Origin: Octopus vulgaris
Taxonomy: Eukaryota
Length of the DNA stretch: 64,000 bases
NCBI GenBank assembly: GCA_951406725.2
Contig: OX597814.1
Location: forward strand, 93,434,001 to 93,498,000
Direction: 5' to 3'
Below the pieces are notes generated by a model. The model was not told the DNA's origin. It saw nothing but the letters and a program-made list of their open reading frames with translations, and made no database searches. A program made the position numbers and the translations under genes. Of the stretch, positions 1 to 64,000 are shown in pieces (within the stretch, counting starts at the first letter, position 1; each line of letters starts with the position of its first letter).

Positions 1-39
1 ACACATGTACACTTATATGTCATTATAAAGATACATAAA

Positions 40-250
40 GGTGGCGAGCTAGCAGAGTCGTTAGCACGCTGGGCAAAATGCTTAGCGACATTTTTTCCGT
101 CCGTAGGATCTGAGTTCAAATTCCACCGAGGTCGGCTTTGCCTTTCATCATTTGGGGGTCGATAAATTAAGTACCAGTGAAACACTGGGGTCGATAGAAT
201 CAACTATTCCCCGCCTCCAAATTTCAGGCGTTGTGCCTCTAGTAGAAAAG
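40..250 (+). mobile_element. tRNA-derived SINE, family A, full length with target-site duplication (TSD)
   Basis: tRNA-like head GGTGGCGAGCTAGCAGAGTCGTTAGCAC, B-box-like GAGTTCAAATTCC, central GCCTTTCATC..GGGGTCGATAAATTAAGTACCAG shared by more than 12 copies in the window. 15-bp direct repeat ATTATAAAGATACAT at 22-36 and 251-265. Confidence 0.9.
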
Positions 251-525
251 ATTATAAAGATACATGTTTATACACAGTTAAATATTTACGAATTGAGCCA
301 ATAAGGGAAACTCTGCATGATAGCTAGAAAAAGCAGTCAAGTTTTCTTCAGCCAGTTATCTAAAAGGATATATAGCAAATTGTTGAGGGTAGACTGGCGC
401 AGGAGAAATCATACGGCGTAGTCACGGTTGTAAAGACATTAGATCAAAGGTCTCTCAGCTCCGTTAGAAGCTGATCTGGGCTAAAATTCAACAGCAAAGT
501 GAGCCCTTTGTTAGCTTTATATCTA

Positions 526-546
526 TCTATATATATAAAACTGAGG

Positions 547-583
<37 letters not shown>

Positions 584-1081
584 CCCGCATAACTTCTGAA
601 GTTCGTAACTGATTTTTTTCAAACTGGGAACATACATTACTAATGTTCTAGAGATGGTTTTAGACTCTTAAAATTTTTCACATAATGAGTAGCGGAGTAC
701 GTGCGACTGCTCGCATGGTCCACTCATTGTTTCTGTTCAAAGTGGAAAAAAACAGCTACTGAAATGATAGATGTAGTTCCTATGTCTGCTGATCGTTCAG
801 TGTGGTAGCGGCATCGCCGACAGTTGCAAAGGAGAATATACCCACTGAGAGCTTTTTGGTACGTTCAAAAATCACATATTCCCCACCCATTTTTCCATGA
901 CAAGGTTAGGGCCTGCAATCTTCCAAACAGACGCGTGACATGTCAGTTAGTCGAATTAGTCCTTCATTTGCTCCACAATTGTTTTGTCGTCAATGCTGCT
1001 CTTACCCGTATCATGTTTCAACTTAACTGTACCATATATACAAACTATGCCAGTTAAATTCCGAGCAACGCCGGCTGCTAG
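526..1081 (+). mobile_element. Non-autonomous Helitron
   Basis: Starts A|TCTATATATATAAAA followed by (TG)n. Ends with GC-rich hairpin-like CCGAGCAACGCCGG then CTAG|T (1078-1081), matching canonical Helitron termini and AT target. Confidence 0.75.
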
Positions 1082-1118
1082 TATATATATATATATGTAT
1101 ATATGTATATATGTATAT

Positions 1119-1568
1119 AGCGGTGTCTGGTTTCTCCTGCTTGTGTGGCATAGTGCAGAGTCCCGTTGCTAGACATAGGGTTTTCCAGCAGCCATCCTCT
1201 TGACCCAGGGCAGCACTATTTCCTCCAGGCACTTGATGTAGGCTTCTGTGTGGAGTCTGAGGCCGTGTGGGAAGATGAATGGAAGCATAACATTGCCATC
1301 GCTAACGATCACTCCAAACATCATGATGTTGACTGGATGTTTGATTTTTATCACCCTCAGTACATGCATTCTCCACAGAGTGACACCCAAACACTGAAAT
1401 ATTGGTATTGAAGTTTCCAGCGCGAATACCAAGCAGTACAGCATGTCGTTTCTAAATTTCTAGCAGAGTGAATTGCGTCATGGTGCTGTTTTTTCACAGA
1501 CGGTGCCCAACTTTCGCATGCGTGAAATTAGAAATATAAAATGACAACAATTTGCTCATCACACCCTG
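1119..1568 (-). mobile_element. Tc1/mariner-superfamily (maT/DD37D-like) transposon fragment
   Basis: Minus strand begins TA|CAGGGTGTGATGAGCAAATTG (terminal-inverted-repeat-like). Translation includes MMFGVIVSDGNVMLPFIFPHGLRLHTEAYIKCLEEIVLPWVKRMAAGKPYV*QQDSALCHTS, a DDE core with a QQDxAxxH motif; internally deleted and with a stop. Confidence 0.8.
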
Positions 1569-1791
1569 TATGTATGTATGTATGTATGTATGTATGTATG
1601 TATGTATGTGTATATGTATGTATGTATGTATGTGTGTGTGTGTGTCCTTCTGTCTGTGATTGTTTACATAATACATACATACATACATACATACATACAC
1701 ATACACACATGTGTACATATATATATGCATGTATATATGTATGTGTGTGCATGTATGTTTGTATGTATGTATGTATGTATGTATGTATGTA
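1569..1791. repeat. (TATG)n/(CATA)n compound microsatellite
   Basis: Directly visible tetranucleotide arrays in both orientations. Confidence 0.95.
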
Positions 1792-2190
1792 TAAAGACAG
1801 GTTGCTCATAAGTGAAAATCCTTTGATCATAGGTATACTTTATTAGTGGTGGCCTGGGGGCTAAACGACAACAGCAACTGCTTATATATCTAAATCATAC
1901 ATGAATCAGTATTGTCAAATGACAACAGATGCATCATCATTGATCTGATCAAAGTAATTCTAGTTGTGGCCATCACTCCATTTTAGGAGTATGCTTAGAA
2001 CGCTATTTTCTTTGCCAAAGAGCACTTAGCATCATTAGACATCCCGGGTAGGAATATCTAATCTGAACAAAGGAAAGAGCTACGAATATGATTTTATGCA
2101 AAATAGCTTAATTTCTATGTTTAAATTCACGTGATATGGAAAGAATAACATTTTTTAGTCTTTCTCAACACCCATGTCTTTAAGTGTATA

Positions 2191-2469
2191 GGCGCGTGGT
2201 ATAGTGTTTAGAGTATTCGGCTCAAGATCGTGAGTTCGATTCCCGGCGATGCGATGTGTCCTTAAGCAAGGTATTATATTTTATGTTGACCCAGTCCGCT
2301 CAATTTGCAAAAATGAGCTATATTGCAAAAGGCCGAGTCTCCCTGAGAATTATGTTACGGGTGCGAGTCTCCGTGGAATACTCAACCACTTGCACGTTAA
2401 TTTCACGAACAAGCTGTTCCATTGATCTGATTGACTGGAACGCTCATCGCCGTAACCGACGGACTGCCA
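2191..2469 (+). mobile_element. tRNA-derived SINE, family C
   Basis: A-box-like GTGGTATAGTG, B-box GAGTTCGATTCCC, CORE-like GTGTCCTTAAGCAAG. The 3' part matches the reverse complement of 62605-62758. Confidence 0.75.
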
Positions 2470-2625
2470 GTTATGGCTCCATTCGTTAGATAGATGTATA
2501 CGTACTTTGATTTCTAATTCTTATGGTAACAGTTTATCTTTTATTCTACATCTCATAGCTATCGTCGTGCGTTCGAATTCCCTTCGTTCGCTGTTCCTGT
2601 TATGATCGTAATTTCTGTATTAATT

Positions 2626-2812
2626 CACGCCGAGCAGAATACTTAGCAGCATTTCAGCCGTCTTTATGTTCCAAGTTCAAATTCATCTGAGGTCGACTTT
2701 GTCTTTCATCCCTTTCGGAATCGATAAAATAAGTACTAGTTGAGTACTGGGGTCAATGTAATCGACTTACCTATTGCCCCGAAATTGCTGGCCTTGTGCC
2801 AAAATTTGAACC
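2626..2812 (+). mobile_element. SINE family A, 5'-truncated, with TSD
   Basis: Same body as 40-250. 14-bp direct repeat TAATTTCTGTATTA at 2609-2622 and 2813-2826. Confidence 0.88.
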
Positions 2813-3285
2813 TAATTTCTGTATTAGGGTAATTTGCTTAGTTTGGTGGTCGCTTACGTACCGTTAAAGAAATTCGCTTTGTTCGCTCAATGATAGAATA
2901 TTGTAATTTCAAATTAATGCTGATATAAAGAAATGAACACAATTTAAGTTCTATAGGATTGTTAAGAGAAAAAAAGAAAAAGAAAAAAACTCTACGGATT
3001 ATGTTTTGATGGAGTGAAAATGATTTCTAATAAATTTATCAATTTTTAACCTTGGGATTTGTTCGAAAGAATTAAGAAAATAAAATTGTACTTTTCTAAG
3101 AAGCACAAGCTGATTGTAATGGAGCGGAATGTTGAGAAACATTGCTCCAGAACTACATAATCAAATGTATATTTTCTATAAATTTATATAGTAATGTGTA
3201 ATTTGAGGAAGATTTAGCTGCTATTCCTTGCTTGATGAACAATCATGCAGGGACGTTTGACAAGTAATGTTATCCATTTTCTTAT

Positions 3286-3333
<48 letters not shown>

Positions 3334-3476
3334 ATATGTATGTATATATATTACTATAAGAAAACGGAGAGAAAATATTGTGGATACGTATTGTATCACA
3401 ATATGACCATAGCAAATAGTTTAATACAAATAAAATTTAAATGAACATACATTAACATAAAATAAGCATAAGAAGT

Positions 3477-3526
3477 ACCTACATATGTTTCAATCAGGTC
3501 ACTATGTAAACAGTGATTCGGAGGGT
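3477..3526 (-). ncRNA. Degenerate type I hammerhead-like motif
   Basis: Minus strand ACC CTCCGA ATCA..TGAT T GAAAC ATAT GTA GGT. Stems I, II and III and GAAA..GUA are present, but the CUGANGA box has decayed to CTCCGA. The downstream AT-rich tail runs into (TA)n at about 3350. Confidence 0.35.
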
Positions 3527-3825
3527 TCGAACCATGTTAAAAGTTTTTGATGTAAAAAAATAACAGCAAGGTGACCAGATCTCTTCCGGGTAGTCTCGTT
3601 TGAAAGCCTAATGGTTACATATTTTTCACGGAATTCAAGTTGTATTCCCGTGAATATATATATATGTATATATATTAGACTGTTTATCCACATATATTGA
3701 GAGAATTCTCCCAATATATCACTGATAACACCTGATCTCTGGATTTTATAATTTGCGTACTTAACTCATTTGTTTTCGTATTTCATGTTGTTCACTGTTG
3801 GTGACGTCCTGCACCCATATGTATG

Positions 3826-3880
<55 letters not shown>

Positions 3881-3889
3881 TACAAGTAA

Positions 3890-4055
3890 AGCAAGGGACT
3901 GTCACAATCATTTGAGTGTTGGACAAAATGTGTTGCGCTTTCAGCTATTAAAATCTCGCCACGGTAACTTTGCCTTTCATTCCTCTGGGGACGATAAAAT
4001 AAAGTACCAACATTCACCCTCACAACGATTGCCCTTGTGCCTAAATTAGAAGCAG
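3890..4055 (+). mobile_element. SINE family A, degraded
   Basis: ACTTTGCCTTTCATTCCTCTGGGGACGATAAAATAAAGTACCA and tail CCTTGTGCCTAAATTAGAA. Confidence 0.65.
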
Positions 4056-5686
4056 TCATTTACCTCCTTGTGAACTTTTATCAATTAGACAGGTGCTCAA
4101 ATGTTTTTAGGCAGTAACTACTTCGTTTTATTATCTTTTCAGGTACAGTGTAGTGATGACTACATAATCCAATAAATACCTTCCGTTTATTTTTCTAGAG
4201 TGTTGAGATTCGAGCATGATTTACCTGCTGCGTCTAACAGGCCGAATGACTGCGTAGAGACACATTCGTTGGCTGATTAAATGAATGACATGTTTCATGA
4301 AACTGCGTGTCATCGTTGCGCAATCTGTTGTTGCTGCTGTTGCTTAACTGTAGGTCAGATAACTTATCCCACTGACGAACTACTATCAATAGCCGCCCCA
4401 ACCGTGACCGTCCCATATGTTTTTTCAGAAACTGTATATCTAGCATAAATAATCAGTGCGTCCTTCCTTTCGTTTTTTCAAGACAGTAGAGTGTGATTTG
4501 AGGAAGAGCTTAGTGTTGTTTGTAGCAGGTTGTTGGTTCACTTTTCACTGTTATAATATTATATTGTTGAATGCATGAGTCACGTTTGAAATTGAACTTT
4601 TGGTTGTTCTACCTATTTCAGCACCGACTAAGGACGTGGGTACGAAGAAATACAGTAATGTTTTTTTTTTTTTATTTTTTGCTTTATTTTGCGTTGTCTT
4701 CTGTGGCTCACAGAAAGATTCGAACTTCGATCTATGAGCCCAAGAATCAATCTTGAAATTATGCAGAACTCTCACTTCAAGAAACGGTTATAATGTCGTT
4801 GTTCTTGTTTAGCCTCGGCTCTGGTGTGACAGATTAGATACATATATCCATGATTAAACTTTTCGGTTCTTTTCCTACCTATTTTTAAGACTATAGAATT
4901 TGATTTAAAAAAAAAATTAGTTGCTATTTCTAGCATGTTGAAATGCCTGCGTAGCGGAGGCTCCCCCCCTTAGTTCGATGGTAGTAAGATGTGTATAGGT
5001 ATGCTATCTATTTACAGCTAATTGATACGAGCTATCAATAAACTAGTGTCTTTGCCGTGTATATACAGCGTAGTATCATCGGAGACAAGATACCCACCCT
5101 GTGTAGCATTCTCAATTTACAAGTTTGCAGTCACATGCTGCTTCATGTTATCTCCTCACCCAGCTTTTACTCAAAGGTGCAACATCTTTCTTCGCGTAGG
5201 TGACTGAAATAATCGAAATTATAAAAATCGATATATTTCGCACTTCTCATAGACAGTTACTGCAGGAAGATGAAAGAAATTCAAGCAAGAATCGACAACG
5301 AATAAGCTGATATTTTCCAGAGAAATTCTTATTGTCACCTCAAACAACCCAGGAAGATGTGACAGTGATTTTCTTTCTTTCATTTTTTTTTTTTTTGGTT
5401 CTTTCCAGGAGATTAGACAGAAAAGTTTAACAGGCGTCAGTGAAAAAGCAGAGAATACTTGAGATATAATGAAAAACGATATTTAAAAAAACAAAGCCCT
5501 AGTCTTAAAATATAATAAAAATCAGTTGCTTTTTTCCCTAAGATTCTCACTAGCTAGACTGTTCTTGCGCTTTTATAAAACTATTGTTATGCAATAATGA
5601 TTAGAATTTATTTAGCTAGCAGCTAGCTACTTTAACAAGTCACCAACCTACTTGATTAGTTAGCTGCTAGCTAACTAGCTAGCTGG

Positions 5687-6010
<324 letters not shown>

Positions 6011-6084
6011 CCTTACACCCATTCTTATGTATTATTCTCCCACTCTGTCTGCCCACATCTTTTGCTGTTTGTTTGTCTGTAGTC

Positions 6085-6607
6085 TCACACATACATACAC
6101 ATACGCACACACAAACACACGCTTACATACACACGCCCACACACACACTCACGTACATATATACATATGCACACATACACATGTTCACATGCACACGCTC
6201 ACACTCATACATACACATACACACGCCCACGCGCCCACACGCCCACACTCCTGTACGTACACACGCAAAAATGCATATGCAGATATGTATGTGCATATTT
6301 AAAGATATATGTTTGTATGTGTGTATATCCATGCGTATTCGAGTGTATGTGTGCATGTGTCTGTGTATATACCTATATGTATAAATAGTTGCACATAAAA
6401 TTATGAGTGTATGAGTGTATGTATGATTATATATAAATATATATATATACATACGTATATATATATATATATATACATACATACATACATACATATATAT
6501 ATATAGTTATACATAAAATTTTATAGTGTTATATGTGTGTGTATGTATGTGAGTGTTAGTGCGTGTGTGTCTCTATGTATGTGTATATGTGAGATTGTGT
6601 GTATATA

Positions 6608-6663
<56 letters not shown>

Positions 6664-7400
6664 TATATATATATACATACACATATATATATTGTTATGC
6701 TTAGAATTATATATAGATATAGTATCATATGTGTGTGTATGCACATGTGTGTTAGTACGCTTGTGTGTCAGTGCGCGTGGGTGTGCGTGTGAATGTGTGT
6801 GTGTGTCAATGTGTGTGTGTGTGTGTGAATGTGTGAACGTGTGTGTGTGTGCTCGTGATTGTGTTTGTATGAGTGCGTATGTGCGCGTGTAGTTTTACAG
6901 ACCGGTGAGGAAAGAAGCAGAGACGGACTAACGCCGAAATGAAAGAATACAAATGTGACTCGCATATTGAATATGCTTTCACGAGTAACAGATCGATACA
7001 TCGGTATATGTTGATATACACATGGCCTTACACGTGCCGTAGAAGTGGTACGATATGATAATGTTGTAAGAGACAAAGGCACATGCGAACGTTCGATGAG
7101 TAGGCTTTATCAACACGATTCGAAATAAATTACTTCGTGCATACAAACACACACATACACACACGCATATACACGTGTATGTTCACACACACACATACAC
7201 ATGCACACAAAGACGCACACGGACGCTCACACACGGACGCACGAACGCACGAACGCACACGGACGCACGCACACGGACGAACGCACACGGACGCACTCAC
7301 ATGGACGCATGCAAACGGATGCATGCACGCACACACATATCTATCGTACTATACACATACACATGCATATTTATCATTATACACACACACACACACATAT

Positions 7401-7439
<39 letters not shown>

Positions 7440-7560
7440 TATGTTTGTGTGTCGTAACTTTATATGTGTGGTATATATGTATATACATATGCGTATCCTA
7501 TACACACACGTGTATACACACGCGCGCACACACATACACATCCCCGTGCGCACATATATG
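6085..7560. repeat. Mixed (CA)/(TA)/(TG) low-complexity region, including CACGGACG/CACGAACG-type repeats at about 7215-7320
   Basis: Directly visible; interrupted by a unique segment at about 6890-7135. Confidence 0.85.
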
Positions 7561-7731
7561 TACGAACAAACCTGAGCATAATTGTACAGTAGCTGTCGGA
7601 GTGTTGAGCTGCAGCACGAGACTGCAGTGTATGGGAAGGTGTGGTCGGCGTTGAGGTTCCCGTCCCTGAAATATGAGAATGGGCTTATTTATTCTTTCAT
7701 TTATATTTCTTAAATAAATAATTATACAAAA

Positions 7732-7784
<53 letters not shown>

Positions 7785-7786
7785 TG

Positions 7787-7820
<34 letters not shown>

Positions 7821-7874
7821 GTTTTCTCTTGCTGGGGATAGGGTAGGACATAAACCCTTTCAGAAACTAAATGA

Positions 7875-8800
7875 GGAGCTGACATACATTAAATTGACTT
7901 CAGCCAGAATTTTCAGGGATCTTGTTAAAAAGGTTTAGCAGAAGAATCCCGAACTTATCTTCGAATACAGGAATCTTCCGCGCCGCGACACCATATTGTA
8001 ACGAGTCTTTGACCGCGAATGGTTTCAGAGATAGGATTATTTACATGCCCAACTCGAACCCCATCAAGAGAAAGCGCCATTGTAGCTATATGATTTACAG
8101 CCCTGTTTTTCCTCAACATAAAGAACTCGTGTTAGGAGGATTTTCTTTAGTTTAGTTTATAAGGATTTCGTCTAAACATACAGATGCAGGGAAATCTTTA
8201 ATAGCAAGCAGGCCCACTTCTAGAACCGAGGAAGGCTGCTCATACAGTGATAACACCACATGCTTCATAAACGGTCAATGCAATACAGAAACTGTTGTGT
8301 ATGAAGCGGAGGTGGTTGAAGGGTCCCAGTAGAGTGTTGAAAGTACGGCAATATGCGGGCGCAACAGGCTGCCCCTTCAGGACCACAAATCCTTATTTAA
8401 TATCTAAGCGAAGTGCTATGTCATAAATCATGTTTGTTTCATCAGCCATACTCTTACCTCAGCCCATATCTACTCCACACCACCATTACCTCAGCCTTAA
8501 TCCCACCCTACAAGCAAATATCTTGTTTACCGGGACTCCCTTTTCCTTTTTTGGTCTTAATTCAAGAGATATATCTATAATGAACTACATACTTTTCTCC
8601 TTGTGTTTAACCTGGGTGATTTCTTCCAAATATTTCGCTCCGTTGTATTTTTGCAACAGCCATACGCCCCACAAGTCGATTGTAACACTTTTAGGCTTTC
8701 AGTGACAAATACTCTATGCTGTACTATTACTATTTCAGCTATTTCTAATGATTGCCAGAGCTGGTTCTAAACATTTGGTATGAATGTAATTGGAAATTTG
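7875..8800 (+). mobile_element. Penelope-like element 3' fragment (Naiad-like), decayed
   Basis: Frameshifted translation: SRRIPNLSSNTGIFRAATPYCNESLTANGF..IKRKRH / PCFSST*RTRVRRIFFSLVYKDF / CSYSDNTTCFINGQCNTETVVYEAEV / QYAGATGCPFR. This matches the RT thumb, the NPP(F/Y)S linker, the Cys-rich motif and the GIY-YIG signature (VVY..YxGxT) of PLEs. Weak HHR remnant CTAATGA..GCCAG/CTGGT..TAAAC at 8745-8780. Confidence 0.65.
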
Positions 8801-9540
8801 GTTATTATGAGACTAATATTTTACTTTATTAATGATGATAATATACGCAGTTTATTAACTAATATAAGAGTGCCTGTTTTTCCACATTGATATTACCTGT
8901 AAATATATGTGTGTCTATATATATAACTATTGATCCGTGTCGTTAAAATGGGAACCGTTTTATTAATTATTTTGAAAACCCATCTTTTCAGACCAATGTA
9001 CCCATTGATAAATATCTTACTTAAATGTTTGGCACTTTGTATTTAATATATAAAAATATTACCATTACATAGAAAATCTGATAGAGTGAGCCGCCCACGG
9101 ATAAACGATACGTCACAGCGAAACATAAACACATAATCAGTTTTTCTCGCTCATTGAAATGTTTAATGACAGTTATAAAAATTGAATTAAAGCGTTTAAT
9201 TCAACATTTACAAAAGTATTGCTGTTTTTCATTAACAAAATATTTAAAGCTATACACATAATTATTCTTATTCTATTATCGAAATATTCATAGAAAAATT
9301 ACAAGTTCAATGATTTCCTTTTTTCATTCTATAGGTATTTACCAGTATATTATGATTAGCCACTCTCTTCCATCCACTCTCATTCTTTCTATGTTTACCC
9401 CACACATCGAGAACTGTGATGCGGTCCTCATTCGCCAATCATTTTTTTGTTTTACTTACTGCTCTTCCCTTATTCTCGATTTCGTCCTTAATAGATTGCT
9501 TAGTCCATACACTCTCGACGCCTCATAAATACACATTTCT

Positions 9541-9595
9541 AATAATAATAAGAATGATAACAATAATAATGATAATAATAAAAATAATGATGATG

Positions 9596-9647
<52 letters not shown>

Positions 9648-9661
9648 TAATAATAATAATA
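9541..9661. repeat. (AAT)n microsatellite
   Basis: Directly visible; abuts the 3' end of the Tx1-like LINE. Confidence 0.95.
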
Positions 9662-10785
9662 ACCAGAGCGAAGGATGAAGAGTACAATACAAAAACAGAC
9701 ATGAAGTGTTGAGGGTTTACATACAACAGAATGATTAAAAAAATGTATACAGGGTATACATTAAAAGAAGGGAGGAATACATAGTGTGCAACATTAATAA
9801 TACTAAAAAGGAATGATAATGGGTGTCATCCTAATATAGGAGGACTTCTAGGGATGATCGAGGAACCCCACCGTCCAAAATGACCCTGAATACCAAGGAC
9901 AAGTGCCCTTTCCAACTTCTTTCCCCCAACTCACAGGTCTACACATAGTGGTGTCATTCACTTTTGCAATTTTCGTATCTTTCACTCACCTTCTGAGAAA
10001 TTCACTCGAGAACAGCACCTCCCTTCTCACCCTCAGTTTCCTTTTCAAATGAAACTTGAAAATGTCGATGAGGTCTTTACCGAGGAGGAATGTGTCTGTT
10101 CTCAATCCTTTCAACCTTGTCCACCAGACAATCTCTCTCGCCACCGCCACCAGGCAAAGAAAAAAAGCTTTGCCTGCCCAATTAAAGGAAGGCGGCGAGG
10201 CAATCATCACTATGGACTCAGACGGATCCCTTCCGCACGTGACAGCAGCTTTTCGACATAACTTCACAAGTCAGCAATTCCCGGAGACTGAACGAGTGCA
10301 TGCAGAATGGTTTCATCTCTCTGCGCGCACCTCGGACAAGCCCGTCTGACAATACATCTGTGCTTGTAAAGTTTATCTCGAACAAGTAACGTCCCACCAC
10401 CGGTAGCACTGTCAAGGCAAAGACATTATCCATAATAATCCCCAACCGAAAAGTCTTCCGGAAGAGAATAGCCAGTTCGTCTTCTTCGACACCCGGTTTC
10501 CCCTAGGACGGCGCCGCTAATCTTCTATATATAGCTAAAGTGGAACATTCACAGATCCTATTGCTCGACTGGTAGAGGACAGTGAGCGCTTGATGACATC
10601 CTAGGTACCAGGCGCCCACTCTTGGTCTATCCTTCACCCAAGATTGCAGTTCGTCAAAGAGACGAGTTGCGGAAAGACGTGCCTCACAAACGGAGCCCCC
10701 ACACGTTCCCCTTCCGGAAATCTTTGCAGGTGACGCAACCTGAGCATATGTCTGCGCATCAAAGGCCACTGCATAGCGAAATCCA
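9662..10785 (-). mobile_element. L1/Tx1-like non-LTR retrotransposon, 3' fragment of ORF2 plus 3' UTR
   Basis: Minus-strand frameshifted peptides AMQWPLMRRHMLRLRHLQRF, RACPRCAQRDETILHALVQ (zf-RVT-like CxxC..ET..H) and VAVAREIVWWTR..FKFHLKRKLRVRREVL..FLRR*, typical of the L1/Tx1 ORF2 C-terminus. Confidence 0.75.
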
Positions 10786-10794
10786 ACTGGAAAA

Positions 10795-10962
10795 GGCCTT
10801 ACTCATCAGTGGCTGTCATGTTCTAGTCTCAAACCAGAAACTGAGGGATATATGCTCAAGACCAGTAGCTTTTAACTAGGAGTTACCAAGGTAATGTCAG
10901 GAAATATGAAAGAAGCCCATCATGCCGCATATGCGGAGAACACCCAGAAACAATCGACCACC
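10795..10962 (+). mobile_element. R4/Dong-like (RLE-type) LINE fragment, zinc-knuckle region
   Basis: THQWLSCSSLKPETEGY / AQDQ*LLTRSYQ..SCRICGEHPETIDH: the WL..L..ETEG..AQDQ motif and the start of the CCHC knuckle. Confidence 0.8.
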
Positions 10963-10964
10963 AA

Positions 10965-11441
<477 letters not shown>

Positions 11442-12527
11442 CACTGATATCACTGATGTTATTTTTGTGTGTAGTAGCAGTAGTGGTTACAGCAACAGCA
11501 ACAGTAGCAGGGGTGGGGTAGTGGGTAAGGGTGGTAGTTGGGCCTCAGATTCCTGTGTTATCATAATAGTAGTAGTTGTAGTATTATTGTAGTGTTAGTA
11601 GTATTTAGTATTAGCAGCTGCAGTATATTACCATTATTTTTATTTTTATCATTATCACCATCACCACCACTACCGTTGTTTGAGGAAATAGTTGGGTAGC
11701 AGTTTGGTGAATAGATCATATTCTACAGGTCTATAAATAGATTTGGCAGATGGTGGGAAGGTCAGCCATAGAGACAAAGGAATCCTCGTACCCTTTGGGT
11801 CAGCAGAGGTCACATGCGTTTACTACTACCAGTGGCCACTGAGAGCGATGCCTTGAAAAGAAACAATTCAGCCTGTTCTATTTGTAATTACTGGTAGAAA
11901 CAACAACAACAACAACAATAATAATAATAATGATACACACGCACACACATACACACACATATATACTGATATTCATGTCGTTGAATTTTTGAATTTCTAA
12001 ATTCAATTGTGCGGTTGCAATAAAAGTTGTGTTTACGTATTTGGATAATATATTAAAGCTTTTAAGTTTCCTTGAGATGTTCGTATGTCTGTCCAGTTGG
12101 AGAATACAGTAGGACTTTTGCAATGAAAAGGATGTTTACATTTTCGAATACTCAGGGAAAGTCAAAAAGAAAAGAAAACAAGTTGTAGATAGTAAAGTTT
12201 TAAGATTTACTAAATATGGTCTTTTGTATGACCGCACAGAGAGAAATGGTAGTATTCTTAGAATAAAAAGGATGATGATGTTTACATTTTCGAATATTCA
12301 GGGAGAGAGTAAAAGATAAGTATTCGCGCAGTAGTTGTAGATATTAAACGTTTTTTTTTAAGCTGATCGTTTGTGTTCGAAAGCTGTAAGTTTCCTAACT
12401 TATTTTATTTTGAGGGAGATTTAAAATATTCACAGGAAATTGTAGATATTCCAGTCTTTGGGAACAGTAGGAGGAAGAGATGTTCACCTTGTTGGATTTT
12501 TGAATTTCTGAATTTCATTTTTCAATT

Positions 12528-12561
<34 letters not shown>

Positions 12562-13318
12562 TGTGAGTGCGTGTGTGTGCGCGCGCGCATTTCGAAGTTG
12601 TACTTGTTTGGCAAGCAACCTCACGTAAGAGCGAGGGTTCAAACTGAATCAATTTACAAACCGGAAGAATTATTTGAGTCATTTCAGAAAACACAAAACC
12701 TGTAATATTCACATACGTTTACTTTAATAAAATACAGCCTATTACAAAATGCCAAAAACTTTCGTCTCACCTCTGCGCCCTCGTCACTAAAACAGTTCCA
12801 CGACATCATGTTTGATTTTTGCGCTTTTCTTTCTCGTGTTCCCGCCTTTTCTTCTATATTGTCTTTTGCTTGATTCTTTCTTTTCTTAGTCATATTCCAC
12901 TTCAAGCTTGTCAATTTAACGTAAAAACTAATTCCTTTATGCTTTGTTCAGATGCTCTTGTGTGCGTGAATGGATGTATTTCTTTTACTGGTGCACTTCA
13001 TAATTGTGGGTATTTTGTATATAGTTAATTTTGTTTTCATTTTTCGATTCAGTTTTTATTTCCCGTCTCAATCTATATGACATTTATATAGATTATTATC
13101 ATTATTTTTATGTATAATAGTTATTAATAGTTTGTTTTATTAATGTTATGTTTGTTTCTTATTTTTCTTATAGGCATATTTTAAACATTGGAAGACATCG
13201 TTCGATATGTATTTATAAATTGTGTCAAAGTACGTTTGGAATATCTGTCAATATTTATAAGTCGATTAGCATTCAATTCATATTAAGTTAGTATATCTAA
13301 CTGTTGTATGTATGTATG

Positions 13319-13349
<31 letters not shown>

Positions 13350-13354
<5 letters not shown>

Positions 13355-13542
13355 TCCCGGGTTGATTCGGGGTTAACCACAGTAAGTAAGGTACTCAATA
13401 CATAGCAGAGTAAAATTAATTTATTATATAGAAGGAGCTTCTACAGGACTAGTACTGTTTCATTCAAGAGAAATCTTCAGGGCTTCCTGAAGATTTCTCT
13501 TGAATGAAACAGTACTAGTCCTGTAGAAGCTCCTTCTATATA

Positions 13543-13548
<6 letters not shown>
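13350..13548. mobile_element. Fold-back PLE-derived unit in (TA)n with a perfect 63-bp inverted repeat
   Basis: Arms 13419-13481 and 13486-13548 are exact reverse complements around the loop GCTT. (TA)n lies on both sides and the unit contains an HHR motif. Confidence 0.8.
13481..13532 (+). ncRNA. Type I hammerhead ribozyme motif
   Basis: GGCTTC CTGAAGA TTTC-TCTT-GAAT GAAA CAG-TACTAGTC-CTG TA GAAGCT. Stem I GCTTC/GAAGC, intact CUGANGA and GAAA, GUA triplet (predicted cut after 13525), palindromic ACTAGT in loop III. Position 10.1/11.1 is a U-U mismatch. Confidence 0.7.
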
Positions 13549-13592
<44 letters not shown>

Positions 13593-13641
13593 ATATCTTT
13601 TGATAGAATTAAGTAATACACACATAAACACATACACATAT

Positions 13642-13672
<31 letters not shown>

Positions 13673-13695
13673 CATGCATACATATGTGTATGTGC

Positions 13696-13736
<41 letters not shown>

Positions 13737-14140
13737 CATACATACATATATATATGAGTGTGCGTCTATGTGTATGCCTGTATTTATGTATAATTATACA
13801 CACAAAATAATATGCATATACATACATACATTCGTACGTACATACATACATACATGCGTGCATGCATATACACGTACATGTATATGTTCTATATACGCTT
13901 TCCAATAAATTATTGAACCTTTCATTTACATTCCTGTATCACTTATGCAACTTCCCAGGTTTATGTACCTTCATTTTGCATGTTTATACAGTATATTTTG
14001 CATCTTAATTGCCAACTGATGTGTTCGTTTTTGAAACATATCTTGCAATATTTTACAGCAATGCCTGTGCAAAACTTAGATTTTAAAGATCATCAATTGG
14101 AAGGTTCTATTTATGTTTGTTTTAAAATGGCTTTGATACT

Positions 14141-14650
14141 GATTTCAAATTTTGTACAAGGCCAGACATTTCAGGGAAGGGGACAAGTCGATTACATCTA
14201 CCCCTGTACTTCACTGGTACTTATTTTATCGACTCGAAGGGATGAAAGGTAAAGTCGACCTTGGTAGAATTTGAATTCAGAACGTAAAGACGGACGCAAT
14301 GTCGCTAAGCATTTGCTCGGCGTTGTAAAGATTCTGTTAGCTCACCGCTTTTTCATGGCTGTGATATTGGTCTCTAATTTTGGCACAAGGCCAGCGATTT
14401 CGGAAAAAGAGTTCAGTCGGATACATCGATCCTTGTACTCTACTAGTACTTATTTTATCAATCCCGAGGGGATGAAAGGTAAGTTCGACTTGGGCAGAAT
14501 TTGAACTCAGGATGTAAAGACGGACAAAATACCGCTAAGCATCTTGTCCGGTGTGCTAAGGATTCTGTCAGCTCGCCGCCTTTTCACTGCTTTAGTATTG
14601 ATTTCAAATTTTGGCACAAGGCCAGCAATTTCGGGAGAGGGGCTAAGTCG
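14141..14650 (-). mobile_element. Tandem array of SINE family A (about 2.3 copies)
   Basis: Copies at about 14141-14350 and 14369-14581 plus a partial copy at 14600-14650, all on the minus strand. Confidence 0.85.
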
Positions 14651-15377
14651 AAGAATTATTTTACTGACATATCGAGATATTAGGGCCTCACTAATTTTAG
14701 AAGTAGCTTATTCTTTACACAACATAGAAATACGGGTGGCGTTTGCAGTAATTTTCAGTCACAGAAGTACCACCTTCCATTTGCTCCCAAAATGTATTTA
14801 ACTATATAGCTTTTAAAAATGCTCTTTAAGACTGGTGCTAATGTTGTATCAGGGTTGATATGTAAGGGTTTGAGTCTCAGAGACGGTCTAAAACAATGTC
14901 TAATGGAATAACTAAAGGAGGTGCTGTATTGTTTCTCCAGAATCGATAATCTCCTTCCCCACCTCCTCTCTCTGTGAAAAATGCTTGCTGTTTTCAATAA
15001 TCAGTAGATAAATGAACGAAATAGTGGCCTGCTGGTTTTTGGCAAAGGAGTAAAAAATTTGGGGCTGTGTTTGATATTATCTAAGGCGTCGTCGTTCTTT
15101 AAGCTCTTTTGATAAATGATTACAGCTTTCCTGCCCTCCTAAAGATGATTTGCTTTTCAGATTCGTGCATGAATCGCTAGTTGATTAATTCTGTAAATAA
15201 ATAAATAAATAAATAAACAACTTTTGATTTTTCCCAATGATGAATTCTTTATACTCTTTCCAATATTTGTTGACATATATTATTTCATAACTATATTTTC
15301 AAACATCTGCCAAGTCGCATTCATGTCAGAAAAAATAATAAAAGTGTGTGAAAGACCAATTATACAAGCGATAGGTA

Positions 15378-15389
15378 ATAGTAATAATG

Positions 15390-15450
<61 letters not shown>

Positions 15451-15490
15451 TAATAATAATAATGATAATGATTATAATAATAATAATACA
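15378..15490. repeat. (AAT)n microsatellite
   Basis: Directly visible. Confidence 0.95.
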
Positions 15491-16138
15491 TAATTATCAA
15501 TTATTGACTTCCAGTTTGCTTTGAGCAAATTCATATTTCCAGTTGGATGTGTATCTGCTGACGTAGGTGTACGTATTTTACATCTGGAATGCTGAGGATA
15601 TTACAGCGTGCCATATCTTTTAGCCTGATATGCTTTTCCATCTGAGAAACTATTGATAGAGTTTGTGTAGTTTCTGAACAGAAGGTCCAAAATATTTTTG
15701 TTGTGCTGCGTTAGCTCAAAGGTCAATTTTTTCCCCCACTCTCTCATACGCACATACGCACGCTAGTGCGCGCACAAGAATTATCAATAAATTTAGACAG
15801 TGTATGTACTTCTGCTTTTGTCGGGAGCTCAGATGCAATTAGCTAGCTTCAAAGAATTTGTGAACCAATCCACATAAGGAAGCTTGAAATTACCTATTAT
15901 TTGTATACTTTCCGAATTGTATTGTTACATGAAGTATTTGATTTTCTTGAAAGTCTCATGGAAGCAGAGAAGAGATGTTTGAAGTGGCTTCTATAGCCCA
16001 ATTATAGTTAAGTCATTAACTTTATTGTATACAGACACAGATTCACATTAATCTCTGGAAAATATAAATCCGTAACATCGGCGGTAAGGAAATCGTAGAT
16101 AGAAATGACAACACACTATCACTCTTCTTACTCTCTCC

Positions 16139-16242
<104 letters not shown>

Positions 16243-16465
16243 TTTATCTTTTACTTGTTTCAGTCATCAGAGTGCACCGCCTTTAGTCGAGCAAATCGAC
16301 CTCAGGACTTAATTCTTGTAAGCCTATCGGTCTCTTGCCGAACCGCTAAGTTACGGGGACGTAAACACACCAGCATCGGTCATCAAGTGATGTTGGGGGG
16401 GGGACGGGGACAAACACAGACACACATACATATGCACACACATACATACATACATACATACATAT

Positions 16466-16508
<43 letters not shown>

Positions 16509-16684
16509 TATATACATATATACGACGGGCTTCTTTCAGTTTCTGTCTACCATATCCACTCACAAGTATTTGGTCGTCCTAAGGCTATAGTAGAAGACAC
16601 TTTCCCAAAGTGCTACGCAGTGGGACTGAACCTGGAACTATGTGGATGGGAAGCAAGCGGCTTACCACACAACCACACCTGCGC
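16243..16684 (-). mobile_element. tRNA-derived SINE family B with internal microsatellite
   Basis: Reverse complement of the 60938-61332 type: head GCGCAGGTGTGGTTGTGTGGTAAG, internal (TA)/(TG), tail TGACTGAAACAAGTAAAAG. Confidence 0.88.
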
Positions 16685-16714
16685 ATATTTATAAATCTAT
16701 GTATGTCATGTTCG

Positions 16715-16877
16715 ACCGTTGAACTCAGAACATTTTTTTTCTCCCCGCTCTTTTTTTTTCTCTCTTAATCCTTTCTGTCGAAGAGCTTCAAACAAACACC
16801 TGCTTCCCGAGCGTTACACTAATACACCTGCTTGTTGTTCCTACACCTGTCTTCGTCTTTTGTTTTCTTTAAATTTG

Positions 16878-16880
<3 letters not shown>
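16715..16880 (+). mobile_element. Short dispersed repeat ending in (TA)n, related to 29003-29395 (probable PLE 3' tail)
   Basis: Shared GAAGAGC..CCCGAGC..CTAATA..TTGTTGTTC..ACACCTGTCTTCGTCTTTTGTTTT..AAATTT, then TATATA. Confidence 0.6.
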
Positions 16881-16960
<80 letters not shown>

Positions 16961-17231
16961 CATAAATTTAAATAATAAGGGCGAAAAATTGAATATTAAT
17001 TTGATTAATATACAATTTAAAACCAGTGGCCTAGCATATTGAAAAATCTGAAGATTCGGAAAAATTTATATTACATACATATAAGGGGGATGACCACTAA
17101 GTGGACATCCATTATGCTAGAGGTAGACCCCATATGGTCTGACCACTAAGAAAAGATTCTTAGTGGTCAGACAATATGGGCTCTAGCTCTAGTATAATGG
17201 ATGTCCACTTAGTGGTCACACCTCTTATATG
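16961..17231. repeat. Fold-back unit between microsatellites, about 75-bp imperfect inverted repeat
   Basis: Arms 17078-17152 and 17157-17231 around the loop AAGA. TGACCACTAAG occurs twice per arm. Confidence 0.85.
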
Positions 17232-17255
17232 CATGCATGCATGCATGTATGTATG

Positions 17256-17319
<64 letters not shown>

Positions 17320-17421
17320 TGTATGTATATTTATATATATATTGTAATACGAAAATATGTATGTGTATAAATTATGAGTTAATATAAATAGATATATGTA
17401 TTATATGTATTATATAAATCG

Positions 17422-17700
17422 TTTATCTTTTACTTGTTTCATTTATTGGACTACGACCATACTGGAGCACCGTCTGAAGGGTTTAGTTGAACAAATCGAT
17501 CGCAGAAGATATTTTCTTATTCTATCGTTCACTTTTGTCGAAATGCTGTTTACGGAAGCGTAAACAAACCAGCACCGGTTGTTAAGTGAATGTGCAGGAT
17601 AAACGCAAACGCGAGGACACACTCGCACACTTACATACATACATGTAAGCGTACACACGTATACACGCAAACATATGCTAGGCTTCCACACAGTTTCCTG
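17422..17700 (-). mobile_element. SINE family B, degraded 3' half
   Basis: TCTTTTACTTGTTTCA..CTGGAGCACCG..AACAAATCGA. Confidence 0.7.
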
Positions 17701-17807
17701 TTTCTATATAATTAGGGCCGATATACATGTTCGTTGGTTAGTTGTTTGGTTGGTTTAATGATTCCTTCTCTTATGCTTTACATCGTAGAGAGAAATAGAG
17801 AGAAAGT

Positions 17808-17841
<34 letters not shown>

Positions 17842-18559
17842 AAGTGAGAGAGAGAATGACAGAGATAGAGAGAGAGAGAGAGAGAGAAAGAGAAAAAGAG
17901 TGAGAAAGAGGAATGAAAAAGCAAAAGGAATATGTAGGGAAATTAATAGAAGAGGTGCAGGATGAGTGCTTGGTGAGAGGCAATGAGTAACAGAACTCAA
18001 TACATTGTTGTAGAGGTTGTAGGCTGTCGCCTCTCCGGCGGATGTGAATATCTCGTCTAAAGCTATAATAGGAAAACAGATTACAAAAGCTGTGCCTGAA
18101 GCTCACGAATCCAAGCTACAAATGTTCAGTCGTACCTGTGAATATTGATGCATTGGGCGATGTGACAGTAGATATGAGTAAAAAAAAAAAACTGGAAAGG
18201 CTGGCGTGTTTTTTTGTTTTTTAAATGAACAAAACAAACTAACTCGCAGCCTTCAAATTGCACCAACTGCAGGGGAAAATTGTAAAGCTTAAAAAAGATT
18301 CTCTGTTTGTAATCATACACATACACTCGTTCATTAAAAAAAGCTTGTTTACATGTTATATAATTTCAAGTATAGCTACATATGCACACACAATAACACA
18401 TATTCACAAACTGTTTAACCCTAACAAAACAGCCTCGTCGCTTTGATAGTGACCGACCTCAACTCACCAAACGACTTTAGAGATATCAAAGAAAATGTAC
18501 GCACGGGCACACTACATACAAGCATACATACCTAATACATACATACATACATACATACA

Positions 18560-18590
<31 letters not shown>

Positions 18591-18858
18591 TCTCATTTCT
18601 TTTTATGCAAAAGCATGTAGCAGTTCGTATAATAGTTTTTGAACTAGATCAGTCTTGTATCGAATGTATGGTCTCTCTCTGTCTCTCCCCTTTCTCTCTC
18701 TTTCACACACACAAAAACACATAGATTCTCTGTTTGCGCACGCGCACACACGCGCACACACGCACACGCACACACACTCAGACACACACATATAACAAGC
18801 AAATTAGCTATTTAGAAAATCTCTGTTAGAGATGAAATCAATAACAATACTGAGAAGC

Positions 18859-19196
18859 AATATTTATTGCCACTTAAACATGGCTGTTGTGTAGGAACCG
18901 ACGTTACTGCTATTTTTAACCCCAAGAGGATGCCTCCTCCAGCTGGTTACTCAACGGAATTTGCACCCGATATATATTGTATTCAGGGGTGTGAACCCCT
19001 ACAAACATCCAGCCATGAGACCATCTGACCGTGCTGTTTCGACCTCTTTGTGGTTATCTTCGGTGGTGGATAATCGTCCGTTAGAGGTAGAAATATCAGG
19101 TGCAGATTGCATCGAATAACCAGCTGGAGGAGGCGTTAAAAATAGCAGTAACGTCGGTTCCCACGGAACAGCCATGTTTAAATGACGATAAACATT
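18859..19196. mobile_element. Fold-back unit (about 105-115-bp arms) with HHR remnant in the spacer
   Basis: Left arm TTAAACATGGCTGTT..GGAACCGACGTTACTGCTATTTTTAAC..GCCTCCTCCAGCTGGTTA (18859-18973) is inverted at 19093-19196. Confidence 0.8.
19021..19069 (-). ncRNA. Degenerate type I hammerhead motif
   Basis: Minus strand CCACCA CCGAAGA TAACC-ACAAAGA-GGTC GAAAC AGCACG GTC AGATGG. One core change (U4>C), GUC triplet, partly mismatched stem I. Confidence 0.55.
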
Positions 19197-19326
19197 AGTC
19201 CTATACACACACACACACATACACATACCACATATACATACATACATACATACATACATACATACATACATACATACATACATACATACATACATACATA
19301 CATACATAAATACATATATAAATACA

Positions 19327-19368
<42 letters not shown>

Positions 19369-19375
19369 TATCACT

Positions 19376-19409
<34 letters not shown>

Positions 19410-19411
<2 letters not shown>

Positions 19412-19975
19412 CATCATGCAGTGCCGGGCCCACACTCTCATGGCTTCTCATCTTAACTGATTGACAGTGTTATCATGTACATTGCTTTGTCTTGGTATAA
19501 AAGATGGGTTACGGCAAATATTCTCCTCAAATCACAGATTTGCTTGTCAGGTGTTTTGACCATGACCAGTTGAGCATGTTCCTTAGTGACTGACGATATG
19601 TGCATCTCTGATCACAAGCAGAAGTAGTGGGGAAGCATCATAGCCATGTGTTGAGAGGAACTCTTTGGGGTTTGGATAATTCACCTCTGTAAACATGGGT
19701 GTTTCATTCAACATTCTTAAACAACCCTTTTAACATTCAGGGACCTTTTGAGCGGGATTGGTTACTCGACCTGAATAAAATTCTAACTGGGTCCCACTTG
19801 CAAGGCCATGCGCTATTAATCTTGATATGGAATCACCATGTCGTGCGCATATGGTTGTGATGCATGTGCCTGGTGTAACCTTATCAGACGGGTTGTCATG
19901 ATGGGTTTACTGGGCTTCGTATATTCTACTCCAGTGTGACTTTGATGGCATGCATAGCTCTCATACTCAATAGCA
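19410..19975 (+). mobile_element. About 570-bp non-coding dispersed element flanked by (AAT)n
   Basis: Preceded by (AAT)n at 19378-19410 and followed by AATAATAAT; its 5' part is homologous to 10965-11338 (-). Confidence 0.65.
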
Positions 19976-19984
19976 ATAATAATG

Positions 19985-20180
19985 GTTTTAAATTTTGGCA
20001 CAAGGCCAGCACATTTGGGGAGGAGCTAAGTCGATTAAATCAATTCCAGTGTTCAACTGGTGCTCATTTTATCGACTCCGAAAGGATGAAAGTCGACCCC
20101 GGCGGAATTTGAACTCAGAACGTGTAGACGGACGAAATGCGGCTAAGCATTTACTCGGCGTGCTAATGAGTATACCAGCA
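19985..20180 (-). mobile_element. SINE family A
   Basis: GAAAGGATGAAAG..CGGCGGAATTTGAACTCAGAACG..GCTAAGCATT. Confidence 0.85.
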
Positions 20181-20194
20181 ATCTGTATATGGAA

Positions 20195-20760
20195 GTAAGT
20201 AGATTGAAGAAAGTGGATTAAACTTTGCCAACTGGGCGGACTCGGAAGGTGAATAAAATACTGAAAGCAGTTAAGACTGGAACAAATAGATTGATTAAAA
20301 CTTGTATCATCTACATAGGAAGGAAAGTAGGTATTGGACCGAACCGTACAAGAGGAAATGTAACGAATGAGGCTCGGTGGAAAAGAATGATAAAACAATC
20401 AATAAACGAACTACGAAAACGTATCAACATCTTGGAAAGAAACAAGATGAAATCTGGAAGAAGGAAAATATCAGGAGCTAAAACGTAGATATAGGATCAA
20501 GAAAATATTGAGAAGTACAAGCCACTGAAAGATGATATTGTATGAATGTGGGCAATGAAGAAAGGAAGTATCATTCCAATAATTGTAGGAGCTTTAGGAG
20601 CATTAACAACCAGGTTTGAGAAATCTGTTAGAAAAATTGGGATTGGTATGAGCGTAGAACATGTTCAGAAAACTGCTTTATTGGGGACAGCGAAGATTTC
20701 GATATCGGTATTTGAATATTAAGTATCGTGGAGCTTTTGACGAAGTAAGGTATTCCCTGG
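20195..20760 (+). mobile_element. R4/Dong-like LINE, internally deleted relic
   Basis: The N-terminal-type segment EARWKRMIKQSINELRKRINIL..KYQELKRRYRIK is joined directly to the C-terminus ENIEKYKPLKDDIV*MWAMKKGSIIPIIVGALGAL..VQKTALLGTAKI. Confidence 0.8.
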
Positions 20761-22025
20761 AAGCATAGCTAAACCATAATGTTTTGTAAAATTATTCATA
20801 ATATTAGAACTAAAAGCACCGCCGAAGAATCTTCATAACATCTTACCGACGATGTCTAGTATAACTTCCCACTAATCACCTGGTCAATACGAAGCATGTT
20901 CTGCTGCCACTGTTTTCCTGTAGATGGAACTATGAGGGCCTGCTGACGTTACGGGTGTCCATCCTGCACCTATGCTTTATCTAAGACTGTAAGAAAGAAT
21001 ACAACGCTAGCTTCACCCAGGAATTCTTGCAGATGCTGTAGTCATAGGATATAAATGTATATTAGCAAACTAGGTACCGGCAAGAAATGTATTTTTTGAC
21101 TAGCTAATGAGCTTTCTGACAATGGTTTCATTTCTACTAAAACCAAAAGTACGGAGGATCCAATTTTGCCACAGTCTTTGGGACAAGCAAACATGTCAAG
21201 TTGAAGTAGACAAAGTTTACGATCAAACTTTGTTTAACTCAGTCCAACATTTTAAGGGCAGGTTACTTTCGACCAATTTCTAAGTGGGTTTTGCTATACT
21301 GAATTTGCCACTCTGTCTTGAGCTTATCCGTGATGCAATATGCATAGAAAGGTATTTAGCATGCGGTCGTCGTGAACATCCATGCAGGCATGCATCCATC
21401 CATATCTACATACATACATACATACTTGAATAGTTCTCTGTTGCTACAAGAATTATCCAAGTAAACAATATAAGAAAACTATGACTCATAATAGCAAATA
21501 TTGATTTTTGAATTTGGCACTACGCCGAAAATATTCCGAGAACGTGTGTAGCCAGCTTCATCGATGGAGTTCGAGTAGTTAATTTCATCATATATTAAAG
21601 AAAACTTTGACCTCGTTTGGATGTGAAATTAGATGTAATAAAAAAAGTAAATAAAATAAACTGAAAAGCATTTATTAAAGACACCGATGTTTTTGCAACT
21701 CCACTATCGCTATTACCAACAAAATATTACAGTTAGTTACTACAAAAATTTTAGGTGATAGTAATTAAATAAATAAAAAAAAATTGTGATCGCGTAAATG
21801 TGCTGTCAAGTAGCCTATGCGGTTGTTTGACAAGTTAGAAGAAGAAACGAATTTCCCTCAAATGATACCCTACATTCTTGAGTAACGAAACTACATATCA
21901 GATAATGTATTCTATCAAATAACGTCAACAAATGATACTGTTAGGATTAAAATAAAAGTAGGAATTACGATACATATTATTCGGTAGAGAATTCATATAT
22001 CTTAAGTATGTGCGAGTGCTCAATA

Positions 22026-22442
22026 TTTATTTCTTTATTGCCCACAGGGGGCGAAACATAGAGGGGACAAACAAGGACAGACAAGGGGATTAAGTCGATT
22101 ACATCGACCCCAGTGCGTAACTGGTACTTATTTAATCGACCCCGAAAGGATGAAAGGCAAAGTCGACCTCGGCGGAGTTTGAACTCAGAACGTAACGGCA
22201 GAGGAAATACCTATTTCTTTACTACCCACAAGGGGCTAAACACAGAGAGGACAAACAAGGACAGACAAACGGATTAAGTCGATTATATTGAGCCCAGTGC
22301 GTAACTGGTACTTATTTAATCGACCCCGGAAGGATGAAAGGCAAAGTCAACCTCGGCGGAATTTGAACTGAGAACGTAACGGCAGACGAAATATCGCTAA
22401 GCATTTTGCCCGACGTGCTAACGATTCTACCAGCTCACCGCC
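22026..22442 (-). mobile_element. SINE family A head-to-tail dimer
   Basis: Two near-identical bodies at about 22026-22210 and 22212-22442; only the right copy keeps the tRNA head. Confidence 0.9.
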
Positions 22443-22452
22443 CTAACGAGTG

Positions 22453-22455
<3 letters not shown>

Positions 22456-22518
<63 letters not shown>

Positions 22519-22544
22519 ATTATTATTATTATTATTAATATTAA

Positions 22545-22600
<56 letters not shown>
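22456..22600. repeat. (ATT)n microsatellite
   Basis: Directly visible. Confidence 0.95.
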
Positions 22601-22602
<2 letters not shown>

Positions 22603-22639
22603 CTTGTTGTTGTGTTCTTATTACGTTAGTGTATGCTAA

Positions 22640-23060
22640 TCTAGTTGGCATGTATTTTATCACGAGTTTTGGTGTCAACAAGTTTCCTCAAATCTCAAGA
22701 ATCTTGCTTAGAATTCTCTCAGAATATAGCATGATATTTCTGTAGATTAACAATGCAAGTTTCAGTTCATATCTTCATCAGTATTTTAGCATTTTGAGTG
22801 CTGTGCCAGGTGCACCGTTGGTTCAAGGATAATTGTTGTCTTGATTTTCTCAGCTCTCTAGTTAGATCCATATATTTCTCAGTTTTTTCAATTTGTTATC
22901 GACTCTGCGATCATAGGCAATTTCGAAATCTATTATCTTACACTGTTTATTTTGTCTTTTATGATCATATCTGGCCTTCTTGCTTCAACAGTATGGTCAG
23001 TCTTTATGGGGAAATCCCACAAGATCTATAATTCTCATTTTCTACTATTACGTCTTCAAG
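22640..23060 (-). mobile_element. R4/Dong-like LINE 3' fragment (RLE domain)
   Basis: Minus strand ILWDFPIKTDHTVEARRPDMIIKDK..IIDF..EKYMDLTREL, the RPD-type restriction-like endonuclease motif. It runs toward (AAT)n. Confidence 0.8.
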
Positions 23061-23469
23061 GTCTCTTTGAGATAAACAAATTCGGTGGGCTCCTTGCTCT
23101 CTTGTGATCCTATTTACATCTCGTGAACGACAAAGACAAAGAATGGAATGATGATATCAAACACTAAATTGGGAGGATCTTAACGAAGTGTTCGGTTGCT
23201 TTCGCCGACTGCAGAGTTTTTGCGAGGCTTGGTGGTTGTGTCTGAGGCACACAATTCTCAGCAAAGGGATGGAAATATTCATTCATAGGTGTGTGTGTAA
23301 GTTTGCATATATACGTATATGCACATATGCGTGTGGGTATGTGTGCGCATACTTATATATACATATATGCATACACGTATACATACATAAATACACACAC
23401 GCACACACACATGTATGTATGTATGTATGTATGTATGTATGTATGTATGTATGTATGTATGTATGTATG

Positions 23470-23515
<46 letters not shown>

Positions 23516-23674
23516 TGACTGTGTATGAGATTTTGGGAATATATAAAATGCATTTTGAGTTCTGATAGAGTTTTGAAATGAGTATTTGACTTTAATGTTA
23601 GAATAATAAGAGATAAATTTTGTAATATGTGGACATTCTGTATACTATACAATTACACATTACTATATATTTTT

Positions 23675-24010
23675 TATTTATTTGTTTCAGTCATTAGACT
23701 GCAACCAGGCTGGGGCACCGCCTTGCAGAATTTTTTGGGTGGAACGAATCGACTCCAGTTGAGCCTGGTACTTATTCTATCGCTAGTTGTCAATCAGTAG
23801 TGGGGGATAAACACAGACGCGAAGAGGCACACACATAGGTATTTACATATATACAATGGGCTTCTTTCGGTTTCCGCCACCAGATGCATTCACAAGGCTT
23901 TGCTTGGTCCAAGGCTATAGTAAAGGATACTTGCCCAAAGTGCTACGCAGTGGGACTGAACCCAGAACCAGTGGTTGTGAAGCAACCTCCCTATCACACA
24001 GCCACGCCAT
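23675..24010 (-). mobile_element. SINE family B, degraded
   Basis: TTGTTTCAGTCATTAGACTGC..CACAAGGCTTTG..CTTGCCCAAAGTGCTACGCAGTGGGACTGAACCC. Confidence 0.75.
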
Positions 24011-26149
24011 TCTTTTATTAATTTATTCATTAATTCTTATACTTGTTTCAGTCATGGAATTGTAGCCATACAGAAGCACCGCCTGAAAGTTTTAGGTAAC
24101 CAAATCCACCTTAGAATATATCCACCCCAGTACTTATTTTAAAAAAATTCCAGTACTTATTCGTTTTTACTTCAGGTACAAGGCCCGAAATTTTTGGGGA
24201 GGCGGCCAGTCGATGAGATCAACTTCAGTATGCAACTGGTACATAATTTATACGTATATATGCGTGTGTGTGCGTGTGTGTGTGTGTATACACACACGAC
24301 GGGCGGGCTTCCACTCAGTTTCAGTCTACCATATACACCGACACGACATTGGTGTATGTTAATTGCGGAAGAGTACTAATTCCCAGTCACAAATCTTCTT
24401 GGTCGATCGAATACAAGTGTTTATAGAGTCATCCTGAAAGGCTCGACAACTTGATCCGAAAATAACATCATAATTCCTCTTTTTACTACTTCTACATCAA
24501 AACGATGAAAGCCACACGTATACATACGACCCCTACACACTTGTACACCTATGTACATGCATATACTCATGTACAAACATTCTTCTCCCACCCCGTACGC
24601 GCTGCCTCCTGATATGGTGTTTGTCTCAAGCTTTGGCTCTCAGAGACTTCTATATAAATTCATCGAAGTTTCTACTATCAAGGTTTAAGTGCTTAATGTG
24701 CAACTGACTCTTGACTGAACTGAACCGTATTTACTTAGAATATCATGATTGCATGTTTGCGCTGATAGAAAGAAGAAAGCTTTCATAAATCAATAGTCAT
24801 GATAGCATTGATTTATGATTGGCAGCTACCAAGAAGGAAGACATTTCAATAAATGCCCTAAAACATACTAGAGAGTATCTGTGGCTGCACTTAAAAAATC
24901 GAATACTATTATTTCTATTAACACATGCTTTTACTTATTTAGCAAGCCAACAATGAAGTACTTACCTGTTTATCTATATTTTCTTATTTCGTTTTGGTTT
25001 TAGTTGACTGGTCAGTGTTAGAAACATATTTCTCACTTCGATTATCATTTTTTATTTTTGTTTCAAAGCACTAAAACTTATTCAACCTGATTATATAAAA
25101 ACAGATAAACAGTAATAAAACAATATTTTTCATGTGTGGGTGGAACATTTGGAGCAAAGAGTTGGTGATCGTATTACGCTACTTACAATATTCAGTGTGG
25201 AAGCTTTCTGTGTTAAGCTGAAATGCCACTAAGTCAAATTTGCCTTTTATTTCCACCTACATCGATGAAATAATAATACACTTGGATATAATAAGTGGCG
25301 GATAAATATCCTCTTTTATGAGTTCAAAGGATTCATTATCATACAGTATTCCTCGTCGTGAACATCGTCTTTTAGCGTCATGCTTTCGGAGACCGGAGTC
25401 TATATCTGAATGTTTTTCATACTTAGAATCTGTATGTCTAATTTGCAAATGGAAATACATAAACAACTCCTGAATTTTAAGATAAGGAACATATATCATA
25501 ATGAAAGATTGTTTCTATAAAATCATTGCGGAGATAATTTCGTTTCGTTTTAAAGTAAAGACAATCATTACAGAAAGAAACTGTCGGTTATAATGTTTAA
25601 GTAGAGCAGATGCCATCTGTGTCATATCTGGAATGTCTTCTGCCCCAAAGGCATAATAAGAAAATAAATTATTCAGGAAGATACTTCTTGCATACATTGA
25701 GAAGCATCTGTAAAATCAAGCAGATGTACGTTGTGAATTTAATATCAATTCCCAGGATCTTCAAAACAATCATTGATCTAGCCAGCCTTACTTCAACACA
25801 ACAGCGTTGATTTTACCTACTAAATTACATTGATTAGTTAAAACTGAAGGCAATAGTAGTAGTCTCTGAGACAGCTACATCTATACATATATCATCAACA
25901 CAACCACATCAAGAACAACGTTAGTGTCTGTGATAAAGTTTGAGATTAAAATATCGTTATAATCTTTGAAATAGTTACGATGTCTTCTATTTAGTCGTAA
26001 TAGAGACAGAAAAGAAACAATAATAACAACAACAACAACAATAACAATAATAATAAAGCAATCCTACGATCTAAAAGATAATGATGTGTATATCTCAAGA
26101 ACATGCGAGCCAACTAAAGAACTTCTGCATACATACACGACCTACTAAT

Positions 26150-26345
26150 GATGGTTCCAAATTTTGGCCCAAGGCTAGCAATGTCGAGGGAGGAGGAAGT
26201 GCTCAAGTGGTACTTACTTCATCCTCACCGAAAAGATGAAAGGAAAAGTCGGCCTCGGTGGAATTTGAATTCAGAACGTAAAGACAGACGAAATGCCGCT
26301 AAGCATTTTGCCCGGCGTGCTAACGACTCTGCCAGCTTGCTGTTT
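26150..26345 (-). mobile_element. SINE family A with TSD
   Basis: 16-bp direct repeat TACACGACCTACTAAT at 26134-26149 and 26346-26361. Confidence 0.9.
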
Positions 26346-26896
26346 TACACGACCTACTAATAAGAATTGCTAACTCTCTCTCAAATTATACCCAATCGTT
26401 TTAGAAACATAAAGAAACATTGAATAATATTCTTCTCGAAATACAACGTTAACAGCTGGATCATCTCTGATCTTCTCTGATTTGATTGATCTGAGTTGAC
26501 CTGATGCAATTATGGTGGAGGTGCCCCAGATGTCGAAATAGAAACACGTCGGAAACATTTAAGAAGGCATAAGCAAAAACGGAAGTAAAAATCAAAAACA
26601 AAAGGAAAAAGACAAAAACAATAATAAAAAAATAATAGTTTCTGATTTAGGAACAAGGCCAGAACATTGAGCTGAAGAGAAGCAATCGATGCCCTCGACT
26701 CAGTACTTGATTAGCACTTTGTTTTATAGAACACGGATGGGATTTGAACTCAATTTTTGACAACGCGGGTATATATTGTTAATATAACATGATAATTTTT
26801 GTATTAGTAAACAGTCATCAAGGGCATTTTATTTGTTTTAAGTTTACATAGCTGTTTTAGGTCATGTGTCCCTATTATCTTAATACGTATGTACCC

Positions 26897-27064
26897 GTGG
26901 ATGGATGGATGGATGCATGCATGCATGCATCCATGCATGCATGCATCCATCCATCCATCCATGTATGTATGTATGTATGTATGTATGTATGTATGTATGT
27001 ATGTATGTATTTATATGTGTATGTATATTTATGTCTATGTACATATGTGTGTATACTTTATTCC

Positions 27065-27115
<51 letters not shown>

Positions 27116-27175
27116 GTCTATCCATCCATCCATCCATCCATCCATCCATCCATCCATCCATCCATCCATCAATTC
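26897..27175. repeat. Compound (GGAT)/(CATG)/(TATG)/(TATC)/(CATC) microsatellite
   Basis: Directly visible. Confidence 0.9.
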
Positions 27176-27749
27176 ATACATGTATACATACGCACATGCA
27201 TATATACATACATTTGAATATAAAAGATGTCTCAAACGATATGCCATGTTAAAATACAAGATATACATACTAAAATAAACACCATATACGACGCTATGCT
27301 ACAGAGTGGTTCCAGGGTACTTAATCAACAATTGAAATGTCATTAACTTCAGTATGTCAACAGTTTGTAAATATGTTTAGAAAAACATGCATCTGCATAA
27401 AGCAATACTCAGGTTACATACGTGCTAAGATTTAATTTTTTTTTTCTGCTTGGAGTCAGCTCGAACACAATGTTGAAGACTCTCTTTCCATAACGAAAAA
27501 CATCGAATTTTGTGGCGGTGAGTGACAACATTATCGTTCAAAGTCAATTTGTATGGAGCTTTTAGGTGTTGCTGCTGTGCATAAATATTCTTAGTTTTTA
27601 TTGTTCTAGCATCTCTTTAGTGCTGTCTACATTGCTGCCCATTATCAACAATTGGATATTTTCGCTGGTCTGACAAATTTATGAGAAATAGGAGGTGTGT
27701 GATGGTCTGTGGACTCGTACAATGGTGTAGTGTAACACATCAACTATTA

Positions 27750-28524
27750 TCTATATAATAATCTGTTTGTTCGTTCGCCCGTTATACTTTAGCTTGGTTA
27801 GAGAAGCGGAGGTGGAGTGAGAGGTGGAGTGAGTGAGAGATGGAAGTAGAGTGAGTGAGAGGTGGCGGTGGAGTGAGTGAGAAGTGGAGGTAGAGTGAGA
27901 GGCAGAGGTGGAGTGAGTGAGAGATGGAAGTAGAGTGAGTGAGAGGTGGCGGTGGAGTGAGTGAGAGGTGGAGGTAGAGTGAGAGGCAGAGGTGGAGTGA
28001 GTGAGAGATGGAAGTAGAGTGAGTGAGAGGTGGCGGTGGAGTGAGTGAGAGGTGGAGGTGGAGTGAGTGAGAGGTAGAGATGGAGTGAGTGAGAGGTGGA
28101 GGTGGAGTAAAAGTGAGAGAGAAAGTGGGAATGTGAATAGAAAAGAAAGGCGAGAAGAGTATAATAACACACTAAAGCCAAATGCATCATGTGGTTAGTT
28201 GAAGAGAGAGAAAAGAGCAAGAGAAAAAGACGGTGAGAGAAAAGTGGGAGAGAGAACTGTTAATGACGTGCTGTAGGGTGGGGGAGAAAGAGAGAAATAT
28301 TTAAGACACGAAGAGAGGAATTACATGGTTAAACAGTTTGTTGAAGAGGTAGAGAGGAAGAGAGAAATATAAAGTGCTTAGGAGAGGGAAATTTTAAAAC
28401 TATATGATAGACTATTGTGACTGGAAGTGAAATAACTTAGCAAAATAAAAATAGGAGAAAGGATTCCATTAGGTACTTCTATTTGATTTCTGCGTTTCAT
28501 GAAAACGGAAAACCAGATGCCTAG
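27750..28524 (+). mobile_element. Possible non-autonomous Helitron carrying a purine-rich minisatellite
   Basis: Starts A|TCTATATAATAA. Hairpin CGTTTCATGAAAACG lies before CTAG at 28521-28524, although the next base is C rather than T. Confidence 0.4.
27810..28110. repeat. Purine-rich minisatellite, about 22-bp monomers in an 84-bp higher-order unit
   Basis: GAGGTGGAGTGAGTGAGAGATGGAAGTAGAG recurs at 27821, 27905 and 27989. Confidence 0.9.
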
Positions 28525-29002
28525 CCTCTTAGACATGCCATCAGCATTTTTCAGGTTGTAACATAAGATTCTTTATCAACAATCTTATAAAAAAATTTGA
28601 CAAAATTAGGATGAACACAGTTAATCTTTGATCTAGGCAGCAGATTTGGTTGTGTTGTGGTAAGAGCTGTGTCGGACAGGTTCTTCTGTTATATGAATAC
28701 TCAGACCATAACACTTACAAAAGTATGTGAAAAGGAATTAGGAATTAGTGAAAAGGAATTAGTTCTGTCATTGTCACTACTGTAATTCTTAAACACAATG
28801 GGTGGGGGCAGGAACCTAAATTAATATAACTAAGTATATCGATCTTTGCGATATGGAAAGATGGCTCATCTGGAAAAGTTCTTTAGGCCCCGTTACATGT
28901 TTAAATTCAAGAACTGAATATTTTAGATCGTGTCCACATACGACAAAATACTTGTTTGAGTTCAAATCCCATCAAGGTCAGCTTTGCCTTTCATCACTGC
29001 TG

Positions 29003-29395
29003 AAATCTACAAGTTTTTGTCATTCTTCCTCTGTTTATTTTCTCTTTTGAAGAGCGTAGGCTCGAAACGTTTTCATTTTCCCCGAGCATCAAACTAATAT
29101 ACTTATTTCTTTTACTATCCACAAGGGGCTAAACACAGAGGGGACAAACAAGGACAGACAAACGGATTAAGTCGATTATATCGACCCCAGTGCGTAACTG
29201 GTACTTAATTTATCGACCCCGAAAGGATGAAAGGCAAAGTCGACCTCGGCGGAATTTGAACTCAGAACGTAACGGCAGACGAAATATGACTACGCATTTC
29301 GCCCGGCGTGCTAACGTTTCTGCCAGCTTGCCATACACTTGTTTGTTGTTCATACACCTGTCTTCGTCTTTTGTTTTTCTATAAATTTCAAGGAT
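29003..29395 (+). mobile_element. Probable PLE tail with HHR remnant, interrupted by a SINE
   Basis: CTTTTGA A GAGC-GTAG-GCTC GAAACGT at about 29044-29070 (stem II plus GAAA). Homologous to 16715-16880 on both sides of the inserted SINE. Confidence 0.55.
29105..29332 (-). mobile_element. SINE family A, young copy
   Basis: Nearly identical to 22212-22442. Confidence 0.9.
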
Positions 29396-29699
29396 ATATA
29401 AATAAATGTATGTAAGTATGTGTGTGTGTGCGTGTGTGCTTTTGTGTTTGTTCTCCATCTTTGCTTGACAAACGTTGATGGTTTGTTTGCGTACACGTAA
29501 AAAAGTGGACGGTAGAATAGGTACGAGACTTGAAAAGAAAAAAAAAGTACTGAGATTGATTTCTTAGACTGAACCCTTCGCGGTTTAAAGTAATAAATAA
29601 AAGCAATAAAGTAATAAATAAGTAATAAACAAGTAATAAATAAAATATTAAAGATACAGATATTTGTGAGCAACAAGAACCCAGCGTATATATGTAACA

Positions 29700-29852
29700 T
29701 CACCTTGAAGGAGGATTTTAGTGGAACAGATCACCCTACTCCCCAGTTTTTAAAGCCTGATACTTATTCTATGGTTCCCTTTAGCCAAACCAGTCGTCAA
29801 GCATTGTTGTAGGACAAACACAGAAAGAAAGGCACACGCACACACACACACG

Positions 29853-29943
<91 letters not shown>

Positions 29944-30110
29944 ACATACACACACGAAGGGCTTCCATACAGTTTCTGAACCAAATTCACACTCACAAGC
30001 ATTGGTCCGCCTGGGGTTATAGTTGAAGGCACTTTTTCAAGGTACGTCGCATTCAGTCTGAACCGGAAACTGCATGGTTGCAAAGCAAGCTTCTTGACCA
30101 CATAGTTAAA
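29700..30110 (-). mobile_element. SINE family B, degraded, with expanded (CA)n
   Basis: TACTTATTCTAT..GTCAAGC..(CA)n..CAGTTTCTG..CACTCACAAG. Confidence 0.65.
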
Positions 30111-30270
30111 CCTGGAGTAAAATCTTAGAATAAGCATGCATATCATGTAATCAACTTCTATTCCCAAAAGCATACCTAATCGTTATATCGCGGAAAACGA
30201 TGTAAATCAACAATATATGGAGCCGGATCATTCGAAAAACGAATATTACTTAATATAAGCATATATGCTA

Positions 30271-30485
30271 AAGCGGCGCGCTGGCAGAACCGTTAGCACG
30301 CCATGCAAAATGTTTAGGGGTATTTCATCTGTCTTTACGATCTGAGTTCGAATCCAGCCGGGGTCGACTTTGCCTTTCATCCTTTCGGTGTCGATAACAA
30401 AGTACCTGTCAAGTACTGGGGTCAATGTTATCGACTTAGTCACTCCATAAAACTTGTTGGCCTTGTGCCAAAATTTGAAACCAAT
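30271..30485 (+). mobile_element. SINE family A
   Basis: GCGGCGCGCTGGCAGAACCGTTAGCACG..GTCGACTTTGCCTTTCATCCTTTCGG. Confidence 0.88.
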
Positions 30486-31099
30486 AAATGCATATATACA
30501 GTAAACATGCACATTGTTGCATACATACATGTAAATGCGTGCACAATTGTAAATGCATACACGTACAAACAGGAACATGTGGTCAGCGCTTTAAAGAAAA
30601 CGGTAAGCTATCTGTAAGCAAGAAAATTACACACAAATTTCGATATATGTTCGAAGATATAACGACTTCAGTTACATTGCCTTTCCAATTCATTTTAAAT
30701 AGCAAAAGCATCATACAAACTGATTTTAACTTCATGCTGTACGCTTATATAATAAAAATTTTTTACTGTTGATTTCGGAGAATATATTACAAGATGTAAT
30801 CTGATTCTGGTAAAACATTAAGATATCAACTCATTAACTTCTTTGTATAGAAATATATAACGTGTGTGATAATGAAACATTATCTGAAAATAGTAAATGA
30901 ATCCTATTCTTCTTCACCGACACTTGGCAACACAATTCATCTGTCGTTTAACCTATATTCAGACACTTGAAAATCACTTAATCACGCTGTTGAACATAAC
31001 ATCAATTTTACTACTTACGCAAGCTTAGGTACGCTTGCAATACATACAGTTACTCAACGTTATGTTCTCTTTCGCTATTTAATTTAGAATAATTTTATC

Positions 31100-31520
31100 C
31101 AGCCGCCTACTTGGTCGCAAGGTTCTGAAGGAAAGCATCTTGTTTTAACCATCATCCATAAAATCTTAAGAAAGTCTTGCAGATTGTTGTAGTTCCAGAT
31201 ATCACGGTCATTTGTGGCGTATGAGTTAAGGATTTGCATTCTCTCCTTAAGATCCCAAATTCAGCCATGCTTTGCTCCAGATGGGTTGGAATGTATCCTG
31301 TTGCTCCAATAACAATGAATATGAAGCTGAAAGTGTATGTTGGGTACTGAATTTTCAAACTTCTTATCAATGGTTCATGGATGTCCCTTCCTCTTATTTT
31401 TCTAACCATATTCGTGTCCAGGGGGCAGCTGATTTCCAAAACTGAACACATATTTTCCTTGTAGTCCCATACAACAGTAACTGGCCGGTTGTGTTTTAAC
31501 TTGGTGGTTATCTTAATTCT
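31100..31520 (-). mobile_element. RLE-type LINE 3' fragment
   Basis: KHNRPVTVVWDYKENMCSVLEISCPLDTN..FIVIGATGYIP..VISGTTTICKTFLRF. Confidence 0.8.
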
Positions 31521-31544
31521 ATGTATGTGAGTCTCTTCTATTTT

Positions 31545-31980
31545 TTAATTATTACAAATTTTCCACTAAGGAGGGAGCCGGTTTCCAACAAAGATGCAAG
31601 GCTTGAAACTTGAGAAAAGTCTTGCATATTTTTACTGTTCCACTCACAGATTGCACTTGTAATATACGAATTAGCCAGTCGATTTCTCTTTCTAAAAATC
31701 CCAGTTTATCCAGATTCTCCTTTAAGCATTTACTAACAAACCCTAGTGCTCCAATTATTATTGGTATGAATATGAATCCATAGTCTTGATATAGAAGCTA
31801 GAGGTTTCGAAGAAGTTGCCCGTAGATATCCTCTTTTTCTTTGATTTTCAAAGAGATATTTATATCTACAGGGCAGCTGACCTCTATGAGGGTACATACC
31901 TTTGCCCTTCTATCACAAACAACAATATCCGATATGTTGTGTTTACATTTGACAGATGCTTTGATGGAAATATTCCACCA
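31545..31980 (-). mobile_element. RLE-type LINE 3' fragment, related subfamily
   Basis: WWNISIKASVKCKHNISDIVVCDRRAKVCTLIEVSCPVDINI..KEDIYGQLLRNL*..FIPIIIGALGFV..SVSGTVKICKTFLKF. Confidence 0.82.
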
Positions 31981-32529
31981 TGTATGTATGTATGTATGTA
32001 TGTATGTATGTATGTATGTATGTATGTATGTATGTATGTATGTATGTATGTATGTATGTATACATGTATGTATGCATGTATGTATGTACGTGTGTGTGTG
32101 TGTATGTATGCATGTACGTGTGTGTGTGTAAATACATGTGTATGTATACACTACGCTTGTGAAAACATTTAGATAAGTTTAAATATATTTGGCCTGTAAA
32201 AAACGCAGTGAAAATGGCTTCTGTACAGGGCAAATATGTTCCAAATACATTTGAACTGATACATGTATGTGTGGGTGGGTGCGTGTGTTTGAGTGTAAGG
32301 GTATTTTATTAAAAGTGAACGTTTAACTGAAGGTTGCGACACACACAGACATACAATACAACCCCATGTCCTTTATTTTTGTTTACCTAAGATTAATCAC
32401 TCGTTATCTACGTACATACACACCCACACCCACAAAAACACACACAAACACACACACATATGCACATATGTAATACATATATAACTGTTTGTAATCTTGA
32501 CAAGAAGTCAACAATTCTTAAGATTAGAG

Positions 32530-32708
32530 GGTGGTGTTACTCGACTACATCGACCAATGTACTAGACTGGTACTTTATTTAGCGACCCCGAAAGAATGAA
32601 AGGTAAATTCGGCCTTGGTGGTGCTCAAACTCAGAGCATAAAAAGCCGAAAGATAAGCTGCTAAGCATCTTGTGCAATGTGTTAACAATTCTGTCTGCTC
32701 ACTACCTT
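32530..32708 (-). mobile_element. SINE family A, degraded
   Basis: CTGGTACTTTATTTAGCGACCCCGAAAGAATGAAAGG. Confidence 0.7.
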
Positions 32709-33510
32709 ATATAATACATATGTAATATCAAAAATATAAACACATAACAATATACACGCATAGTAATATGTCATATTTAAAGTTTGGTGTTATTTCATGT
32801 CTATTTCTTTTAATGTTAATATTAAAATTCATCACGCGATAGGTGGGAATAAACTGCTGTTGAAGCTATGACATTTAACTGTAAGTTAAATTTGTTTCTA
32901 CATTTTTAATATATTGGAAAACAAAATCAAAATTGATGCTACGAAATCTTCTATCAGAAGATATGCAATTGCGTGAAATTTTCTTTCGTCAACACTCAAA
33001 TCCATATGGCTATAGATACGTAGTATAATTCTCTAAAAATGTTTCGAAAATGAAGATAGACTATGCATTATACGTTACAAATATCACTTGTGAATATGTA
33101 TGTTTTCATAACTTATCTTCGGACGTGATAGTGGTAGGGGTTTCTAGTGGTTCTCTTTGAAATCGACTAAAGACATACGCATTCATAAATACATACAAAC
33201 GTATAGTCATACAAGTATCTGTACATAAACATCATTTCTACAAACATATATGTGTACATATGTACACACATACAGAAAGGTCACGGATAATTAGAAAATT
33301 GTAATTACAAACCGTTAATGAAATTTAAAAGATTATAAAACGTTCCAGACATTTAACTTGTATCATGTGTACAAGTACACTTATTGACATACGAATATAC
33401 GTTTTTGTTACACACATACAAATTAAAACTTACGATTTTACGAACACAATGGTACGCATCTAGGCAAACAAACACACTCAAATGCAGTTACATATCTACC
33501 ATCATACATA

Positions 33511-34356
33511 CGATGAAGTACCCAAAAGTAACAAAAAACGTTCTCTGTGGGGGAAAACTCGTTGTAGTTAAGGCTCCCGCCGCTAGAAGCCACTTGATGT
33601 GACCTTCTGACATAAGTCTATCGACCGGCGTTGTGGGGTGACGTTGTACTGCCACTTAATACGTCTTTATCTTGCAGTGCTTCTCCCCTCTTCGTCGATT
33701 TTTGCAATGGCTGAAACGAAGGAACAGCATACTTCCGCGAAATTCTGTTTTCTGGTGGAGAAAACGGCGGCTGAAATAGTTGTCATGCTTCAGACAGCTT
33801 ACAAGGATGCTGCCATGAACAAAACACAAGTTCACGGTCACTTGTCGCTTGAAGACCCACATCGTTCAGGACGACCGCCGACTTCCCCGAACGAATGAGA
33901 ACATCACCGAATAATTGACAAACTTGTTGACATGATGGGTGTGTCCTGTAGCTCCTGCCAACGAATTTTGCACGAGGAATCGCGAATGAAAAAAGTTGCT
34001 GCAAAATTTGTGCCTCGCTTGCTCACGGAAGACCAAAAGTCACGACTGAATGCGTATCGTGAACGGAAAGAACAGTTGGAAGTTGATCCGGACCTTTTTT
34101 CGAAGGTCATCACGGGTGACGATAGCTGGCACTACGGAATTTGCAAATGTGAGAGAGGTGAAGAAAAAACAACAGAGGCGTTAAAAGGCATCACTTTATA
34201 AGAATTCCAGCACTGCTTCGAATATTGGAAAACGCACCCAGACCGATACATTGCATCAAACACAGATTACTTCGAAGGCGAAAAAAGTGTAAACATGTAA
34301 AACTAAGTGAATAAAATAATATTGTAAAATTCCGGTTTCTTTTGGTTACCTTCTCG
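33511..34356 (+). mobile_element. Mariner transposon, internally deleted
   Basis: Degenerate terminal inverted repeats (TA|CGATGAAGTACCCAAAAGTAAC and GTTTCTTTTGGTTACCTTCTCG). Transposase pieces MAETKEQ..KFCFLVEKTAAE..EDPHRSGRP, KKVAAKFVPRLLTEDQK..SKVITGDDSW, and C-terminal FQHCFEYWK..DYFEG. The rest of the catalytic core is missing. Confidence 0.88.
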
Positions 34357-35745
34357 AACATTCATTCATTCAAATATATATAAATGGTGGCTGTCAATTA
34401 GCAGACTAGTGCGACAATCACTGACAAATTATCTTATCCCAGCTGTTAAAGACACTGGCCGCCAGCAACGCTCGTGCTGACATCTAAAGTCAATATAACA
34501 CAGTGCACAACACCGCTAACACTCTTACCTTCGAAGACAAGTAGTCCAGAAACAAGCAAGAGCAAGATCACCAGCTTCGCAATGAGGCGTGTGCTATTTC
34601 AGACTTATATTCTCCTAGAGGGACGGCTAAACAAAAACTACATACATACATACATACTAACCATCAGGTTCAGGATTTGGAATTCTTTTAGCACGAACAT
34701 GCAAGTGTTCTAAAAACTATGAGAGCTCATCACTTCAGAGAAAAATAATGCATTTTTAATAATTCAAATTCGTTTTATACCACGCTATCCGTTTTAGATG
34801 TAGCACGAAAACGATTTCCTGTGGGTTTTGAAAGACTCCTTCAATGGACAGTTTCATATTTGAATACGGTTAAATTTTTGCGTGCGTGCAAGGCTATCCT
34901 CAACACTGACCTAAATTCTTATCCTAATTCCTATGAAAGCCCTTTGTTTACGTGTTGTTTCTTGGCTCTTTCTTTATCAGTCAGAAATTTGGAGAATGAA
35001 ACTTGAAGAACATACGCACATATACATACATACATACATACATACATACATGCATATATTCATTCAAACATACATAAATACATAAAAACCATACATGCAC
35101 ACACACGCACATACGCGCGCACACACACAAACACACATACTAACACACACACATATACATACAAACATATATACATAGAAACTCTACATAATGCATGCAT
35201 ATACGCATATATACAGACATACGTATATGTATTAATACAAACATACCTTCATATATGCTTACATACATGCATACATGCATACATGTATACACACATGCAT
35301 ACATGTATACATGTATACACACATGCATACATGTATACACACATGCATACATGTATACACACATGCTAACAAACATGCGAGCATTTCTTTCAAAATCAAT
35401 GAAAAAGAAAATTGTTACAAGCAACTGATTTTAAGCTTATAACGTTTCTATGTAGATTACAAATTTATACCTATAATATAATTTGTGCACTCAGCTTTGT
35501 TAGTATATACCTAAGTGGTAATCTCGAAAATCTAGCATTTTTAGCAAAGTGATTATCTAATACACATTTTACAAACGCGGTCCGTTAGAGGAACAATAAA
35601 AATATGCAAGATTTTTCAAAAGTTCAACATGTAATACATCGCTTTTGTTATTCAGAGCTTAGTAACGGAACTTCGTCTCTTTGATGGAAACCAACTCCTC
35701 CCATATATGAAATATTTCAATAGTTTGAAATAATATACATATATA

Positions 35746-35832
35746 GGCGCAGGTGTGGCTGTGTGGTAAGAAGCTTGCTTCCCAACCACATGGTTCCGGA
35801 TTCAGTCCCACTGTGTGACATATTGGGCAAGT
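35746..35832 (+). mobile_element. SINE family B head only
   Basis: GGCGCAGGTGTGGCTGTGTGGTAAGAAGC..TTGGGCAAGT. Confidence 0.8.
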
Positions 35833-36246
35833 ATATTAACACTGACTACAGAATTATAGTCTGATCTCTTGGAGTCATTACAGCTGTATCGTCCGGTGTA
35901 TTCTTTTTTTCCTAAGATGTCTGGTAGGATGTGATTCGAAGGAGATTTGGTTGCTATTTTCAGTGAGATCGAGGTGTCGTAGTGTATAGAATCTCCCTTG
36001 TAGGACTTTTAAACTAACCGACAAAAAAAAAACTTGAATCGAAACAGCTAAGAGTTTGCAATTAGATGCTATTAATGGAACTGAGAAAATATACAAAACC
36101 TATCCCGAAGTTTACCTTGTAATAAGTGCATATACATACATTTGTAGACATATAAATGTATGTATACACATATAGGAGTCAAAACATATAAACAGATGTA
36201 TGCATACACAAACATGAGTCAAGATGCAAAACAAATAAATAGATAT

Positions 36247-36656
36247 ACTCTTTTACTCTTTTACTCTTTTACTTGTTTCAGTCATTTGACTGCGGCCATG
36301 CTGGAGCACCGCCGTTAGTCGAGCAATTCGACCCCGGGATTTATTTTTTGTAAGCCCAGTACTTATTCTATCGGTCTCTTTTGCCGAACCGCTAAGTGAC
36401 GGGGACGTAAACACACCAGCATCGGTTGTCAAGCAATGCTAGGGGGACAAACACAAACACACACACATACACACACATATATATACATATATACGACAGG
36501 CTTCTTTCAGTTTCCGTCTACCAAATCCACTCACAAGGCATTGGTCGTCCCGGGGCTACAGCAGAAGACACTTGCCCAAGATGCCACGCAGTGGGACTGA
36601 ACCTGGAACCATGTGGTTGGTCAGCAAGCTACTTACCACACAGCCACTCCTGCGCC
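36247..36656 (-). mobile_element. SINE family B, full length, young
   Basis: Close reverse complement of 60938-61332, with a (GAGTAAAA)n-type tail. Confidence 0.92.
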
Positions 36657-37659
36657 ACAGATATATAAACAAATTGTGGCTGTCTTACTTCCAATGAAAG
36701 AAACATCTTGTGCCTGAGTTAGAAACCGGTTCTTTATGGGTAAGAAAATTAAACCGGAAAATATATTCACCCACACATATACTTACATTTGTACTATTCC
36801 TGAATGCGTTGTTTAATAACAGAATTTATAACAGAGAAATATTTTATTCCATTATTATAATGCTCTATTATATTATAGTGAAACCTTATCACTTGTTTCA
36901 ACAATCAGTTTTCTGATTGTACGATTGCTGTAGCTGTTTATTCATTGATATTAACAGGTAAGTGTACTCTTAACATCATTGTCAGTCTTGCGTACTCTTA
37001 TATTTTCAGACACGCGTACTTTTAACGTCATTTTCAGACACACGTACTCAATGAGAGCCAGTGTGACATAATGTAACAAGGCAGCCGCTTGCATATATCT
37101 GTCGTCCTTTCAGTTTCACTTATAAACTTCGTTTGACATGTGGCTCTGGGAAAAACCAAACAAAAAAAATGCTTGCATTCATGCATTTATGTACATGCTT
37201 AAATACATGCATACATATGTCAAGAAATAGAAATTATGCGCAGTAGATGAAATCAGTCGCTCATCATAATTTATTGTTAAAGATTGGTAAAAACGAATAC
37301 ATTTTCACCGAGGTGATTAGAAATATGTTATTATTCAATCCGATCCGGCCTATAGTTTAAGATTTTTACTGTTAATTATTAGTGTCATTGATTACGTAAC
37401 TAATTACCTTAGTATTAATCTTGAGATACTGAGTTTCACAAAACTACAAAGAACACAATATGAATATCACAGCCACATGGCATCAAAGGGACTGTGAAAA
37501 TATGTAAGACATTTAAGAAATTTAGCATGTAATAAGTACATATGTGCACACACTTATGTATAAGCATGCATGCTTATATACATACATACATGCTTATACA
37601 AAGAAACACGTTCACCCCGCCACCCCCCAAAATAAATGCAATCGTCCAAGCATGCCTCA

Positions 37660-37995
37660 TTGTATATTATGGCCTCAGGCTGACCAAAGCCTTGTGAGCG
37701 GATTTCGTACACGGAAACGGAAAGATAACTGTCGTACATATGTGTATATTAGTGCTCGCGCGCGCGTGTGTATGTGTCTGTCTGTTTCTGTGTGTGTATG
37801 TATTTGTACCACAAGCATTGCTTGACAACTAATGTTGCAGTGTTTACGTTCCCATAACTTAAAGGTTCGGCGAAAGACACTGATAAAATAAGTACTAGAC
37901 TCACAAAGAATAGATCGTGTGGTCGATTTGTTCGACCAACGGCAGTGCTCCAACATGGCCGCAATCACATAACTCAAACAAGTAAAACAATAAAA
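37660..37995 (+). mobile_element. SINE family B, degraded
   Basis: GACCAAAGCCTTGTGAG..GCATTGCTTGACAAC..GGCAGTGCTCCAACATGGCCGCA. Confidence 0.75.
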
Positions 37996-38121
37996 CAAAA
38001 ACTATGCCTTTTTATTTCCGAGTAAGCTCGTGTATCTCTAGTAGCATACATACATACATACATACATACAAATACATACATATACATAAATATATATATA
38101 TATATATATATACATATATAC

Positions 38122-38153
<32 letters not shown>

Positions 38154-38603
38154 TCTTCAGTTGGAACCCTTTACAATCTGTGTTCACGTTCATAAGGTCT
38201 CAGATCGATAAACTGGATAGCTATCGTTTGCAGTTTGAATGATTCACAACACAACTCCGCTACAATATGTGCCGCCTTGTCCTTAATGTTACAAATCAAT
38301 ATGCATACTTTTATTCCTTTGTACTGCTACTGATTTCAGTTCGTAGCAGCTGAGGCATTACTCTCGAAAGGTTTTAGTCGCTCTTATATCGACCGTCGTT
38401 CTCGTTTCAGTCTGGTACTTATTGTAAACATTGTCTGCTCTAATTTATGAAGTGACTAAGTACCATTTTAGGTAAGAAGCACAACAGCAAAAAACATTCA
38501 GCATACGCAAACACACATGTGTATATAGACATACATAGACACATTCATACATGCATACATACATACATACATACATACATACATACATACATACATACAT
38601 ACA

Positions 38604-38637
<34 letters not shown>

Positions 38638-38703
38638 CATACATACACACACACATACACACATACACACACACACACATATATATATATATACATGCAT
38701 ACA

Positions 38704-38737
<34 letters not shown>

Positions 38738-38756
38738 CATACATACATACATACAT

Positions 38757-38802
<46 letters not shown>

Positions 38803-38805
<3 letters not shown>

Positions 38806-38952
38806 AGAATTATTTGCGTCATAAGATAAAAAAACCAAGGCTGTGTAGATATTAGAGCATTTATAGATAGAAGGTCTTACAGCTGTTTCTAGGATATTTA
38901 TTAATTATATCTCTTCATCGGAGACAGTGTGAGAGGATAGTTAAGTCATAGT

Positions 38953-38958
<6 letters not shown>
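38803..38958 (-). mobile_element. About 155-bp HHR-bearing unit inserted in (TA)n
   Basis: Unique segment bounded by (TA)n on both sides; contains the HHR motif followed by an AT-rich tail. Confidence 0.65.
38874..38925 (-). ncRNA. Minimal type I hammerhead motif with one core mutation
   Basis: Minus strand GTCT CCGATGA AGAGATAT-AATTAATAA-ATATCCTA GAAAC AGCT GTA AGAC. Stem I GTCT/AGAC, palindromic AGCT loop III, GUA triplet, U4>C. Confidence 0.65.
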
Positions 38959-38998
<40 letters not shown>

Positions 38999-41394
38999 TC
39001 ACACACACACACACATACACTAAGAAAAAAGCATATATATATATATAATACACACGAGTGACTTCTGTAGTTTCTATGCACCAAATTCCACGCACAAGTT
39101 ATTAATCAATTCGAAATGAATCGTACAATAGAAAACATTTGCCTAAGATACAATGTACGGGAGTTGAACCCGGTTCCACGTAAACGCCGAACAAATTTCT
39201 TAACCACACTGCTATGCCTGCACCTATATAAATATGTTTATCTTGCAATTTCTTACCCACCAAACCATCCTCCCTCCATCTGCCTGTTTACAGCGACAGG
39301 AAAAAGCAAAAAACAAACTTGAGATGTGAGTAGAGTATGTCAATATAACCTGCTAGGAAATAAACATAAGACCGCCAAGTGACTGGAAGCGTTTTCGATC
39401 AATGCATTAGTAACTGAGTAACTTGGTGTGATGTGAATACATTATTGAATTTAGCAATGTTTATAGAGTCTTTTCTGCTTGATAAATATACTCTGGCCAT
39501 TTCGAGCTTCGTTATTAATCAAAGATTTAAAGGGCGGCTTTGTTTTTTAAACCGTAACGTCTTGTGCAATATTTTTTCTGGATATTTTTCTCTTTCTTTT
39601 GCAGAGCTTCGTATATTTTATTAATAATTTATGAAATAATTGAAGTATTCGTTATAAGTAGGTTGCAGTTTGTTACAGTATGGCTTTTTTATGGTTTTTT
39701 AAATGTTTTCAAATAACAATATACTGTCTACCAGTTGCTTCTCATTGCGTTTATATAAATAACTATTAAATTAAGTAGTCCTAAAGAGGAACGTCTACGT
39801 GGGGAACTTATACCACTGAACCTTTTGAAAAAATCAGTGAAAGTTCCATCAAATTAAACTGAAAGACCGATATTTTTCTTACCTTACATTCCTCTTTTCT
39901 TTTCTGAACAACAACCATGACAAGAAATGTCCAAGAATATTATTCGATGTCTTGAAGATATTCGCCTCACAGCTACATTTTCGTTAATATTTTTATTCCT
40001 TCAATTTTTTTAATGTTTGTTTTCTTATTATTGTTGGTGTTTTTGTTGTACTTAGACTCGTTTTAGTAGTAGCAATTATACTGAAAAATTTCACGAATTC
40101 TAAAGGCAATCACTTCGCTAAATTAATAAACGGCTCAGCCATCTACGCTGGAATAGAAAGCATAAGACAGAACGATTGACAAGAAGAGAAAGGCAGAAGA
40201 GAAACAAAGAGTGAGAGAGGGCAAAGGAATAGGAATGAAAGAGGGAATGATAGGAATCTGGTTCAATGACAATTTTATTTATGAGGCAGCTGACTCATGA
40301 TCGCTCAGCTTTCTGAAAAGTGTAATCGAATTTCTCATCAATCACAATATATCATCTAAAACAAAGCTATAATGGACATATTCAAAGCGAAAGAAAAGGT
40401 ACCCATTACATTGGGTAGTGTTCATATTTATAAGAATCATACAGTACCACTCACGAACGCTTTTAAGGGGCATTGCTATCAGCATCACTATTCTTTTAGA
40501 CTAAAGAACATAGAAAATTCCACATCCTTTTTTTATAAGGAAACTCGTGGGCCAAAGATCCATTATTCTTCAGTAGCATGGCAAAATTTCGATAGAGCTA
40601 ACCATATTTCATAGAACCATGAAGTTATGGGATTTGCCTAACTGAGAAATTTCAGATATTGAAATAATCATAAATTTCTCACAGCAGAAGATCCGAGATA
40701 ATGCCTAACTGCCGTTATCAGAGGTCGCTTCCCATAGAAAATTCCCAAGTATGTGAAGATGATAGATCAAACAAAACAGACTGATAGGAACCAAATGTTT
40801 AGTCAGAGGGAGTAGCCTTCCTCTTCAATTGAATGCATGCCTTGACTCTATAGTTTCCTGTATCTCATAGTAGTCCAGTCATCTTTCTCGTTTGCAATAG
40901 TGCCAATCATTCGAGACACTTTGATCGATAGGAATAACTTAACTATTACTCTGTGAATATAACATCTCTGCCGTTCATTCACGAGATTGTCTGATTGTTC
41001 ATACATGTGATTCACGAGTGTAACTAACGAGATACCGAAAAACAAAATAAAAACAAAAACGTATTTCAACGAGAGTAGATTATAATCAAATTATTTCAGC
41101 TGATCCAGCTGATTGTTAATCTGGAGTTTTCTATAAGGAAGTTCAATTCACCGGAGAACAAAAATAATTCATCTGACAGCATTAGAATACGGAAGGTGTC
41201 GAAATTGTGTTGATATTTAGCCAGTACCTGATGAGGGATTGAGCATTTCTGTTTTCAATGCGAGTGTGATTTTTCCTGTTTTTCTATGTGTTCCTTTGTC
41301 GACCTTTTGTCTACATTTTAATAATAATAATGATGATGATGATAATAATAATAATAATAATAATGATATCTATATACATGTATATATATATGTC

Positions 41395-41433
<39 letters not shown>

Positions 41434-41440
41434 GCACGTA

Positions 41441-41477
<37 letters not shown>

Positions 41478-41480
<3 letters not shown>

Positions 41481-41844
41481 AAGGTATAATTCAAATTAAT
41501 AATAAAAGGGTAAAATTAATCAATTAAATTAATTGATTAATCAATCAATTAATTAATAATTTTACCAAGTAGATCGGTACGTTAAAATAACCTTTATAGG
41601 TTAAATTATACAAATATTCTGTAATTATAAACATAATTATAATTAGGGGTCAGTTAATTGCTTCAACCGCATATCGAATTTAGAAATAGGAGTTAAAAAA
41701 ATTCCTTTACAACTGTTACTCTCGTGGAGATTCGTACAGTAGTAGAAAAGGTATCTTAAACTCCTATTTCTAAATACGGTATGTGTCGTGAAGCAATTAG
41801 CTGACCCCTAATTATAATTATGTTTATAATGATAGAATATTTGT

Positions 41845-41852
<8 letters not shown>
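41478..41852. repeat. Fold-back unit in (TA)n, about 115-bp imperfect arms
   Basis: TACAAATATTCT..ATTATAAACATAATTATAATTAGGGGTCAG..TTTAGAAATAGGAGTT (from 41609) is inverted out to 41845. (TA)n lies on both sides. Confidence 0.85.
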
Positions 41853-41915
<63 letters not shown>

Positions 41916-42157
41916 TATATATACATACATATCTGTGTGCGTATAAAGATCTCAACTTGAAGCCATCCTCCAATTTTCCCGCTGAAGAGTATTAACACCG
42001 AAATATAGGATTATAAGGTAAAGTGAAAGCTGTCGTTTTCTCTTCATCATTTCTCTTTTTACGTTTATATTTGAATTTTTTATATTGTTTTTTTTTTTTG
42101 TTTAAACAATTTCAATTTTAGCCTTAAATTTCTTACAATGCTGCATCCAAACTCTAC

Positions 42158-42197
<40 letters not shown>

Positions 42198-42389
42198 TAC
42201 ACACACACACACACATTAATATATATGTCACAAGCCAGTGCCTGATGTTAGTGCTACATTACAAACTGGCCTTCCTGGATTAAGACCCAGTTCATTGGTA
42301 AGGCGAACCCTTTGCTGCTGTTAAGACTTTTCAGTTGAGTGGATTGGAGCAAGTATGAAGTATAGTCATTAGTCACAAAAACAGTCATC

Positions 42390-42695
42390 TGATCCAGTAC
42401 TTATTCTATCGCTCTTTTTTGCCGAACTACTAGATTACATGGACGCAAATATATCAGCATTGGTTGTCAAGCGATGGCGAGAGGCAAACACAAACACAGA
42501 CACACACGCACATAAATATATACACATATATACGACGGAATTCTTTCATTTTCCATCTACCAAATCCACTCACAAGGCTTTGGTCGGCCTGAGGCATAGT
42601 AGAAGACACTTGTCCAAGGTGCCACACTGCGGAATTGAACCTAGAGCCATATGCTTTGGAAGCAAGCCTCTTACCATACAGCCACGCGGGCGCCT
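42390..42695 (-). mobile_element. SINE family B
   Basis: CAGTACTTATTCTATC..CCAAATCCACTCACAAGGCTTTGGTCGGCC. Confidence 0.8.
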
Positions 42696-42717
42696 ATATA
42701 AATAGATATAAAATCGA

Positions 42718-43567
42718 CAAGTCTTGCGAAACACAGCTACCCAATGTTTCCTGGTCGAAATAATAATTTATTTCAACATTTATCAAGCTGATAAAACCAA
42801 CAAAACAGTTTGTCAGCTGCATCCGATGCAGTTGACGTTTGGCTGAGAACGCTCATTTATAAAAAGACCAAGAAAAGCAGAGAGTATAAACACAGAGTGT
42901 GATAGCCAACGTTACAACACATTGGTTTTAAATTTTTGGCACAAGAACAGTAATTTTAGAGGTTGGTTTAAGTCATTTACATCCACCCCAGTGCTCAACT
43001 GGCACTTATTTTAATCGGCCTCAATGTCGGTGGAATTTGAACTCAGAGCGTAAAGACGGACAAAATGCCGCTAAGAACTTTCGACGGCGTGCTAACGATT
43101 TTGCCAGCTCGGCACCTTAACTTTAGAACGCATATTACATATATAAAAACTACGTAAACAAGATCGGAATGGTTTAAGATGTTCCCAGTGATCTATTTTT
43201 AATTTCCGCTAAGATTTATTTTTTAAAATGCAGATATAAAGAAAACATTTCGTTCCTGGAATGTCCGCATTATCAAAAATTATATCTTAGCGGAAATTAA
43301 AGATAGGCCACTATATACATCTTAAAAACCGTTCCAACCTGGTTTACGTAATTTCTATATACGTAGTATTTGTTGTAACGTTGGTTATCTCCCCTGTGGT
43401 TTCCTCTCTGCGCTTCTTTCTGTGTATTTCTATACAAGTGTTCTCATTCAAACGTCAACTGAATGCAGCTGAAAAACCGTCTGGTTGCTTTCATCAAGTT
43501 GGTAAATGTCGAAATAAATTAATATTTCGACCAGGAAATCCCGGGTGGCTGCATATCATAAGACTTG
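42718..43567. mobile_element. Large palindromic (foldback/MITE-like) element interrupted by a SINE
   Basis: Left arm 42718-42920 plus about 43130-43240 is the imperfect reverse complement of about 43260-43567 (e.g. TTTCCTGGTCGAAATA, CCAACGTTACAACA, TTTAATTTCCGCTAAGAT). Confidence 0.8.
42924..43118 (-). mobile_element. SINE family A
   Basis: GGAATTTGAACTCAGAGCGTAAAGACGG..GTGCTAACGATTTTGCCAGCTCG. Confidence 0.85.
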
Positions 43568-43640
43568 AGGATTTCATTATAATAATATCTTTAGTGTCTT
43601 AGCTGATCGAGTGCAATTCTACTTTTTAAAGACTTATATA

Positions 43641-44936
43641 TTGGGTCATCCCATAAATAATGCGGTTTTTTCAAATGCATGAACTAAAAGTCGGAGGGGG
43701 CGGGATAAACTACCTGCATTAACTTGCTATAAAAGCAGCTATCAATTTTAACTTAATCTTATTCATAGTGCAAGATTTGAAGAGTGCAGTTCGACTTTAG
43801 CAGTTACTTTTTCAAGCTATAGTGGAAGTGACAAAGGAGTATATTCGGCATATTTTGCTTTAGGAGTTCAATCAAGGCAACAACGCAACGGAAAGGGTGA
43901 CGAATATTAATGCAGTATATTGGGATCGAAGAATAAGCTTAATCCTGTGTCAATGGTGATGCCAGAAATTCCGAGCCAGAAACTACAGCCTAGAAGACGA
44001 GCCTTGTCCTGGAAGAGCTGTAGAGCTCAACGAGGACGTCCTTAAAACCTCAGAGGAACAAAATCCCATCATAACTGTTAGGAACTAGCAGAGAATCTTG
44101 GATTTGGTCATTCAGCCGTTCCTCAACACCTGCGTGCCATCGAAAAGTCAGCAAATTGGGTCAATGGGTTCCTCACAAACTTACCGAGTCTAATCGCGCA
44201 TAGAGAGAGAATGTGTGTTCTTCATTGCTGCCCAGTCTCATGAAGGAACCTTTTCAGGACCGAATAATGACCAGTGGCGAGTAATGGGTTCTCTATAAAA
44301 ATACCTAGAGCCAATGACAGAGGGTAGGGAAAGGAGAAACACCGGCACCCCAGGGTAAAGAAGGTCTTCATGCACATAAGGTGTTGTTATCTGTTTGGTG
44401 AGATATGAAATGTTTAGTCCACTTTGAACTTTTAAACCCAAAACAAACGATAACAAAGATCTACTGCGAGCAGCTTGAGTGTCTGAAGTTAGCGCTAGAA
44501 GAAAAACTACCATCTTTGGTTTCAAGACGAAATGTGTTCTTCCATCAGGATAATATTCGGCCACAAAAAGCGAGGATGACATTCCAAGGGCTTGAGCAGT
44601 TTGAATGGAAAACGATGCTCCATCCAACTTATTAGCCTGACGTTTTGCCACAACTTATTTGCCACATTTGATTATAATTTATTCCGCAGTCTTCAAAATC
44701 CTTTGGACGGAAAAATATGAATTCTGTAGACGAGGTCAGAAGAATACTGGAGGAATATTTTTCGTCACAGACAAATGAATTTTGGAAGAGGGGCCTTACA
44801 AATTTAACACATAGATAGAAGAGCTTTATAGAAAATGAAGAAGAGTATACTTTAGATTTAAAAAAGAACTTTGTTCATCTTAATTTTGAAAAATAAAATA
44901 AGTATAAAAAGCTGCATTATTTATGGGATGTCTCAA
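43641..44936 (+). mobile_element. Full-length mariner element (about 1.3 kb) with transposase pseudogene
   Basis: Terminal inverted repeats TTGGGTCATCCCATAAATAATGCGGTTTTT and AAAAAGCTGCATTATTTATGGGATGTCTCAA with TA on both sides. Peptides IRHILL, LEDEPCPGR, LGQWVPHKL, FFHQDNIRPQ, LHPTY*PD, DYNLFRSLQ; multiple stops and frameshifts. Confidence 0.95.
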
Positions 44937-45384
44937 TACTAGAAATGCATCCCAGGGTTTCCCGGGAGTTATGACCTACAGCCACGTTCCTTTCTTATGG
45001 GCAGAATTGGCACACGAGGAGTATGAAGCAAACAACTCTTCCTTATAAACATGCGTTTTGGTCATTTCCTGATGAACAACGCTGCAGTTTCCGTCTACCA
45101 AATCCAGTCACAATCTGTGGTTGCCTCGGTCTATAGTAGAAAACACTTGCCCAATGTATCATGCAGAAGGACTGAACATGGAACCATGTATTTCAGAAGA
45201 AAACTTCTCAACCAAACAGTCATTCTTGAGTCTAATATGTGTGCGTGTGTTTACATTTGTTGGTAAATCAAGTGTTGTGTCCCACTATGTCTCCAAGTTT
45301 GCAGTTCATCAAGCAGAGATCTATAAAATAAATGCCAAATTGAAATACGTACTCGATTCATTAATAACATGCACAAAGTATGGT

Positions 45385-46288
45385 TTTCAACTTCAATTCC
45401 CACCATCCATACAGTGTAAAGAGCGGGATTGCTCAGTGCCTAAAACATCGAGCAATGAATATAAGTAGCAATCGTGATACACACCATGAGGAAATGATCA
45501 AGCTCAATAACAATCTATTAAGCAACAAATATCCCCAAAAGCATACTCTCCACTCCAATTATGAAGAAAAGAAAGGATAAAACCAATAAACTGTCCACAG
45601 TCTGTCTACCCTATGTGAAAGGCCTCTCCGAAAAGATACAAAAGATATGCGTCCCATATGACATCAGGACAGTATTTAAGAGTTATACAACACTTCGCAA
45701 TATCTCCTTATAGTAAGGCCACCAATAGAAGAGAATACGACCAAAAACTGAGTGTACTCCATCCCATGCAGCTGTGGTAGGTTAATCAAAGGCGAAACAT
45801 GCCGCCCTAAAACAAGGGGAGAAGAACATCGCAAAGCTGTGACACGAGGAGATATTGATAAATCAGGTATAGCTGATCATGTATGGAAAAATAGAGAACA
45901 TCTCCTCCTGTGGGACGAAGTTAAAATAATAGACAGAGAACACCACTGGAAAATACGAAAACTAAAAGAAACTATGATACAACAACCTCCTGAGCAGACC
46001 GAGTGCAGATATGAATAACATATGAGAACCGGTATAGGAGAATGTTAGATTTATAAGCCCTAAAATTCATTCCCCACGGGCATATGGTGTAGTGGTCAAG
46101 AGCGCGGGCTACTAACCCCAAGATTCCGAGCACGGTTCCAGGTACTGACCTGAATAATAATTATAATAATATCATCGAAAAATACCTTGGGAATGAGAAC
46201 CCAGGTTCGAAATTTCCCCAAGACACCTGATGAAACAAAACAAGATGTGGACAAATATCCGTGAAATGTAAATAAACTAAATAATGTC
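45385..46288 (+). mobile_element. Penelope/Poseidon-like element 3' fragment (RT thumb, GIY-YIG, 3' UTR)
   Basis: NFNSHHPYSVKSGIAQCLKHRAMNISS; VCLPYVKGLSEKIQKIC; VYSIPCSCGRLIKGETCRP.TRGEEH..SGIADHVW..WDEVKIIDREHHWKIRKLKE. Isolated CTGATGA at 46227-46233. Confidence 0.88.
46078..46150 (+). other. tRNA-like sequence downstream of the PLE ORF
   Basis: A-box-like TGGTGTAGTGG, anticodon-like arm GGG-CTACTAA-CCC, decayed B box GCACGGTTCC. No intact acceptor stem. Confidence 0.6.
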
Positions 46289-46593
46289 AGTATGATAAAT
46301 CGAATTTATCATGGCGACATTCGAAAGACTAAACCGAGTAAAATATTGTTTAAAGACTTAATATCTTCAAGTTTAAGGTAATGGATTACTAATCACAAGA
46401 TAATGAGTTCAAAACTTCGTATTGAACTTCCACTCTAAACGATAACAGTATATATACATCTCAGTCTACTTAACTTCCAATACTTAACAATTGTAATTTG
46501 AAGTTGAATGGTTAGTAGTAAGAAAGATGTCCAGATTTCTTTAAAAATTATTGTGCAAAGACTTCTGAGAAAAAAGTAGTTTTTCACTACAAC

Positions 46594-46666
<73 letters not shown>

Positions 46667-46915
46667 AAGTGTGTCTGTGGCAACTTGAGCTACTACAAAT
46701 AACAGCCAAATCTCTCTTAAAACACACCCTTTCATCAAAAGAAAAGCATAGATTTACAGTATTTCGGGAAGAAAAAAAAACTATACTGGGGTCTCCTACA
46801 TCAGAGGCAACTCTGGGCTACACAAAACCCAAACATATTTCACATTAAAATATTATCTTCTAAATAATACTAAGAAAGTTGACGATATATCTTCAAAGTT
46901 TTATTGCCTGGTAAA

Positions 46916-47276
<361 letters not shown>

Positions 47277-47807
47277 TATATGTATATATGTAGGTATGAA
47301 TGTGTGTGTGTGTGATTTACTTTCTCTTCTTTTTGTTCTCACTTCTCTACCATAATACTGCAACACAAAATGGCGTACCTAGCGGTTTACTTACGTCTGA
47401 CATGTTGATATGCATTGATTCTTAAAGAATCCTAACTAATCTATATACATATATAGGCATACATGGGTCTGTGCATGCGTGCGTGCGTGCGTGCGTGTGT
47501 ATGTGTGTGTATGTGTGTGTGTGTGCAAATCTGTGTGTTTCTCATAGTGTGCATGCATATATGGCGTCCGTTGCTGTAGTGATGGCAGTGAAGTTGTATA
47601 GCATATCCGTTTCCGGATGCAGCTTAATATGGTTCTGTTTAGAGTGGTTTTCCCGTCGGTTTTCTCCATTCAGGCATGAAGTATATGAATCTAATTGTTC
47701 TGGAAAATATTAGTGATGATTGATAGATTTGTAAACAAGGAATCGAAGATGAACGAAGACGAGATTTCCAGGGAGCTTGCCTACTCTCACTTAGGGCTCA
47801 TAATACT

Positions 47808-47849
<42 letters not shown>

Positions 47850-47984
47850 CATACATACATACATACATATATACATAGATGCATACATACATACATACAT
47901 ACATACATACATACATACATACATACATACATACATACATACATACATACATACATACATACGTACGTTCGTACATATATTCTT

Positions 47985-48402
47985 TTGATCTTTTATTCTT
48001 TTACTTGTTTCTGCGGCCATGCTGGAGTACCGTCTTAAACGGTTTTTAATCGAAGAAATTGACTCGAAAATTTATTCTTTGTAAAGCTAGTACTTACTCT
48101 ATCAGTCTCCTTTGTTGAACAGGTAAGTTACAGGGACATAAACATTAGAACGTATGTTGTCAAGCGATGGTGGGGTGGGAGCAAACATAGACGTACGTAA
48201 ATATATGCACATATATATATATATATATATATACATACACTACGGGCTTCTTTCAGTTTCCGTCTACCAAATCCACTCATAAGGGTTTGGTCGGCCCGAG
48301 GCTATAGCAAAAGACGATTGCCCAAGGTGACACGCAATGAGACTGAACTTGGAATCATGTAGTTGGGAAGCACACTTCTTACCACACAGCTACGTTTGCG
48401 CC
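47985..48402 (-). mobile_element. SINE family B
   Basis: Full body, reverse complement of the 60938-61332 type. Confidence 0.88.
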
Positions 48403-48414
48403 TGTATGTGTGTT

Positions 48415-48576
48415 GGCGCAGGAGTGGCTGTATAGTAAGTAGCTTGCTTACCAACCCCATGGCTCTGGGTTCAGTCCTACTGTGTGGCACCTTGGGCAAG
48501 TGTTTTCTACTATAGCCTCGGGCCGGCCAAAGCCTCGTGAGTGGATTTGGTAGACGGAAACTGAAAGAAGCCCGTC

Positions 48577-48577
<1 letters not shown>
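48415..48577 (+). mobile_element. SINE family B 5' half, head-to-head with the previous copy
   Basis: GGCGCAGGAGTGGCTG..GAAAGAAGCCCGTCG, then (TA)n. Confidence 0.88.
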
Positions 48578-48634
<57 letters not shown>

Positions 48635-48945
48635 GAAAAATACAAACTGGGACAAGAACGTAAAAACATTTAGAAGACGATACAAAAAACACGGACGGGA
48701 CATTCGAAGCCTTCAATCTTCAGTCAAGAACCGGATCATCCTAGCAATTTCGGCTGATTAATCTTGAGATCGCTCCGATCCGACCAGCCCCAAGGAAAAA
48801 CTAAACTGCGAGCATTAGATTTCTTGGAAAAAAAGATCGAATGTATACGAAACAGGGACAGAAAAACGGACGATGCCACACGAATATAAAATAAAATATA
48901 TATATATGTATATATATGTATGTGTGTGAGTGTGTGTATATATAT

Positions 48946-49258
48946 GTAAGGAAAATAAGACAATGTAGAAAATGCTGAAATAATTGTATCATGAGGAACA
49001 TTTTAGTACCGGTTCCAGCCTTTGCGACTTTTTCAACTTCGAGTAAAGCATGAAAAACAATTCAATTATGGAAACATAAAATGAAATGTTAAAAAAAATA
49101 TTTCCATATTGCAAGGGATATTTTCCTTTTTTCTGCCTGTCTCTGTCTCTCTTTTTCACTCTTGTGAGTTTTAGTTAGTGGGTAGCATGTAGTAGTAGTT
49201 TGATGATATGAACTCGTGCTTTTGACTAAGCAGCAGTAGTAATTGAGAAAGGCGGCGG

Positions 49259-49325
<67 letters not shown>

Positions 49326-49822
49326 GAAGAAGAATAAGAAGAATGTGTGAGTGGTATGACAATAGTAGGATGTTGGTGGAATCCACTTAAATGGTCAAGT
49401 GACCTAAAATTGACTATTGGTTTTAATAGTAGTGATTGAAATTGTTCTGAATAAATTCATGGGTAGCGCCTGTTCTGAATATATCGTTTTTAATATTTGC
49501 GTGGGTATTATTTTAAGGCCCTTGTAATAGTGGTGGACGCATTCAAAAAGGGTTTATGTTTTGTGATAAAATATGACTCTTTACTAATGCGCTGAGTAAA
49601 GGTTGCATCGTCCCTGAATTGATAGAAGGGAAAAATTCTGAAGTTGAGTTGTTTGTTATTGTGGCAAATGTCGATGTGTTCGCTGAATGCTATTTTTCTG
49701 CATTTTCGAATTTTGATCTGGGATCTATGTATAACCATCCTTTGACGTAGACTGTATTTGGTTTGGCCTATGTATTGCTCTTGATACCCAGAACAAGTTA
49801 ATACAAATATCAGGATCTCCGA
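48946..49822 (-). mobile_element. Penelope-like (Neptune-like) element 3' fragment bounded by TA-rich microsatellite
   Basis: 49820-49508 reads LIFVLTCSGYQEQYIGQTKYSLRQRMVIHRSQI..FSEHIDIC..FRIFPF..RISKESYFITKHKPFLN, a GIY-YIG endonuclease C-terminus. The 3' UTR has a degenerate HHR and ends at TA/TG repeats. Confidence 0.85.
49005..49038 (-). ncRNA. Degenerate minimal hammerhead motif in the PLE 3' region
   Basis: Minus strand AG TTGAAAA AGTC-GCAAA-GGCT GGAA CCGG TA CT. Stem II and the palindromic CCGG loop are present, with three core substitutions. Confidence 0.45.
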
Positions 49823-49829
49823 ATATATG

Positions 49830-49879
<50 letters not shown>

Positions 49880-49914
49880 TGTGTGTTTGTGTGTATATTC
49901 ATATGCAAACAAAA

Positions 49915-49951
<37 letters not shown>

Positions 49952-50954
49952 GTTTATACACACACATTCACATACACACATACACACACATACATATACA
50001 AACATATGCATACACTCATCACCTCCTGATTTCTTGGCGATATAGAGTTATTTAAAACACAGAAAGCTCTCTTACGGGGACGTTAGTATCGTCGAAATCG
50101 ATAAATAATGAATGATAAGCAGAGTCGGGTTTCTCCAAATATATAAATAGATAAATAAATAAATGAATGAAAATAAATAAATAAATAAATGATGTGCTGC
50201 TGTTGCCGACATTTACATAATTAACCAGACATCTTGATCACGACTAAAACGTAAGCTGCATCAGCTTTTCTTATTTATATCACTCTAAGAAACAGAAAAA
50301 AAACAAAAACAACAAAAACGAAGACAAGGATTTGAAGGAAGGAAATCTTCATGGATGCAAGGAAATACACACACACACACAAACGCAAAATTATATATAT
50401 GCGTGTGAATATATATATATATATATATAGGCTCATATGTATACCGTTAACTTTCTATCTCTCCTCCCTATATATATATATATATATACATATATATACA
50501 TATATAAATATATGTATATGTATGTATATATGTATATGTATGTATATATGTATGTGTGCATATATATGTATGTGTGCATATATATATATGTGTGTGTGTG
50601 TGCGTGTGTGTGTTCGGGTATCGCTCGGTAACTTCTTGCTTCATAACGTCAGCTAAATAGTATATTATTCATACGTTAATACTCCACGCAACAGCAATCT
50701 CTTTACCTTTCATTAGTTTTTTTTTCTCTTTTCTTTGTCTTGCTGACAACCATGCATTCTTTCGTGTACACAAAAACAAATAACTGGATCATAAACACAA
50801 GCACTGAAGCATGAACAAATATATATAAGCAGGCACAGATGCACACCTACGCACACACATTCGCATTACATATGCATATGCAAAAACTCGTCCTTTTACG
50901 CTTATAAATGCATGCAATACAAACACACCTGCAAACACACATATATATACATAC

Positions 50955-50995
<41 letters not shown>

Positions 50996-51005
50996 CATGT
51001 GTGTG

Positions 51006-51081
<76 letters not shown>

Positions 51082-51924
51082 TAGTATTAATTTATTAACG
51101 AAGGTTAGAAAAAGATCTCGACACGGTAGTATATAAAATGGCTCATTTATGTTGCTTCTTCATATTCGTCTGAATCCCACCGGTTTCATCACGGTTTCTT
51201 GACCACTGTGGAAGCCCCACTATGTTTTAATGATTCAAGCGATATGTTTTGTGGCTCTTGGTGCAAAAAGCATGCATTTTTGTACAGAGAAAGACACCAA
51301 AAAATGGCAGACAGATATCCACATATTCTTCTATATATGTGTGTGTATGCGCGTGTATATGTGTGTATGTGCACTTTTGAACGCACATATGTATACATAT
51401 ACATATTATTTTATCGTGTAAGTAAAGAGAGGAGAGAAGCCCTGGTGACTATTTGCAGACCTTCATTGTCTGGTGTTAGAGAATGAGAAAGAAGTTATCC
51501 TCAGATTGGAGACCAGTCTAGAATGCTTGTAAGAGATTAGACATCGCTAAGAGAACTCTGGGACCATGTGGTGGTGATAAACTGAGCAACAGATTACTTA
51601 AAACACCGCAGTAGGTCAAGGCGGGATTTGAACTTAAAACTAGAACAAATACCTGAAGATAATTTGTCCGACACAGAAATTCAGATTTTCACTTGTATCA
51701 ATTGTGCCAGTCTTACCAGTTACGGAAGGCTTGTGAATGTCATGTGCACTAATTGCTTTTCCAGACAGGCTGAGCCTATTAAAAAAAAATTAAACGCAGA
51801 ATGAACCATAAAAAACTGAGCTGAACTGTTATATATAACAGAAAAAGTTCTTAACCTGCGATCGAAACTAGGTTCATTAACTGAACTCATTGCTAGTTTA
51901 TGTCTCGCAAGAATAAAAAGATAT

Positions 51925-51959
<35 letters not shown>

Positions 51960-53019
51960 CTGACTGACTGATTGATTAATTGATTTATATAACCTGGAAT
52001 TAAATTCCAGCAACAATTAAATGTACAAGCCAACATGCCAGCTGGAAGAATATTTCATTCAGGCTTAGCGCTACCAAGTACAAGATTACATATGTGTCTG
52101 TGTGCGCGTGTATGTGTGAGTGTGTGTGTGTGTGTGTGTATGTGTGTATGTGTGTGATGGAAGTGCTGTCGTATCTGTAAACGTTAAGTTGTTTTAATAG
52201 CTACAAATCCGAAATACAGTGCATTCGATTGACGTCAAGGTCTTATCGAAGAAATCTTGTACTTACTTCAATTAATAGTCTGCAATTGTTCAGTGAGAAA
52301 AAGAATGGGCTATGAGATTAGCATGTGGGTGTTGCTTTCCTTGTTCATGATATGTGACGTCATTACATCAGAAGGATATTGCTTCTTGATTCTGTGGAAT
52401 TGGTGAAGTTGATGTTTATTAACGTTTAGCCATCTATAATCGTGTAAAATATTGATTTTTTTTCTTTTTAACATAGACACAATTAAAATGAAGTGCTTGC
52501 AACACGGAATCAAAACCATATCGTACGCTATTATATGCTTAAACTCTCTTTCTCTGTCTTTCCTTTCCTGCCTTGCATATTGTTTAGTCAGGAAGAGTAA
52601 GAGTAGTCTTTATCGACTTTTCAGCCACTTGTAAAGTAAGGGTAGGGCGAACAGTTGAAGTCCGTGCAAGCGACGTTCATTTTGAATTGCTGATTGTTAG
52701 AAAATAAAACAAGAAATTTCAGTCGTTGTTGTTGTTTTGACTCTTTCATCCGTTCCGATTGAGCAGTTCTAATGAGCAAAAAGCTTTCCAGCCATGAGCA
52801 TCCAGTCGTTTCACTACTGCATAGGACTTCATTCTCAATGTATTCTTGGCTCAAGTCTGATCTATGATCAAAACGTTCCAAGCAAGATTATATTAATCTC
52901 CATATTTTTTTATTTTGTTTTCTTTCTTTATAATTTTAAGTTTAAGATAGTAATTTTAGGAAGGTCTATTATTCGTAGCAGGTGAGGGCTACCGTATAGA
53001 ATTTCATTCGTTAATTCGT

Positions 53020-53119
53020 GTAGTGGTAGTAGTAATGGTGGTGGTGATAGTATTAATAGTAGTAGCGGTGACGGTGGTAGTGGTGGTGGTGGTAGTGGTG
53101 ATAGTAGTAGTAGTAGTAT

Positions 53120-53152
<33 letters not shown>

Positions 53153-53190
53153 CAACAACAGAAGCAGTCACAGCAGCAGCAACAGCAGCA
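53020..53190. repeat. (GTA)/(GTG)/(CAG) trinucleotide region
   Basis: Directly visible. Confidence 0.9.
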
Positions 53191-53594
53191 GTTTTTGTTA
53201 TAGAATTGAGAAAGGATATTTCTGAATAGCAAATTTATCTTTCATCAATAGGTACAAAAATGTGACCCTATATATATGAAAGCACGTTTTCTTTAGGTTA
53301 GTGAGTTCATTTGATCCTTGGTTTGATTCTCGGATTAGGCGGTGTGCCTTATTATTGAGGAAAGCACTGCATTTCACATTATTCCACTCTACTCAGCTGC
53401 AAATGAGTATCAACTGAATGTTGCTGCTATCCTTTAATCCCCTTGCAGTTGTCACATCCTTCATCTTTCGCTGGATCCAAGGTGGTAGGGACAAAGAAGT
53501 GGGGGAACTGATTCCACACGATTACATTGGCACCTAAAACAAGTAGCAAAAACATGATTCATGTTACGAAGTCATATCTGCTCGCGAGTGTTGG

Positions 53595-53683
<89 letters not shown>

Positions 53684-53994
53684 AAACACACATACACGCA
53701 CACGCACACGTACACACACATATATTCACGCACATATGCATGTAGGTATGCTATATGTAGTCTTAAAATAGGTGTTTAAAGTTTTGAATTTTACTGTCAT
53801 GCTTAAAAAATTCTTGCAAAGATGGTGGATTCCAGAAAGAGTAGAATGCCAGTTAGTCGTATCCCTCAACATTCTGTGTTCAAATCTCGCTATGGTTAAT
53901 TTTGTCTTTCAACCTTCCTGGGTCGATAAACTACCTAGCCAAATATTGGCTAATCATTTTATGCGCCTACAAAAATATCTGTGGTTTTATATAT

Positions 53995-54389
53995 TCTTTT
54001 GTTCTTTTACTTGTTTCACTCATTTAACTGTGGCCATGCTAGAGCACCGCTTTGAGGGGTTTTAGTCGAACAAATCGACCCCAGGACTTAATTTTTGTAA
54101 GTCTAGTACTTATTCTATCAATCTCTTTTGCTGAAACGCTAAGTTACGGGGACGTAAATACATCAACACCGGTTGTCAAACGGTGATTGGAGGACAAACA
54201 TAGACACAAAGACACACATACATAGATATATACATATACACAGGACGGGTTTCTTTCGGTTTCCGTCTACCAAATCCTCTCACGAGGCTTTGTTCGGCTA
54301 TAGTAGAAGACACTTGCCCAAGGTGCCACGAAGTGGGACTGAACCCGGAAACATGTGGTTGGGAAGCATGCTTCTTACCACACAGCTAC
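53995..54389 (-). mobile_element. SINE family B
   Basis: Full body on the minus strand. Confidence 0.88.
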
Positions 54390-54695
54390 AATCATGCTTA
54401 TATTTATCACCATTTAAAAGTGGTTGTTGTGTTATAACACATACTGCAATATTTGACTTCAGAGAATCTATGAGAGAATCTCACAGATAAGAAACACAGA
54501 TTTATTAGATTACAGTAAAAGTATAGTTGTAAGGAAGGGAGATAATCAGTTGAATCAGCAGAAATACTCTATTGTTAGATATGCGATCGGCTTTCGTGGT
54601 ATTTACAGAAACTGAAGTCTTGTAATAGAAGGTGAAAATGTTAAGGCGTTGCTGATAACAACAACCTGTAGATACAAAGTATAATTTCTAAAATA

Positions 54696-55101
54696 GGTGT
54701 GGTTGTGTGGTAAGTAGCTTGCTTATCAACCACATGGTTCCGGGTTCATTCGCACTGCGTGGCACCTTGAGCAAGTGTCTTCCACTATAGCCTCGGGCCG
54801 AATAAAGCCTTGTTAGTTGATTTGGTAGCCGGAAACTGAAAGAAGTCAGTCGTATATATGTATATATATATGTGTGTATGTGTGTGTATATGTTTGTGTA
54901 TCTGTGTTTGTCCCACCAACATCACTTGACAACCGATGGTGGTGTGTTTACGTCCCCGTAACTTAGCGGTTCGGCAAAAGAGACCGATAGAATAAGTACT
55001 AGCTTACAAAGAATAAGTCCTGGGGTCGATTTGCTCGCCTAAAGGCGGTGCTCCAGCATGGTCGCAGTCAAATGACTGAAACAAGTAAAAGAGTAAAAGA
55101 G
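54696..55101 (+). mobile_element. SINE family B
   Basis: GGTGTGGTTGTGTGGTAAGTAGC..GCAGTCAAATGACTGAAACAAGTAAAAGAGTAAAAGAG. Confidence 0.9.
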
Positions 55102-55109
55102 AATAAAGC

Positions 55110-55300
55110 ACAAGGTTACAAATTTAAGGAAAGGTGTTAGTTGATTATATCGATTCCGATGCTCCATTGGAACCATATTTTATCAACTCTGAGAAGATGA
55201 AAGGTAAAGTTCATCTCGGTGGGATTAGAACTTGGAATGAAAACAGCCGGTAGAAATACCGCAAGGCATTTTGACTGCTGCTCTAACAATTCTGTAGCAC
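55110..55300 (-). mobile_element. SINE family A, degraded
   Basis: GAAGATGAAAGGTAAAGTTCATCTCGGTGGGATTAGAAC. Confidence 0.6.
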
Positions 55301-55773
55301 GATGCAAAGAATCTAAATGATATGGTCACAGGTGTCACTAGTGATGAGAATCGTCAGGCTAGATCAATCAGTTAATAAGCGATGCGTTGACGTAAACGAG
55401 ATTTCCCGAGTACACAAGTCTGTAACACGAATTGATTATATGATCGCAGTAATGTCACGTTACGTACAAAATACGTCTATGATTATTTTGGAGTAGCAAT
55501 GATCATCTCACGGCTTCGTATTTCTTCTTTAAAACTAAGGTCTTTTGCCAATATAAGAAATGAAAGTACATTATTCACATGGACGAGTGGTTGAATCATG
55601 ACCTCAACATATAATGTGGTATAATTGTTTCTTTATTAGAATCTTTTGTTTTCTTTCTATATTTTTTTTCATTCTTTTCGTTGTTGAACTATTGCAAAGA
55701 GGACATAGTAATTACAAATGTGTGTATGTATGTGTGCGCGTGGAGTGATAGTGGTTGTGAGACACAGTGAGAG

Positions 55774-55817
<44 letters not shown>

Positions 55818-55995
55818 GTGGAGAAAGAAGAAAGTAAGATAGGATCTGAGGAAAAGTGTCTGGGAGGAATATATATGTGTATGTGAGTGTGTGTGTGTGT
55901 GTGTGTGTGAGTTTAGTGAGAGTGAATGATAGAGAAGGTGAAAGAGAGAGAAAGTGATGTGTGTATGTATATATATGTATATGTATGTATGCATG

Positions 55996-56029
<34 letters not shown>

Positions 56030-56054
56030 TGTATGTATGTATGTATGTATATAT

Positions 56055-56119
<65 letters not shown>

Positions 56120-56164
56120 TCATATAGATGTATGCGCGTGTGTGTATATGTATAAATGTATGTA

Positions 56165-56206
<42 letters not shown>

Positions 56207-57117
56207 CATATGTATATTTATATGTGTGTGTGTGTGTGTTGTGAGATGTAGACAGATTGATAGATAGAAAGAGAGAGAGAGAGAGAGAGAGAGAAGGAGA
56301 GAGTTAAATGATTATATATGTGTATGGGCATGTGTTTATGTGTGAGAGGGAAGCTAAAAATAAGTTCAGTGATATATACTTGAGATGACCCTTACGAAGT
56401 AGATAAATAAAATACTATTTGATGCCATTTCATTTGACGATTACCTTCGATAATATCTTTCTTTTTATCCAACAACGGCATTTAGGTGTGTCTCAATGAG
56501 ATATGATTGCTATTGGCTGCGCATCGGTTGCATAGCATGCTGTTCATGTCGGTTAAATAATGTAGCAGCTGTTGAAATTGTTTTGTAAAACGCATGAGTG
56601 TTTATTAACAGCAATAATAACAATGGGATTCCGCAGAAGAATAACAATTAGAGGAACAAATAAGAATATGAAGCAAAAAAGAAGTAGGTGAAGCAATGCA
56701 TTTGCAAATTAATGATGTACTTATGTGGAAACTAATCTACAAAGATTTCTTTGGATTGACGTATCCTCTCTAAGTAGCTACAGTATTCTACCGAATCATG
56801 GGATAATTTTATACTTGAACAGCATTAATTCTGCTCTTTATTCGATTACATTGAGCCACAACTAACTGTACGAATGAACCGTTGGGTTTCACAGTTCAAC
56901 AAATTCTCAGTTTTCAGAAATTTCAATAACAATAAAAATCAGTTTCTCAACGTCCATCCCGGGAAAATTTTAAGAAAATTAAAATATTTATATTTTTAAT
57001 ACTACATAACACATTCTACTACAGGCACAGGGCCTGACACTTTCTAAGGGAGGAGATTAGTTGCTTATATTGACCCCACCCAGGTCACAACTGGTACTTG
57101 TTTCATCAGCCCCGATT

Positions 57118-57170
<53 letters not shown>

Positions 57171-57175
<5 letters not shown>

Positions 57176-57680
57176 TAATGAAGGATAAAATTTTTTTTTT
57201 CGAAAAAAATATTCTTTTCAAAAAAAATTTCTAATGCCAGATATGCCGAAAAATTGGACATATTGTCGATTAACCATATAATTTTTTCACAATATGCACG
57301 CTACTCGAAAAAAGGTCGACAGAAATTTCTAAAACATTCCATTATTACCATATCGGACCGATTTCAGGGTTAGCTTATAACAGTCTTCCCTTCGTCAGTG
57401 ATACATGTGGCAAAAGAAATAAATGAGATACTTACTCATACCCATGGAAGAAGCGAACACTAAGTCATGAGCACAATTAATTACCCCAAATACATCCAAA
57501 ATAGAAATACTCCAGCCCATTCGAGACACGTGCGATTTGAACTGGAATGTTTTAGAAATTTCTGTCGACCTATTTTCGAGTAGCGTGCATATTGTGAAAA
57601 AATTATATGGTTAATGGACAATATGTCCAATTTTTCGGCATATCTGGCATTAGAAATTTTTTCGTTTGCCCTTAATTATG

Positions 57681-57684
<4 letters not shown>
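57171..57684. mobile_element. Fold-back PLE-derived unit in (TA)n: 120-bp inverted arms with an HHR in the spacer
   Basis: Arms 57222-57341 and 57543-57662 differ at only 2 positions by eye. (TA)n lies on both sides. Confidence 0.85.
57346..57403 (-). ncRNA. Type I hammerhead ribozyme motif, intact core
   Basis: Minus strand TATCA CTGACGA AGGG-(18 nt)-CCCT GAAA TCG-GTC-CGA TA TGGTA. All three stems pair, CUGANGA and GAAA are intact, AUA triplet (predicted cut between 57351 and 57350). Confidence 0.8.
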
Positions 57685-57715
<31 letters not shown>

Positions 57716-57751
57716 GATAAATCTCAGAGCGAGTTTTTCCAGTGTCGATAT

Positions 57752-57822
<71 letters not shown>

Positions 57823-59770
57823 GTATATGTATATGTATACATTATTAGTTCCTATATATATACATATACATATACATACACACACACACATGTATATATA
57901 TATATGAATTAATTCTACTTAATTCGATCTATAGTAGAGTAAGAGAGAGAAGGGAAGGAGGAATAGAGGGAGAGCGAGAAAGAGAGTGTGAGAGCGAGAG
58001 AGTGGGGTGTTTCGTGATTTTCCTTCAGTATTGTTAAATATGCAAATGGTATTGACTGAAATATTCTCACCGTAATCTACAGTTAAATAATTAATCACCT
58101 CGCAACGGTTACAAAAGCCTAGTACACCACCCTTTGAAAACAAGATGGATAAGGGGTGGCAATCTGTCATGACAGTGATTTATCATAGTTGAAAAAGCTC
58201 GTAAAATCCACAGAAAAAAAATACGAACAGTTGGCATCAGGTTAGGTGTTCGTATTTTCCCCTTCAACAAGTTTAAACCACGTGATGATCCTTCATATCC
58301 CTTTGAGTTAACTGATTTCTCGTTATGACCTGATATATTACTGAAGAAAATATGAAGCGAGTGGATTCGGTACTGGTGAACGGAATATAATACAGCAGGA
58401 CAATTTCCTGAATTCTAGAAATTATTTTCTTGGTTGTCAGTGTGTGTGTGTTTATTTTTGTGTGTATTTCTTGTTGTGGAGAAACAAAAATTCGTCATAT
58501 TCATTTATTCCCCAAAATGGTAAATGCGGCATGATCCATAGTACAATTCAAGTAACAAACATGTGCCCGTACTACGCGGTGAAGATATGAGCGTGTCATC
58601 TGATGCCCTGATCACAAACAGCACGTCCGAAATTAACATAATAAATATTTCGAATGCATCTGTAATGATCTGGCAATACATTAATGAATTTAATTCACTG
58701 CGAATATAGTGGAAGCAATTAGTGTTATTTTTCTGTGTGTGATACGTCATAAACTCTTGTATTTCCAGAAGTAAGACAATCATGCTTACATATTGTTCCC
58801 TAACTTGCAAACAAGCCATAATGACATCTTTAATCGATTTAACCAATCGATACAGACTACATGTTTTCTTATTCTTTAATTATTTACCAAGGAGCTCTTT
58901 TAAGGAAAGTTATATTGTTTTATATATAGATTTGTATAGGGAAACACTCAAGGAAACTATTTTCAGCATATGCATGGGTGGTAATAAAAAGTAGCGATCG
59001 AATTCATGATCAACAGATGTGAATTAATAAGAACATCAACAATATGACTGAAAGTGTTCTGCACACTACACAAACACGCTAGGGTCAAACATTTAATTAA
59101 TAAGAATTATTCAATAACTATCTTGAATGGTTGCTTTGTTGGACAGTGTTACCAACTGAAGAACGAATATATTGTATCCATTCTATCTCTCGAACATCGA
59201 AGCTATCATAACGATAAAATATAATTGTGGAAGGTATTTGCCTTTCAAATGAATTATTAAAGAAATCTCTATTCATTTGTTTTTGTCTCCTTTTATTCGT
59301 TTCCGTAACTGAAGAAAGTTAATTGATTATATTGACCCAGTACTTATTTTATCGATCTCTCGAGGGAACGATATGTAAAGTTACCATGTATACTTTCAAT
59401 TTGGTCAGCAGTCATGTTCCTACATTACATGACTGGTATTTGCAATAAGAATACTTCATGGGTGGATTCTGTCAAGTGGAGCGCCGTGTAAACTACTGCC
59501 AGGCATTCAGCTCTACAGTGTTTTCTAGTTTCCCACAGCCCAATGCCTTAGTATTGACTAATCATATTCATTTAGTTGTAGATTTATGAATATAGCTGGT
59601 TGATTCAATTCTAGTTTATTAGCAGTTTCTCTTGGCAGTGTAGTTGAGAAATTCACTATGGTTTCAGTTTTTGGTTCAATTGCGTGGCATCTTGGGTAAA
59701 CACTTTTATATTGACTGTGAGTGAAGTTGAAGAACATACATACACATATATATGTATACACACACACACA

Positions 59771-59850
<80 letters not shown>

Positions 59851-60819
59851 TATGTATGTATGTGTATGTATACATATATATGCATACATATACATACATA
59901 CACACACATATGTATATATATATATATTATATAGAAGAAACGGCCCTTAATATCAACAAAACGGTGTACGTGTTTATGCTTCGTAACTTAGCATTTCGAT
60001 AAATAAGATTAATAATATATCAGATCTAAAAATAAGTACTTGGTTTCGATATAAACGACTAAAACCATTGAAAGCAACATCCCAACATAGCTACAGTGCA
60101 GATCAAAAGAATAAAATAGGCAAATGAATACTCAAGCAAAGCAAAAACAAGACAAGGATATGCTAAGACTACGCATCTTTAGGAGAAGACAGAAGCACAA
60201 AATTGAATCAACCAAGGTACATGCAATAGGGGTATGTAAAATATGATATCGATGCGATATGTTACTTTACCATATTCAGCATGTTAAATATAAAAGTCTG
60301 AACTGAGAAAGGATACAGTAATGCTCTGTTATTCCAGCCAAACTTTTAACCACACTCATATTGATTATATACTTTTATGGTACGCAGCATTTGTTTTTCG
60401 GAACTCTGGCTACACTCTTACGCTCTAGTAAATATATGGGACAAAACGTGATTCTGTTTTCGCGTCTGGTTGGATCATCAATCAAATTATTTGGATTTTT
60501 TCCAAAGAGAAAAAGTGGAAGAGACATAAAAGAAAAAACAACAAAAGAAAAATTAAAAGAAGAAAGATAAAAGAACGTGTTTCCATATTCAGCATCGGTA
60601 TAGAAAGAATCGATTTTATTTGTCGGATACTCATCGACTTGGTGAAATTTCCGATACATATAAATTTACCAAACTGTAAGAAAGATGATTCGGATGAAAT
60701 TTAGATTATTGATATATCGATTGATCTAACGCCGGAATCTCAAGCGTATACCTTGACAACTCGGTATTCATTGAAATGTTTCTGTTTTCATATTTTCTGT
60801 ATGCATACGTACATGTATG

Positions 60820-60850
<31 letters not shown>

Positions 60851-60887
60851 ATGTATGTATATATATATATATATACATGTATGTATG

Positions 60888-60937
<50 letters not shown>

Positions 60938-60939
<2 letters not shown>

Positions 60940-61332
60940 CGCAGGAGTGGCTGTGTGGTAAGTAGCTTGTTTACCAACCACATGGTTCTGGGTTCAGTCC
61001 ACTGCGTGGCATCTTGGGCAAGTGTCTTCTACTATAGCCTCGGGCCGACCAAAGCCTTGTGAGTGGATTTGGTAGACGGAAACTGAAAGAAGCCCGTCGT
61101 ATATATGTATATATATGCGTGTGTGTGTTTGTGTTTGTCCCCCTAGCATTGCTTGACAACCGATGCTGGTGTGTTTATGTCCCCGTTACTTAGCGGTTCG
61201 GCAAAAGAGACCGATAGAATAAGTACTGGGCTTACAAAGAATAAGTCCCGGGGTCGAGTTGCTCGATTAAAGGCGGTGCTTCAGCATGGCCGCAGTCAAA
61301 ATGACTGAAACAAGTAAAAAAGAAAAAAAAGA
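60938..61332 (+). mobile_element. SINE family B, full length, young
   Basis: tRNA-like head with GGGTTCAGTCC, CORE-like CTTGGGCAAGTG, internal microsatellite, A-rich tail; preceded by (TA)n. Confidence 0.92.
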
Positions 61333-61513
61333 ATATATATGTATATATATATGAGTAAATGTAAGGACAAGCAAGTTAGGCAAGTCAATATACAAAAATT
61401 AGTGAATACATTTAATGCAAGAAGTGTACATATGTATGCATATAAAAACAGTCCGACTTACACAGAATATAAATGATATCAGGAATTAAAGAGGTTGAGT
61501 AAGAGTTTTACGA

Positions 61514-61606
61514 TTCCAGCAGCTGTTTCTGGGGGCTTGATGATCTAAAATAATGACTGTAACTTGATTCCATCATCGGAGACCACCAGCCTCCGTCTTC
61601 AGGGAA
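61514..61606 (-). ncRNA. Hammerhead motif with expanded stem II (left arm, cleavage-site mutant)
   Basis: Minus strand TTCC CTGAAGA CGGAGGCTGGTGGT..ATCATCAAGCCCCCA GAAAC AGCT GCT GGAA. Stem I TTCC/GGAA; U16.1>C. Confidence 0.5.
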
Positions 61607-62160
61607 GAATTTTTGTATTTGTGACATTGACAGGATGGAGTTTAAAGATGGAATGATGTTGTAGAGAACTAAATGTATTAGGAAGAGGAGTTGGGGGGTG
61701 TTTAGATAGAGAGTAGTAGAGGAGAAAATAGATTTCGAGGTTACAGTTAATAACATAACGGTCCACCTCCGATACCAACCCAATTCCTTTGTCTCACTAA
61801 CAACTACTTTTCACACCTTTTCACCCCCCTCAGCTACTGAACGAGTCAACTCATTTCCCTCTGCTATATAGCCATCCCTTTTCACTATCTCAACCTTTAA
61901 CTCTATAGCCGTCACACAAACTAATACAAAAGTCATCATTCACATACCACCTAAATTACCTTTTCCCCCTTTCTCCTACATTCCACCTCTACTACTATCA
62001 CTAACCTCATTATTAATCCTAACCCCGAAATCTATTTTCTCCTCCCACTACTCTCTATATAAACACCCTGCCTTAACTCCTCTACCTAATACACTTACTT
62101 CTCCACAAAATAATTCCATCTTAAACTCCATTCTGTCAGCACCTCAAATGTAAAATTCCT

Positions 62161-62249
62161 CCCTGAAGACGGAGGCTGGTGGTATCCGATGATGGAATCA
62201 AGTTACAGTCATTATTTTAGATCACCAAGCCCCTAGAAACAGCTGTTGG
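62161..62249 (+). ncRNA. Hammerhead motif with expanded stem II (right arm)
   Basis: CC CTGAAGA CGGAGGCTGGTGGT..ATCACCAAGCCCCTA GAAAC AGCT GTT GG. Intact boxes, palindromic AGCT loop III, GUU triplet; stem I reduced to 2 bp. Confidence 0.55.
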
Positions 62250-62447
62250 TTTCATAAAACTCTTACTCTACCCTTTTAATTCCTGATATCATTTATATTC
62301 TGCGTAAGTCGGACTGTTTTTTATGTCCATACATATGTACATGATTTGTATTAAATGCATTTAATATTTTTTATACATCGACTTGCCTAACTTGCTTGTC
62401 CGTACATTTATTCCTCTAACTGCTCAAGTCAAATCTTTTGAGCACTC

Positions 62448-62542
<95 letters not shown>

Positions 62543-62604
62543 ATCATATATATACATATGTATATGTATGTATATGCTCATATATATTTATATTAAGGAG
62601 AAAT

Positions 62605-62758
62605 CCGTCGGTTACGACGATGAGTGTCCCAGCTGATACGATCAACGGAACAGCTTGCTCGTGAAATTAACGTGAAAGTGGCTGAGCACTCAACAGAGAC
62701 GAGTACCATTAACGTAGTTCTTAGGGAGATTCAGCTTGACACAAAGTGAGACAAGGCT
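62605..62758 (-). mobile_element. SINE family C, 3' part
   Basis: CCGTCGGTTACGACGATGAG..GGAACAGCTTGCTCGTGAAATTAACGTG is the reverse complement of about 2340-2463. Confidence 0.75.
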
Positions 62759-62994
62759 CGGGAACGACCTTAGAACTTTTTCTTGCAATATACATACATA
62801 AACACACACACAAACAGACACACACACACACACACATACACATGCATACATACATATATGTATATGACTTAGTGTCTGTGTATTTTTTCATGGGTGTATA
62901 CATACACACACACTTGAACAAATTTATACATCAACTAAAATAACTTAGTAAAACATCCAAGACTTAAATCCATCCATCCCTCCGTACATATATC

Positions 62995-63094
<100 letters not shown>

Positions 63095-63541
63095 TCAAAG
63101 TCACTAAAAGAATTAATGTCCACCAATACACCACGAGTCAGGCGACTGATTTTCTGTTTAGATAAGATGAATTTATTTTGACTTTTCTTTGCAATATACT
63201 ATTAATGTTTAAGTACTTTTTTTAAAACGGAAACTATTTTATCTCTACAAGCATCACGCCTTCTTTGCACCTAATATAACAGCAGTTTACTATTTGCAGT
63301 TCATGCTTCTTGCACAAAATTCTCGAGTAAGTGTTTAGATTGGAATAATGTCATAGTTTGTAGTAGTTTAGGCTGTTTAAAGCTATGACTTTGATTCTAT
63401 TGCGTGGGTTAACTACAGTCGAAAATATCTGTCAATTCCTCTCCTAGAATTCTGTTTTTGATTTCTTCCTTTGCTTTTTTTTTCTTCTTCTTCAAGCATT
63501 CTTTTAACGGCAGCTATACATCGTAGGGGTAAAAACGAAAA

Positions 63542-63593
<52 letters not shown>

Positions 63594-64000
63594 TCTCTCT
63601 CTTTCTCTCTCTCTCTCTCACATACACACACAAACATATATACACACACATTCTCCCCCTTTCTCTCTCACACACACATGCAATAATTTTTTAACGCTAG
63701 AATATGATGAGAACCTGTAAATAAAAGAACATTATCAAAGGAGCTCCAGATGTGACAGTACAATCTCTTTTGCTTCTGGAAGTACGTTGTTTTTAATTCA
63801 TGCTTCTTTATTCAAAACGGTATAGTTTGATTTCAAGGTGATTGAGATGCTATATCTAGCAGATCGCACAATGCATATATGCTCCTTCGTTGATTCGTAA
63901 TGCGATGCAGAATCAGGGAATATGATTATCTGGTTTAACACACAGCTAACTTTTAATGACAATATGTAGCAATACAAGGTCACTATAAAATTCTTAAATT

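What the first reader, a model, noticed from the sequence alone, without database searches (positions are those of the whole stretch)
57171..57684. Best-preserved hammerhead, enclosed between near-perfect 120-bp inverted arms
The minus-strand motif at 57346-57403 has all core nucleotides and three paired stems, with an 18-nt loop II that could make tertiary contacts. The predicted cut lies about 9 nt from the inner edge of the left arm. Only 2 mismatches between the arms suggest a recent insertion or gene conversion. A minus-strand transcript would form a long duplex with a self-cleaving loop.
Basis: partly seen in the sequence, partly recalled or inferred. Interest (0 to 1): 0.75.

Follow-up and report, generated by a model that had tools for sequence, protein, structure and literature searches.

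The report
Hammerhead retrozyme inserted head-to-head, Penelope-style
This is one of more than a thousand copies of a ~500-base non-coding repeat that carries a conserved, predicted self-cleaving hammerhead RNA; its two 'arms' are two truncated copies joined back-to-back inside a TA microsatellite, one ending at a long and one at a short fixed end point, the same layout as a protein-coding Penelope-like retrotransposon of this genome, whose enzyme likely made the insertion.

Summary
Hammerhead (57346-57403, minus) and arms (57222-57341 / 57543-57662, 118/120) are real. They are not a special hairpin gene and the arms are not terminal inverted repeats. The unit is one copy of a 498-nt, non-coding, 33% GC monomer (at least 1,198 hammerhead half-motifs in this 2.8-Gb genome, three or more subfamilies) with invariant core and compensatory changes in all stems: a non-LTR retrozyme. 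The locus is two 5'-truncated copies joined head-to-head in (TA)n. Across the family one outer end lies ~258 nt after the cut and the other ~153 nt (33 of 34 two-ended insertions not selected on ends); a young RT/GIY-YIG Penelope-like element here shows the same one-long/one-short rule (18 of 18). Arm length and cut-to-arm distance vary freely; each window arm has one private mutation, so conversion is not needed. In a transcript of this locus the hammerhead is predicted not to fold. Best reading: a dead insertion made by Penelope-like dual priming on both target strands. No helper with matching sequence was found; cleavage and circular RNA are untested.

The parts
57122..57171 (.). (TA)n tract, left target site
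   Evidence: sequence
57172..57542 (-). Copy 1 of the 498-nt monomer: 5'-truncated at -192 relative to the cut, runs through the hammerhead to the LONG end (~+258) fused to (TA)n; lacks 83 nt between two A-runs near 57222-57228, which removes the short end point
   Evidence: mapping to the full monomer of L030
57339..57410 (-). Type I hammerhead with distal stem I (57410-57408 with 57341-57339), stem I (57403-57399 with 57350-57346), core 57398-57392, extended stem II, stem III; predicted cut 57351/57350 after AUA
   Evidence: 98.6 bits with a model built from the family, itself included
57222..57341 (-). Left 'arm' = monomer +10 to about +129 of copy 1; private change at 57268
57542..57543 (.). 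Head-to-head (5'-5') junction of the two copies, 1-nt overlap
   Evidence: pieces 1500-1821 and 1821-1975 of L001
57543..57684 (+). Copy 2, inverted: monomer +10 to +151, no hammerhead, ends at the SHORT end point fused to (TA)n; 57543-57662 is the right 'arm', private change at 57572
57685..57715 (.). (TA)n tract, right target site
   Evidence: sequence

Best explanation
The locus is a two-piece, head-to-head insertion of a 498-nt non-coding hammerhead repeat (a non-LTR retrozyme), likely written into a (TA)n tract by the reverse transcriptase/GIY-YIG protein of a Penelope-like element. Shown: family, monomer length, conserved hammerhead, (TA)n targets, scattered 5' truncations, two fixed 3' end points used one per side, the same polarity in a protein-coding Penelope-like element. 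Inferred: the enzyme nicks both target strands; one nick primes cDNA at the long start site (~+258) and the other at the short site (~+153) of an uncleaved multimeric or circular RNA; both cDNAs stop early and are joined by microhomology; the stretch copied twice becomes the arms. Inferred role of the ribozyme: cutting multimeric transcripts into monomers (likely best as a double hammerhead) that can circularise. This copy, with one hammerhead and no second unit, is likely a dead product.
For: 1,775 and 1,911 first-look candidates for arm and middle; 507 exact A-type and 691 B/C-type hammerhead 3' halves, reversed-pattern controls 0. Cut-to-cut monomer 498 nt in L030; longest ATG frame 36 aa, GC 33%; circular fold -132.9 vs -100.6+/-5.8 kcal/mol, 0 of 60 shuffles as low. 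93.5% of cells paired, two-sided changes in all four helices, slid controls 24-40%. Polarity: 33 long/short, 1 short/short, 0 long/long among 34 two-ended insertions from 125 loci not picked by ends; of 90 loci picked by a long end, 52 had an inverted partner: 44 short, 1 long, 7 other. 18 of 18 head-to-head pairs of a 775-aa RT+GIY-YIG element have one long and one short end. 9 of 28 junctions have >=3 nt exact overlap, null 6.8%. Arms of one insertion are closer than to other copies (4.9% vs 6.9%; 53 of 61 below the median; 41 shared rare alleles vs 5.8 expected, 25 seen at other loci). cDNAs pass the cut with no excess of stops (5 of 39 at -10..+19). Literature: inverted 5'-truncated copy and a tail at one end (PMC8557442, passages); two RT start sites, both strands primed, uncleaved RNA used (PMC11167929).
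Against: No sequence link to a helper: the monomer does not match the non-coding parts of the two young elements (best E>=0.49; profile and model searches); only the top 150 of 6,136 GIY-YIG candidates were scored. In the 781-aa element only 3 of 30 long-end loci showed an inverted end within 1.5 kb and 1 of the 3 was long/long. Some insertions join different subfamilies (L138, L126) and 6 of 69 arm pairs are >10% apart, so one RNA for both cDNAs is not a rule. 24 of 90 long-end loci had no partner seen and 13 only an automatically called stub. PMC11167929 saw no strand difference in start site in vitro. No long tandem source array among the first 100 places listed. The tail here is 84-103 nt, not 30-40.
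Confidence: 0.82

Rival explanations
1. Same family, but it is the solo pseudo-LTR of an autonomous Penelope-like element not yet found, rather than an independent retrozyme; the 498-nt unit arose by deletion of the ORF.
For: Full Penelope-type anatomy; Xenopus retrozymes match pLTRs (10.64898/2026.07.22.740005).
Against: The unit closes on itself cut-to-cut without coding sequence in subfamilies A, B and C; no shared coding flank among 443 flanks; RT fragments near 8 of 210 loci look like neighbours, only L118 is fused. This rival concerns origin and is compatible with the best explanation.
Confidence: 0.3
2. A MITE with 120-bp terminal inverted repeats that captured a hammerhead.
For: Near-perfect arms, TA flanks.
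Against: Arms are not terminal here (the element runs on to 57172 and 57684), their length ranges from a stub to several hundred nt, and the arm sequence is simply the part of the monomer after the cut; the two ends differ in sequence.
Confidence: 0.02
3. A functional locus: a minus-strand hairpin RNA with a self-cleaving loop, kept by selection or conversion.
For: Core intact; MFE -249 kcal/mol for the hairpin.
Against: Hammerhead helices predicted absent in that fold (secondary-structure model only, no Mg2+ or tertiary terms); two private changes in the stem-II extension; one private change per arm; arm divergence in the range of other young pairs (0/64, 0/72, 1/99, 1/138, 2/151); about 16 of 44 comparable insertions also enclose a single hammerhead (read).
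Confidence: 0.04
4. The inverted layout comes from two separate insertions into one TA tract or from later fold-back repair, not from one dual-priming event.
For: Mixed-subfamily pairs (L138, L126) and nested insertions (L045, L260) exist.
Against: Junctions lack TA, show microhomology, and independent events would give long/long and short/short pairs in about half of cases, not 1 of 34.
Confidence: 0.07

Closest known systems
Non-LTR retrozymes of metazoans (PMC7229834; 10.64898/2026.07.22.740005), incl. mussel 350-390 nt and axolotl 330/350 nt repeats
   Same: Short non-coding low-GC monomer, one type I hammerhead per unit, strongly self-paired, tandem dimers, co-existing Penelope-like elements
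   Different: 498 nt; mostly dispersed, truncated, head-to-head insertions in (TA)n rather than arrays; two fixed ends with strict polarity; 4-bp stem III and extended stem II; circular RNA not shown here
EN+ Penelope-like elements, Neptune type (PMC8557442; PAc/Poseidon biochemistry in PMC11167929)
   Same: 5' truncation, partial tandems, inverted 5'-truncated partner, tail at one end, (TA)n targeting, hammerhead upstream of the RT start sites
   Different: No ORF; tail 84-103 nt instead of 30-40; canonical rather than minimal hammerhead; no sequence match to the two young elements examined
LINE-1 twin priming (recalled, no call)
   Same: Second target strand primes a second cDNA, inversion, microhomology junction
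   Different: Second start is a fixed site, and the two cDNAs overlap so that inverted repeats result
MITEs / DNA transposon TIRs (recalled)
   Same: Superficial: inverted arms, TA flanks
   Different: Arms internal, of free length, ends unlike each other

Membership tests
Type I hammerhead ribozyme | Core CUGANGA / GAAA / UH with three helices | tested here: met
   111 of 129 cores intact, position 7 free (C88 U20 A12 G9), H17 = A in 129 of 129; note copies were gathered by patterns covering the 3' half and filtered on the 5' core, which inflates conservation
Type I hammerhead ribozyme | Self-cleavage | not testable with these tools
   Fold only: active monomer 7.5 kcal/mol above the ensemble for this copy (A median 7.8, B 4.5, C 4.2); double hammerhead 3.5, 1.0 and 0 above the cofold minimum for A, B, C examples
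Rfam hammerhead families | Score above gathering threshold | tested here: not met
   no hammerhead family at E<=10; not filed under an Rfam family
Non-LTR retrozyme | Short non-coding monomer, GC <45%, one type I hammerhead per unit | tested here: met
   498 nt, 33% GC, ATG frames <=36 aa
Non-LTR retrozyme | Tandem repeats (dimers to multimers) | tested here: met
   same-strand hammerheads 498, 497, 489 and 467 nt apart; no long array among the first 100 places of each list
Non-LTR retrozyme | Highly self-paired monomer | tested here: met
   z = -5.6 against 60 dinucleotide shuffles
Non-LTR retrozyme | Expressed as circular RNA | not testable with these tools
   only assembled contigs were available
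Penelope-like element (insertion anatomy) | 5' truncation, inverted partner, tail at one end, microsatellite target | tested here: met
   293 of 443 flanks start with a TA run
Penelope-like element (autonomous) | RT + GIY-YIG ORF | tested here: not met
   no ORF; not filed as autonomous
Derivative of an identified Penelope-like element | Sequence homology to its pseudo-LTR | tested here: inconclusive
   no match to the 781-aa and 775-aa families or other GIY-YIG loci fetched; most families unsampled
MITE | Fixed terminal inverted repeats | tested here: not met

The most novel reading that the evidence does not exclude
Penelope-type integration is a strictly polar two-primer reaction: a dimeric enzyme starts one cDNA at the long and one at the short site of the same uncleaved or circular RNA, one on each target strand, and hammerhead retrozymes are its direct non-coding substrates. 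This family, with start sites 84-103 nt apart behind two loosely duplicated hairpin motifs, would be a compact natural substrate that records the reaction in hundreds of insertions.
Probability: 0.45. Interest if true: 0.68.

Novelty: new variant of a known kind. Interest (0 to 1): 0.45.

Why it matters
How animal retrozymes get into the genome is stated to be unresolved (10.64898/2026.07.22.740005, discussion) and the origin of Penelope tandem/inverted structures is listed as open (PMC8557442). Here a non-coding retrozyme and a protein-coding Penelope-like element in one genome obey the same one-long/one-short rule, which links them by insertion anatomy rather than by sequence and gives a sharp in vitro prediction (start at +153 on one strand, +258 on the other). 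The single locus itself is likely inert. I found no paper describing this family or this polarity for retrozymes in searches; a tail 'often at only one end' is in print for Penelope-like elements. Repbase/Dfam and the supplements of the papers were not seen and may hold the family.

Tried and rejected
Rfam whole window: top 150 of 276 hits were microsatellite matches to miRNA/snoRNA models; local scan no hammerhead. The repeat finder was swamped by microsatellites. Expression: no RNA holder listed; contigs of runs guessed as RNA cover the family but give no start, strand or level, and none bridges this locus; not used as evidence. Helper search: GIY-YIG family scan, a second protein scan, profile, covariance model and blastn found no homology; the related element in L072 is a separate subfamily-C insertion beside a 781-aa copy; L257 held two unrelated fragments. 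Internal duplication before the two start sites is only marginal (score 38 vs 27+/-4.5, 21 of 1000 block shuffles). Rise in stops of the long piece at the short site (8 stops in +170..+240 of 89, 27 in +110..+169 of 81) fits collision on one RNA but also easier joining; not counted as proof. In one search, 13 of 28 junctions gave negative overlap, partly because of private variants in the L030 reference (the window's own is such a case). One search timed out and was rerun. From the 131 hammerhead references 2 with deletions or duplications (L035:2044, L120) were left out of alignment A1; 25 of 167 pattern hits lacked the 5' core and were dropped. Earlier findings: none.

Full report
Observation. 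The minus strand at 57346-57403 holds a complete type I hammerhead with the cut predicted between 57351 and 57350, and the arms 57222-57341 and 57543-57662 match at 118 of 120 positions. The same descriptor finds nothing else in the window and nothing in 200 shuffled windows. Rfam does not recognise it. The genome is 2.8 Gb in 227 contigs and rich in microsatellites; that it looks like an octopus genome is my recollection, not a call result.

Family. Arm and middle each have about 1,800-1,900 first-look candidates, the best at 96-99% identity. Exact patterns give 507 A-type and 691 B/C-type hammerhead 3' halves, controls 0. Locus L030 holds a full cut-to-cut monomer of 498 nt, 33% GC, no ATG frame over 36 aa, folding as a circle 5.6 SD below dinucleotide shuffles. 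Subfamilies at about 80% (B) and 72-76% (C) share the layout. Contigs of runs under other organism labels also lay on it (X13, X16).

Ribozyme. In 129 aligned copies 93.5% of cells pair, against 24-40% for slid controls, with two-sided changes in stem I (AU 96 / GC 25), stem II (GC 68 / AU 44), stem III (CG 90 / UA 25), a distal stem I (GC 59 / AU 56) and a stem-II extension (UA 78 / CG 46). These counts reflect a few inherited events, and the copies were gathered by patterns over the 3' half. Between four subfamily majorities 27 of 81 columns change, none of 12 core columns (P about 0.004); position 7 is free. So the ribozyme was under selection in the source lineage. Folding favours an inactive form in which the core pairs with stem III for subfamily A monomers, while the double-hammerhead form comes close to or equals the minimum for two copies; dimeric activity is described for metazoan type I hammerheads (PMC4209133, passages; PMC7229834, passages and part 3 of 6). 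These are secondary-structure estimates only.

What the arms are. Mapped on the monomer, the locus is copy 1 (minus, -192 to ~+258, with an 83-nt deletion between A-runs) joined 5'-to-5' to copy 2 (plus, +10 to +151), each 3' end fused to (TA)n. The arms are the part present in both copies; their inner edge is a truncation and their outer edge is the deletion. In other copies the overlap runs from a stub to several hundred nt and either, both or neither piece holds the hammerhead.

Polarity. 3' ends fall at two sites, 103 nt apart in A and 84-89 in B and C. Of 34 two-ended insertions called in 125 loci not chosen by their ends (duplicates dropped), 33 have one long and one short end, 1 short/short, 0 long/long. 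Of 90 loci chosen by a long end, 52 have an inverted partner: 44 short, 1 long, 7 other; 13 have an automatically called stub, 24 none, 1 unclear. A young 775-aa RT + GIY-YIG element with an upstream ORF and a 4,271-bp unit shows one long and one short end in 18 of 18 head-to-head pairs (20 regions fetched, 2 were same-strand tandems). For a second, 781-aa element only 3 of 30 loci were informative: 2 short, 1 long. Both proteins carry a CxxxxCxxC linker before a C-terminal nuclease, the Neptune-type feature named in PMC8557442 (passages).

Mechanism. PMC11167929 (parts 1-2 of 4) shows for an anole element that both target strands are nicked and extended, that RT starts internally at two sites whose interval is the genomic tail, that uncleaved RNA is used, and predicts a dimer; it saw no strand bias in vitro. 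The data here fit one event with two primers, one per start site. Junction overlap of 3 nt or more occurs in 9 of 28 junctions against 6.8% by chance. cDNAs cross the cut without excess stops and some exceed one unit, so templates were multimers or circles. Arms of one insertion are closer to each other than to other near copies and share lineage alleles, but some pairs mix subfamilies, so two templates occur at least sometimes. The enzyme is inferred: no sequence link to either young element was found.

This locus. One private change per arm (57268, 57572) is what neutral decay gives; no conversion is needed. A minus-strand transcript would form the long duplex, but the hammerhead helices get probability 0.001 or less and the arm takes the distal stem I strand. 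With one hammerhead and a deleted short site the copy is likely inert.

Comparison and novelty. It works like, and meets the testable features of, non-LTR retrozymes (PMC7229834; 10.64898/2026.07.22.740005, parts 1-3 of 5), and inserts like a Penelope-like element. It is not a MITE and not an autonomous element. New in my searches are this family, its long tail, and the strict shared polarity; supplements, Repbase and Dfam were not seen. Verdict: real, explained, a variant of a known kind with a useful mechanistic handle; interest 0.45.

Noticed in passing
window 61444-62321: Second inverted pair (170-nt arms, 93%, 538 nt apart) with a CUGAAGA plus 5-bp hairpin in each arm and TA-rich flanks; looks like another head-to-head Penelope-type remnant of a different family.
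   Followed up: partly
L315:2124-5722 (-); G000 C1:27.84 Mb: Very young two-ORF Neptune-type element (454-aa frame plus 775-aa RT/GIY-YIG frame, 4,271-bp tandem unit, many identical copies) with a hammerhead-like motif whose core reads CCGAAGA rather than CUGANGA (by eye) and a ~33-nt tail.
   Followed up: partly
L092:1406-5087 (+): Second young two-ORF Neptune-type element (781 aa, copies ~98% alike) with a deviant hammerhead-like motif (UGAUAAG...GAAAC, by eye), repeated CCAAT/TGACGT boxes in the 3' region and a ~40-nt tail.
   Followed up: partly
window 49508-49915 (-) and 45392-45538 (+): Fragments of Penelope-like GIY-YIG and linker regions (tblastn 53% and 33% to the 781-aa protein).
   Followed up: partly
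window 41966-42028 (+): Weak hammerhead-like motif, 15 bits, E 3.8 with the family model; likely degenerate or chance.
   Followed up: no
window 31152-31544 and 31795-32178 (-): Frames resembling the C-terminal restriction-like endonuclease of non-LTR elements (by eye, recalled motif), one split by a microsatellite.
   Followed up: no
window 57030-57121: SINE-like repeat directly left of the TA tract; a similar repeat neighbours many family copies, probably because both sit at TA tracts.
   Followed up: no
L118:110-1017: An older Penelope-like RT fragment (49% to the 781-aa protein) is fused without TA to an inverted subfamily-B piece; deletion or template switch.
   Followed up: no
L103:927-1015 (-), L064:690 (-): Other hammerheads with short palindromic stem III, unrelated families.
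   Followed up: no
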